From positions 79,546,001 to 79,610,000 of the forward strand of contig OZ024746.1 in NCBI GenBank assembly GCA_964016885.1: 64,000 nucleotides of DNA, written 5' to 3'. The stretch comes from Eledone cirrhosa (lineage: Eukaryota). The notes beneath the pieces were generated by a model, which worked only from the letters and a program-made list of their open reading frames with translations, was not told where the DNA came from and did no database searches. The translations under genes and the position numbers were made by a program. How positions within the stretch are numbered: position 1 is the first letter of the stretch; every line of letters begins with the position of its first letter. Shown in pieces: positions 1 to 64,000 of the stretch.

Positions 1-313
1 CCCTTCCTCCTAATATTCTCTATAAAAACTAAATAGGTCCTCAGTAATATTATTCTGATGAAATGACAGTAAACAATAACATTGAAATATTGAATGTCTG
101 CATAACTAAAAGTTTGTAGATAGCTGTTTTAGGTTATGTAACTGTTATAGAAACACGTGTCAATAAATTCCTTTCAACTAAACTGTATCCATTCAAATCT
201 TTCTATTTTTCTCCGGATTACTTTTGGAACTACAACTGGAACCGTCGAGCAAACTCTACGTGAGCTGATAATCTACTGTGTGTAATATTTATATTACAAC
301 ACAACGGAAAAAA

Positions 314-374
<61 letters not shown>

Positions 375-562
375 AGGTGTAGATTAGATTACATACTTGA
401 ATATATATGCTGGTTTGTATATGTATATGTGTATATATATATATATATATACATACATGCAGTACATATAATGATAAATGTTGGCAGAGATAGAAACATA
501 GATCGATTAGCTAGCAAGATTGACAAACGGACAGATAGACGAACAGACAGCCCGACAGACAG

Positions 563-618
<56 letters not shown>

Positions 619-631
619 TATATATATATAT

Positions 632-700
632 TCATTTTATTAAGGCTAAATAGTGAGTTTTCTTACTTGGAGTATCGTATGTTTATCACCCATATAATGC
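632..700 (-). mobile_element. Short fragment of a (TA)n-embedded element, same family as 51234-51552
   Basis: TTCATTTTATTAAGGCTAAATAGTGAGTTTT...TGTTTATCAC matches the reverse complement of about 51490-51552. Confidence 0.6.
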
Positions 701-832
701 GAAATTCCAGATCAACACGAGACTCATTATTGAGACTTAATACTTCGGTATTGAGTACTCTTTTCTATTAGCGCTCAACCACAAACAGATATATATATAT
801 ATATATACATACCTCCCCCTATATATATAAAA

Positions 833-871
<39 letters not shown>

Positions 872-960
872 TGGATAGATGGATAGGTAACTAGCTAGTT
901 AGATAGATAGATGGATAGATAAATAGATAGATAAATAGATAGATAGATAGATAGATAGAT

Positions 961-1097
961 ATGTTTCTTTTATTTGCCACCAGGGCATCAAAAGTGGGAC
1001 AAGTACAATGGGGGGAGTTTACCAAACAAGGCGTCCTCAATAAGGAGGAGGCAATAACAATATATAAAAATAAAATAAAATATAACAAAAAATAAAA
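961..1097 (-). mobile_element. 3' UTR fragment of a Tx1/L1-type LINE inside a (GATA)n tract
   Basis: Reverse complement nearly identical to 18160-18284 (TGTACTTGTCCCACTTTTGATGCCCTGGTGGCAAATAAAA); GATA repeats on both sides. Confidence 0.85.
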
Positions 1098-1133
1098 GAT
1101 AGATATATAGATAGATGGATAGATAGATAGATG

Positions 1134-1210
<77 letters not shown>

Positions 1211-1436
1211 CCGGAGAAGCTCGTTTCACTAAGATTCATTCAATGGAATGATAGCCATTAATTAGATGACAAAAGATGTAAATATCCTGCTGGTCGCTAG
1301 TCTAGCTATTCTTTCCCGCGATGAAAGTCTCAACATTGGATCCATTTATGTTTTGATGATTCCTCAGTGGTTACTATTAATGAAATCACTTCTCTCCAGG
1401 CTGCTTCTCATCCTTTAGAACATATATGTTGTTCTA

Positions 1437-1510
<74 letters not shown>

Positions 1511-1595
1511 TGATGATGATGATGATGATGATGATGACGATGACGATGATGATGATGATGACGATGATGATGATGATGATGTTGCTGATGTTTTT

Positions 1596-1626
<31 letters not shown>

Positions 1627-1632
1627 ATGATG
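1437..1632. repeat. (ATG)n/(ACG)n/(TTG)n trinucleotide microsatellite
   Basis: Directly visible. Confidence 0.95.
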
Positions 1633-2679
1633 GTGGTATTTGTACCATTGTTTTTATTGTCGTTCTCGCTGTCTTTCATTTGGTCAATGTCGTTTATGCT
1701 GTTATCCCTGTCGTCAGTGTATGTTGATATTACTATTGTTTAGTTTAAAGTCAACCCTGTCCAACCAGGCTTACAATATGGTGTTATGAAGGCAAGTAAC
1801 CTACAATGTAGGGTGTTGGGTTCATGACCGAAAGGTTTTGGGTTCAATTTTGACACTGGGTGGCGTATGGTGTAATTAAAAAGAAATTAGGTAGGTATTT
1901 CTCGTATATCAACCATATTGATGCTCCTTTGTCGGGTGGTCGAATGGATGAATTATAGAACTATTTACTCCTAGTTCATGGCTTTGTATTTCAGACTTTC
2001 CTTTGTCCTTCGGAACACGACACTGTTTCTTTATTTTGCATGTTTCAGTTCAGCTAGTAAACCAAGGTAATAAGATATACCAGGTTATTTGGAAATATTA
2101 TTTATTCGAGAGTTGTGTTCTATTGAGGGAAGGATTTATCTCTTCTTTGACACGGAGCCTTGAGTTAAGTACTAGCCTTAAAACTCTCTTTTTGTCCCTC
2201 TTCGTTGCTGCTATTGTTCCTCGGCATCTCGCTAGCTATACAGCGTGATTCCAATGTGTACCACCAATAATGTGCATTTATAATGCCTTCCACAATTACT
2301 ATGTACTTCTGCAAAATGTACCATCTTTACTGTGCGTTACAAAGGGAACGTTGCAAAGGGAACGTCTAAACCACACAATCCTGTATGATTCTTTAACTCA
2401 CTTTGTTAAGTTTAAATATTCCTGTTGGTTTTATTCAGCTATCATAGATTCGCGGAATTAGGACAAAAGCTGTTTTGATTTCTATTCTTATATAGAGGAG
2501 GAAACGGAGGTCCCATAACAATTTTCAGAGTCTCTATCATTGATAGGAACAATCCATAGTATAAGGCAGTGTTTCAAGATCTCGGGTTATCCTCAGTCTG
2601 GACTTGTAGTCCGAATGTTTGCAACTAAGAGACCGGAGAGTCGTGTTGAATTGGGTGAAAAACAGAGTCTATAATCATC

Positions 2680-2905
2680 AGTCCTTACTGGACACCAAAA
2701 GTGAATTATATATTTCGAATTTAGACAGAAGGCCAACAAATTTGGAGAAATGGAAACGTTTGTTAGATTAACCCCAGTCCTTGACCCCAGGAAGATGAAT
2801 GCCATAGTTTACCTTGGCGGAATTTGAGCTCAGAATGCAAACAGCCAGAACAAATAACCCAATAGTATTTTATCTGACATTCTATGATTTCTGCCAATGC
2901 ACCAC
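2680..2905 (-). mobile_element. Diverged tRNA-derived SINE (family 1)
   Basis: GACCCCAGGAAGATGAATGCCATAGTTTACCTTGGCGGAATTTGAGCTCAGAA resembles the reverse complement of the family core and B box. Confidence 0.65.
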
Positions 2906-3390
2906 TAAGATGAATAATTACAAATTCAACGATGGCGTTATATTTAGTATACTCTAGGAGTAAGGAGGGTCAGAGTTTAATCTAGTCTACTCAGTTGGCC
3001 ACTTTATAGATTTAGTATCATTCGATATTGAATGTTTTCAATTTCTCCAAAATTGTGTCTTCTTTATTTACAGCTTTCCTTCTTTTATATTTATTTCTTC
3101 TCTTTCTTTCTTTCTTTCTTTCTTTCTTATTCTCATTCATTCATTTTTTTTTTCATACTTTCTTTATTTAATTTCTTTCATTCTTTAATTTCCTTTTTTG
3201 AATTGTTTTCGTTCCTCCCTTTCTTTCGGCTTGATTCTTTATTTTTCTTCTTTTTTTTTATTTATTTCTCTCTTTTCTGCTTCTCTTCTTCTTTCTCTTC
3301 TTCCTTTTCGCTAATAGTTGTTTCTTTTTTCTTCTCTCTTTTTTTTATCGTTTAATTTATATTTACATATTTATATTTCTTTCCTGGTTT

Positions 3391-3425
<35 letters not shown>

Positions 3426-3475
3426 ACAATTCTTTTCTTAGTCCCTTCTTGTCACTCTGTCGCAGTCACTGCTTA

Positions 3476-3550
<75 letters not shown>

Positions 3551-3706
3551 CTCAATCCAATCTACTGCTCTCCCTGTTATATATTTTATGCTATATTTTG
3601 ACAAACGGAAACCAGAGCAAACGAAACCATTAATTCTGAATGTGTCTTTTGGCAACACCGCCAGTAACAGCCCCCCCCCCCACACACACACACATACACA
3701 CATACA

Positions 3707-3850
3707 CTAACAACAACGACGACAACAACAACAACAACAAAAGCAGCAACAACAATAACAACAAAACTAATAATAAATAACACCAACGATATTAAAAACA
3801 ACACTAATAACAACACTAAAAACAACAATAATAACAACTCTAATAGCATC

Positions 3851-3892
<42 letters not shown>

Positions 3893-4265
3893 AACAACAA
3901 CAACAACGGCAACATTATTAGATTCTACAATACCACCATCTGCAACAAGAACGTTTCGTCCTTTATCACCACCATCACCACCACCGGCACCACCACCACT
4001 AACAACAGTAACAGCAACAACGACAGTAAGACCAACAACAACATCAAGAGCTATTAACAGGAAAAGCACTATTATCTCCAACTTCATTATCGTCACACCC
4101 TGTAACTACCACTACAACAACAACAACAATAACAACAACAATAACAAGAGCAGCAACAACAACAACTACGGCATTAACAACATCAGCAACCACAGTAACA
4201 TCCGCAGCAGCAGCAACAATAACAACAACAACAACAATAACAATACCAACAACAACACCACCACC

Positions 4266-4310
<45 letters not shown>

Positions 4311-4415
4311 AACAACACCAACAACAACAACACCAACAACAACAACAACAACAACACCACCACCAACACCACCACCACCGCCACCACCACCACCACCACC
4401 ACTACCACCACCACC

Positions 4416-4447
<32 letters not shown>

Positions 4448-4553
4448 CAACAATAACAACACCAACAACAACAACACCAACAACAACAACACCAACACCA
4501 CCACCAACACCACCACCGCCGCCACCACCACCACTACCACCACCACCAACACC

Positions 4554-4584
<31 letters not shown>

Positions 4585-4622
4585 GCCACAATAACACCAA
4601 CAACAACAGCAACAACAACAAC
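3707..4622. repeat. (CAA)n/(CAC)n compound trinucleotide tract
   Basis: Directly visible. Confidence 0.95.
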
Positions 4623-4649
4623 AGCCTCTCTCATCATTATTATCAGCAT

Positions 4650-4835
4650 GGTGGACTGGCAGTATCGGTAGAGGGTCGGACGCCATGCTTTGACGCATAG
4701 AGTTACGGCCTTTGCCATTCTGAGTTCAAATCCCGCCGAGGTTAACTTTGCCTTTCATCCTTACGGGGTCTATATAATAAAATACCAGTAATGCACTGGT
4801 TGATTGCTGGCCTTGTGCCTAAAGTAGAAACAATT
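4650..4835 (+). mobile_element. tRNA-derived SINE (family 1)
   Basis: A-box-like TGGCAGTATCGG, B box GAGTTCAAATCC, core CTTTGCCTTTCATCCTTACGGGGTC, tail GGCCTTGTGCCTAAAGTAGAAACAATTA; near-identical copies elsewhere in the window. Confidence 0.88.
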
Positions 4836-4874
4836 ATTATCATTATTGTAATCAGCAGCAGCACTTTTATAAGC

Positions 4875-5259
4875 ACCATCATCATCATCACCATCATCAT
4901 CGTGATCACGACCATCATCATCGTCGCCATCATCATCATCATCATCATCATCATCGTCGTCATATATCATCATCGTCGCCATCATCATCGTCGCCATCAT
5001 CATCATCATCATCATCATCATCGTCGTCATCTTCATCATAATCATCATAATCATCATAATCATCATTATCATCATCATTGTCGTCGTCTTTGTCGTCAAT
5101 GTCATCATCACCACCACCATCATCACCACCACCATCATCACCATCATCATCATCGTCATCACCACCACCACCATCGTCATCATCATCACCATCATCATCA
5201 TCGTCATCACCACCATCATCATCATCACCACCACCACCACCATCGCCATCATCACCACC

Positions 5260-5293
<34 letters not shown>

Positions 5294-6016
5294 TCACCAC
5301 CATCATCATCACCACCACCAGCATCATCATCACCACCACCACCACCACCACCATCATCATCACCATCATCATCATCATCATCATCACCACCACCACCATC
5401 ATCATCACCACCACCACCACCATCATCATCACCACCACCACCACCATCATCACCACCACCACCACCATCATCATCATCACCACCACCACCATCACCATCA
5501 TCATCACCACCACCACCACCATCATCATCACCACCACCACCATCACCATCATCACCACCACCACCATCATCATCATCACCACCATCATCATCATCACCAC
5601 CACCATCATCATCACCATCATCATCATCATCATCATCATTGCCAACCACCACCACCATCATCATCACCACCACCACCACCATCATCATCACCACCACCAC
5701 CACCATCATCACCACCACCACCACCATCATCATCACCACCACCACCATCATCATCATCACCACCACCACCATCACCATCATCATCACCACCACCACCACC
5801 ATCATCACCACCACCACCATCATCATCATCACCACCACCACCACCATCATCATCATCACCACCACCACCATCACCATCATCATCACCACCACCACCATCA
5901 CCATCATCACCACCACCACCATCATCATCATCACCACCATCATCATCATCATCACCACCATCATCACCACCACCACCACCATCATCATCACCACCACCAC
6001 CATCATCATCATCATC

Positions 6017-6050
<34 letters not shown>

Positions 6051-6139
6051 TCACCACCATCATCACCACCACCACCACCATCATCATCACCACCACCACC
6101 ATCATCATCACCACCACCATCATCATCATCATCATCATT

Positions 6140-6172
<33 letters not shown>

Positions 6173-6185
6173 GTTATCATTATCG
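4875..6185. repeat. ~1.3-kb (CAT/CAC)n trinucleotide array
   Basis: Directly visible; produces the poly-H and poly-P/S pseudo-ORFs. Confidence 0.95.
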
Positions 6186-7042
6186 TCGCACTTTTGTGAC
6201 GGCTGGATCAGGTTTGACCTGGAGTTAAAGCACAACTTCAACATTATCTACAGCAACACGAGAAGGAATTATAAACGCTAAAACAAAGCAAAACACATTC
6301 CCGCATATATAAAAGCTATCTGACTGAGAGAGGCGGAGCACAGTTTAAAACTGGTCTTAACAACTAAATATAGTGGAGAGGCAACATATCGCCAAGGATC
6401 TTCGAAGCATCAATATGTTGGTCTTTCAATACACGAGGGTAGGAAAGGATTCAACAATAAAAAGATTGTAAGGAGTATTACACACCAATCTTGCACTTAG
6501 TGAAGAGGTAAGTCTCAGATAGTTTATTTTCAAGTGTGTACCCACAGATTGCACGAAGACAGCCTTTATGAAAGACGTCTAGTTGATTGGTGTGTGACTT
6601 ACACGAAGCCCGAGATTCTGATTCATATATGAGTGTGGTCAGTACAACAGCTTTATAAACTCGTATCTAGGTGTCCAGTGTTATGCACGTTATATTCCAA
6701 AGGCAGCGGAGTTTGCCAAATGGACTCGTAGCTTTCTCTTTACGAGTAATTATCTCGTTATCGAGAGATGTATTTTAGTCTATCTAAGTTCCAAGATATG
6801 TGAATGATTTCAAATATTTGATATTTTTTCCATCGAACTTTATAGTAACATCTGACAACTGGTGAAGTGGCGGTTTCTGTTTGGCACCATGTATTTATTT
6901 GGGCATAGAACATATGTGGTGAATCACCTCACATTTCTCAGACTAACAAGTTTCTTAACTTAGACATAATGAAGAATATTATTGAAGTCTACTACTACTT
7001 TTGTATTGAGCACTCCTTCACGAGTCCGTCCACATCGCGCGG

Positions 7043-7091
<49 letters not shown>

Positions 7092-7123
7092 AGAAAAACC
7101 ACAGACCCTCCATCTCAACTCGA

Positions 7124-7160
7124 CTTTTGAAAAGCAGAAGAACTGCGAAACCGGTAAAGG
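7124..7160 (+). ncRNA. Degenerate minimal hammerhead ribozyme motif (PLE type)
   Basis: TTGAAAA-GCAG-aagaa-CTGC-GAAA-CCGG-TA-AAGG; stem II GCAG/CTGC, palindromic CCGG stem III; core deviates from CTGANGA. Confidence 0.45.
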
Positions 7161-7225
7161 AACCAAATAAAAATATATATATTTTTTTAAATAAGACTCC
7201 AGTTGCATTTTCGATTTCATCTTTT

Positions 7226-7307
<82 letters not shown>

Positions 7308-7312
<5 letters not shown>

Positions 7313-7759
7313 AGCTGGAAACTCTGTTAAGAGTACTGCAATTGCTTGGAGAATTATAGAGTTTGGTGCACTTTTAGGCTATGGCCAGTCACACAAACCT
7401 GTAACATATCCTGAACAAGCAATGCCTGTGCTTAGAAGGATTTTTAAGTGGGGAAAGACCTTGCACTCGACTAATCCCTCTTTCTGACCGTCGAAAACAC
7501 TACTCGAAAAGGAGAACTGGTCACCATCATCGGACACCTCCGAAGCAGCAGGCTATTTTCAGAATTTCCCTCTCTTAGAAATGTGTTGTGAGAACAACTG
7601 GGGGCCTTTCATTCCCAGGTGGAGAAAAAGTACTATTTGGAACGCTGTGGAGTCCGCTGTGGCTCTCCGCCTTTTCATCCTGCAGGGTATCCAAATATCA
7701 CCCTCCTCACCAAGCAAGCTTGGTGGGGTTGCCGGTTTAGTCACCGACGTCCCGACCAT
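7308..7759 (-). mobile_element. Diverged non-autonomous RTE-tailed element (family R) with an alternative tail
   Basis: Head GGTCGGGACGTCGGTGACTAAACCGGCAACCCCACCAAG..CTTGGTGAGGAGGGTGA matches family R; tail GCAATTGCAGTACTCTTAACAGAGTTTCCAGCTATCAT resembles the RTE end at 30827. Confidence 0.75.
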
Positions 7760-7768
7760 GTATATATG

Positions 7769-7805
<37 letters not shown>

Positions 7806-7834
7806 TTGTATGCGTGTGCCTGTGTCTGTACATG

Positions 7835-7902
<68 letters not shown>

Positions 7903-7929
7903 TATGTGTGTGTGTGTGTGTGTGTGTGT

Positions 7930-8174
7930 GTTAAAGGTAAACAGAATTAACAAAAAATAAAAAAAATAAAATGGCACAGTACATGGAAGAAATATATTAG
8001 GTTAACGCTTGAAACTGCAGGAAGGGAGTCTTAATGTTTCGAACACTAGTCCTTCATCAGAAGATTAGAGTTAGAAATAGAAGAGAAATAGAACGTAAAG
8101 AGTGGTGAAAGGAAGGAAAGGGGAAAATGGGAAAAAATAACTGAGGAGAAAAGAACACACGTGCGTATTTAGTC

Positions 8175-8178
<4 letters not shown>
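7930..8178 (-). mobile_element. PLE-like 3' end (pLTR) fragment with a minimal hammerhead at 8028-8064
   Basis: Minus strand TCTT-CTGATGA-A-GGAC-tagt-GTTC-GAAAC-ATT-AAGA; bounded by (TG)n and (TA)n. Confidence 0.65.
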
Positions 8179-8229
<51 letters not shown>

Positions 8230-8298
8230 CAAGGTTTAGTAAATAGAGAAAGTGTTTTAGAATAAATTTTAAAAAGTTCGCTGTATTTACTATATGTA

Positions 8299-8380
8299 TC
8301 CTTACCGCGCGGTTTCAAATCCCAAAATAAATACATAATCCAGGCGGACCACCATTGAGAAGGGGATTCTCGTCAGAAGG
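8299..8380 (-). ncRNA. Type I hammerhead ribozyme (left arm)
   Basis: CCTT-CTGACGA-GAATCCC...GGGATTT-GAAA-CCGCGCGG-TA-AGG on the minus strand. Confidence 0.8.
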
Positions 8381-8826
8381 TTCTTCTCGCTCGGAGAATA
8401 TAAAATTCCCGAGTTCAAATCACAAACTGGCGCCATACAAAACTGTTCCCAGATGAGAGTGAATGAGGAAGGAACCAATTCTGTTTAGTGTCGTGTGTAA
8501 AGACAGAAGGCAGGGGCGGACAGGTCAATGTCCTGCCACTAGAAATAGCAGCAGTTCAAACGACCAAAATGCTATCTCAACCTTAGGGGCTATTAATAAT
8601 AATAAACTATGTGTTCCTACGTGTAAAAAATACATATAGGGATACAAGTATTATCCAACCGTATGCCAATGTGGTTCTATGACCTGTCCGCCCCTGCCTT
8701 CTGTCTTTACACACGGCACTAGACAGAATTGGTCCCTTCCTCATTCACTCTCATCTGGGAACAGTTTTGTATGTCGCCAGTTTGTGATTTGAACTCGGGA
8801 ATTTTATATTCTCCGAGCGAGAAGAA

Positions 8827-8908
8827 CCTTCTGACGAGAATCCCCTTCTCAATGGTGGTCCGTCTGGATTATCCATTTATTTTGGGTTTTGAAACCGCGC
8901 GGTAAGGG
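8827..8908 (+). ncRNA. Type I hammerhead ribozyme (right arm)
   Basis: Stem I CCTT/AGGG, core CTGACGA, stem II GAATCCC/GGGTTTT with a long loop, GAAA, palindromic stem III CCGCGCGG, GTA cleavage triplet. Confidence 0.8.
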
Positions 8909-8977
8909 TACATATAGTAAATAGCGCGAACTTTTTAAAATTTATTTTAAAACTTTTTCTCTATTTGCTAAACCTTG

Positions 8978-9021
<44 letters not shown>

Positions 9022-9027
9022 CATATA

Positions 9028-9146
<119 letters not shown>

Positions 9147-9212
9147 AATATATATATATATATATAAACAGATATATATATATATATATTTATATATATG
9201 TATATGTATATA

Positions 9213-9330
9213 TAACGAAGGAGTTGTGGTAAGGAACCAGATGGAGCATAACGCACCAGAGTACTCAATACTTAGGGTAGTAGCCGTCGAAACGGCTTGA
9301 GCTCTGCCGTCGGGGGTCATACTTTCTCAT
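9213..9330. mobile_element. (TA)n-embedded fold-back family G, rearranged copy
   Basis: Inverted tail joined to forward TAGCCGTCGAAACGGCTTGAGCTCTGCCGTCGGGG. Confidence 0.8.
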
Positions 9331-9405
9331 ATATATATATATATATATATGTATGTATATATATATATATACACACACACATACACACATACACACACAG
9401 ACATT

Positions 9406-9440
<35 letters not shown>

Positions 9441-9916
9441 CTATATATATATATAATTTATCTAATCTCTCTCTCTCTCTCTCCCTCACTCCTCTCTCCC
9501 TCCCCCCTCTCTCTCGCTCTCTATCTCTATTTTCACCCTCACACACTCCCTCTCATTCTCTCGCTACCATCCTCTTTGTCCCTCCTTGTTCGAGGAACAT
9601 CTCATGTGTTGTATAAAGACGTCATCTCAACCGTAAACTAACAATCAACCATTCTGAAGACACGCGCCTTTCTACACACATTTCATGTGTAAAAACAAAT
9701 GAATAGATTAAGTGAAGAAATATATTATTGAACTGCTTTGATTCATTGTCCTTGTCATTCCAGCAAACTACTAGTTTATAACAGCACACTCCAACCCCAC
9801 CGCAGCATCAACTACGCATATACATATATATATATATATATGTATGTGTATTCTATACACACACACACACACATATATATATAGTATGTATATATATATA
9901 TACTATGTATATATAT

Positions 9917-9983
<67 letters not shown>

Positions 9984-10080
9984 TATATATATATATATAT
10001 GTGTATATATATATATGTATATATATGTAAATGTATATAATATATGCATGTATATATATATATATACATATATGTGTGTG

Positions 10081-10160
<80 letters not shown>

Positions 10161-10464
10161 TAAAGAGAGAGAGAGAGAGAGAGGGATAGGGGGGGTGAGA
10201 GAGAGAGGAGGGGGAAGAGAGAGAGAGAAGAGAGAGAGAGTGTGGGGAGTGATAATCACATATAAACATACCTGTATGTATACCTATATACAAATACATA
10301 TCTTTATGCATACTGACATACATAAATACATAGAAGAACTGACATCAGAGAACTAATCATACGCAAACGTGTTCACACATTTATGTCTCACCCCCTCACC
10401 CCTACTCTCCTTTAGATTTCGTTCTTGTGTTCAAATATCTCTTCCTTTGATATATGTCTCAGAC

Positions 10465-11210
<746 letters not shown>

Positions 11211-11618
11211 GTTTGTACGTGTGTGTGTATATACAGAGAGAGAAAGAGAGAAAGAGAGGAAGAGAGGTACGTATACTGCAATAAAAACATGAATACGAAT
11301 ATGTATTAACATATTTTCATACATACCTATATTACATATGAACACCGAAGCATAGAAACACACACACACACACACACACACACAGAGACAGAAACACGTA
11401 GACGCACATTTAAGTATATATACACATATATGTAGACATACGTTACTTATATATATATATATATATATATACATACATTGATAAATCTCTATGTATTTAT
11501 ATCTGTATATACTTACATATACACGGATAAGTACATCAGTCTATACTTACATATACATATGAACGTACGCAAATCAGTATATACTTACATATACATAATG
11601 AAACAAAATCTGACTTAC

Positions 11619-11727
11619 AACTAGAAATGATGATAGTGGAATCAGCCATTTCTTTGGAAATAATTGACGAGGAAATTTGTATTTTATTGGAATTAGAAAT
11701 AATTCGCAATAAAACTGTCAAAGAATG
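11619..11727 (-). other. Candidate exon (109 bp), possibly containing a start codon (MADSTIIISS)
   Basis: Acceptor CTTTCTTTGTTTTTAG, donor GTAAGT, one open frame, AAGAAATGG context; no homology recognised. Confidence 0.3.
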
Positions 11728-12110
11728 CTAAAAACAAAGAAAGATTGTTGGACTGATGATGATAATTCAGTGACTGCCAGCCCATACAACACTGGGAAAT
11801 TATTACCAAAATGTTAAACCAGCCATAGCAACTGTCTTGAAATAAGCAACATACGACAATCGCAATAACAGTGATAACAAAACCTACCTCACCACCACCG
11901 CAACAATAACAACAACAACAACGACAGTAACAATAACAACAACGACAGCAACAATAATAACAAACTCAGCAAAACCGTTCAGATCAGAATGACAATAATA
12001 AAAACAACCACTACTACTTCCACAAGCAACACTAATACAACACCAACAACAACGACGAAGCCAACAACAGCAATTACCACCTCTTCCACCCACATTACAA
12101 GTAAGTAACA

Positions 12111-12300
12111 ATAACTGTTTCTACTTTTGGCACAAGGCCAGCAATTACCCAGTACATCACTGGTACTTTATTTTATCGACCCCGTAAGGATGAAAGGCAA
12201 AGTTAACCTCGGCGGGATTTGAGCTCAGACCGTAAAGGGACGTATCTATGCTGGAAAGCATGGCGTCCGACTCTCTACCGATACTGCCAATTTACCGCCT
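12111..12300 (-). mobile_element. tRNA-derived SINE (family 1)
   Basis: Reverse complement of 4650-4835 with high identity. Confidence 0.88.
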
Positions 12301-12919
12301 ACAAGTAAGTAACAATAGCAACCACAACAAACAAAGACATACGTATCGCAGTCACACCAACAAAAATAACAATAGCTATGACCATTACTATCGCTTCCAC
12401 TAATACTACTAATACAAACAACAGCAACAATAACAACAACAGCTAACAACATTTCATTTGAAGACATCGCCAAGTGCCGATGTTAGCTTATGACCAGAAA
12501 TACAGACATACACACACATAAACAACATATACTTTGGGATTGTTTAACATAGATTGAACAATAGTTGTAGAGTCAAATGTGTTATTCATCTTTGGTTGGG
12601 GCATAAGGTGAAGAAATTGAGGTCTGTGTAAATGTCTATTAAATTCAAACCGGTATTTAAATGGCTTTTTTTTTTTATCGATCTCGAATTATGAGAGACA
12701 ACGTTGATTTCGGCGGAATTTTGAACTCAGGTCGCAAAGTGTCGTAATGCTGGAAAACATTTTGTCCGGCACACGATCTCTCAATTCTAAAACAATCATG
12801 TGTTGTATGATGTGTTGTGTTGAACTTCTGTAAGTTTCGATGATGTGTGTTACAATTGATCGAACAATAGGACAGTCTTCTCGTGAAATTAACTTGTAAG
12901 TGGTTGATCATTCACAAAC

Positions 12920-13152
12920 ACATACTGACAAAACTCTGTTCTCAGGGAGATTCAGTGCAAAAGTGTGTAACAAGGCTGGCCTTTTGAATTACAGGTACAA
13001 CGCATTATTGTCAACTGTGTGGACTGTAGCAACATGAAATAAAGTGTTTTACTCAAGGACTCAAGGACTCAACGCGCCACCTGGTGCTTGAATCAGATTC
13101 ACGACTTTTCGATTGTGAGTCGAACAATCAAACCACTGAGCTACACACCTTC
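12920..13152 (-). mobile_element. Diverged tRNA-derived SINE (family 2)
   Basis: GGACTGTAGCAACATGAAATAAAGTGTTTTACTCAAGGAC motif shared with 42835 and 52185 regions; tRNA-like head on the minus strand. Confidence 0.55.
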
Positions 13153-13608
13153 ACAACTAAATTAATAACAACAGCAACGACACGAGAAACAACAACAGTA
13201 GAAGTAACACTTTAAGCTGTCAGATGAAAGTAGATGACGTGGATGCTTCTCATATAGCTGGCATTAATTCAGCTACACGTGTTTGTTGTGTTGCGAAGAC
13301 ATCATAACGCCATAATCACATTGTTAACAACATTTCTACAGTATCAGAAGAACCTCATTAGTATGTGGCATTATTCTTTCATGTTCCAAGTCTTAAGAAC
13401 AAAAATAATTATCCACTCAACGTTGTTCGTATTGTTGTTATTTAACTCCAGCTCAACCCTGAACGAATGGACATGATCAAAGGCATTTTAAAGATAACTA
13501 TTCCGTTTATTCAAACTATATTAGCCGTTATATACTTACATTTTTTAAAAGGTGTGATTTGAGTGATGTTTGGCTATTATTTCTAGTATGCCGAACGATT
13601 ATTTATCG

Positions 13609-13677
13609 ATTCTTCTTCTTCTTCTTCTTCTTCTTCTTCTTCTTCTTCTTCTTCTTCTTCTTCTTCTTCTTCTTCTT

Positions 13678-13707
<30 letters not shown>
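13609..13707. repeat. (TTC)n microsatellite abutting a LINE 5' junction
   Basis: Directly visible. Confidence 0.95.
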
Positions 13708-13708
<1 letters not shown>

Positions 13709-14628
13709 GAGTTTCCACCGATCACACTGCCCTCAGCCAATCGGGCAGTGCGATCGGTGGAAACTCCACAAGGGTTTCCTATATAGGTTTAGTGCCGGGT
13801 CAAAACGACAACATTCTTGGGGAGACTTTGGGGGTCGACGAAAATCAACAAGTCACTCTTTTACAGACGGACGACATTCTGTAGTGGTAGGGATACTGAG
13901 GAGCTTTGCCAGTTCGAGATAAACATTAAGGCATGGAAGTGCCGTCAGACGGGCCTGTCCGAGATGCGCGCAGGGCCACGAAATCCTCTTGCACGAACTC
14001 GTTGAATGACCGAGTATTGCTGAATTGTGGGTTTAAGTCGAACACCTACTATCATGTGTGGGACGGATCCGACTATGAACTGGGTCAACTGTGAAGACCA
14101 GCTCGCTGTCTTCCTTTAAACGCGGTGGGTGGAGACAGGCAGTTTTTATTTACCTGGTAGACATGGTAAAAGAGATCGTGTGGTCGACGTGTTTGAAAGG
14201 GTTGAAGACAAGCACTTTCCTCTTCGGTGAAGCGTTGATAAACTTTTTCAGGTATCATCTGAAGAGAAAAATAAGGGTGGAAAGGGCAAAGCTGCCCTAC
14301 AACCAATTTTTTAATGATGAGTGTGAGAGGTGAGTATGGTCTAAGTAAATGGGCTTTCCCTGAGTATGCACCTGCAAAATGGTAAAATGGAGGAGGAAAA
14401 GTAAGAGAGGGCACTTGCCCTAACGATCAAGGTTACCGTGGATTTTTGTGAGCTTTCTCAGTGACTGATCCTCGGAGTTATCCCCTCTTTAGAGGAATTT
14501 ATTGTTTGATTTTTTAAATGTTTATTTTTTTTAAATGTTTGTTATAAACCTTTCTTTCACACACCAAACCAACGCTGTACCTTTTTTATTGTCCCCTATA
14601 TGTAGGCACGTGTGGCCAATAAAGGAAC
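13708..14628 (+). mobile_element. Decayed 5'-truncated Tx1/L1-type LINE (ORF2 C-terminus plus 3' UTR)
   Basis: Frameshifted peptides ALSQSGSAIGGNSTRVSYIGLV..DNILGETLGVDE and AVFIYLVDMVKEIVWSTCLKGLKTSTFLFGEALINFFRYHLKRKIRVER align to the 17290 ORF; ends GTGGCCAATAAAGG. Confidence 0.85.
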
Positions 14629-14639
14629 TATTATTATTC

Positions 14640-14838
14640 AGTAGAGCGTCAGACACAATGCTTTGCTGTATAGAGTTACGGCCCTTTACGTTCTGAGTTC
14701 AAATCCTGCCGAGGTTAGCTTTGCCTTTCATCCATACGGGGTCGATAAAATTTAAGCACCAGTAATGCACTGGGGTCGATTTAATCGACATTCCCCTCCC
14801 CCAAAATTGTCGGCTTTGTGCCTATAGTAGAAATCATT
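14640..14838 (+). mobile_element. tRNA-derived SINE (family 1), 5' end clipped
   Basis: B box GAGTTCAAATCC, core and tail present. Confidence 0.85.
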
Positions 14839-15100
14839 GTTATTTCTATTTCATATTGGCACTGCATTACCGAGCATTCCTGTGCACCTAGGGTATGTAC
14901 AGTCTGGTTTTTGGTGGTTTTATTTCTTTTGTAATAAACCTTTCGTCTTACCATTCAATGAAAAATGTAGAATATAAACCAGAACAATTATAAAAAGAAA
15001 TATGGATAGCGTATCCACTTGAAGAACCACAGGCACTATATCTAAATATTATTTTTCTCCATTGATTGGAATACACACACACACACACACACACATATAA

Positions 15101-15152
<52 letters not shown>

Positions 15153-15155
<3 letters not shown>

Positions 15156-15354
15156 CGAGTAGGACCCCGACGGCTGAGCTCAAGCCGTTTCGACGGCTAA
15201 TTCTTTTTTTTTTAGTCCAGAATTAGCCGTCGAAACGGCTTGAGCTCAGCCGTCGGGGTCCTACTCGTTGCTATTACCCACTCTACTACCCTAAGTATTG
15301 AGTACTTTGGTGCGTTATGGTCCATCTGGTTCGTTCCTTACCAGATTTCCTTCG

Positions 15355-15357
<3 letters not shown>
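15153..15357 (+). mobile_element. (TA)n-embedded fold-back family G
   Basis: ~50-bp inverted arms 15154-15204/15219-15269, then an ~88-bp unique tail ending TTCCTTCGTTA. Confidence 0.88.
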
Positions 15358-15401
<44 letters not shown>

Positions 15402-15405
15402 TATT

Positions 15406-15465
<60 letters not shown>

Positions 15466-15524
15466 AATATATATTTACAGATTCATATGTAGGTCGACAG
15501 AAAGAAAGAAAGAGAGAGAGAGAA

Positions 15525-15590
<66 letters not shown>

Positions 15591-15950
15591 ATTTCTGTAA
15601 ACAGTATCACTTAACTGTTTGATTAAGAAAAGCGAGATCATAGAAATAAGTACAGTGTTTGATATCTTAGTAATAAAATAATAAATAATTTTAATAAACC
15701 TCTTCAAATTCTTCATTAATTAGTTGAAAACCATTGTATATCATGAGAATTATGATCACAAATGGGTTAACTACCGTAACAAATCATTTGGAAATCCTGT
15801 CTGCAAACATATCTTAGTTCAAATCTGTTTGTTTTAATTTCAAAGTGTAAATACAGAAAATCCTTCATAATAATAATAAAGCTGAAGCATAGTCTTGCTT
15901 TCAACATAGCACGTTTGAAATAAAAACTGTCCTCTAATTGTATATATGTT

Positions 15951-16056
<106 letters not shown>

Positions 16057-16183
16057 CACATATATGTATATTCATACTCACACATATATGTATATTTATA
16101 CTCACACATATATGTAAATTGATACACAAACATATATGCATATATATATATATATATATACACACACATATATATATACATAT

Positions 16184-16289
<106 letters not shown>

Positions 16290-16474
16290 GAACAAGTAAG
16301 ACCCCGACGGCTGAACTCAAGCCGTTTCGACGGCTAATTCTGTACGTCGAAACGGCTTGAGCTCAGCCGTCGGGGTCTTACTTGTTCCTATTACCCACTC
16401 TACTACCTAATACCCTAAGTATTGAGTACTTTGGTGCGTTATGGTCCACCTGGTTCCTTACCACATTTCCTTCG

Positions 16475-16477
<3 letters not shown>
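16290..16477 (+). mobile_element. (TA)n-embedded fold-back family G
   Basis: Same palindrome plus tail layout with a different central junction. Confidence 0.88.
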
Positions 16478-16531
<54 letters not shown>

Positions 16532-16980
16532 CATATTTATGTGAGTGTGTATGTAGGTGTGTATGAATGCATATGTATTTATGTCAGTATGTATGTCCGT
16601 ATGTATATGCATGTAAGTATGTACGTATCTACGTATGTATCTCAATGTATGTATATATGTATATATATAAATGTATATAGTTAAGTATATATGTGTATGT
16701 ATTTAGCTTCGGTTTACTTTGATGAACTTATTATATGTCTGTAAATATTTGTCTGTTTACAATTCCTACAACGTTTGTACAGAACCTCATTAATTGCTTT
16801 ATTTGTTAATTGCTTAATGGCTTTTTTGTTTGTGGATTTTATTTGTTAGATTGATTTTACGTTTTTCTTTACCTTTGCTTCCATCTTTCCTTTCTAACTT
16901 CATTTATTTCCTTCTTTCTTGTTTGCTTAATTATTTCATTATTTTTTATTTCCGTTTGCACTTTCTGTCTCACTTTCTAC

Positions 16981-17090
<110 letters not shown>

Positions 17091-17289
17091 TTTTCTATAT
17101 CTATTTATCTATCTATCTATCTATATCTATCTATCTATCTAACTATCTACCTACCTATCTATCTATCTATCTATCTATCTGTCTATCTATCTATCTACCT
17201 ATCTATCTAACTATCTACCTACCTATCTATCTATGTATCTACCTACCTATCTATCTATGTATCTACCTACCTATCTATCTATGTATCTA

Positions 17290-18015
17290 CTGGGCGCCTG
17301 GCACACCGAGTGTGCCCAGGCGCTCACGGCTCTCTGGCAGGCGGACCCGGCTGTCAGTGGAGAATCCATCGCGTCATTCTATAGAGGGCTGGTGGTTAGC
17401 AGGTGCGACGACGCCCTCGGAGAAGCCCTAGGCATGGAGGAAGACGAACTGGCCAACCTGTTCGGTAGGACATTCAGCCCGGGACCCATGGATAACTTCC
17501 AGAGGTCCCTGGCCTGGCAGTGCTACCGAGGGGCTCTGCCCGTTCGAGAAAGGCTCTACAGACACGGGCGCCCGGGTAGGGACCCCTCGATAAAGATCTG
17601 TCCCATATGCGTGTGCGACGAGGAAACCGTTGCACACGCATTGGTACACTGCTCGGGCATTGCCGATCTGTGGGGCTATGTCGAACAACTGCTGTCAAGG
17701 GTGGGACCGATCCGGTTGACCACCGAGTCTATTGTAACAATCAAGCCGCCTCCCCTCTTCAAAAACGAAGGAGAGGCGGTGTTTCTGTGCGTAATAGCCA
17801 TGGCGAAAGAGGTTGTATGGTGGACGCGTCTGAAAGGACTGAGGTCAGATACCTTTCTCTCTGGCCAACAACTGGTCCGTTTCTTCCGATATCATTTCGG
17901 AAGAAGGATCAGGATGGAGAGAGAGGTGCTGCACCCCAGCCGTTTTTATGAAAGATGGGTGAAAGTGGCGAGAATGGCCCGTGTGAATGGGCCTTCACTC
18001 TACATCAGACTATAG
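17290..18015 (+). pseudogene. LINE ORF2 C-terminal fragment with zf-RVT-like CCHC domain
   Basis: LAWQCYRGALPVRERL...CPICVCDEETVAHALVHC; the ATG in the ORF track comes from the flanking microsatellite. Confidence 0.88.
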
Positions 18016-18284
18016 GTGAGGAAGATGAAAGACCAAGGGAGCACCCCCTCTCTGTGCTCCTGAGGGTAAGGGTTGCACACTTTTTTTCGGGGTGTGTGCG
18101 ACCCCCCAAGGCGCCTCCTCCCTATTGAGGATTTTGTTATAAAATTTATTTTGTTATATTTTATTTTATTTTTATACTTTTATATCTTGTTATTGCTTCC
18201 TCCATATTGAGGACGCCTTTGCATGTAAACTCCCCCCTTTGTACTTGTCCCACTTTTGATGCCCTGGTGGCAAATAAAAAGAAA
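17290..18284 (+). mobile_element. 5'-truncated Tx1/L1-clade non-LTR retrotransposon with 18-bp TSD in (TATC)n
   Basis: GC-rich open frame to 18015, 3' UTR with AATAAA at 18273, TATCTATCTATGTATCTA at both 17272-17289 and 18287-18304. Confidence 0.9.
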
Positions 18285-18385
18285 GTTATCTATCTATGTA
18301 TCTATCTATCTATCCATTTATCTATCTATTTCTCTCTCTCTCTCCCTCTCTCTCCACTCACACACACACACACACTCACATATAT

Positions 18386-18487
<102 letters not shown>

Positions 18488-19409
18488 GGCTGTATAGTTG
18501 CTATTTAAGGTATATATATATATATATATTTTTTTTCTTAATTTCTCCTCTGCTCTTTTTTGCTTGCTTTCGTTCTCTCTATCTCTTGCCATTAAATTCA
18601 TTCATTCTTTTATCTTTTTACACTTTTTTTTAAATTTTGGCATTGCTATTTCATTCATTCTTTCGTCTTCTTTCTTTCTCTCTGTATTTCTCTATTGATT
18701 CCTCTCATTTCTTTTTTTGGTTCACTTTTGTTCTGTCTTTGTTCTTTCTTATTTCTATTAACTTGTTTATTTGTTTCTTTCTTTGATTTTCAGCGGATTT
18801 ATTTTTTTACTTTCGTTCTTTCTTTCTCTAATTCTGTTATTGACTGTTTCTCTTTATCTACTCTTTCTTCATCCATTCAATCATTCGTTCCAATCTTTCT
18901 TTTCCTTCGTTTATTGCTGTCTTTCTTCGTTTATTGCTTTCTTTCCTCTCTTCTTTCTCTTTCCCCTTTCATTCTTTCTTCCTACCTTCCTTTTTTCTCT
19001 TTCTCCCCTCCTATATTTTTGCTTTATTTTTCCTTCTTCAGTTCTTACTGTCTTTCCAGGAAGTCTGTGTCTGCTTTCTTTCTTATTTCCCTTCTGTTTG
19101 CCTACTCGAGTTCTGTCATTAGGTTCTAGCCAAGCTCATTATCCACGAAGCGATTATCAGATATACTTAAGGAGGTTAAAACGAATTAAATGTAAAATGT
19201 CTTTTGTTTAATTTTTTGTTTCATTGTCTAAAGTAACAATTACAATTACAATTAGTCAATAAAAACAAAAAGGAAAGGAAATTGCAATGTATGGAAGCCC
19301 AACCAGGCTTTCAATATGATTTGCATTTAAATTAAGGGAATTATGCTTTGTTAGGTTTCGGTATTTTCCTTGATTTACCCAATGATATTTTTTAATCACT
19401 TTGCACCTA

Positions 19410-19545
19410 TTTCTTCTTCTTCTTCTTCTTCTTCTTCTTCTTCTTCTTCTTCTTCTTCTTCTTCTTCTTCTTCTTCTTCTTCTTCTTCTTCTTCTTCTTC
19501 TTCTTCTTCTTCTTCTTCTTCTTCTTCTTCTTCTTCTTCTTCTTC

Positions 19546-19582
<37 letters not shown>
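19410..19582. repeat. (TCT)n followed by (CAT)n
   Basis: Directly visible. Confidence 0.95.
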
Positions 19583-19602
19583 TACACTATCATCTTCTCG
19601 GA

Positions 19603-19808
19603 TAGTGGATTGGCGAAATCGTTATTAAAGTGTCTGACAAAATATCTTGTGATATTTCCTCTGGCTCTTTGATTTCTACGTTCTTTCTGTGCCTTTCATC
19701 CTGTCAGAATGCATAAAATTATGTACTAGCCAAATACTGCGGCCGATTTAATTGACTTTTGCCCTCCACTAAAATGGTTGGCCCTCTGCCTATATAAGAA
19801 ACAATTAT
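19603..19808 (+). mobile_element. Diverged SINE (family 1)
   Basis: GTGGATTGGCGAAATCGTT head, GCCTTTCATCC core, TGCCTATATAAGAAACAATTA tail. Confidence 0.65.
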
Positions 19809-20399
19809 TCATTTTTTTTTTAATTATTATTTTTTTTTGCTTAGACTTCACACTTTGTGATCTCTCTGATACAAATGGTGTTTCGTAGATGGATTTTCAC
19901 AATAATTATTTCCCTCACAGAACAACAAAAAGTTTAGCAAATAAACCACTTTTTAAACCTTCAATAAATATAAACAAAATACATTATTTTATGTTAAGCT
20001 AACTGTGAAATTACATGAAGCCACTTCAACCAAACAAACATGTTTCTATAGTGCCACTCATCCAACATCTTCAAGTATGTTTGTATGTGTATCAGCAAAA
20101 GAATAAGTTCATCCTCAAATAAAACCACCTTGATCATGGCCAGAGCGTAGTACAGCTAGGTAGGATTACGAAAAAGATGAAGTATTCACTAGTAACAAAC
20201 AAGTCAACAAACATAAAAATTTGTCCACAAACCAATGGAGGATCCTCTGTATTATCGCTCAACCAGCTTCAAATATATGTCAATTAATTCCATAAAGAAC
20301 ATTTAACTATCTTCAAAAAGGGACACATATGATAATGTAGTTCAGTATACACTGTACTTGAACATAATGATGGGCTGGTTATCTCTGAAATACCTTTGA

Positions 20400-20870
20400 T
20401 CATAAGTTGAACAACAATCAAGAATCTATGAACACCAGCCAAACAAACTGGGCAGAATGCAATTATATAGATGCAAGTATATGTCCGTGGACTGGAAATT
20501 ACTTCACAAAAGAAATATTAAATACATCAGAATCACCAGATTGTACAATAAATGCATATTTGAGATTGACCAAAACATGTATAAAGATAGAGTGATAAAC
20601 AACATTCATTTGCTGAAGTCCAGAAATAAGTGCCCTGTACCATCATTTATGTAACATCAACATATATGTCTTTGAAAGAGGAGAATGTAACTCTGCAATA
20701 AAATGATGTATTGTTACAAAGGCAAATGCAAACAAATGTCGTGGTGGCTGTTATCGCATATATGTGCCTGTAAACTTTTAGATCTGTATCCTACCTCACT
20801 GTTTCCTGAACAAAAGAGATGCAAACTTCTAGTCATGCCACCATACAAAGAAATTTAAACTTTAAACCCC
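20400..20870 (+). pseudogene. Decayed Penelope-like element linker/GIY-YIG C-terminus
   Basis: ECNYIDASICPWTGNY resembles the CNC..CPL.G.C linker; later frameshifted LNKR..CHH.KKF resembles the PLE C-terminal motif. Confidence 0.55.
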
Positions 20871-21179
20871 ACTAAAAATGCTTCTGAACAAACTTACTCA
20901 AATTCCAAACGATTTAGACTGACAATATAAAACCGACGTAAAGGGCAACATAAGATTTGAGGATGGGGAGGGGTCTGTGTAGAATCAAATTAAAATAATT
21001 ACTACTTTCACGTTAAGAAAAAAGCATGTATAAAGCAAGCAAAAATTATTTTTGCTACAAATTCAACTTTGTCAAGACAAACAAAGTTGAAAAATGATTT
21101 TCTCAGATGAAATTACTAACCCTTACGTGCAAATCTTGTAGTCCATGTTAGACAATGAAACCGTGAAAACCCGATAACA

Positions 21180-21870
21180 TTTTGGACAAAGGAGTATCTT
21201 CTAATATAGAACATCGTACAGTCCCGCTTATCCTTTTAGATTATGGCGAAAGACATAATCTGAATACATATAATTATACTCTACAAAAATTATTGAGTAC
21301 ATTTTCCCTTGGTCGCAAAATATAGCATGGATTTCCCCAAGGATATATTTGATAAGACAACCCCTTACTACCACAAAGCACTTCAGATAGCGGTTTCAAG
21401 GATAAAATGAAGTATATACCACCCCTCAAAACAAAAGTAAAAACAGGAATAGAAAATTAATATGGTTCCCATAAACATTTTCTCAAGTAGTGAAGACTAA
21501 TGTAGGTAAACAAATTCTTAGACCTGATAAATAACCATTCCCCACCCCCATCATCATAGACATAGCAAAATATTTAAAAAGCTGTCAATGAAAATCAGTT
21601 TTTCCAGCAGAAATTTCATGAAGTCGAAGATAATACATAAAATCAAACCTGAAGAAAACCCGAGATGCTCGTGCTGGTTAAAGGAGGTCTGACTTTTACA
21701 ACAGAGATGTATTGTCAAGTCAATAGTGTATGATACAAACGGATACAACCAGCGAAATAAAGAGCTCCGAAAAATATGTAAGTATGGAATAGGACCGTTT
21801 AAAGAACGACACTACTCACATACCGCGTCCTTTAGACACCCACAAAATGAAGGCAGCCACGACACTGGTA
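21180..21870 (+). pseudogene. Decayed Penelope-like element ORF (RT thumb, Cys linker, GIY-YIG)
   Basis: KLIWF..SQVVKTNVGK.FLDLINNH..KIFKK.SMKISFS, CSCWLKEV*LLQQRCIVKSIVY, YVSME.GPFKERHYSHTASFRH across frameshifts. Confidence 0.8.
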
Positions 21871-22019
21871 ACTAATAGATAAAGTGATACCTAAGTTATT
21901 TCACCCTTTGATCTCACGAGATGTCATTCGAATTAACGTCAGCCACCTAATCTACGCGGTTGATGAAAAGCAGTCCCATATATTTATATATATGTGTGTG
22001 TGTGTATATATATATATAT

Positions 22020-22089
<70 letters not shown>

Positions 22090-22157
22090 ATATATATATA
22101 TATACAATATATCTATATATGTATATATTTATATATATATATATATATATATATAAA

Positions 22158-22348
22158 CGTTTGTATATGTATAATAAAGCCAAAACAATGCAGGTATGGA
22201 CATAGAATAAAGAATGCAAATGCAAAAGATATTGTTGACAATTAGTCTTTTACGTTAGATTTATTTAAATGTCCTTAATTTTCGAGATAATATCTCTTCT
22301 TCGGAGGGAAGTAGAGCGGTTAAACCAGTGTTCTAAATATAACTTCCT

Positions 22349-22350
<2 letters not shown>
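22158..22350 (-). mobile_element. (TA)n-embedded PLE-like end with a degenerate hammerhead at about 22271-22308
   Basis: Minus strand CCGAAGA-A-GAGA-tatta-TCTC-GAAA-ATTAAGG. Confidence 0.5.
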
Positions 22351-22409
<59 letters not shown>

Positions 22410-22725
22410 CTTGCAGGCCCCTGCAAATGGATTTTGTTGATTTCGGATTTACAGAAACCTAGTGGAGATGTTATATAATATTATGTAATATGTCAACGAT
22501 GGTCCAGGTAATTGTCAAACATTTCCCTGAGTCGGATTTTTTCGTTGTTCTGGTCCTAACGGCTCGCATTTCGATCGCTGTCTTCAATTTGCATAGCTGT
22601 CTAAACGTAACGTTATAACTCTAAGGTAAAAAAAAATTCCTTATTGGGCGCTTCTGGCTGCACTTCCCGACACCATTCGTTAGCTTGCCCGCAACTAGAG
22701 CTTCGATTATGCTGTTCTACCTTCT

Positions 22726-22787
<62 letters not shown>

Positions 22788-22791
<4 letters not shown>

Positions 22792-23090
22792 AACGAGTAG
22801 GACCCCGACGGCTAATTCTGGAATTAGCCCTCGAAACGGCTTGAGCTCGGCCGTCGGGGTCCTACTCGTTCCTATTACCCTCTCTACTACCCTAAGTATT
22901 GAGTACTTTGGTGCGTTATGGTCCACCTGGTTCCTTACCACATTTTTTCCTTCGTTATATATATATATGAAAATGTATTACCCCGACGGCAGAGCTCAAG
23001 CCGTTTCGACGGCTATTTCTGGACTATTTCAGTCCAGAAATAGCCGTCGAAACGGCTTGAGCTCTGTCGTCGGGGTCATACTTTTTCCTA
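22788..23090. mobile_element. Two adjacent family G copies (22788-22957 and 22968-23090)
   Basis: First has a short inverted arm plus tail; second is a tail-less palindrome centred on CTGGACTATTTCAGTCCAG. Confidence 0.85.
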
Positions 23091-23108
23091 TATATATATA
23101 TATATATA

Positions 23109-23186
23109 TTTCGTTTCTGAATTTGTTGAAAGCAACTAGTGCGTGTGTTTCTTATTGGCAACATGACCCTCCCAAAGTAAAACAAT
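23109..23186. mobile_element. (TA)n-embedded family T, minimal copy
   Basis: Left end TTCGTTTCTGAATTTGTT fused to right end GAAAGCAACT..GGCAACATGACCCTCCCAAAGTA. Confidence 0.8.
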
Positions 23187-23299
23187 ATATATATATATAT
23201 ATATACCGTACAAAAGTGCCAAATATATTATTCAAAGCAACTGTTGCTCAATACAGACGAACGGGAGGAATGTGGTGAACAGTGTTGCTGACTAAATAA

Positions 23300-23432
23300 T
23301 AATTGTTTCTACTTTTGGCAAAAGGCCAGCAATAATCCCAGAGTATTACTGGTACTTTATTTTATCGACCCCATAAGGATGAAAGGCAAAGTTAACCCTG
23401 GCGTGATTTGAACTCAGATCATAAAGGGCTGT
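23300..23432 (-). mobile_element. SINE family 1, partial
   Basis: Tail, core and B box present; head missing. Confidence 0.8.
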
Positions 23433-23567
23433 ACGTGTTAAAATGTGTAATTGTACATTTCCGTTACATACAAACTGCACAAATTAACATGGACTCCACT
23501 AGGAAAAACAAACTATAAAATGAGTGAAGAGAGCGAGAGTGAAAGAGTGTGTGTGTGTTTGAGAGAG

Positions 23568-23652
<85 letters not shown>

Positions 23653-23885
23653 GTATAGGGAATGAGGAAGCTGGATGGGTGTAAATATAAAGAAACATGT
23701 ATAATGTTCGCCCTTCAGATCTCAATTAAATTTACCCTTTGTGTAACGAGAGAGAAAGAAAAAAAAATGCCCAAGTAATGGTGTTTACTGAAAATGTCAG
23801 CAATATCTATGTCTTTGAAGATTTACACTTTAACACAAGTTCAAATTAAGGAAGCAAATTAATAGTATTTAACAAGAAGTGGTGC

Positions 23886-23968
<83 letters not shown>

Positions 23969-24030
23969 TAATAATAATATTATTAATAATAATAATAATA
24001 ATAATAATAACAACAACAACAACAACATCA
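23886..24030. repeat. (TAA)n/(CAA)n microsatellite
   Basis: Directly visible. Confidence 0.95.
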
Positions 24031-24235
24031 ACGTCAACGACTTGAATAAAGGTTAATGGTGATGAGGATAATGGTGATAATGATGATGATTGTGATAATG
24101 ATGGTGATGGTGGTGAGTGTGTTCACCTATGATGTAATGTTATTGTTTTAGATGATATGGGAATAAATATTTTTGTTACCTTTCTTTTTTTTTGTTTGTG
24201 GAATTACACACACGTCACACACACACACACATATA

Positions 24236-24317
<82 letters not shown>

Positions 24318-24349
24318 TACTTGCATCATACATATATATATATTGTGTG

Positions 24350-24395
<46 letters not shown>

Positions 24396-24456
24396 GATAG
24401 ATAGATATTTACATATATACATACCATACATACATCATATATATATATTGTGTATG

Positions 24457-24500
<44 letters not shown>

Positions 24501-24503
<3 letters not shown>

Positions 24504-24662
24504 CGAAGGAAGTGTGGTAAGGAACCAGATGGACCATAACGCACCAGAGTACTCAATACGTAGGGTAGTAGAGTGGGTAATAGGAAAGCGTTTAACCCCA
24601 ACGACAGCGCGCAAGCCGCTTCGACGGCTTGCGCTCTGCCGTCAGGGTTAAACACTTTCCTG
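24501..24662 (-). mobile_element. Family G variant, minus orientation
   Basis: Inverted tail TAACGAAGGAAGTGTGGTAAGGAACCAG followed by a palindrome around GCAAGCCGCTTCGACGGCTTGC. Confidence 0.8.
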
Positions 24663-24671
24663 TATATATAC

Positions 24672-24784
<113 letters not shown>

Positions 24785-25014
24785 CAGACACACACATACA
24801 TATATATATGTACATATATGTATATGTAGATATGTAGATATGTATATATGTATGTATATATATATGCATATGCATATATATGCATATATACATATATATA
24901 ATAATATATATTATTATATTATATTACGGCTCTGTCCTCAGACATTGAGCTAACCGCATACTGCCTGCTGGATAAGTGGAGTGTTATACACCCCTGATCC
25001 TTTCCCTAGCATAC

Positions 25015-25148
<134 letters not shown>

Positions 25149-25394
25149 GAGAATGAGAGAGATACATACATATATGTGTTAGTGCGTGTGCGTAAGTATG
25201 TGTGTATGTGTGCACGCGTGCATCTATTAGAAGTACTCCTAATAGAGCCATATATACAAACGTTTATACATGTATAATAAACATACATATGTGTCGCTGC
25301 GGGTATTTCAAGCTGTGATCATGTCCTAGCTAACTCAGTAGCCGCTTGGGAACGCCAAATTCTAGTTTTACAAGATTATCCATCTTTAGCTACA

Positions 25395-25655
25395 TTTACT
25401 CACTTGGTACCGAAGCAAACTAAGGTAATAACTTATAAAGGATTTTGCCTCATAGTCTCTAGTCTTTGACCTTGTGACGGTGATGTCTCTAATGATGACA
25501 TCATTGGCGTTTGTCATGATAATATTTTCGCCACAAATTTCCGCTCTAGCCATGGTGTAGACTTTATCAAGCTGGTTACCTAGGTCGACCAATTCATCCT
25601 TCTTTCCTTCCAGGCCATGTATGTCTGTGTATGTTGAAAATTTGTAGACCACGTT
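25395..25655 (-). pseudogene. Decayed RTE-clade reverse transcriptase fragment
   Basis: KFSTYTDIHGLEGKKDELVDLGNQLDKV..EICGE..IMTN resembles the NLRFADDIDGLAG.EEEL..LV..LD region. Confidence 0.6.
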
Positions 25656-25697
25656 CAGAAATCAAGGATTTTACATAGAGGCTCGTTTCATCTATCT

Positions 25698-26029
25698 CAG
25701 GGGTTCCGAATCCTTTTTTGCGTCATGATAAATAAAGATACCAAACATGCTTCAAAAGGATACCAAACATGCTGGTAAATGTTTGTTACTGGTTTGTCAA
25801 TCCTATTTAGCCTCCTGTTTTTTTTGTTGTTGTTTTTTTCATAAAGGTTCTTTGCATATCCACTTTAAATATTTTATTCGGGTAGCACATGTTAAAATAC
25901 CTTCTTAAAACTCAAAATCGCGTCCACAATAATTTCCAATCGCTCAGCATTTTCTGTTCAGTTCATCGCCCACCCAACAGTTGAAATCGGCCCACCAGTA
26001 GGAGATATCGCTCAGATTGGGAAACCCTG
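25698..26029. mobile_element. Non-autonomous hAT (Charlie-like) element
   Basis: TIRs CAGGGGTTCCGAA / TTGGGAAACCCTG and 8-bp TSD ATCTATCT / ATCTATAT (7 of 8 match). Confidence 0.6.
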
Positions 26030-26119
26030 ATCTATATATATATGCTAATATATTAATGAAATAATATTGACTGGACTGCAGTCGATTTCGACGATCATTA
26101 TTCTAGCCTTGCTTGTGAA

Positions 26120-26380
26120 ATTAACGTTTAACTGGCTGAGCATTCCACTGACAAGTGTAACCTTAGCATAATTGTTGTTGTACCAAGACTGGCTCTTTGA
26201 ATTACAAGTACAGTCAATCCGACGGGCTTCCACACAGTTTCCGTCTACCCAATTTTTCTCAAAATGTTTGAAATAAACCGAGTCTATGGTAAATGACCCT
26301 TGCTCAAAATGGCATGCAGTAGGAACAAATCCGGTACCTTATGATTGTGCACCGAACATCGTAACCATTCGGCCATGCTG
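26120..26380 (-). mobile_element. Diverged tRNA-headed SINE
   Basis: CTTGCTCAAAATGGCATGCAGTAGGAACAAATCCGG..TAACCATTCGGCCAT reads as an inverted tRNA-like head. Confidence 0.45.
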
Positions 26381-27104
26381 CTTTGATAATATGCAGAAAA
26401 TAATCTAATTTTACACCAGAGTGTATTACATTGTATTATTCATTTATTTAATATATATTGCAACTAAATATCCTAATTATTTTATAATAATTGAATAAAC
26501 TTGTTAATTATTAGAAATCTTTCAACCCATTTAACTAACAACATACTCTTGCTTATTTAACACTGACTTTTAACACACCGAATAAAACTTTAGTAACGCT
26601 AGTGTTACTGGTGGTGGTTCTGGCTGTGTAAAAGAGGTGATTAATTAATTAGTACTCCCTACTCTCTCACACATACTCTATATCCATTCCTCTCTTTCTC
26701 TCTCCTCATTCCTTTCCTCCTTTTTCCATTCCTCTCTCTCTCTCTCTCTCTCTCGGTTTCGCTCTTTTTTCTTTCTCTCTCCCTCTCTGATTTACATAAA
26801 TTCTTTTAATTAGAACATTAACGAAGCAAAGTTGTAACAGCGCCGCATCTTTGTTCTATGTTTTGTTGGTTTAGACAACTTGCTGTTTAAAAAGTGTCGG
26901 CGGTTATTAAAATTCAATGTTCTTTGAATAGATTTCACACTTTCCCGGACCTCTCTCTCTTACTGATCTTTCTCAACTCATTTCTCCTCTTCCTCTTCCT
27001 CTTCCTCTTCCTCTTCCTTCTCCTACTGACCCCCTCTTTTCTGAGCCCCTCCTCTGCATCCTCCTCTTTTTAACCCTTCCTCCTCCTTCTAGTTCTCCTC
27101 AGCT

Positions 27105-27129
27105 AATCATCATTATCATTATTATCACC

Positions 27130-27166
<37 letters not shown>

Positions 27167-27278
27167 CCTTCAACTCTACCACCATCATCATCACCATCAC
27201 ATCCACTACCATCATTATCATCGTCGTCATCATTACCCTCGTCAACCACCATCAGCATCGTTGTCACCATCCTCATCG

Positions 27279-27330
<52 letters not shown>

Positions 27331-27382
27331 TATCTTCATCACCACCATCAGCATCGTTGTCACCACCACCACTACCACCACC

Positions 27383-27441
<59 letters not shown>

Positions 27442-27610
27442 TAACCTCGTTGTCGTCATCGTGATCTTCATGGCTATTCAAATCACCATCATCATGATCA
27501 TCGTCGTGATCATCCACATCATTATGAGCATCAGCATCATTATCATCATTATCATCATCACGATCATCATCATCATCATCATCATGATCATCATCATATT
27601 CATCATCATA
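27105..27610. repeat. (CAT/CAC)n tract with an internal duplication of ACCACCATCAGCATCGTTGTCACCA
   Basis: Directly visible. Confidence 0.9.
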
Positions 27611-27815
27611 GTCATCTCTTTATTTTATTGTCTATTAGACTACACATCTCAATGTCATTAAGTTTTGACTATCCCCAACTGTGACAAATATTCATAATGT
27701 TTTTTATGTATATTTTATGATTTTCCAAGTGTATTAACTACAATGTTACTAACGACTTTGTAAAAACCGTCACAAATTCATATTTTATAATCTTCACAAC
27801 TAAATAGTTTATGCT

Positions 27816-27855
27816 TCACTAATAACGTCACATAAGACCGAAACGTGTCCGTGGT
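27816..27855 (+). ncRNA. Degenerate minimal hammerhead motif
   Basis: CA-CTAATAA-C-GTC-acataa-GAC-C-GAAAC-GT-GTC-CGTGG; core has G to A changes. Confidence 0.45.
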
Positions 27856-28496
27856 TTTCTCAAATTGACTTTCAATAAAATATCAGCTTGCCTCAGTATC
27901 GTAAATATTTTTTTCAAAATTGTAATTGTTTATTCTTTTCGAGTTATTTCCCTTGTTTTCCGTTTTTAGGTTTTAAATGTCGATAGAGGTGGTTTTTGTC
28001 TACCGACCGCATGAATAATCACAATTATCAAAAATGTTCAAAAGCACCCAATTGATAGAGTCTTTAGAGCGTCGAATTAAATTCTTCAGTAGCTTTCCAT
28101 TCAAATCCCAAGTTCACCTTTACCTTTCATCATTTCGGAATCGATAAATGAAGTCCAGGGTGTCGAATTTGGCAGAATTGTTAAAGAGGAGCCCGAGATG
28201 CTTCACAGTAGTTGTTCCAGCTGTGTAAAGTCTGAGTTCAAAGCCCATCTCTTGTCGCCAAAAAAGCATGGTTCTTTTGCCAGGAGTGGTAACCGTCATA
28301 TAATATCAGCAATGAAAAGACTAATGGGAACATAGTTTCACTGATCCGGCATGAAGACCGGTTTTTTCCTTTCTTTTTGTTTTCATCGCATTGTACAGTA
28401 TTGCAGATCTGAAACTATGCCGTATTTGTATTTAATATACGTAACACTTACCCGAAAAGTTCTCTCATAGGCCTTTTGTTTATAAAGAACTCGCAT

Positions 28497-28660
28497 AGGC
28501 GGCGAATTGGCAGAGTGGTTGGAGCTTATGATAAAATGCTTTAGGGTATTCGTTCCGGAATTCTGCGCTCTGAGTCCAAATCCACGGGGGAGATCTAATA
28601 AATTTACCTTTCATCCTTCCAAGGACGAGACATAAAGTATCAGTTTAATACTGAGTTGAT
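28497..28660 (+). mobile_element. Diverged SINE (family 1)
   Basis: GGCGAATTGGCAGAGTGGTT head, TGAGTCCAAATCC, CCTTTCATCCTTCC core. Confidence 0.65.
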
Positions 28661-28914
28661 CATCCCTCTCTCTGTCCTTCTCTTTCCCTAGACATAATCG
28701 GCTATCTCGGAGCTGGAGAGAGATGTGTTTCCCCAGATTTAAAATTCCTCTACGACTCCAAAATAAGCATAAACATTAATATTTCGTTATAAATCCCATT
28801 AATTTTTAACTATAAATACCAAATGTGTGAAAGCAACATATGGTTGTTATACGTGAGAAACAACACTATTTGTTCACAGGCAGAAAAGTACATTACTTGG
28901 TACTGTTTAGAATA

Positions 28915-29245
28915 ATTATTTCTTAATTAGGCAGAAGTCCAACAATTTTCGGGTGAGAACATCAATTATATTTACCACAAAACTGGTTTAGTACTTTATT
29001 TTATCGGCATTAAAAGGATGAAATGCAAAATTGACAACAGCAGGATTTGAAGTGATAACTTAAAAAACACATTGGAAGGCGAAGTTGATTATGTTGACAC
29101 AAGCACATAACTGACATGCTATTTTATCGATCTTGAAGGAGTAAAAGGTAAATCTGAACTTGGTGTTATTTGAACTAAGACCGTAAAGAACCAGAACAAA
29201 TACTGCAAGGTATTTATCTAACGTCCTAATGACACTACCAATACA
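28915..29245 (-). mobile_element. Two old SINE family 1 remnants
   Basis: Two copies of TTTTATCG..AAGGA..AAA.G.AAA core on the minus strand. Confidence 0.5.
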
Positions 29246-29599
29246 CTTCTCTTGTTTGGACTAGAATAACAAACTCGTTTAAGAATTATAAACCTTAATG
29301 GCAATAAACTATATACTTCATACGATTCTTGTCATTCATTAAAAAAATGTACTCATTTAAAACTGAAGAATGATTTATAACATTCAAATTTTTGGAAAAA
29401 TGATCATCGGCGGGAATAATTTAGAAGAATGCAACCATGACCAAAATAGCTTTACATAAGAATCTTAGGTGGATTACGCAGAGCATTAATGCTTTATCAT
29501 GATATATTTAATTTAAAATTAATTACTAGTGTAAGTTGTTTTTTTCTGACTGCCCTTTCATGACTTCACCCATTTAGCTATCGGTTGTGAAGTGTAAGG

Positions 29600-30330
29600 T
29601 TTTTAACTGTGTACTTTAGAGTAACATATATTAGTATTTCGGAGTTGTACATGTCTGGATATTGACTTGATGTGAGACAGTGTATTGAAACTAATGCAAT
29701 TACATCGTAGAAGAGTCGTTTTAACCCCTTCAAAAATCTACGAAAATTGAGGGCACTGACATAGTTCCACTGCAAATATGGAAATGTGTTAGTGTCCAGA
29801 TCGCAAACAGTGCGACGAACATTTTAACAGCAAGAAATATATGATAAATTTAAAAGGAAGTTAACAGATTTTGTGTGTTTTTGAATGACTAAAATGACTC
29901 TTCCAGGATTTAATTTTTATATTAGTATTCGAATTAGAAATCGAGAGCATTGTATCAAATAGGAATTGTGTGATTAAAATAGTTTGCTCCCTCAGAAAGT
30001 ATTCTAATGTCCCAGAACACTCAGGATTCAGCAAATCCATTATCACAGGCATTCTGGCCGTGATCATCGCATCTTGTTTCAGATATTGTGAGTCGAAGAG
30101 TATAATATATATCTTTAAGAAAGAACTTTGAAAGCAACTTGGCTACTATTTCTAGTAAGCCATGTAACCACATAGTTTTCTCCTTGGTTGACACGCTAGT
30201 AGAATTTCTTCGAGGCGTAGAAATATTGAATATGAGAAAAAGCATTGACAAAATTAATGGAAATATAATTAGGCTATAAAAAAGCAGTTGCGCTAATGGC
30301 TTGCATTTAAGTAAGCTAAAGATTGATGTA
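29600..30330 (+). pseudogene. Possible highly decayed hAT transposase fragment
   Basis: Weak motif NILTA....KFKRKL only; many stops. Confidence 0.22.
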
Positions 30331-30674
30331 CTAATTGACTTACTTAAATGATTATTAATTAAACGATATTTGCCTCATAGTTGGAGAAAGAAAACAAAAG
30401 TCTAGCCTTAATTGCTAGACATTCTTAAAGAGGGGAGATGATTAAAAAGTAAATAATACATTTCAAAGAATAAATTTCAGAGAATAAATTTCACACACTT
30501 AATTTTCATATTCAGGGGAAAATCTGAGATTTGTTAGCTGGAAAGTCGGCTGAAGAGTTCATAGGCTGACTATAAAGAAAGGAGGCTAGAGCTGTGTAAT
30601 CTTGCATGCATTATTTTCAGGTGTTGTTATTTCAGCCGACCCAAGTATATATATGTAGAGAGAGAGAGAGAGAG

Positions 30675-30797
30675 AGTCCAGAAATAGCTGTCGAAACGGC
30701 TTAAGCTCTGCCGTCAGGGTTCTGACTTTTTTCCTATTACCCACTTTACTACCCAAAGTATCGAGTAATCTGGTTCCTTACCACACTTACTTCGTTA
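30675..30797 (+). mobile_element. Family G, single arm plus tail
   Basis: AGTCCAGAAATAGCTGTCGAAACGGCTT...CTTCGTTA. Confidence 0.8.
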
Positions 30798-30826
30798 TAC
30801 ATATATATATATATATATATATACAT

Positions 30827-31110
30827 ATGATGGCTGCAAACTCTGCCAACAGTATTGCAATCGCTTGTCAGATTCAGATATGTGACGCTCGGATATGGCT
30901 TTTCAAGCCTGCTAGAGACTTGCACTCCTTCACACACTGACGACAACTATGGATCGCCCTGGCTTGAGGTCCTACATTAGGTTTCCCGTGAACCCTCACA
31001 ACACCGTGGAGATCATAGTTCACTGGTTTTCTTTGAACATGGCTGCGACTGTGGCTCCTGAAACCAGATTTGCTCAAGCAAATTTTTCCACACTCAGGGC
31101 ACTTCAATTC
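30827..31110 (-). mobile_element. 3' end of an RTE-type LINE encoding two C2H2 zinc fingers
   Basis: CPECGKICLSKSGFRSHSRSH and [22 protein letters not shown], short 3' UTR ending GCAGCCATCAT plus simple-repeat tail. Confidence 0.75.
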
Positions 31111-31120
31111 ATATACAAAC

Positions 31121-31732
31121 ATGGTGGCTGCCAACTCGTTTTCGAGTACGGCCACTACTTTATATCCATGTAGGAGAACCCCTACCGATGCGCTGAACAA
31201 ATGTGACATTTTAGTCCAGCCAACGACTTGAAAACTCTGGTACAAACACTACACCTGTGACAATTATTGACACATAGTGCTGGGCCCATGGCACCATGTG
31301 ACGACAAGTGCAGAGAGATCTCCAGATATAAAGCATTGCCTGTGCCGTGAAGCTTTTATAGTGAGCAAAGGCACTGCACAAAGCCAGTCCCACTCTCTTA
31401 ACCAAGATGATATTTACCAAAAAGAAGAACAAGTCAACATCATCAGATACCATCAGGGTTGCAGGTGTTATATCAGAGTTTTCCTTCTCCTAGAATTCTG
31501 CCTTGACAAAGGCTAAGGGGTCATCTCTCCCGGTGATTTTGGATGGCCATTGACTCTTAAGAGCTCCTTTGCCTTTTGACAGGTTTTGTTTTTAGCCCTG
31601 CAGGATGTCCAAAGTCACCCTCCTCACCAAGAAACCTTGGTGGGGTTGCCAGTTTAGTCGCCAACGACCCGACCATGGGACAGGTTGTACTGGGATACAT
31701 GTTACCAGTAGCACCAACTGGTGACCTGACAT
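31121..31732 (-). mobile_element. Family R non-autonomous element, full length
   Basis: Reverse complement of 36621-37229 with few differences. Confidence 0.92.
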
Positions 31733-32984
31733 ACATACATACATACATACATACATACATACATACATACATACATACATACATACATACATGTGTGTGT
31801 GGGGGGGGAGGGGTCTTCGTTCCCACCTTCCGATAAATCTCTTTCTATATCTCTATGTAATAATTTGATAAATAGTAAGTAGAAAAATCTATTTAAAGTT
31901 TCATGCTTACTTTCATTTAATCGATCGTATTGTATATAAAACATCAAGGACGACGACCTCGACAGAAACAATGACTGCCACGATGTTTGCAATAATAACA
32001 ATTACATCCAACAACAGGAACAACAACAAACGAGATTTTTATCTAATCTACAAAGATTATGAAATGAGAAAATTGTTATTTTTCTTTTTCTAGGTATATT
32101 TTTAATTTTGGGAATATAATTAATGAATTAAAGAATTTTATCAGGATATGGCACAAAAAAATATTTCTTAGAATTTATATCAAATACCATAATCTACTTG
32201 TGACAGAAGAAGATATATGTTAAATATTCCATTGTATCCATGGTCTACATGCTTCAAGTCAATTCTAATTATTAGTTATAGAATTACGAAAATTCTTGGA
32301 AGTCATGCACACACAATCGTCCCTTTTCTGCTAAAGTTCCTCCACCATTCCGTCTATGTAAAAAAGTTATGATTTTTGACAACCAGTATAATCTTCTCTA
32401 TAGTCATTATCAAGGAAAACTGTTCATCACTCGTTAACATATGTTATCCAATCGATTTACAACACATTAACAGTAAATGAAATATTATACAGAGAAACTG
32501 TATTCTGTATTGTTTTTCTCAAACAGGTTTAAGTTTTCATTTTCTTTTGAGTCATGTAACTTATTGAGTGGTTGAAAACGCGATCTTCATATACTGTATT
32601 TATATATGATGTAGCTAATGTGATGTAGATAGCTCAACAGAAGGCATGGTCAACAAGTTAGAAAGGTCGGTCCACAATTATTAGGTCCAATGTTCGATCT
32701 TTCAAGCATAGCTTCGAATCGACCCAAGAGTTATGAGCAAAACTGGATAGATGATAATGTGTGGTATCAAATTGATTAGCTTTTACCTGTAAATCAAAGA
32801 GTCAACCTTATCCCACACTGTATTATGCTTGAATATTAAGTTAACGTTACAAGTGTGCGTGGAATACTCAGCCACTTACACAGTACATCAATTTGTTCCT
32901 AGTTTAGTTCTTCGAACAACAGTAAGACTTATAGTCTAGATCGACAGATATATTTACTTAGGTTATTTTTATCTATATAAACAT

Positions 32985-33190
32985 AATAGTTTCTACTTTA
33001 GGCACAAGGCGAGCAATTTAATGGGGAGGGGAAAGTACATTAAATCGACCCCAGTGCATTACTGGTGCTTTATTTATCGACCTCGTAAGGATGAAAGGCA
33101 AAGCTAGCCTTGGCAAGATTTGAACTCCGAACGTAAATGGCTATGACTCTATGCCGCTAAGCATGTTGTCCGACGCTCTACCGATTCTGC
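32985..33190 (-). mobile_element. SINE family 1
   Basis: Tail, core and B box on the minus strand. Confidence 0.85.
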
Positions 33191-33539
33191 TTTTATCTAT
33201 ATACATATAATAGATCTAATATAGTGCACAAACCAAGTTGAGGGAGAACCATTGCTACAAAATGTTATTTGTTTCACTTGCTATGTCTGGAGGAAGGACA
33301 GTATCCAGGTTTTTACAGGCATTCCTTTTCACTTTGTTCTGTCACAAACACCCTCACCCACACTATTTTCAATTCCTATTCTATCGATCTTCATCGGAGA
33401 TCTTCTAACGACTTACTTTTCTTATGCCGTTTTAGTTTCAAACAAAACCGTGCTTTACTAAGTATCCTTCTGGCCTTTTGAAAATACAGCCTACACATCT
33501 CCAATTTGGTGAACTGCTCAAAAGGCTCCCACATATAAG

Positions 33540-33870
33540 TAAACCAGATAAACGTAAATATTAAGGCCCTAAAAACGGAAAAGTAGCAAACCCGGAGGAA
33601 ATCTAGTCGAACATTAAAAAACAACTACATTATATGTTGCTGGTGTGGTTGGGACTCCTAATACAAAAGATCTGGAGAGAGGCCTAAATGTCCGCAGAGT
33701 GGCTAAAATATCATCTGGTGAAACTACCAAAAATAGATCTTAGCAAGAGCTAAAATTGTGTGACATCATACTTCTATCCGAACCCAGCAAAATAATCACA
33801 AGGAATATTCTTGACACACTGAAAAATACCTTAAAACACATGCTAAGGGCATAGCAACCAGGTATTATTT
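33540..33870 (+). pseudogene. Decayed RTE-type RT N-terminal region
   Basis: KIWREA*MSAEWLKYHLVKLPK.DLS..CDIILLSEPSKIITRNILDTLK..LRA*QPG resembles RT domains 0-2. Confidence 0.65.
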
Positions 33871-34862
33871 TGCCAATTGAAACCTTATTGCATTTCGATT
33901 CATATAAATTATAAGAAATAAAGACAAAGGAAGAAATAGAGAGAGACACAAAGAAATCAACAAAACTTCAAGAAAACAATGGATTTAGTTGTCATAATAA
34001 TATAAATTTAGTTAAAAACATTTCCACATGCAAAAATGTCTTTTAAATCTACATTGCATCTAGAATCAATGAGATTATAACGATCCTAGTTATTTATCAG
34101 AAGAAACTTCATACATGTTCAAAGCCGAATTTTTCATTATCTTTTGTTTTTCAGTCTACTTTAATTTTATAGTTGTTTACTTATTTATCTATAGGTCTGC
34201 TGTTTTTCCTATTTATTTCATTTTTATTTATTTCATTGAAAGCCAGCCGAGTGACATCCTGTGTTTTCTCTTCGCTTCAATTTTGTAATGGTAAACGGCA
34301 AGTCACGTTCGTGCGTGATTTGAAGGCCAAAGCGAAACGAGATTCAAATAATAGACTTCTCGAAACATTCTTCTACAAGCTAGTGCCCACACCCTTCGTG
34401 TCCATCTCCATCACCACCTCATTTAATGTCTGAGGTGACAGGAAAGGTCTGAAGTGAAATCAAATGGTGGAGAAGCGCAAGAAGTAAAGACAGAGAGAGT
34501 CAACTTTATTATTGATGCTAAATCCGGTTCACAATGAACGCATTTATAACTTTTATTCTTCTATTCTAACTTATGCACTCGAACTTTAATTCTCATATTC
34601 TTTTGTTCTTCTTCTTGCTTTCTCTCTGTTTTTCTCGTATTTATTCTTTCCATCTTTATTTCCTTCCTATATTTTCCCCTTACACCATTTTCATTCTTTT
34701 ATTCTCTTTCCTTATTTACTTATATCCCCTTCACCAATGTTTTATTTTCATTTTTCCTCTTTTCTCTTTCTTTTTCGTTCGTTAATGTTCACCCACCAAT
34801 TTACTATCTTTTGCTTTCTATATATATATATGTGTGTGTTTTTCTGTGTGTATACATACATC

Positions 34863-34895
<33 letters not shown>

Positions 34896-35122
34896 GTGTG
34901 TTTGTGTGTGGATGTATCTATGTATGCATACATTTTTCTATATGTGTATGGATGTATGTATACACACAGAAAAACACACGCACACACACACACATATATA
35001 TATCTATATCTATATATATACATACATATATATATACATATTTTATATATATATGTGTGTGTGTGTGTATGTATGTATATAACTATACATGCATATATAT
35101 AATATAATTTTTCATACAATAC

Positions 35123-35175
<53 letters not shown>

Positions 35176-35763
35176 TGTGTGTATGTGTGTGTGTACGCAC
35201 ACATTTATGTAACTATATATCATTGAACCATCTTCTCTCTCTCTCTCTTTCTCATTCTATTTCACTCATTTTCCTCTTCGACTTCGTCTTTTCTTCCTTT
35301 AAAACAAACACCATCAATAAACATCATATCCTATCCTACTCCATTTCAGAATCTGTATGATCAGAACGTTTGTCCAACTTAATGATGTTTGAAGTTGTGA
35401 TAATACTGTTTATTATACACACAGTTCCAATCATAGATAAAGCAGACTTTTAGTGGCAAGGTTTTGCGAGAAAACTTTGTTTTATTCCTTGTAGTTCTTT
35501 TCCTTGCTATATTGAATTTAAAAAGCTAATTATCAACCAAATGGGATACCACTAACAACTATACTTGTTGAATAAACGCATTCTCTAAGAATGAAATAAA
35601 GACAAATACGCGACTTAGAAATACCTATGTATTCATCTAACATATATTTGTGTATACGCACAGGCATACACACACGCACATATACACATATCCACCATAC
35701 ATACATATACACATATACACATATACACATACACACATATATATGTATGTATCTATCTATCTA

Positions 35764-35797
<34 letters not shown>

Positions 35798-35798
<1 letters not shown>

Positions 35799-35924
35799 TG
35801 ATGATTTCTAAAGAATGAAACAGTTCTAGTCCTGTAGAATCACATCTATATTAAAACTTGTATACTCTGCAATGTATTAAGTACCTTACTTACTGTGGTT
35901 ACCTCCGATTCAACCCGGAATAAC

Positions 35925-35925
<1 letters not shown>
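35798..35925 (+). mobile_element. (TA)n-embedded family H copy beginning exactly at a hammerhead-like core
   Basis: CTGATGA-TTTCT-aa-AGAAT-GAAAC...GTC; matches the reverse complement of 61285-61412. Confidence 0.8.
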
Positions 35926-35956
<31 letters not shown>

Positions 35957-35963
35957 ATATGTG

Positions 35964-35997
<34 letters not shown>

Positions 35998-35998
<1 letters not shown>

Positions 35999-36567
35999 GA
36001 AAAAATGGGGAGAAGAATACTGCATTTTGCACATGGATAACATGTAATAAAATGAATCCCTCATCAGTGATTTGCCGACGATCATAGATATTTCATTGCA
36101 TTAAAAATCATATACCTCACGTCGGTGCAATAATAACTAAATTAAGTTATTAGGACAATTAAAACGCGTAAAGCGAGTGAGACAAGATAATAACAAAGAG
36201 GAGAGCTAACCGTAGAGAGGAAGGGAACAAGCTACATAGTTATTCTGTTAGCATAAGCTAGGTGAATATATGAGCGCTTAGAAAAAAGACCTTTCGGGAT
36301 GAATTCAAATGTGAGAAAGAAAGAATTTGTTTTCGTCGCGAACGGGGTGAAGTGAGAAGGGGAGAAACAGTGAGTGAGTGAGTGGAAGTGTGAGGAAGAG
36401 TTAACTGACATGATAGAGGGGGCGAAAGAAAGTAGGAGAAACAGAGAGAACGAGGGAGCAGTAAGAGAGAGAGAGAGAAAAAAAAACAGAATCGCAGTTT
36501 AGGTAAATATATGTGAAAAAATGGGGAGAAGAATACTGCAGGTTGCACATGGATAACATGTAATAAA
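35998..36567 (-). mobile_element. (TA)n-flanked segment bounded by ~54-bp direct repeats
   Basis: TGAAAAAATGGGGAGAAGAATACTGCA..TTGCACATGGATAACATGTAATAAA at about 35998 and 36514; CTGATGA on the minus strand at 36061-36067. Confidence 0.55.
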
Positions 36568-36585
36568 TATATATATGTATATATA

Positions 36586-36620
<35 letters not shown>

Positions 36621-36622
<2 letters not shown>

Positions 36623-37229
36623 GTCAGGTCACCACTTGGTGCTACTGGTAACATGTATCCCAGTACAACCTGTCTCATGGTCGGGTCGTTGGCGACTAAA
36701 CTGGCAACCCCACAAAGGTTTCTTGGTGAGGAGGGTGACTTTGGACATCCTGCAGGACTAAAAACAAAACCTGTCAAAGGGCAAGGGAGCTCTTAAGAGT
36801 CAATAGCCATCCAAAATCACCGGGAGAGATGACCCCTTAGCCTTTGTCAAGGCAGAATTCTAGGAGAAGGAAAACTCTGATATAACACCTGCAACCCTGA
36901 TGGTATCCAATGATGTTGACTTGTTCTTCTTTTTGGTAAATATCATCTTGGTTAAGAGAGTGGGACTGGCTTTGTGCAGTGCCTTTCCTCACTATAAAAG
37001 CTTCACGGCACAGGCATTGCTTTATATCTGGAGATCTCTCTGCCCTTGTCGTCACATGGTACCATGGGCTCAGCACTATGTGTCAATAATTGTCACAGGT
37101 GTAGTGTTTGTACCAGAGTTTTCAAGTCGCTGGCTGGACTAAAAAGTCACACTCGTTCAGCGCATCGGTAGGGGTTCTACATGGATATAAAGTAGTGGCC
37201 ATACTCGAAAACGAGTTGGCAGCCACCAT
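36621..37229 (+). mobile_element. Family R non-autonomous RTE-tailed element, full length
   Basis: ATGTCAGGTCACC...CTCGAAAACGAGTTGGCAGCCACCAT; 37100-37171 encodes [23 protein letters not shown]. Confidence 0.92.
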
Positions 37230-37392
37230 ATATATATGTATGTATATGTGTATGTATGTGTATATGTATGTATGTATATATGTATGTATATGTATATGTA
37301 TGTGTATGTATGTATGTATGTATGTATGTATGTATGTATGTATGTATGTATGTATGTATGTATGTATGTATGTATGTGTGTATGTATGTATG

Positions 37393-37426
<34 letters not shown>

Positions 37427-39245
37427 TGTATGTATGTATTTATGTATGTATGTATGTGTGTATTTATGTATGTATGTATACATGTATGTATGTGTATATA
37501 TGTATGTATGTATATGTGTATGTATGTGTATGTATGTATGTATGTATATATGTATGTATGTATGTGTATGTATGTATATATGTATGTATGTATGTATATA
37601 TATGTATGTATGTATGTGGATATGTATGTATGTGTATATGTATGTATGTGTATATGTATGTATGTATATATGTATGTATATGTATATGTATGTATGTGTG
37701 TATGTGTGTATATGTATATGTATATATGTGTGTATATGTATGTGTATATGTATATGTATATGTGTATATGTGTGTATGTATGTGTATATATATGTATGTG
37801 TATGTGTATGTGTATATATGTATGTATATGTATGTATGTATGTATATATATGTATGTATGTGTATGTATGTATATGTGTATATGTATATGTATGTATGTG
37901 TATATATGTGTGTGTGTGTGTGTGTATGTATATATATGTGCATGCATGTATGTATATGTATATGTGTGTGTATGTATATGTATATGCATGCATGTATGTA
38001 TGTATATATGTGTGTGTGTATGTGCATGCATGTATGTATGTGTGTATATGTATATATGTATGTATATGTATGTATATGTGTATGTATATGTATGTATGTA
38101 TATGTATATGTATGTATGTATATATATATGTGTATGTGTGTATGTATGTGTATGTATATGTGTATGTATATGTATGTATGTGTGTATGTATATGTATGTA
38201 TGTGTGTGTATATGTATGTATATGTATGTATGTATGTGTATATGTATGTATATGTATGTATGTATGTATATATGTATGTATATGTATGTATATGTGTATA
38301 TGTATGTGTTTATATATATGTATATATGTGTGTATATGTATATGTGTATATATGTGTGTATATATATATATGTATATGTATGTATGTATATGTATATGTG
38401 TATATGTGTATATGTGTATATGTGTGTATGTATATATATATATGTATGTGTATATATGTATATGTGTATATGTATGTATGTGTATGTATGTATATGTGTG
38501 TATGTATATATATGTGTGTATGTGTATATGTGTATGTATATATATGTATGTGTATATATGTATATGTATATATATATATATGTATATATGTATGTATATG
38601 TATATGTGTATGTGTATATATGTATATATATGTATATGTGTATATGTGTGTATATGTGTATGTGTATGTATGTGTATGTATATATGTATATGTGTGTATA
38701 TGTATATATGTATATGTATGTATATGTATATGTGTATGTATATGTATATATATGTGTATATATGTATGTATGTGTATATGTATGTATATGTATATATGTA
38801 TGTATGTGTGTATGTATATATGTATGTATATGTATATATATGTATGTATGTATATATGTATGTATGTATGTATGTATATGTGTATGTATATGTATATGTG
38901 TGTATGTATATGTATATGTGTGTATGTATATATATATATATGTATGTATATATATATATATGTATGTATATGTATATATATGTATGTATGTATGTGTGTA
39001 TGTATGTATATATGTGTGTATATATGTATATGTGTATGTATATGTGTATATATGTATATATGTATGTATATGTGTGTATATATGTATGTATGTGTATGTA
39101 TGTATATGTATGTATGTATGTATGTGTGTATGTATATGTATATATGTATATGTATGTATGTATATGTATGTATATGTATATATGTATGTGTATGTATGTA
39201 TCTGTATGTATATATATGTATGTATATGTATGTATATGTATGTAT
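37230..39245. repeat. ~2-kb (TATG/TA/TG)n alternating purine-pyrimidine array
   Basis: Directly visible. Confidence 0.95.
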
Positions 39246-39855
39246 ATGTCAGGTCACCACTTGGTGCTACTGGTAACATGTATCCCAGTACAACCTGTCT
39301 CATGGTCGGGTCGTTGGCGACTAAACTGGCAACCCCACCAAGGTTTCTTGGTGAGGAGGGTGACTTTGGACATCCTGCAGGACTAAAAACAAAACCTGTC
39401 AAAGGGCAAAGGAGCTCTTAAGAGTCAATGGCCATCCAAAATCAGTGGGAGAGATGACCCCTTAGCCTTTGTCAAGGCAGAATTCTAGGAGAAGGAAAAC
39501 TCTGATATAACACCTGCAACCCTGATGGTATCCAATGATGTTGACTTGTTCTTCTTTTTGGTAAATATCATCTTGGTTAAGAGAGTGGGACTGGCTTTGT
39601 GCAGTGCCTTTGCTCACTATAAAAGCTTCACGGCACAGGCATTGCTTTGTATCTGGAGATCTCTCTGCACTTGTCGTCACATGGTACCAAAGGCAAAGCA
39701 CTATGTGTCAATAATTGTCACAAGTGTAGTGTTTGTACCAGAGTTTTCAAGTCGCTGGCTGGACTAAAAAGTCACTCGTTCAGCGCATCGGTAGGGGTTC
39801 TCCTACATGGATATAAAGTAGTGGCCGTACTCGAAAACGAGTTGGCAGCCACCAT
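39246..39855 (+). mobile_element. Family R element, full length
   Basis: Near-identical to 36621-37229. Confidence 0.92.
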
Positions 39856-39915
39856 ATATATATATATATAACATGTAATAAATATATATATATGTAATAA
39901 ATATATATATATATG

Positions 39916-39993
<78 letters not shown>

Positions 39994-40040
39994 ATAAATA
40001 TATATGTATAACATGTAATAAATATATATATGTATATATA

Positions 40041-40435
<395 letters not shown>

Positions 40436-40534
40436 CTGTCGGGGTTATGACTCTTTCCCTATCTCACTCCCCTGTAAAATAATACAAACAGACGTAATAA
40501 TACAGAAAACACATAAATAACACTCATAGACACG

Positions 40535-40568
<34 letters not shown>

Positions 40569-40701
40569 TGTATGTATGTATGTATGTATGTATGTATGTA
40601 TGTATGTATGTATGCATGTATGTGTATATGTATGTATGTATGCATGTATGTATGTATGTATGTATGTATGTATGTATGTATGTATGTATGTATGTATGTA
40701 T

Positions 40702-41313
40702 ATGTCAGGTCACCAAATGGTGCTACTGGTAACATGTATCCTAGTACAACTTGTCTCATGGTCGGGTCGTTGGCGACTAAACTGGCAACCCCACCAAGGT
40801 TTCTTGCTGAGGAGGGTTACTTTGGACATACTACAGGACTAAAAACAAAACCTGTCAAAGGGCAAAGGAGCTCTTAAGAGTCAATGGCCATCCAAAATCA
40901 CCGGGAGAGATGACCCCTTAGTCTTTGTCAAGGCAGAATTCTAGGAGAAGGAAAACTCTGATATAACACCTGCAACCCTGATGGTATCCAATGATGTTGA
41001 CTTGTTCTTCTTTTTGGTAAATATCATCTTGGTTAAGAGAGTGGGACTGGCTTTGTGCAGTGCCTTTGCTCACTATAAAAGCTTCACGGCACAGGCATTG
41101 CTTTATATCTGGAGATCTCTCTGCACTTGTCGTCACATGGTACCAAGGGCCCAGCACTATGTGTCAATAATTGTCACAGGTGTAGTGTTTGTACCAGAGT
41201 TTTCAAGTTGCTGGCTGGACTAAAAAGTCACACTCGTTCAGCGCATCGGTAGGAGTTCTCCTACATGGATATAAAGTAGTGGCCGTACTCGAAAACGAGT
41301 TGGCAGCCACCAT
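40702..41313 (+). mobile_element. Family R element, full length, in (TATG)n
   Basis: Near-identical to 36621-37229. Confidence 0.92.
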
Positions 41314-41379
41314 GTATGTATGTATGTATGTATGTATGTATGTATGTATGTATGTATGTATGTATGTATGTATGTGCGT

Positions 41380-41732
41380 ATGCGCGGGGACATAGAAAAA
41401 GTCGGGCTGGACCCCAGATCGCGCGGTTAAACAACTGGGAGTGAAGGACCCCTAGCCTTTGTCAGGGCATTCTTCTAGGAGAAGGCAACTCAGAAAACTG
41501 GGATAACTCCGATATAAAACCTGCAGCTCAGTACTTACCAATGATGTTGATCTTTTCTTCTTTTCGGGTTATATCTACTGTCGCTCAGAGAGTGGGATTG
41601 GCTCAGTGTACAGTCTTTCCTCACTTTTTAAAAATCTTCACGCACAGGCATTATACGATAGAATTAATTAATAATTATTAATAAAGTATATCGTGCAATG
41701 GCCATACTCGATAACGAGAGGGCAGCCATCAT
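41380..41732 (+). mobile_element. Diverged family R relative lacking the zinc-finger segment
   Basis: CCCCTAGCCTTTGTCAGGGCA..CTAGGAGAAGG..GCACAGGCATT..GGCCATACTCGATAACGAGAGGGCAGCCATCAT. Confidence 0.8.
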
Positions 41733-41849
41733 GTATGTACGTATGTATGTATGTACGTATGCATGTAGGTAGGTAGTAGGAGTTTTTACACGATATTTTA
41801 TACAAACCAGGGCGTTATAGTATACCAACTTCTGAAACATTCTTTGAAG

Positions 41850-42730
41850 ATTTACATGAAACTGTTAAAGTTGTCATCACACTTATCAAAGATATCGAAA
41901 ACCTTTTTACCAATATCCCAGTAATGGAAACAATAAATATACTCTTGGATATTATATATACACGCATGATGACTTTAGAAAATCTGACATATCAGAAACT
42001 TCATTAAAATGCTCCTATTAGTATGAATAAACAATTTCAATTTTCGCAATCCACGAAAAAATCGCTGTACGCCATAGGAAAGTGTGGCTATACTTTCCCC
42101 ACATGGTCTCACATTCGTGTTGTTTTACATGTCTAAAATAAATCAACCATGTAGAGCAGTTATGTCGGACATATATTTACTAGAACTAGCATTGATGAAC
42201 AAGCTGATAATTCCTCAACATAATTATAAACTCAGTTCAGAAAACCCCCTGTTTTTAGACATAACTATAGCAATTTGACATAACAGATAAAGCACTTCTA
42301 TTTGAATAAAACACACAATTAATGGTCCATACATGCACACAGATTGTATGTGCTTCCATAGAACATGACATATCCGTAGTTAAATCTCTCATTAGATGGA
42401 GCTTTAGATTTTTGTTCAATAAAGAATCCTAAATAAGGAAATCCCACGTGCAGAACAATAGACCCTGAAATACTTTAGTAATCCATTCTAAAGAACAATA
42501 CAAGAACAAATTTTCTCACACTGGTATATCACAAATAACAGTCAGAAAAAATAAACAAACTGCACATTCCGTCTACTACAACATCCAAATGCTCGCTAGT
42601 TACAAAATGGATGAATGAATCATTAAAAAGTTTCTATAACAAAACCCAACACTTATTGCACTCAACCTTAAATTTATAAATAGAAACTTTTACCAAAACA
42701 CCAGAATGAAACCTAGCCTAATCATCCCCA
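41850..42730 (+). pseudogene. Decayed Penelope-like reverse transcriptase
   Basis: DIENLFTNIPVMETINILLD (RT motif A), VAILSPHGLTFVLFYMSKI (GVAMGSPLGP-like), PLFLDI. Confidence 0.75.
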
Positions 42731-42834
42731 AACCACAAACTCACGAACTGCAGCGGCAGCTTTGTGTGTTTTTTTAATATACGATAGCAACACTTTCTAC
42801 GAGAATGAAAGAAGGCATGGAAAGCCAATCCTGT

Positions 42835-42952
42835 AATGTAGGTGACTGAGTTGTTAGGATTTTGGACTCACGAAAATAAGGTCGGGAGTTCGATTCCTGG
42901 ACTAGGTGGTGCATTGTGTTCTTGAACCAGACCCTTCCCTTCACGTTGCTTT
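42835..42952 (+). mobile_element. SINE family 2, 5' part
   Basis: B box GAGTTCGATTCC followed by GTGTTCTTGAACCAGAC..TTCACGTTGCT. Confidence 0.7.
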
Positions 42953-43356
42953 TCATGATATCCCCAGGGACCTTATCATTGAAACGCTCAAAGAAATCTC
43001 TTATGAGAGATCAGATGTTAGGTGTAAATTTCATTTTCTTATATACATGTTACAAGAAAAATTAAAAGTGCTCTAAATTGTATTTGATCTGCGTTGAATC
43101 GAACTCCAGTTGTGAATACTGACACAATATTAGAGTAGGGGATAATAGGGAGGATACGTACAACGTGCAGGAAACACGTTATACACAAGCGTCTCCATGT
43201 AGGAATCTTTGACTGCAATAGTAAATCGATTGTCCTTGTAGCTTGATAAATAGCATAAAATTATTACAATTTCAGATTCTTTTAGCTAAGGTATTCAATA
43301 ATAATAATAATAATAATAATAATAATTAATGGTTCATAAACGTATAAACTACTTAC

Positions 43357-43520
43357 CTTCGTTTAGAAAGATTTAACGTTGCTAATGAAAGCACTATGAA
43401 GGAAGGAATATCTTGGCAGTCATTAGATTTAATTTTACCTCTTTTAAAATCCCCGAGTTAATGCCTTCAGTAATATGGTGTGACTAATTCTTCTGGATAT
43501 ATTTTATGGGATATCGAAAC
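43357..43520 (-). other. Candidate non-coding exon (164 bp)
   Basis: Acceptor CATATTCTCAG and donor AAG|GTAAGT; stops in all three frames. Confidence 0.3.
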
Positions 43521-44414
43521 CTGAGAATATGTTATGGAACAAATGTAAGAAATACTGACAGAGATTGTTTATATCTATAAGTATAACTTGGAGTTTCTTA
43601 TTCATTCTATAACCTTATAATGGAAATATCATTATCGATTATCTGTTAGTGATTAGTTTAGGTACTCTTGTGATTTTGATTACCTTATAACTTTATTATC
43701 TTTGTAGCTTTATTAATCTTACAATGTATGTAGCTTTACAGGGTAAGATAACGTTTAAGCCACAACTATGGAATTAGATGCATGAGCTTACAATATTTCA
43801 TACTTTTTCAAGAGCAATATGACAAATGAAAAGCAAAATTGACATTTGTAGGATTTGAACTCCAAAAGGGGTAAAACTAATTACAGAAAACCATCATTCC
43901 GATGCTCTACTGATTCTGCCAAATCACTGCCATTATTGCTTTAAAGAGTCACTAAGGTGTTATAAGGGATTCGGATGAGTGCAATGGACGAAGGGTCTAT
44001 GGATAATTCAAGGAAGAATATAATCGATACTCCAATAGTTTCTTGTTATCATTTACATAACGATTGAAAAGCATTTACTTAGAACTTCAATGTAACGAAG
44101 CACTCGTTAAATATATAACACCCTTCCTTATTACTGTCGAAAATTACACTTACCCTTTATTCCCAGCGAAACTTAAATGCTTTGAATATGGACACTAAGC
44201 AGTGCTCATGTCCAAAAACTGCATATTGACTCCCTTGCATCGACGAGGAGAAAGCAATGAATATCAAAGTCAAAGGGGTTTAAGACATTAGCTGTGTAAA
44301 CTACGTGCAGCAGCTTCAAGAGAGAACCGAAGCCGGCTGATGTCACGTAATTTGTTCATTAAGAACTTCTTACTTAACGGAAATTTCCAACCAATATCAA
44401 CTTGAAGAAGGGTG

Positions 44415-44615
44415 AGGAATTAGCGGAACTGTTGTAGCAGTGAACAAAATATTTTGTAGCATTTGTTCCTGGCTATTTACACTCTCAGTTCAAATACCCC
44501 TAAAGTATCTTTGCCTTTTATCCTCTGGGATCGATAAAATATAACACTAGTAAAATAATGAGGTTGGTATAATCGACTTTTCTCTTCCCCTGGCCTTATG
44601 TCTAAATTAGAAACC
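44415..44615 (+). mobile_element. Diverged SINE (family 1)
   Basis: CAGTTCAAATACC, TTTGCCTTTTATCC..GGATCGATAAAAT, GGCCTTATGTCTAAATTAGAAAC. Confidence 0.65.
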
Positions 44616-44743
44616 AAAGTATGGGAAGAATAAATGGTTGAATGTTTTATAGTTATGTTTTTGGTGCCAATATCGCTGCTTCTGTTGTTGTAGTTCTTCT
44701 TCTTCTTCTTCTTCTTCTTCTTCTTCTTCTTCTTCTTCTTCTT

Positions 44744-44774
<31 letters not shown>

Positions 44775-45069
44775 GGTCAATACTGACCAAACATACTTCT
44801 ATAAGATAAAATCCATCCCAGCTCTTACCATCCAAATGTTATCCAAGACTATATTATCTAATGTATGCTTCCTTGTTTAAGACAGTAAGTGGAGAATACT
44901 AGGCTGTTACTTCTAACAGACTGAGAAACTATGCAGTGACTGCTTTGTATTGTTTTTATGTGCTATTACTGTTGTTGTCTTTGATAACGTTTCTGCTACA
45001 GTTGTTGCCATTCTGGTAGTTATTGCAATTGATGTTGTTGAAACCCAGATCAAGCAGATCTAGGATTAA

Positions 45070-45286
45070 CCCTTTAGCATTTACATCATTATATATTTAC
45101 TATTATATTTTCACAATAAAGGCTTTATTTCACATAATTATCCCACATAATATCGAATCTATGAGATTTTGATATTATTTATTTTGAGAACAATACCTTA
45201 ACATCAGTATGAGTGGCCAGTTACAGCTGGTTTAAACAGAAAGAGGTGAGAGAATTCTGATCGGATATGGGTTAAATGCTAAAGGG
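45070..45286. mobile_element. piggyBac-type MITE (217 bp)
   Basis: 14-bp TIR CCCTTTAGCATTTA / TAAATGCTAAAGGG flanked by TTAA on both sides. Confidence 0.85.
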
Positions 45287-45639
45287 TTAATGACTTTCTA
45301 TCGAAGACTATCCCATTTTATTGTCATGATCTACAATATGTCACGTGTCCTCTCAGCGGTCTTTTTTTTTTTCAGGAACCTAAGATTTGGGGTTGGTATT
45401 TCTAATAGGTTGGTAAGGGGATGGTAATGGTGGTGGTGATGGGGCTGATGAAGATGATGATGATGATGATAATAATGGTGATAGTGGTGATGATGGTGGA
45501 GGGGATGGTAATGGTGGTGGTGACGCCGCTATTTTGTTTTTAACGACAGATTTGGTTGATTATGTTTTGCTTTTTATTTGCTGCTTAATTTTCTCTGCTG
45601 TTTAGAAGAGGAGGCTCAAACTAGCTATTGTTGCAATTA

Positions 45640-45741
45640 TTGTTGTCGTTGCTACTGTTGTTGTTGTTGTAGTTGTTGTAGTTGTAGTTGTTGTTGTAGA
45701 TGTTGTTGTTGTTGTTGTTGTTGTTACTGTAGTTATTGTAG

Positions 45742-45798
<57 letters not shown>

Positions 45799-45850
45799 TT
45801 GTTGTTGTTTTAGTTGTTGTTGTTGTTGTTGTTGTTGCTACTGATGCTGC
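45640..45850. repeat. (TGT)n microsatellite
   Basis: Directly visible. Confidence 0.95.
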
Positions 45851-46801
45851 TGTTTTTTTTTTTTGTTTTTTTTTGTCCGATATTTTTGTGGCAGTTATTC
45901 TTTGTTATTATTTTCAGGATATTCCTCTCGGATATTTTATTTTGAAATATTTATTTCAAAGCTTTCCATTTCTTTAATTATAATTATTGTTAAATTTAAA
46001 TGCTCAGTGGTGTTGTAAGTGAATGTAAGGGTGGTGGAGTGTTGTTACGTGGGTGTCTGAAATCAAGAATGCCTAGAGGTGGTGAGGCCGACTGCATAGA
46101 TCTGAAAGTTGTGAGCAATAGCAACGCCTTTATATATGTATATGTGCGGGTTTGTGTATACGCACGTGTATTTGGATATGTGCGAGGGCAAATACACATG
46201 TGTTTTAGATACGTGCGTAGGCGTATACGCATGTGCCTTTAAGTGTGTTTGCGTTTGTTCATAGAAAATGAGGATGCTTGGAAGTTGTGAAAGGAGAAAC
46301 AATGTCTGAATACAGAGAATATAAAAATGGAAAGGTGGTGGTGGAGTGGGTGGGGATGGGTTGTGGAGATGGGGGCTCGGTGGTTGTGTGGGAGGTTGAA
46401 TGAACAAACGAAGGAAGTGAAAGCTACTGCAGTATAAATAATTAACTATTAGCGCATTTTTAGCATTTTAGGTCGGATATTTTATCGGGTCAGTTTCTAT
46501 GAACTTGCTTTAATTAAAACACTTGTAATTTAATTTTAAAAACCTTTGAAGTGTAAGACGCTATACTGAATTACATAGTTTTACTTCACTAACCGACCAA
46601 TTCTTACATTCATACCGAGTTTCGATCGCTATGCCATATCCTTGCCGCCGTTCGTTTTCTATAATCTTAATATGGTTTAGATAAATTTAAACTCTAAATA
46701 GAAAGAATGGGTTTATTTTAATTCCTTTTCTGATAAATAAATAAAACACAGAGATTTTCTGGATTAAAGATCAAATAGTCTCGAAACAACACATTCAGTT
46801 T

Positions 46802-46872
<71 letters not shown>

Positions 46873-48714
46873 GCACACACACACACACACAATACACCCC
46901 AAAACGACGCACATACACACACAAATACGTACACATACAGACACGCAGCCACATAAACACTCGTGCACACACATACCCACACACTCACGTACACTCATAC
47001 ACCCAAACCCAAGCACACAAACACAGACATGCACTCACAGACATTGCACATACACAATTACTCACATACACAAACATGTACACACACAAACACAGACAGG
47101 CGCACACAGACACGCTCATACACAAATACGTACATACACAAACATATAGACACGGGCACACACACACTTACACACACACATACATATGCACACATGCATG
47201 GACACACACACGTGCACACATACAGATTACTTTTGAAGATATATTTTTATGTTAAATTCAAACATTTCCTAACTTCGAGATGGTTAGTTGCTGAGATTTT
47301 TGTCATTTTCACACGAGACAGATTATTCCTTACTTAAAGAATCTGCACTCGCAAAAGTTTTTACAAATTCACTGAAAATAGATTTAAGTTGTTTAGAACC
47401 AAACTATTTTCACTGTCAAGACTGTATTTTTTAATTTAATCACTAACTACATTCCGTTATATCATTATTCCAACCTTTCCTTAAAGGTGGTAAATTGGTA
47501 GAATTTTGGAAAAATAACTTAACGTACTTGTTCAGATTCTTTCACATTCTCGGTCAAATCCGGTAAAAGTAAATTTTTCTTTTCATTTTTTTTTTTGTGG
47601 TGGTCGTGAGGGAGGGCATGGGGTCGTATAAAACGGCATCAATATAATTAACGGATCATCCCCAAATATGTCCTTATGCTTATGTTAGAAACAATTATTA
47701 TTATTATTATTATTATTCTAAGCAGCGATGTATTGGTATAGGTTTTAGAGCGTCGGCAAAGGCTCTAATTGACTTATAATTGACTTTCCCCTTTTCCAAA
47801 AATTGCTGGCCTTGCGCCAATGTTAGAATGTCATATGATTCTCATATTTATTAAATTATTCGCATTAACTTCAAAACTGAAAGATTTTTCAATGTTTCGA
47901 TTTGCTACCTGGCCACCTCTACATATCATAGCTGAAATTAAGCGACAGACTCCATCACTGTGAATGGAGTGAGCTAATGGTATAGGTATAGTCATGACTC
48001 AAATCTTACTATGAGCTTGAAAAAGGAGAAAGCTATGGGGGAATATTGCTCAGTGAAAATACTCTGCATTGACTTCGAATGCTTATAGACAAGACTAGTC
48101 ACTCGACTGTAGGAATATATCATCCCCCCACGATTGACCCACGTTGATAAATAAGACTACAACCAGCATAAACACGCCAGCACCAGAATACTTAGGCTCT
48201 CATCTAGCAATAGATTGAAAGCGGTTGGCACTTTAGTTGCCAGACTTCTAAAGAGTCTGACTAGGATTTTTCCAAATTTAAAAAATTTGAAGAGATTTAG
48301 TAATATAACAAAATTTTCCATGATAGAATATGCGTTTGGCGCATACTTTAAAAGAAGATTCTCCATAAAATCATAATGGGGAATCTTTAGATAAATATAC
48401 ACTTGTGCATCATAAATCAGAGATGATTTCAGATGGTTTAGTAGGAAGGTTTAATGGATATCGCAAAACGAAAAAATTCAAATAGCAACTCGTTTTTCAC
48501 TAACGTCATATATGCACTTCAAATGAAAATTAAATATTACCTAATCCTTTTACCACCAACAAATGGACAAGTTAAGAACTGCGTAGGAGCAAGAGCTTAA
48601 TAGTTACGAGGAACACTTTTCCCATTACATTTTAGCCTATGCTAGAGATGATTTGGTTTGTCAAAATTGCAAAGAATGTGTTGCAATAAATGATCCGACT
48701 CTTTATGTTCTGAG

Positions 48715-49440
48715 TGATGTCAACTTTGTCCAGTGATGTCAACTTTGTCTTTCACCTTCCTCAAGCAAGCCTTCCAGCGGTTCCTGTCAGAAGCTACCAT
48801 CTCCAATTGATCCGGATGGATCCACAAGCGGGGACTATCCCTGGGTTTCCTGTCGGTTGGTTTTGCCCGTACATTATGTCCTGTCATGAGACATTCTAAC
48901 CACATGCGCGTAATATCGGAGCTGTGATCTCTCAATTCGGAGAAGTTGCAGCCGTACCTGGCGTGACTCTCTGATCTCCGAGCTATGCAATCTATCTAGA
49001 AACGTTACTCTAAAGACCCTTCGAAGGAATCCCATTTTGACCGCTTATATTCGCGACCGTATTCTTTCGGTTATTACACAAGATTCATGGCCATAGGTAA
49101 AGGTTGACACAAATACTGAATTGAAGATAGCGGCTTTTACCTTTACACCAACATCCTTTCTCTGATTACCGATTGCCGAAACTAGTGCATTGCTGCACCA
49201 ATTCCTGCAATTTTTGCACTTAATTCAGCCTCCTGCCTTCCATCACGCGTGAACACGGTCCCGAGATACTTGAAATTCTCCACCCGCTGTAGTGTAACTC
49301 ACCTCTCATAAAGAGAGCACTGCGCAGACTTCCTTGAGTGGACGAGTCTCTCAGTCTTTGCAGCACTAATTTTAATTTCTGCCATGCAGAACTCGGTAGT
49401 AAATCTACCAAGTGCATGTTATGGATCACTTTCTGGCTTA
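48715..49440 (-). pseudogene. Decayed RTE LINE ORF2 3' part
   Basis: VENFKYLGTVFTRDGR..AAIFNSVFVSTFTYGHES..FLRRVF..LRIERSQLRYYAHVVRM..LEMVASDRNRW. Confidence 0.85.
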
Positions 49441-49449
49441 TTATGTAAT

Positions 49450-49643
49450 AGGTGGATTGGCAGTATTTGGTAAAGAGTCGGACGTCATGCTTTGCAGCAA
49501 AGAGTTACGACCCTTTATGATCTGAGTTCAAATCCCGCCGAGGTTAACTTTGCCCTTCATCTCCTTACGGGGTCGATAAAATAAAGTACCAGTAATACAC
49601 TGGGATAATTGCTGGCATTGTGCCAAAAAAGTAGAAACAATTA
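49450..49643 (+). mobile_element. SINE family 1
   Basis: A box, B box, core and tail. Confidence 0.88.
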
Positions 49644-50406
49644 TGTAGCACCAAAGTGTCCACACATTCCAGCCGACTGATCCTGCACCCACCAGTATCG
49701 GTACCATTTCTAACCCGGCTACACACATATCAATCCTGTTTTATCAGACCACAGTATAAAATAGCAGCCAACTCTTCCTCAAACAGCTCGCTACTCTCTT
49801 AAAGGAGACACCTGTATAATGTAACCAGGAAAACGCTGAGTGAAACAAGAATAACATAATGGTCATGGCTGGAATGTATTTAATCATAGATCTGCATGAT
49901 GATGAACAACAAGAACAACAACAAGAAGAAGAACAACAACAATAACAACAACAACAAGTCTGTCTCTTCTAAAATATTTTAGTGTAATAATTGGTTAATA
50001 TAGCGAGAAAAACTCATTTACGATCCTATAGAATAGCTTCACGGTTCATTTCGACATTGTTAGGCATTTGCCGGCATCTGCAGGCACTAGATGAGAGTAA
50101 ATGGAAAATAATTAACATTATGTGTCCTTTTGTCTTCTTTCTCTTTATCTTCCTCCTCTCTGACTCTCATTCCCTGTTACCCTTTCTCCCCCCCCCCATC
50201 GTCTCCTTTTCTTTCTCTTTCTCTCTCTTTCTCTCTCTTTCTCTCTCTCTCTATATATATATGTGTGTGTATTGTGTTTGTGTGTGTGTGTGTATATAAA
50301 TACATATATATACATATATATATATACACATATATGTGTGTGTGTGTTTGTGTGTGTATGTGTGTGTATAAATACATATATATACATATATATATATATA
50401 TACACC

Positions 50407-50448
<42 letters not shown>

Positions 50449-50504
50449 AACACACACGTATATGTGTGTGTATATAAATACATATATATATATACGTGTG
50501 TGTT

Positions 50505-50535
<31 letters not shown>

Positions 50536-50545
50536 GTATAAATAC

Positions 50546-50620
<75 letters not shown>

Positions 50621-50732
50621 AACACACACGTATATATATATGTATTTATATACACACACATATACGTGTGTGTGTGTGCATGTGTGTACATGTGTGTGCG
50701 TGCCTTTATATATATTATATGTATACAAACAC

Positions 50733-50773
<41 letters not shown>

Positions 50774-50898
50774 TTTATGTGTGCGTTTATGTGTGTATGT
50801 GTGTATGTGTGTATGTGTGTGTGGGTATGGGTTAGTCTGCGCATGTATGTATGCAAATCTATATATATCTCATGCTATCTCTTTATCTATCCTCTCTC

Positions 50899-50931
<33 letters not shown>

Positions 50932-51233
50932 ATCTCTCTTTCGCTCTCTCTCTCTCTCTCTCTCTCACTCTTTATCTATCCCCTCTCTCTCTTTCTTTCT
51001 TTGGATATATACATATATAAATAACGTGGATAAGAGTTGGCTGGTACCAGCTGGAAAGACGAGTAACTCAGGATTGCATGAGCAAATGTTTCATGGATTA
51101 GTAAGTTCTTGAAGGACATGTAGGAGAAGGTGAGGGAAGAATCTGCACCACTCTGGGGCAGTGGCTTGAGAATAACTGGCTTTTTGTACACTCTAATACT
51201 ACTCAGACAGTATTCGATATATATATATATATG

Positions 51234-51552
51234 GTGGCATGATTAATATGTAACCGCGAATCTCAGTGTAGCTATAGAGATTAATCTCAGTAATATCATA
51301 TATATTATGTTAAGATACGCAAGCCATATGGTCAAGGTTGAACCGTTTTAGTTTAAGCATGACCGTGGGGCTTAGATGTATTTAAATAATTTATGTACTA
51401 TACTTTAAAGAATTGAATAATAGGTTTTACTTGTCTCAATTAGTAATATCCTATACATATATATGCATGTGTGAGTTCTTAGCTGATCACCCTGTGATAA
51501 ACAGGCGAAACCAGAGTAACAAAACTCACTATTTAGCCTTAATAAAATGAAT
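51234..51552 (+). mobile_element. PLE-like end with a hammerhead-like motif at 51481-51520
   Basis: CTGATCA-C-CCTG-tgataaa-CAGG-C-GAAAC..GTA; 3' end shared with 632-700. Confidence 0.55.
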
Positions 51553-51565
51553 ATCTATATCTATA

Positions 51566-51645
<80 letters not shown>

Positions 51646-51647
<2 letters not shown>

Positions 51648-52158
51648 GTCAGGTTGCTCCTCAGCGCTACTGGTAACTAACATGTAACCCAGGGCAACCT
51701 GTGGCTGGTCGGGTCGTTGGCGAATTAGCCGACAACCCCACCAACCTTGCTTGGTGAGGGGGGGGGGATTTTGGACACTGCTGGATGAAGAACAAAACCC
51801 GCCAAAGGGCAGAGAAACTCTGGATAGTCAACGGTCATCCAATAATAATTTTTTTTTTTTTTTTGTAAAGCGAGAGACACCTAGTGTTCATTAAGACATC
51901 TCTCTAGGAGAAGGTCACTCTGATATAAAACCTGCGACTTTGATTGCGTCCAATGATGTAGATCAGTTCTTCTTGGGCAAATACATTTCAGAGTGGGATT
52001 GGCCTTGTGCAAAGCCTTTCCTCACTTAAAAAACCCCTTCAAGTACGACATTTTTTGGCATAGGCAAATCCCTAACAGGACTAAAAAAACCACGTTTGTG
52101 GTGCCCATGCTTAAGTATCAAGCGGTGGCATTACTCGAAATCGAGTTGCAGCCATCAT
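51646..52158 (+). mobile_element. Diverged family R element with a different tail
   Basis: ATGTCAGGTTGC..GGTCGGGTCGTTGGCGA..CTCGAAATCGAGTTGCAGCCATCAT. Confidence 0.82.
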
Positions 52159-52184
52159 ATATATATTTATACATATATGCATAC

Positions 52185-52440
52185 ACATTTTATTTCACGT
52201 TGCTCGAGTTTACTCAGCTGTAGAATTGAGTTGCGACGTCACTGTTGCCAGGCTGTATCGGCCACTGTCCTTCCCTTGGACAAGGTCAGTGACATGGAGA
52301 GGAGAGACTGGTATGCATAGGCGATTACTGTTCTTTCTCAGGCAACCTTGCTCGGACTTGTGCCTCGGGAAATGGGGGTACTTTCTAGGTACAAATCCCG
52401 TGGTCATTGGTGACCGAAAGGGGTCTTTACTTAACCTTTA
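52185..52440 (+). mobile_element. SINE family 2, 3' part
   Basis: TTTATTTCACGTTGCTC motif then a GC-rich body ending GACCGAAAGGGGTCTTTAC. Confidence 0.6.
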
Positions 52441-52545
52441 TACATATACATACATATATATGTGTATATACACACACAAACATATATATATATATATATA
52501 TATAAATGGTATGTTCCTGTAACTCATGATTGAGTCATACGTCTG

Positions 52546-52588
<43 letters not shown>

Positions 52589-52649
52589 GAGCGAGAGAGA
52601 GAGAGGAAAAGACAGAGAGAAGTTAGAAAGTGATATAAAGAAAGAATCT

Positions 52650-52797
52650 ATCCCAGTACTAGACTTGTACTTTATCAACTTCAAAAGGATAAGCGGCGAA
52701 GTTGACATCACCGTAATTTTGAACTCAGAGGGCAGAAAGCCGGAACTAATACGGTAAGCATTCTATCTGACATTCTAATGACTCTGCAAACTCACCG
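52650..52797 (-). mobile_element. Diverged SINE (family 1)
   Basis: TACTTTATCAAC..AAGGATAAGCGGCGAAGTTGAC..TTTGAACTCAGA. Confidence 0.65.
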
Positions 52798-52864
52798 TCT
52801 ATAATATACATATGTACAAATACTTCATGGCAACATCAATAAACGCATTTTTGACGTCAATGAA

Positions 52865-52897
<33 letters not shown>

Positions 52898-53318
52898 GAT
52901 GAGGTTGAGGATAAGGTTGGTGGCGGCGGTGGTGGTGATGGTGGCGATGATGAGAATCGTTATCATCATCATCATCATAATCATAATCATCATCATCATC
53001 ATCATCATCATAATCATCGTCATCATCATCATCAAATTTCTCATAAAAGTTATCGATGATGACGAAGTTGGTGGCGGAGAAAACTCTGGCAATGGCGATG
53101 GCGTAGACATAATAATCAATGCAAACAGACTTCCAACGATAGCTATCGAAAGCAACTCTAAACAAGTGCCGATAGGAAACAAACAAACACATCAAAACAC
53201 CGACATATTTTGCTTTGTCTATATTTAGTAATAAATCATTTTTATCAATGTCTGATGAACGTCTCTCGTTACTTCGAAGAAATCAGTACAAATAAGATTG
53301 CAATGGAATTAAATTTGA

Positions 53319-53349
<31 letters not shown>

Positions 53350-53398
53350 TTCACACATACACACACACATACACACATTCACACATTCACACACACAC

Positions 53399-53472
<74 letters not shown>

Positions 53473-53531
53473 ACACACAAGTCTGCATAGAGACATACAC
53501 ACATACACACCCATCACACATACACACACAC

Positions 53532-53605
<74 letters not shown>

Positions 53606-54829
53606 GTACACACAAGTCTGCATAGAGACATACACTCACACACATACATAGATTCACAAACACTCACTGACATACACACACACACACACACACATGTATA
53701 TATATCGGAGTGTGTGTGCGTGTAAGTATGTATGTATTGTATGTTTGTATGTGTGAACATATATATATATATTTATATATATATATATATATATATATAC
53801 ATACATACATATTATACATACATACATATATACATGCGTAAATGCATACATACACACACAGATATATTCATACATACATACATACATACATACATCCATA
53901 CATACACACATATATACATCCATCCATCCATACATACACACATACATACATACACACATACACACATACATACATACACACACACAAACATACACACATA
54001 CATACATAAACATACATACATACACACACACATCCATAGATATACATGAACGGGGAAGAAGAGGTATTCAGCAAGGCTGGGATATATGCATATGTATAAA
54101 TCTATATCTATATGTATAACGTATACGTTTATATCTATCTATGAAATTCCCTTTGGTTTCAAAAATAATCAATTGAAACTTTCGAGAACAATCGAGATTG
54201 TCAAAGTAATGACGGAGTGTGTGTGTACAAGTATGTCTCGTGATTAGGTGTGTATATGTTGCTGTTTGTATGTATGTCTGTCTATATGTGTGTGCAGACA
54301 TGTATGCATCATGCTCTGATTTCCTGCCTATGTTCTTCTCTCTCCATGTCTCCCCCTCCCCTCCATCTATCTCTCCTCTCTTCTTTCTCTCTCTCCCTCT
54401 CTCTCCATCTCCCTCTTTTTCTCTTTCTGTGCGCGGCTGGTGTATATATGAACTAGTCTATGGAACATATAAACCGAAACATAACGAAAGAAGAAATTCG
54501 CAAATTGAAAAGTGAATGTAATATTTATATAAACACATCTTCACTTTAACTTTGTATCGTTCTAACCCTTGTTCCTTTTTCTTTCTTTTTTTTCTTTTCT
54601 TACTCTACTTCGATAACAGTTTTAACCCGAAACGTCATGGCCTTTATACGGGTCTCTTGCTATTCTGCTTAAAACGCATATTGATCAGGTTTTTGTGAAT
54701 TTTTTTGTCAACATGTCATCTATTTTCTCTTCTATTACTTTCTTTTAACCTCACACACTTTAGTTTTATCTATTTGTTTTAGTTGTATATGATTCCTTAA
54801 GTGGAAAGATATACAATGCTTTGAGGCTG

Positions 54830-55790
54830 TGATGAAGCTTGACAAAGTTCGAGCCCCAGTATCCTCGGTCGACCATTGCAGCATGCAAATCCGTTTCTGA
54901 AAGGCCTTTGTCCATCTCGATTATTGATTTCAATGTGATATACTGTCGCCCAACTTGTTTCTTTGCATGCGGAATCCAAAAAAGCAACATTACAACGGGT
55001 TCATCGCAGTGAGTGACGTGACCGTCAAGAGCCTAGCGACGATGTTTTAGATCAGAAATTCATACAGAGACGTTTCTGTTCAATAAATAGAAGGAGGAGA
55101 ATTCCATTGCGATTTGATGTCATGCAATGAGTACCCCTTCGGGATTTGGGTGTTCCTGTCACCGCCGATGGTGAGCATCAAATGGAGCGGGGTGTCTTCC
55201 ACTGCAATGCTTAGTTCAGAATAAACGTCAATTGTAACATCAACCGGTGAACTGCTGTGCAGAGAATAACAATGAAGCACAACTGTCTTAGGATTTCCCA
55301 TAAATGTGGCAAAATGGATGCGCTCACCAAACCTTTTGACTGAAAACAGGAGAGTAATGGCCACACCTCGAATGGAAGTCAGGCAGTCATTTCGAGTAAC
55401 AAATGTAGTGAAGAGAGTTGTCGACCCAAGAGAGCATGCAACTATTTCTGGATCAGAGTCAGGATATATAAAACGATGAACTTGTTACAGTGATGTTGTA
55501 GTCATTCATGAGTTTCTTCTGCTCAGCTTCTGATGATGCAGTGCTTAGAGTTCGGCAGTTACGTGAGCTCACTTTATCAGACTGGCTTTGTTCTTCGATC
55601 ATTGGTAATCGCAGTTCAGCGGTTCCTGAGAATTTAGGTTTGGCTCGTCATTGGCTAGAGGAAAAACATTGCTTGGCCGCATGAATGGCCGATTAGTTAG
55701 GGCTTTAACATTAGTGCGATATTAGAACTTCATCATGCATTTTTTTTCTAATGGCTAAATGCATACACGGCTTGGATCACTACACGTGCA
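54830..55790 (-). pseudogene. Internally deleted RTE LINE: APE endonuclease joined to the ORF C-terminus
   Basis: RIHFATFMGNPKTVVLHCYSLH..LTIGGDRNTQI (APE) followed within ~150 bp by LLFWIPHAKKQVGRQ..DKGL..AMVDRGYW. Confidence 0.78.
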
Positions 55791-56126
55791 AACATTACGA
55801 TTCTCCGTTAACTTCAATAATGTATCTTCCTGCTGACAACTGAGAAGACACTCCATGAAGCTGCTCTTTTCTCTTAGCCTAACCCTTTATCAGTCAATGA
55901 TCACCACAAGAACGACAACTGAAATAGGCGTACTAATATGCATATAATTAGTGCCCGTGTCGGTAATTAATTAAGATATATATTAAGAAATGCGTTAGCA
56001 GCCGACGTAGATGATAAAGTCATATCTGTATATTTTCAGAATAATACTAAGAACGAATGGGTATATATTGATACACGTTGGTGCAGTATCGGTTACACCC
56101 TCTGTATTTATATAGATATAACTTCA

Positions 56127-56163
<37 letters not shown>

Positions 56164-56168
<5 letters not shown>

Positions 56169-56489
56169 AGGAGGTGAGTTTTATTTTAGTACAATAAAGC
56201 AATGCAGATATCGGATAAGAAGCACTCTACAGTTTGTAGGACTAGAGTATACATAATATATAAGATCAAAAGATGGTTAAATGAGTTCCATGTATTTAAT
56301 TATGCGCATTTCAAAAACAAATATTATCATGCAATAACATTTGTGTTTTCATCAGATAAAATAGGAGGACATGATATGAAGTTTAAAAACACTTGTGGAT
56401 AGTGCAGTTTTAAATCAACATATGTTGATATTTGTTTTTGAAATGCGCATAATAAAATACATGGAACTCATTTAACCATCTTTTGATCT

Positions 56490-56500
<11 letters not shown>
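56164..56500. mobile_element. (TA)n-embedded fold-back element with ~70-bp arms (about 56253-56323 and 56428-56499)
   Basis: ATAAGATCAAAAGATGGTTAAATGAGTTCCATGTATTT and its reverse complement; CTGATGA on the minus strand in the spacer. Confidence 0.8.
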
Positions 56501-56545
<45 letters not shown>

Positions 56546-56547
<2 letters not shown>

Positions 56548-57010
56548 CGTTTCTGAATTTGTTTAGCAAGATTCTTTATTTGAAAACGTGTGTTCATACC
56601 GATATGAATGGAATAGCAACATCACAACTTACAATTAAGGACAAAATGAAAACACACACGCACATAGAACAAACAACTAACCAGTAACATGTAAATAAAC
56701 AAATAAATAAACAAATATAAACACATGGATGTAACACAGGCGCAAACTAAGCACACAACACACACAAAAACAAGATGGCGTAGGACAGAACAAAGGAGAG
56801 GCACAAAAACAAAGAAAAGAATCCCCAGTCACTGAAGAGGTCACAGAATGTGTGACGAAAGAACTTTGACAATATATTAACAATCGTCTGGTTGTGGAAC
56901 CAACCAACTAACCGGAAATTTATAAATTTATAAATTTAATTTATAATAAATTGAAGTGAAAGCAACTGGTGCGTGTGTTTCTTATTGGCAACATGACCGT
57001 CCCAAAGTAT

Positions 57011-57016
<6 letters not shown>
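56546..57016 (+). mobile_element. Family T long copy containing a hammerhead
   Basis: Same left and right ends as 23109 and 61009; (TA)n on both sides. Confidence 0.82.
56828..56870 (+). ncRNA. Minimal hammerhead ribozyme
   Basis: GTCA-CTGAAGA-G-GTCACA-gaatg-TGTGAC-GAAA-GAAC-TT-TGAC; stems I and II pair. Confidence 0.7.
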
Positions 57017-57056
<40 letters not shown>

Positions 57057-57816
57057 CAAACTAACGGGAAATTGCTATTTTAACCACCTACATTTTAAAA
57101 CCTATAACAAACTGTTATATTCACTGCACTCTTCAGTTATTGTTTACCAAATCTCCCTCTCAAAGCATTGAACATCCAATATTTGATCATTTTTAGGAAA
57201 GTTTATAGATTAGGAATTTTATGGTGATAGATAATTCTGCGACCAATAGCTGCTTGCATTTAAGATTACATTTAGGAAGTCCTCATACCTATTTTCTTTT
57301 CTGCTTGGCTTGAACATCTTAAAAACTGGACCCATTCCCGTTTGTCAAAGCGGTTTTGTAATGGTTGTTTTTTTGTTTTTTGCTTTATTTTTATTTTTTT
57401 GTTCCTCTTATTATTGTTTATTTAGATTTCATGACTATAACATAGTCTGAGGAGAATTATATGCTCCACTGATATCTCCATTCATTCTCTAGATATGCAC
57501 AAAATGTTGATTTTTATGAGCGAAGAATAAATGTGTGATTCTCATGCATTTTTAAAAACAAAACAAATTTAGTTAAAATGAAATGTTTTCAAACATATAT
57601 TTAAACATAAAATAGTCTGCTCAGAGTGAAATACCGCTCTTCAAAACCCAATGACTATAAACAATACACAACCATAAACTCTTATAAAAACACACATAAA
57701 TATACTAACCGAAGCACACCCACGCACATACACCTTCACCTGCCCGCGGATAAACACAAACACATACACCACAGACTTACATATCTATCTGTGTATGTTT
57801 GTTAAGTACAGAAACC

Positions 57817-57876
57817 ATGGAATTTTCTTTACCAGAGCGATGTTTAGACATGCGTACATTGCATCAACTCAATCAG
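57817..57876 (+). other. Candidate first coding exon MEFSLPERCLDMRTLHQLNQ
   Basis: AACCATGG start context, 20 open codons, CAG|GTGAGT donor; an alternative acceptor TTTTCTTTACCAG ends at 57835. Confidence 0.3.
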
Positions 57877-58609
57877 GTGAGTGAATACATGTGTTACATT
57901 TTAAAAACTAAATCTTGAAATAATATAAATAAATAAAAAGATTGGCTGATATTTCGGCTCCAACTGAAATTATCATGAGAATAATGGTGGCTATCATTTT
58001 ACGCCGTAGATTTTATTGATAATAATACAGTGCGTCGTTACTAGTAAGTTTCTCGCCGTCGTTCAGGTTGTCTGAACAAAGTTATAGATGCGTAAATCTC
58101 GGAGTAGTGACGGAATTAATCATCAGCTAGGAATAAATATCTCCGTGGTGTGCGTATGTGTGTTTGTATATGTGTGTGTGTATGTGCGTATGTATGTGTG
58201 TATGTGTTTAAAGCAATTCATATCACCTAGAGACAGAGACAGTTCATGTGTATTTAGCTTCCTGGACTAAGGTTACAATGTGCTCCAATTTAGGCTCCCC
58301 ATTCTCCCAAACAAAATAATTTCAACTTATAGTTTGGTAAGCTGATGAACATAAATGTTGACACTTCTTACATTGACTACACAAAGAAAATCACTAAGTT
58401 TGTATTTTCAACTATATACTGCACACCAAGCTACGCCTGATCACGTGACAAGCCATATCACAATATGAGCCTTTCCAGTGTTTTGATTATTCCATAACTC
58501 TGCTCCGTGGCAAAGATGTTTAACGTTTATTTATTGATAGCAGGGAATTATTATATATCTATTTTAATTATATATATTTGTATAAAACTGATCCTTTAAC
58601 ATTAAATAA

Positions 58610-58797
58610 TCGGTGAATTGGCAGTATCGGTAGAGGGTTGGACGCCATGCTTTCTAGCATAGTTACGTCCCTTTACAGTCTGAGTTCAAATCCAGCCTAG
58701 GTTAATTTTGCCTTTCATCCTTACGGGGTCGATAAAATAAAGTACCAGTAATGTACTCGGTAATTGCTGACCTTGTGTCTAAAGTAGAAACAATTAA
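58610..58797 (+). mobile_element. SINE family 1
   Basis: A box, B box, core and tail. Confidence 0.88.
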
Positions 58798-60482
58798 ATA
58801 ATGTACTTCTTTGATATCTGTGCCCTAGGCGGTTGTCTAGTTTTCCTTAATGGTAGCACCATCCCGGCTTATGGCGGCCCCCAATGAGTTCAATAAAGAT
58901 AATACTCAACTTAAACATCTGTAAGTGAATGTGGGTGTGTGATACTTGCAGTAAAGAGAACTCCGCTAAATGCACCTATGTTCAAAATAGTGGTGTTAAC
59001 TGAACTCCAATGTTAGGCCTATCACACACAAACATTGAGGGAACTGAGCGTTTGTTCCGAAAAGCTGCAACAAAGTAGGATTTGCTATGGATCAAAGCGT
59101 AATATTAATAATTTCATGGGCGAATCTCTAATGAAATACACTCTATCTCAAATAATTGATGATGAATTTTGTGGGATGTACTAAAGTTATTTATCATTTA
59201 ATTACTAAGTTAGTAATCTAACAAATGGTTCTTATATAACATTATGTCGAAAGATTTTAACTTAAATATATTTTAATTTAATTTTATTTGATTTAACTCT
59301 TTAAGATAGATTGCTTTGTTTCAGAGAACCAGACAGGTTTTAGCTGGATCGGTTTCAAAAAGTTACAACAGAGCTTCTACCAGCACTTGAACGACGAAAC
59401 TGGGCGTTTCATTCGAATAATCACAATAATGTGGCCTCAGCTAAATGCATCTATGGGTCACAGAGCGGTGTTAAACAGGGTTTCGCACTCGGCCTGTGAA
59501 ACCACCATTTTACTGAAATAGCGATTAAAAAATACACACATCATGTGAATGAAAAATATATACGAATCTTCTTGCTTATCTACTGCGGTAACCAGTGAAC
59601 ATGAACCGTATTGATTCGTATTGATTGTTGTTTACTCATAGAAATACATATGCATCCCGGATATAAACATAAATATTAATCTAATCCTGCTTCAGACGAT
59701 TGTTGTAATTGTTTTATTTTTATCGTTATCGTCGTCGTCGTTGTCGTCATCTTCGCCGACCTATTCAATGTATTTATTATCATATTTTATCATTGTTGTC
59801 TTTATCACATTCATTGTCTTATCACCATCATCTTCAACGACGTTGGCGGATATATTTGCATCACAAGAATTCAGCATCTAACTGAATAAGCGCGTGGTTA
59901 GTAAAGTAATTAAGACGAAGCTTGGTACATGAGGATATTCATACGTATCTCACTAATATATCTTCATGCAAGGATAGGCATGTATGTATATAAATGTGGC
60001 GTTATTTCCTCCTATATCGCTAAATATCTTCCCATTTGGTGCTATAGACACCTTTATCAATCATATCTGCAATCTAGACATATGTAAAATTCTCCGTCCG
60101 CCTGAATATAAATAGATGTTTATATGTAAAAAGATCTCTTTTCTTACATTGTACTTCGTTTTGCTATTTTTTTTATCACATGATCCATTCCCTTTTATAT
60201 TTTGTTTTTTTCCGTTATTTATTTTTCTTGGCGAATCAGCTGCACATCAAGACATTTTATATATGGAGTTTCAAGTCAACAATGGTATGTATATCATATG
60301 AACATTCTTACGTCAGACTCGCTACTGATAAAAGGACCTTACACACACACATACACACACATACACACGTACACGCACATACACACAAACACACTTACAG
60401 GCGCACCCTCTTATATATGTGTATAAATCTAAGTATATATATACATACATACATACATACATGCATACATTCATATATACAT

Positions 60483-60538
<56 letters not shown>

Positions 60539-60543
<5 letters not shown>

Positions 60544-60625
60544 TCTGCAGTACATAGCTAGCTATAAGACAAGATATTACATTTTTTAGATACTTATATA
60601 CGTATGAATGTATGGGGCGATATAT

Positions 60626-60657
<32 letters not shown>

Positions 60658-60800
60658 CGCCCCATACATTCATACGTATATAAGTATCTAAAAAATGTAA
60701 TATCTTGTCTTATAGCTAGCTATGTACTGCAGACTCATCAATAACGAGGCTTCCTAGAGTTCATCTTTAGTATAAACTAAAGTTGGACTTCAGCAAAATA
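60539..60800. mobile_element. Tail-to-tail fold-back: 82-bp arms (60539-60620 and 60657-60738) around a (TA)n core
   Basis: Arms appear identical; the longer arm continues into minus-strand CTGAAG..CTTTAG-tttata-CTAAAG-ATGAAC, a hammerhead-like remnant. Confidence 0.88.
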
Positions 60801-60873
60801 TGTTTGTAAAATCCATATATAGTACAGTATTGTGACAGAACATGTATACATATTTATATGACTCTCTCACTCT

Positions 60874-61532
<659 letters not shown>

Positions 61533-63114
61533 AGAGAGAGAGACAGAGAGAGAGAGAAAGAGAGATAGTTGGAGAGAGAGAGAGAGTGGGAGAAAGAGAG
61601 ATACATGCAGTCTTACTTCCACCCATACATAACATACATACATATTTATGAAAATACTGTATAGGTAGGCAAAACAAATTGCAAGAATAGAGTTGGTAAC
61701 TAAAATCACAGACTTCAGATTCTGTCTCCTCTGAACACTGGAAGAACATTTGTTAACTTTTACATTTACGATTATTAAAAAGTATTCTTGACGCATTTTA
61801 TTTAATTTCAACGTGATGTCTTTTACATCATTTCATTGTTCAAAGGCTTTCCTGGTTGTCTTTATGTCTACGATGGCTGGTTGTGAATAGAGGAAATGTT
61901 ACTGCTATCATTATCAGCTTATGTGACCGTCAGCGTAGGCTAAAATACCTAGTGCTGCTATGTAAAGGTAACTATAAATTATCCGAAAGATGTACGTCTG
62001 TCGAGCCAATTTATCGAATTATCATTGCATGATATGCCTTTAGTAGAAGATTTCTTGATAGATAAACATTGACAAATAAATCTAAATGTATTTCCCATGA
62101 ATCAGCTATAGAATATTTATGATAGCACGCCAATCTCAAAGCCAGACACCAATTAACTGAATTTTGAACTGGAAATCTAGTTATTCAAACTCATATTTTC
62201 TGTATTCCTACACGACAATGTTACAGGAGTACAGGAAAAAATCTCTAGAAGCTATTAGAATATAGATGATTGTAAAATATTCACGCAACATACACGTAAA
62301 TTTTGCAGTATGACAATTATATATAATCAGAAAGAAGCCTCGTTTATTATAAGGAAAATTGGTCATTGAAATATGTTTTTACGCTGCCCACAGATGCAGC
62401 GTTCAAGAAATTGCAGTCATTGACATGAAAAACGTTGAACATACAGACATTTTCAGAAACTTAAAAATTGAGTTAGGATTTCGTTTTATGTTTACAATAT
62501 GTTATTAGGATACGTCTATTGGATGTTTGATTATGTGCCCTGCAGCTATAAGATACATCTTTGATCATAGATCCTAAGAGAATATTTTACTAAAGAAGTC
62601 AATAAATATTCCTCTGTTATGCCTGCACAATGTTGGTTCAAATGGTTGACTCATCTCATTCGCAAAATCTTTCTAATATTCTAGTAAATTAAAATAGAAG
62701 AAAGTGATTTTACTCGTTATTATTGGAAATATGACACTATTGACTAACTACTAACATTCAGTTTTCAATAACTTGGCAGTGATAACAAAAACAACAACTT
62801 CAAATAGTTCTCTACTATTTCAGAACAAACACAATAGAAAATTAATGCATGTTATTTTTAGAAATGTTTCAGATGTTAATCCAAACACAGGGTCATCATC
62901 AATACAACAGTGCTAACAACATCACTTTCGGGGCTCACGGTCTAGAGCAGGTAAAACAGGGTGATAGAAATGCTGTTTATTATTCTCAGCTATATCACGG
63001 CAGTGATTGTTAGCAACAGTAAGAAATGATAGTATGTATATATATATATAGAAAGAGAGAGAGACAGAGAGAGAGAGAAAGAGAGATAGTGAGAGACATA
63101 TTACGATGGTTATA

Positions 63115-63300
63115 TAATTGTTTCTACTTTTGGCACAAGGCCAGCAATTATCCCAGTACATTACTGGTACTTTATTTTATCGACCCCGTAAGGATGAAAG
63201 GCAAAGTAAACCTCGGCGGGATTTGAACTCAGATCGTAAAGGGACGTAACTATGCTGGAAAGCATGGCGTCCGACCCTCTACCGATACTGCCAATCCATT
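63115..63300 (-). mobile_element. SINE family 1
   Basis: Near-identical to 12111-12300. Confidence 0.9.
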
Positions 63301-63399
63301 ATATAATAGGCGAGGGTTTCCACTGAACTTCGTTAATGACAGTTTCCATTCTTGCTAAGAGTAATTTAATTTGACTAACGTTATATATTCTAATATTCG

Positions 63400-63718
63400 T
63401 TTCTCTTAATCTATAAGGCATTTCAAAACTAGAAAGTAAGAAAAAATACAATATATGGTTCACTGTTTCAGAACATGGGGACTTTGGTGTCTCTATAAGA
63501 GGTGACAAAATACACACACGATTTCCTTGAAAACAATATATTGAAAACAATATATTGTTTACACCTTTTTTACTCTCGTCAAGCCTTCTATTTATTCTAC
63601 CATCTCTCATTTTATCTTCCGATGAAGGAATAATGTCCGAACCGTTCAAATGGCTTTCCTATCATATAAAGTATTAGATTAATATATATCATCATTGTAC
63701 TGTATTTCCTTCCCATGT

Positions 63719-63720
<2 letters not shown>
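63400..63720 (+). mobile_element. Probable PLE 3' end with a degenerate hammerhead at 63616-63650, running into (TA)n
   Basis: CCGATGA-A-GGA-ataatg-TCC-GAACCGTT; layout similar to 7930-8178. Confidence 0.45.
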
Positions 63721-63762
<42 letters not shown>

Positions 63763-63788
63763 TATACATATATATATATATATATATA

Positions 63789-63858
<70 letters not shown>

Positions 63859-64000
63859 CATATATATATATGTGTATGCATATTTACACAAACACACACA
63901 TATCCACACATATCCACACATATCCACACACACATACATATATATATATATATAGGAAATATATTATTATATTATATCATATTCGTATACAATAGATATA

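What the first reader, a model, noticed from the sequence alone, without database searches (positions are those of the whole stretch)
8225..8982. 760-bp inverted repeat with a complete hammerhead ribozyme in each arm
Seen: ~303-bp arms (about 15 mismatches), (TA)n on both flanks, each arm with CTGACGA/GAAA cores, stems I-III, a GTA triplet, a self-complementary stem III (CCGCGCGG) and an unusually long (~40 nt) loop II. Known: Penelope-like element pLTRs carry type I hammerheads, often with palindromic stem III allowing dimeric cleavage, and occur as inverted pairs. Inference: a transcript from either strand would contain one ribozyme plus its antisense copy, so hairpin formation and self-cleavage would compete; the unit may be a retrozyme-like non-autonomous element and a long dsRNA substrate for ADAR or Dicer.
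Basis: partly seen in the sequence, partly recalled or inferred. Interest (0 to 1): 0.8.

Follow-up and report, generated by a model that had tools for sequence, protein, structure and literature searches.

The report
Back-to-back retrozyme pair in microsatellite
The inverted repeat is two truncated copies of a common 490-base non-coding mobile repeat, each carrying a hammerhead ribozyme fold that is predicted to cut RNA only in pairs, joined head to head in a TA microsatellite, most likely as a routine by-product of insertion by a Penelope-type retrotransposon enzyme and not as a regulatory switch.

Summary
In detail: 303-nt arms, 15 mismatches, (TA)n flanks and a type I hammerhead fold in each arm, supported by compensatory changes across related families. 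The 760-bp unit is not the element (0 of 28 other top loci hold it). The unit that recurs is a 485-489-nt non-coding monomer, with over 1,000 exact motif matches for one subfamily. It has two fixed 3' ends on (TA)n, variable 5' truncation and partial tandems: the insertion footprint of Penelope-like elements. The window holds monomer positions 33-489 and 187-489 head to head, an arrangement found in 47 of 152 sampled insertions. The '40-nt loop II' holds a conserved hairpin. A palindromic stem III points to cleavage as dimers. On either strand the antisense arm is transcribed first, so read-through RNA would likely silence the ribozyme, not compete with it; each arm also has private weakening mutations. 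No RNA data, no cleavage test, mobilising partner not identified. Verdict: a non-LTR retrozyme or non-autonomous Penelope-like family with an extended hammerhead that Rfam misses; this locus is likely an inert insertion. The scan noted a ribozyme-free analogue in another genome.

The parts
8225..8681 (-). Left copy: 5'-truncated monomer, positions 33-489 of the 489-nt unit; 3' end at family end site 1, facing left
   Evidence: 95.4% to the natural monomer in L003 over 33-489
8680..8982 (+). Right copy: 5'-truncated monomer, positions 187-489; 3' end at site 1, facing right
   Evidence: 96.4% to the L003 monomer
8680..8681 (.). Head-to-head junction with a 2-nt overlap (TG)
   Evidence: 22 of 47 head-to-head junctions show 1-4 nt overlap
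8826..8909 (+). Type I hammerhead fold, right copy; predicted cut after 8904; private U-U mismatch in stem II at 8887 (28 of 28 other copies have A)
8298..8381 (-). Type I hammerhead fold, left copy; predicted cut after 8303; private A-C mismatch in stem I (8299) and two changes in the distal hairpin (8333, 8334)
8851..8877 (+).
   Evidence: folds; helix 3 (85% of cells paired, 2 of 6 pairs with double changes)
8894..8903 (+). Self-complementary stem III (10-nt palindrome), predicted dimerisation helix; mirrored at 8304-8313
8178..8225 (.). (TA)n target tract, left
8982..9214 (.). (TA)n target tract, right

Best explanation
The locus is two 5'-truncated copies of a 489-nt non-coding, hammerhead-bearing tandem repeat joined head to head in (TA)n, most likely written in one insertion event by the reverse transcriptase and endonuclease of an autonomous Penelope-like element. 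SHOWN: monomer size, two fixed 3' ends about 115 nt apart, (TA)n flanks, variable 5' ends, partial tandems, frequent head-to-head pairs, arms more alike than unrelated copies, a covarying hammerhead fold. INFERRED: tandem source loci give multimeric (or circular) RNA; the enzyme cuts both strands of the palindromic (TA)n and primes cDNA from each at an internal start site; the two cDNAs grow towards each other, stop early and are joined through 1-4 nt of microhomology. In tandem RNA two ribozymes would pair through the palindromic stem III and cut after GUA to release monomers. At this locus a read-through RNA would fold into a 303-bp hairpin that masks its single ribozyme, so the locus is likely inert.
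For: Unit and ends; 169 of 202 arm 3' ends fall at site 1 (122) or site 2 (47). Architecture in 144 pattern-sampled loci: 103 single-strand, 47 head-to-head, 1 tail-to-tail and 1 three-arm cluster of 152 classified (2 more at locus edges left out). One template source: in 29 of 29 pairs that share 60 nt or more, the arms are more alike than the median family copy, and 5 pairs are identical; the window's left arm matches the right arm better than any of 115 other copies, and the arms share two minority alleles (11 of 28 and 4 of 28). Two primings: in 20 of 41 pairs neither arm lies within the other, and in 29 of 41 both arms end at a family end site (6 of 47 rearranged pairs left out). Ribozyme: 10 of 21 pairs with double-sided changes, 44 such cells, 0 of 500 shuffles as high; three different stem III palindromes, 160 of 212 cores palindromic, dimer 15-18 kcal/mol better than two monomers. 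Literature: inverted 5'-truncated copy, tail and (TA)n bias are standard for these elements (PMC8557442); internal initiation at two sites and extension of both strands shown in vitro (PMC11167929). Autonomous (TA)n-targeting elements with the same two-end pattern are in this genome.
Against: The mobilising element was not found: no homology between the monomers and six stretches of three autonomous families apart from a 27-nt AT-rich match to a different repeat, and no ORF-bearing long form among 93 non-TA flanks. 5' ends show no clear pile-up at the predicted cut (6 of 202 in the 7-nt bin, neighbouring bins 0-7), so the genome gives no footprint of cleavage in vivo. The window's own pair is of the nested type (187-489 lies within 33-489), which fold-back copying explains equally well. 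16 of 117 other copies match the right arm as well as the left arm does. The tail (about 115 nt) is longer than the 30-40 nt described. The 17 rows of the covariation alignment were picked by me from 363 core hits and are related by descent.
Confidence: 0.8

Rival explanations
1. Same element, but the inversion arose from one priming event followed by fold-back: the cDNA (or an antisense template) primed on itself at a microhomology and copied itself back to the end site.
For: The window's right arm is wholly contained in the left copy, and 21 of 41 pairs are nested; several have nearly symmetric junctions (L213, L224, L038). Self-priming was proposed for rotifer Penelope (PMC3846280). Later asymmetric deletion could turn nested pairs into non-nested ones.
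Against: 20 of 41 pairs are not nested, some share almost no sequence (L045, L064, L098), and arms often end at different fixed sites. One pair joins a retrozyme arm to an arm of an unrelated autonomous element (L033).
Confidence: 0.1
2. The locus has been co-opted as a regulatory RNA in which hairpin formation (ADAR or Dicer substrate) competes with self-cleavage.
For: A transcript across it would form a 290-295-bp hairpin of about -550 kcal/mol. Small RNAs from Penelope copies are reported in rotifers (PMC3846280).
Against: The arrangement is routine: 16 of 47 head-to-head pairs have a whole ribozyme in both arms. Both ribozymes carry private damaging changes, and the 15 private changes include no A-to-G. 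The antisense arm is transcribed first on both strands. No gene context was identified in the window.
Confidence: 0.05
3. The monomer is the detached terminal repeat of a still-present autonomous Penelope-like element, not an independent non-autonomous family.
For: 5' truncation is the rule for these elements, and my sample covers only part of the copies (at most 40 scored per DNA search; 100 listed places per pattern). Retrozymes resemble such terminal repeats in Xenopus (bioRxiv 10.64898/2026.07.22.740005).
Against: Monomers join monomers directly in tandems of up to about 19 units with no ORF between them; none of 93 non-TA flanks revealed a shared ORF; several diverged families keep the same 485-nt size.
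Confidence: 0.04
4. A MITE with 303-bp terminal inverted repeats and a TA target duplication.
For: Inverted ends and TA flanks, as the sequence shows.
Against: 0 of 28 other top loci hold the unit; junction positions differ at every head-to-head locus; 103 of 152 insertions have one orientation only.
Confidence: 0.01

Closest known systems
Metazoan non-LTR retrozymes (Cervera and de la Pena 2020, PMC7229834; Li et al. 2026, bioRxiv 10.64898/2026.07.22.740005)
   Same: Non-coding tandem repeats with one type I hammerhead per unit, low GC (0.38-0.39), monomers to multimers, co-existence with Penelope-like elements, dimer-type stem III as in axolotl.
   Different: Monomer 485-489 nt against about 170-400 nt in Cervera 2020 (within the 51-972 range of Li 2026); stem II extended by an internal loop and a distal hairpin; insertion footprints (two fixed ends, head-to-head pairs, (TA)n targets) are not described in the parts of those papers that I read; expression and circles untested here.
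Terminal repeats and insertion structures of endonuclease-bearing Penelope-like elements (Craig et al. 2021, PMC8557442; Arkhipova et al. 2013, PMC3846280; Frangieh et al. 2024, PMC11167929)
   Same: 5' truncation, partial tandems, inverted 5'-truncated copy head to head, optional tail between two start sites, (TA)n bias, microhomology at 5' junctions, start site 1 lying 78 nt behind the ribozyme cut.
   Different: No ORF; tail about 115 nt instead of 30-40 nt; no sequence homology found to the autonomous families examined.
Minimal hammerheads of Penelope-like elements (Cervera and de la Pena 2014, PMC4209133)
   Same: Helix I of 5 bp, helix II of 7 bp, palindromic helix III, pairs on opposite strands 100-700 bp apart already noted in Schistosoma.
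   Different: The G10.1-C11.1 pair is not conserved (G-U, A-U, G-C and unpaired), no extra base after position 9, and 54 nt lie between the core halves.
Non-autonomous Chlamys elements such as MRC1 (Craig et al. 2021)
   Same: Non-autonomous Penelope-type elements that form multicopy head-to-tail insertions.
   Different: Most Chlamys lack a canonical hammerhead, and these share 3' sequence with a known autonomous family; here the ribozyme is conserved and the partner is unknown.

Membership tests
Type I hammerhead ribozyme | CUGANGA and GAAA core with UH cleavage triplet | tested here: met
   Core columns invariant in 17 of 17 aligned sequences from several families
Type I hammerhead ribozyme | Three helices around the core, helix I open | tested here: met
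   92.4% of cells paired; double-sided changes in 3 of 5 pairs of helix I and 5 of 7 of helix II; each window copy has one private mismatch
Type I hammerhead ribozyme | Match to an Rfam hammerhead model | tested here: not met
   No hammerhead family among the matches; likely due to the long stem II (inference)
Type I hammerhead ribozyme | Self-cleavage | not testable with these tools
   Bench assay needed; the indirect test (5' ends at the cut site) was inconclusive, 6 of 202
Non-LTR retrozyme | Tandem repeats with a hammerhead in each unit | tested here: met
   Tandems of 2 to about 19 units elsewhere in the genome; the window locus itself has no tandem
Non-LTR retrozyme | No protein-coding capacity | tested here: met
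   No tblastn hit at E below 0.01 to autonomous element DNA; a 42-codon frame in the window's subfamily is lost in the young subfamily
Non-LTR retrozyme | Monomer size in the described range | tested here: inconclusive
   485-489 nt: above 170-400 nt, inside 51-972 nt
Non-LTR retrozyme | Expression as linear and circular monomer RNA | not testable with these tools
   No RNA holder listed
Penelope-type insertion | 5' truncation and partial tandems | tested here: met
Penelope-type insertion | Inverted 5'-truncated copy, head to head | tested here: met
   47 of 152 clusters head to head, 1 tail to tail
Penelope-type insertion | Optional tail between two 3' end sites | tested here: met
   122 ends at site 1 and 47 at site 2 of 202; tail longer than described
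Penelope-type insertion | AT-rich or microsatellite target | tested here: met
   142 of 169 site-1 and site-2 ends pass a strict TA-flank test
Autonomous Penelope-like element | RT plus GIY-YIG ORF | tested here: not met
MITE | Whole unit with both inverted ends recurs at fixed size | tested here: not met
   0 of 28 loci; 103 of 152 single-orientation

The most novel reading that the evidence does not exclude
The palindromic stem III does more than enable cleavage: it pairs two sibling RNAs so that a dimeric Penelope-type enzyme primes both ends of a (TA)n break at once. Head-to-head insertions, a long-unexplained trait of these elements, would then be twin target-primed events on paired templates, and the thousands of near-identical copies here, with non-nested arms and rare mixed pairs, would be a direct record of it.
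Probability: 0.12. Interest if true: 0.75.

Novelty: new variant of a known kind. Interest (0 to 1): 0.4.

Why it matters
The locus itself is probably inert. The family is useful. (1) It gives insertion-footprint evidence that animal retrozymes are moved by Penelope-type enzymes, which the papers read argue from shared ribozyme type, co-occurrence and sequence likeness. (2) A young subfamily (98-99% identity, 1,001 exact motif matches) makes the origin of inverted Penelope structures testable; Craig et al. name this as open. (3) It shows a hammerhead architecture with a long, hairpin-capped stem II that Rfam misses. (4) About a third of sampled insertions are inverted repeats, a possible genome-wide source of long double-stranded RNA where host transcripts cross them (untested).

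Tried and rejected
Rfam at gathering score and at E up to 10: no hammerhead. Sequencing runs: no RNA holder listed. The three listed runs are contigs of unrecorded kind from one sample; they hold the family at high depth and show other opposite-strand joints, but no listed contig bridges the window's junction, which proves nothing. Pile-up of 5' ends at the predicted cut: not distinguishable from neighbouring bins. Editing footprint in the arms: 0 of 15 private changes are A-to-G. MITE: rejected. The 42-codon frame at the monomer start: present in most copies of the window's subfamily, absent from the young subfamily, rejected as a gene. Search for the autonomous partner: a Hydra-type family (L215, L218, L274), a very young Hydra-type family with 785-aa frames and Neptune/Nematis-type pieces (L239, L019) show no homology to the monomers; shared non-TA flanks were a SINE-like insert and simple repeats. 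Two short family motifs were not found in the Craig et al. supplement as held (long runs are cut and line breaks may hide matches). Literature searches for a description of this family found none; the library lacks most subscription papers, and the bioRxiv supplements of Li et al. were closed.

Full report
1. Observation. The arms are 8225-8527 and 8680-8982, 303 nt each, 15 mismatches, no gaps, between (TA)n tracts. Each arm, read outwards, holds CTGACGA, a 7-bp stem II, GAAA, the palindrome ACCGCGCGGT, the triplet GTA and a 5-bp stem I. Rfam reports no hammerhead at any threshold tried.

2. The unit that recurs. The right arm has 2,630 candidate places in the 3.0-Gb genome, 40 scored. Of 28 other top loci none holds the 758-nt unit. 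Copies share a fixed 3' end followed by (TA)n and run upstream through the window's 'spacer' into another copy of the same end: the unit is a 489-nt monomer in partial tandems. The window is monomer 33-489 on the minus strand (8681-8225) and 187-489 on the plus strand (8680-8982), with a 2-nt overlap. Relatives form subfamilies at 87-89%, 85% and 74-77% identity to the window's type. One is very young (best 40 loci 97-99% alike; 1,001 exact matches of a 26-nt motif, control 0). A further family matches only near the ribozyme yet has the same size and architecture. The host looks octopus-like from genome size, microsatellite load and element content; this is my inference, not a tool result.

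3. Is the ribozyme real? I aligned 17 natural cores chosen by hand to span the families, out of 363 hits in 138 types. The core is invariant. Of 21 pairs 10 show changes on both sides (6 of 500 shuffles as high), 44 cells do (0 of 500), and slid controls pair at most 54% against 92%. These rows are related, so the shuffle counts are not probabilities. The 39-nt 'loop II' folds into a distal hairpin in all 7 sequences folded. Stem III takes three main palindromic forms; 160 of 212 cores are perfect palindromes (loci picked by the stem III pattern left out), and a dimer is computed 15-18 kcal/mol more stable than two monomers. This fits the dimeric, weakly active hammerheads of Penelope-like elements (PMC4209133, parts 1-2 of 4 read). 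Cleavage is not shown. In Li et al. only 1 of 9 predicted dimers cut in vitro (parts 1-3 of 5 read). The 5' ends of copies do not pile up clearly at the cut: 6 of 202 in that 7-nt bin, 0-7 in neighbouring bins. Many insertions run through the site, so the template is mostly uncut multimer or circle, as in the anole element, where cleavage was dispensable (PMC11167929, parts 1-2 of 4 read).

4. Insertion footprint. In 144 loci sampled by position from three pattern searches (first listed places only, duplicates removed), 152 clusters could be classed and 2 lay at locus edges: 103 one orientation, 47 head to head, 1 tail to tail, 1 three-armed. Of 202 arm ends 122 lie at site 1, 78 nt behind the cut, 47 at site 2, 105-122 nt further on, and 33 elsewhere. 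22 of 47 junctions overlap by 1-4 nt and 8 are blunt. Craig et al. describe exactly this set for Penelope-like elements: truncation, partial tandems, an inverted 5'-truncated copy, a tail, (TA)n bias (PMC8557442; passages, section 11 and two supplement searches). Opposite-strand ribozyme pairs 100-700 bp apart were noted in Schistosoma. 16 of the 47 pairs have a whole ribozyme in both arms, like the window.

5. How the inversion forms. The arms come from one source: 29 of 29 pairs with 60 nt or more in common are more alike than the median family copy, and 5 are identical (18 pairs share too little to test). In the window the left arm's best match is the right arm (0 of 115 others as good), although 16 of 117 others match the right arm as well; the arms share two minority alleles and have 10 and 5 private changes. 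Fold-back copying, proposed for rotifer Penelope (PMC3846280, passages), requires one arm to lie within the other. That fails in 20 of 41 pairs (6 rearranged pairs dropped), and both arms end at a family end site in 29 of 41. Two priming events, one on each strand of the palindromic target, explain this, and the anole enzyme cuts and extends both strands and starts at two internal sites. Against this: the window's own pair is nested, and later deletions could mimic non-nesting.

6. Partner. The genome holds autonomous (TA)n-associated elements. One family has the Hydra-clade motifs (RWR, DKT, CxCx5C) and two 3' ends about 95 nt apart. A second, very young family has open frames of 785 aa in several copies. 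Neptune/Nematis-type pieces carry GIY-YIG domains (the clade label is my reading of the motifs). None is homologous to the monomers, and no long ORF-bearing form turned up among 93 non-TA flanks. Two single loci hint at shared machinery: L175 fuses a young monomer in sense to the Hydra-type 3' part through a short microhomology, and L033 joins a monomer head to head with a Neptune-type 3' end, TA on both outer sides. Each could also result from a later deletion. The partner is unresolved.

7. What this locus would do. Both ribozymes point outwards, so a transcript from either side makes the antisense arm first. The 758-nt RNA folds with 290-295 of 303 arm-arm pairs at about -550 kcal/mol; the duplex over one ribozyme is -150 against -11 to -18 for its active fold. 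Each strand has one ribozyme only, and each has private damage: a U-U mismatch in stem II on the right (28 of 28 other copies intact), an A-C mismatch in stem I and two hairpin changes on the left. Self-cleavage is therefore predicted to lose, unless transcription starts between the arms. Whether the locus is transcribed or edited is unknown.

8. Comparison and novelty. It works like a metazoan non-LTR retrozyme (PMC7229834; passages and sections 14 and 17 read) moved by Penelope-type machinery. Sequence-level membership tests are met; RNA-level tests could not be run. Differences: larger monomer, hairpin-extended stem II, variable first pair of stem II, longer tail. Six literature searches found no description of this family; PMC8967140 (passages) lists Penelope among cephalopod repeats without such detail. 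Closed bioRxiv supplements and repeat databases that I could not see may already hold it as an unclassified repeat. The bold reading, that stem III pairs two RNAs for twin priming, is weakened by Naiad elements, which form inverted insertions without a canonical hammerhead, and by the fact that one multimeric RNA would also supply two identical templates.

9. Verdict. Real feature, known class, new variant; the inverted repeat is a common insertion product. Interest 0.4.

Noticed in passing
L215:3244-3565 (-), L218, L271-L280: A Hydra-type autonomous family carries a conserved hammerhead-like fold whose core reads CAGAAGA instead of CTGANGA, with a 5-bp stem III, in 20 listed matches from 16 loci; activity unknown.
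   Followed up: partly
L215:3565-4264 (-) versus L218: The same family has a stretch of about 700 nt after its ORF that begins AG|GTAAGT and is missing in L218, L044 and others, like a spliced intron.
   Followed up: partly
window 35746-35971 and 61239-61488: Another hammerhead-bearing repeat (short stem II, GTA site); the second place is itself a head-to-head pair in (TA)n.
   Followed up: partly
window 8030-8070 (-): A degenerate minimal hammerhead core of an unrelated family, 150 bp left of the finding.
   Followed up: no
window 56497-57046, 60956-61263, 23127-23205: Pieces of the Neptune/Nematis-type element of L239, in both orientations.
   Followed up: no
window 1-374: 98% match to sequence behind the ORF of the very young Hydra-type family (L305, L308).
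   Followed up: no
window 17143-18015 (+): LINE 3' fragment with a zf-RVT domain just under the Pfam cut-off.
   Followed up: partly
window 8916-8923 region and all families in alignment A1: A GTAAGT or GTAGGT motif about 10 nt behind the predicted cut recurs across the diverged families (the window arms read GTAAAT), followed by an AT-rich hairpin that ends near site 1; it may be a splice donor or an enzyme-binding site.
   Followed up: no
G000:C1:176443930-176453320 and L224: Long tandem arrays of the monomer (about 19 and 11 units), candidate source loci; the L224 array ends in an inverted pair identical to it over 487 nt.
   Followed up: partly
L004, L013, L030, L059: A SINE-like element interrupts the monomer at the TTA-rich site 2 in four loci.
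   Followed up: partly
L016:1860-2280, L058, L089: A further small hammerhead-bearing family with head-to-head pairs in (TA)n.
   Followed up: no
monomer positions 3-131 (L003): A 42-codon hydrophobic frame starts at site 1 in the window's subfamily; absent in the young subfamily.
   Followed up: yes

Follow-up and report, generated by a model that had tools for sequence, protein, structure and literature searches.

The short palindromes of family G in the Eledone cirrhosa genome are almost certainly the 3′ end of an endonuclease-bearing (EN+) Penelope-like element (PLE), and there is strong reason to hold that they were made by twin priming. The orientation of the arms marks each of them as first-strand cDNA extended from the 3′ end of one target strand. 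The explanation which we consider likely is that each short copy, or stub, consists of two first-strand cDNAs which were begun at two fixed start sites, probably on one RNA, ran off the capped start of this RNA in loop II of a hammerhead ribozyme and were joined head to head.

Positions are counted from the A of TTAGT as +1 (15214 in the window, the whole analyzed stretch of 64,000 nucleotides). On this scale the outer ends of the arms are fixed at +60 (site B) and +140 (tail end), and the ATG of the parent element is at +232, so that the tail, which lies ahead of it, is 5′ UTR in the parent.

Family G copies in the window and in the genome

The copies in the window sit in (TA)n runs. They are given below with the parts of the 15153 copy, under coordinates, strand (a dot where none is assigned) and description.

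15149..15204 (-): inverted arm of the 15153 copy, without tail, from +6 as far as start site B (+60); TAT common with the left (TA)n at the join
15204..15356 (+): the other arm of the 15153 copy, with the tail; a run of 10 T, then +1 up to the tail end (+140), followed by (TA)n
15211..15216 (+): initiator-like TTTAGT with A at 15214 as +1; putative transcription start and run-off point in hammerhead loop II
15224..15259 (+): type I hammerhead, 3′ half (3′ strand of stem II, GAAA, stem III and its palindromic loop, 3′ strand of stem I)
between 15254 and 15255 (+): predicted hammerhead cleavage in the 15153 copy
15274..15355 (+): tail of about 80 nt, spanning the two presumed RT start sites (+60, +140)
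15280..15303 (+): small hairpin with a bulge, 6 nt beyond start site B
9214..9332 (.): 9213 insertion, non-palindromic; 9214-9283 is an inverted arm of tail only, from +70, and 9281-9332 a tail-less arm from +11, joined by a 3-nt overlap
16286..16476 (.): 16290 copy, palindromic stub; from +5 in the arm without tail and from +15 in the tailed one
22787..22956 (.): 22788 copy, palindromic stub; tailed arm from +7, tail-less arm with internal deletion between two GACGGCT repeats
22965..23091 (.): 22968 copy, tail-less palindrome of subfamily B in the TA run of the 22788 copy
24502..24661 (.): 24501 copy, palindromic stub; left-side tail, arms joined by the 6-nt overlap ACGGCT (+12/+22)
30675..30797 (+): 30675 copy, single tailed arm from +1; internal deletion in the tail
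40113..40320 (.): 40113 copy, palindromic stub; discordant arms (10 differences in 49 columns), subfamily-C tail
40434..40462 (+): tail-less short fragment from about +35

An earlier sequence-only reading had listed eight copies, each with its own palindrome and a constant tail end. All eight places hold family G sequence, but a palindrome with one tail is present at five only (15153, 16290, 22788, 24501 and 40113): the 22968 copy has a tail on neither arm, the adjoining tail belonging to 22788; at 30675 the inverted arm is missing; and the 9213 insertion has two non-overlapping arms. The tail end is indeed fixed in position, but 40113 carries a subfamily-C tail ending CTCTTTGTTA. The fragment at 40434-40462 is a ninth piece beyond the eight. 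Matches to CTTCGTTA/TAACGAAG at 26819, 44093 and 63328 were rejected as chance.

The TA run which hosts copy 22968 (22957-22964) flanks copy 22788, and such nested targeting of the flanks of earlier insertions was also seen in loci L013, L164, L219 and L228. The two arms of one insertion carry different subfamily haplotypes in +46..+60 at 40113-40320, L218 and L228; two RNAs, a template switch or later conversion are possible readings of these cases. The window also contains a 1.3 kb (CAT)n array (4877-6184), a 2 kb TATG-type array (37228-39249) and a SINE-like dispersed repeat (63110-63300), of which several more lie in the flanks of L013 and L026.

To identify arms, sequences were aligned to 46 naturally occurring long references. 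The arm sample was drawn from the window, 14 neighbouring tiles, 43 distant tiles, 90 tail-chosen loci (85 without duplicates) and further copies that happened to lie in flanks. Duplicates of identical sequence, arms truncated at the edge of a locus and the whole of locus L243 were left out, and 66 of the 152 two-armed stubs had been selected for a tail. The 43 hand-picked 10-kb tiles held 23 insertions, and the number in the microsatellite-rich host genome of 3.0 Gb is put at about 160,000 (95% range 100,000-240,000), a rough figure because the tiles stand at round coordinates and are no random draw. The palindrome family makes up about 0.75% of sampled bases. Exact 25-mer matches of the youngest subfamily number 17,544 genome-wide and those of reversed control patterns 0; the occurrence is far above chance.

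The parent element and its hammerhead ribozyme

The parent was recovered by walking upstream from the longer family G copies of the same genome. Its unit of 3530-3807 bp has a 5′ UTR, one ORF and a 3′ UTR of about 1.25 kb which ends in a hammerhead. The ORF contains RT and C-terminal GIY-YIG motifs (30 RT-selected copies) with open frames of up to 794 codons, and none of the 30 is intact from the ATG. Ten complete elements were fetched, of which all have an upstream pLTR (partial tandem) and nine an inverted arm; one tail, left or right, is present in all seven full-length insertions with both ends readable. The Pfam search of the parent protein gave no match at E<=1, so that its identity rests on motifs and comparison by eye; a PDB sequence search returned nothing meaningful.

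The protein has HSDKTG (DKT in place of DKG), RWR at the place homologous to RWK of the Hydra clade (one conservative change), a CNC-x5-C linker (CxCX5C), no CCHH, a single Cys in the GIY-YIG core, and CNLC and CKH as the CxxC and CxH around the E and N of the endonuclease; by eye its N-terminus is like that of Hydra-1_Obim. Craig et al. 2021 (PMC8557442) give as marks of the Hydra clade DKT, RWK, CxCX5C, absence of CCHH, CxxC with CxH and (TA)n preference, together with a length generally below 3 kb, which is a tendency and no strict criterion and which the family G parent exceeds. By these sequence marks the element is assigned to the Hydra clade. Compared with the members described there (Hydra-1_Obim, Penelope-13_HM), the single ORF, C-terminal GIY-YIG, pLTR hammerhead, (TA)n targets and inverted 5′-truncated copy are common; the hammerhead (33-nt loop II, U3-A8 or C3/A8 core, 5-bp stem III), the 3.5-3.8 kb unit with its 1.25 kb 3′ UTR, RWR for RWK and the vast excess of stubs ending at one point are different. 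The tail is 80 nt vs 30-40 in PLEs as far as these are described in the literature covered. Judged from the sequences, family G is classed as a family distinct from Hydra-1_Obim and Penelope-13_HM. A MITE/TIR DNA transposon was rejected, the junction and arm data showing neither inherited TIRs nor fixed internal sequence, and so was a non-LTR retrozyme, as the stubs hold half a ribozyme head to head and the parent has an ORF.

The motif GTCGAAACGG had been read as the 3′ half of a hammerhead belonging to a PLE, and this is borne out: the missing half is present in long copies, and an RT/EN parent with a full hammerhead was recovered. In the long arms (70) the type I hammerhead is complete: its stems I-III pair, loop II measures 33 nt and loop III is palindromic. 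Between subfamilies A, B and C the two strands of stem II have both changed (G-C to A-U, U-A to G-C, U-A to A-U); the subfamily C set was pulled by a pattern fixing the 3′ strand only (67 matches, 10 scored). Subfamilies B and C have the U3-A8 core, a variant reported for PLEs (PMC4209133). The youngest subfamily (A) mostly has a C3/A8 mismatch (45 of 57 arms in a query-biased set, 17 of 26 RT-selected loci), some A arms keeping U3-A8, and the C3/A8 ribozymes are likely to be weakened. Cleavage is predicted after +41. An Rfam scan of the window, which holds half-ribozymes only, showed no hammerhead and only low-complexity miRNA-type matches among the 150 of 480 matches listed.

Some loci hold other palindromes. 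Locus L003 (G000:C2:37982540-37985682, oriented about 1900-2720) has an unrelated second PLE-like palindrome with a compact hammerhead (TTGAGAAG core) of the U3-A8 type with palindromic stem III, and an endonuclease-like C-terminal remnant alongside. L026 (oriented about 1680-1820) holds a diverged sister stub adjoining a family G copy, with tail start and hairpin alike and arms different. Further unrelated short palindromic repeats between TA runs (L017 1660-2100, L030 2630-2990, L032, L058) are probably stubs of further PLE families. Frames at L064 1-3400, adjoining a family G long copy, are presumably those of a Helitron-like Rep/helicase, named by motifs.

Inner ends of the arms and the template RNA

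The inner ends of the arms gather close to +1. Among 216 arms, 197 end at or after -5, 8 between -15 and -6 and 11 further upstream; the first figure is 62 of 65 for the unselected tiles. In the youngest subfamily, of which 4138 of the 17,544 exact matches (24%) reach -7, the edge stands out less. When the base before +1 is not supplied by the partner arm, it is G in 19 of 30 cases vs 32 of 162 elsewhere (p=4e-6), and in 10 of 17 after dropping possibly templated inserts (p=0.001). Back-to-back G/G pairs number 8 among the first 100 G matches, the extra G being possible on both arms. In a sample of 20 G cases inspected by eye, none of them long, the partner accounts for the G in 5 and fails to do so in 14, with 1 ambiguous; in a like sample of 20 C cases, the C is traceable in 16 to the partner or else to a parent which has TCAGT. 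Runs of 4-6 T stand before +1 in 18 of 41 subfamily-A arms vs three T in the parent, which suggests slippage or A addition at the template end. Three subfamilies with an otherwise divergent loop II all retain TAGT or CAGT at +1, and T[T/C]AGT resembles the arthropod initiator TCAKTY. A splice acceptor at TTTAG was considered and rejected, as the arms keep AG and have no common upstream exon.

Untemplated 5′ G is an accepted sign of a reverse-transcribed cap in L1 and SVA (PMC4859970), and the mark of a capped 5′ end would be common to L1 and family G. The arm edge and the excess of G are probably what a capped RNA start would leave, a start predicted here from DNA ends. The Penelope of D. virilis has an internal TATA-less promoter with an initiator in the pLTR (PMC2377424), and family G differs in that its presumed start is inside the ribozyme. 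No run-off signature was found in the Penelope literature, as searched in titles and abstract starts with subscription papers largely outside the scope.

Several counts speak against run-off. The base before +1 genome-wide is G in 2929 matches, A in 567, C in 2812 and T (templated) in 11,236, so that C is as common as G and T commonest. Only 4138 of the T matches reach -7, and many arms therefore end from -1 to -5, which needs several starts or untemplated A addition. Moreover, loop II has weak inner hairpins with ends close to the arm edge, so that pausing is possible. It is accordingly conceivable, though unlikely, that priming is twin but that the arms stop in loop II by RT pausing or by an RNA cut at the hammerhead structure, the G being a terminal-transferase preference. 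By eye, each subfamily can form a weak hairpin in loop II ending near -4..+5; full-length copies ignore +1; and a second, smaller peak of arm ends lies at +41..+44, the stem III base (16 of 373 arms vs a background of 1.08 per position, p=1e-5), which fits run-off from cut RNA or a stem III pause. What weighs against pausing or cutting is that G is enriched at +1 only, that the RT has by then already passed the GC-rich stems I-III, and that long arms pair with long arms: among 32 loci picked because one arm is long, 28 have both arms past -40, when no more than 24% would be expected, which indicates a property of the template and not random pausing.

None of the 10 full-length copies starts at +1, their starts lying at -87 to -1219, and a second template is therefore needed for run-off. 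This, together with the pairing of long arms, leads to the conclusion that stubs and long copies come from different RNAs. Long and full-length copies would be made on a template passing +1, likely a hammerhead-cut circle, as proposed for PLEs in PMC4209133, or a read-through RNA. As a matter of speculation, the ribozyme split in loop II might be completed by the 3′ copy in the same RNA. Hammerhead ribozymes occur in split format.

The RNA source of the stubs can also be read differently. They might be a self-propagating non-autonomous element with its own promoter and start sites, transcribed from +1 and mobilised in trans, with the same joining chemistry and a fresh palindrome per insertion. 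Stubs outnumber long arms about 3:1 in the youngest subfamily and about 30:1 in the unselected tiles, and many haplotypes are present in +46..+60, as such an element would have it. We hold this for improbable: long copies exist for all three subfamilies tested, and the stubs lack the hairpin which follows the tail end in the parent, so that the tail is not easily regenerated from a stub, yet it is present in 145 of 152.

Tails, junctions and the proposed mechanism

Outer ends abut TA runs at 103 of 112 tail ends and 74 of 81 site-B ends (177 of 193 intact ends in all), and TAT is common to the target and both outer ends. In the parent, look-alike bulged hairpins stand 6 nt after site B and 4 nt after the tail end; the pairs of hairpin 1 are kept in about 90-97% of 191 tails without covariation, and thus indicate conservation only. 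Exactly one tail is found in 145 of 152 two-armed stubs (two tails in 4, none in 3) and in 23 of 25 of those in unselected tiles. The seven stubs with zero or two tails, and the 9 of 84 insertions with discordant arms, stand against the proposed model. An origin of the zero- and two-tail insertions from two RNAs found no support, as discordance is not higher among them (n=2 and 3 vs 109 one-tail).

Snap-back at stem II, in which one cDNA folds back and copies itself so that an inverted copy replaces the CUGA half, had been offered as the origin of the palindrome, and it is akin to the self-priming on an antisense template by which head-to-head inverted pLTRs of Adineta vaga and Drosophila virilis Penelope were explained (PMC3846280). 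In its favour, the arms share haplotypes, inverted microhomology of the ribozyme stems serves at some joins (6 nt at 24501), and the tailed arm is the longer one in 28 of 145 stubs. A cDNA folded back on the tailed arm could however contain nothing that this first arm lacks. Of the 145 stubs, 49 have a tail-less arm which extends upstream of the tailed one by 5 nt or more, 23 of them by 15 nt or more, and in 68 the arms are within 4 nt of each other. The excess of longer tail-less arms (49 vs 28) has p=0.02; after removal of overlap the numbers are 44 vs 27 (p=0.06). Eight of the 145 have arms without any overlap, and the extra G can stand on both. In long copies neither arm has lost the CUGA half, and the axis lies in loop II because the arms end there and not through a replacement of this half. 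Since the arms are not subsets of each other, snap-back is largely refuted and remains very improbable.

The view that palindromes are made per insertion stands. There are 135 junction types in 152 insertions, with joins of 1-14 nt overlap, blunt or with a short insert. For 84 insertions with near-complete arms, the mean distance is 0.075 between the arms of one copy and 0.164 to other copies, 40113 being an exception to this likeness. Tail-less arms do not group together (0.164 to each other vs 0.163 to the tailed arms of other copies), and no column separates tailed from tail-less arms at p<0.01. Variants in both arms, described as copy-specific, are mostly subfamily haplotypes common to many arms elsewhere, and haplotypes disagree between arms in 9 of 84 insertions vs 49 in shuffles. 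Homogenisation in place did not hold: 41 major-haplotype insertions have 70 one-arm and 5 both-arm substitutions, three of the five being one recurring haplotype, and as later mutations are one-armed, the arms share a source and not a repair process. An inherited palindrome with MITE-like TIRs, or arms homogenised after insertion, is refuted by the junction diversity and the RT/EN parent in spite of an excess of both-arm substitutions (5 vs 0.9 expected), and has next to no probability.

Twin priming on sense RNA is favoured by the arm statistics over the published reading of the A. vaga and D. virilis elements, which have in common with family G the inverted pLTR and an optional tail on one arm (PMC3846280, PMC2377424). 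The data fit instead the in vitro behaviour of Poseidon PAc of Anolis carolinensis (Frangieh et al. 2024, PMC11167929), whose protein is reported to cleave both target strands and to extend them, with RT beginning at two internal positions on either side of the tail. AT-rich targets, a stem-loop at the start sites and a predicted dimer are also common to both; the PAc start sites are in the ORF, whereas those of family G are both in the 5′ UTR and share TAT with the target. Inverted arms, one-tail coupling and a run-off point are not addressed in the parts of that work covered, which report that no RNA ends at the ribozyme cut site were found. L1 twin priming, as reviewed in PMC4859970, likewise has two target strands priming on one RNA and then joined, but with a non-overlapping inversion and a variable second start; family G has a fixed second start, and its palindromes result from the overlap between the arms.

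The following route may be proposed. An endonuclease would cut both strands in a (TA)n target, and a dimeric protein would start one strand at each site. The internal promoter would start at A+1, so that the 5′ UTR of the mRNA holds both start sites and leaves 60 and 140 nt to copy. Both cDNAs would run off the RNA 5′ end, and host end-joining would trim and join their ends. Tentatively, and as a reading which may well be wrong in part, we suggest that the promoter lies inside the element's own hammerhead, that the RNA with a capped loop-II start holds half a ribozyme and the two RT start sites near this end, that a dimeric RT copies one such RNA twice to give paired strong-stop stubs (over 100,000), and that full-length progeny come only from hammerhead-cut, circular or read-through RNA.

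PMC8557442 and PMC11167929 name as open questions the origin of the inverted, one-side-tailed ends of PLEs and the function of their hammerheads. The layout of the element is already known; the coupling statistics and the cap signature bear on this open mechanism. Family G provides a very large natural read-out, and the model predicts a capped 5′ end at one base, one priming per insertion at each start site, and two classes of template. The family speaks against the self-priming reading of PMC3846280, and a palindrome family which looks like MITEs can consist of abortive retrotransposition products. Extension of both cut strands on one RNA up to its likely capped start would explain the long-puzzling mirror-image ends of PLEs. 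If the proposal is true, the inverted repeat with a single tail would be a general footprint of coupled twin priming in PLEs, and the ribozyme would be a switch between abortive and productive transposition.
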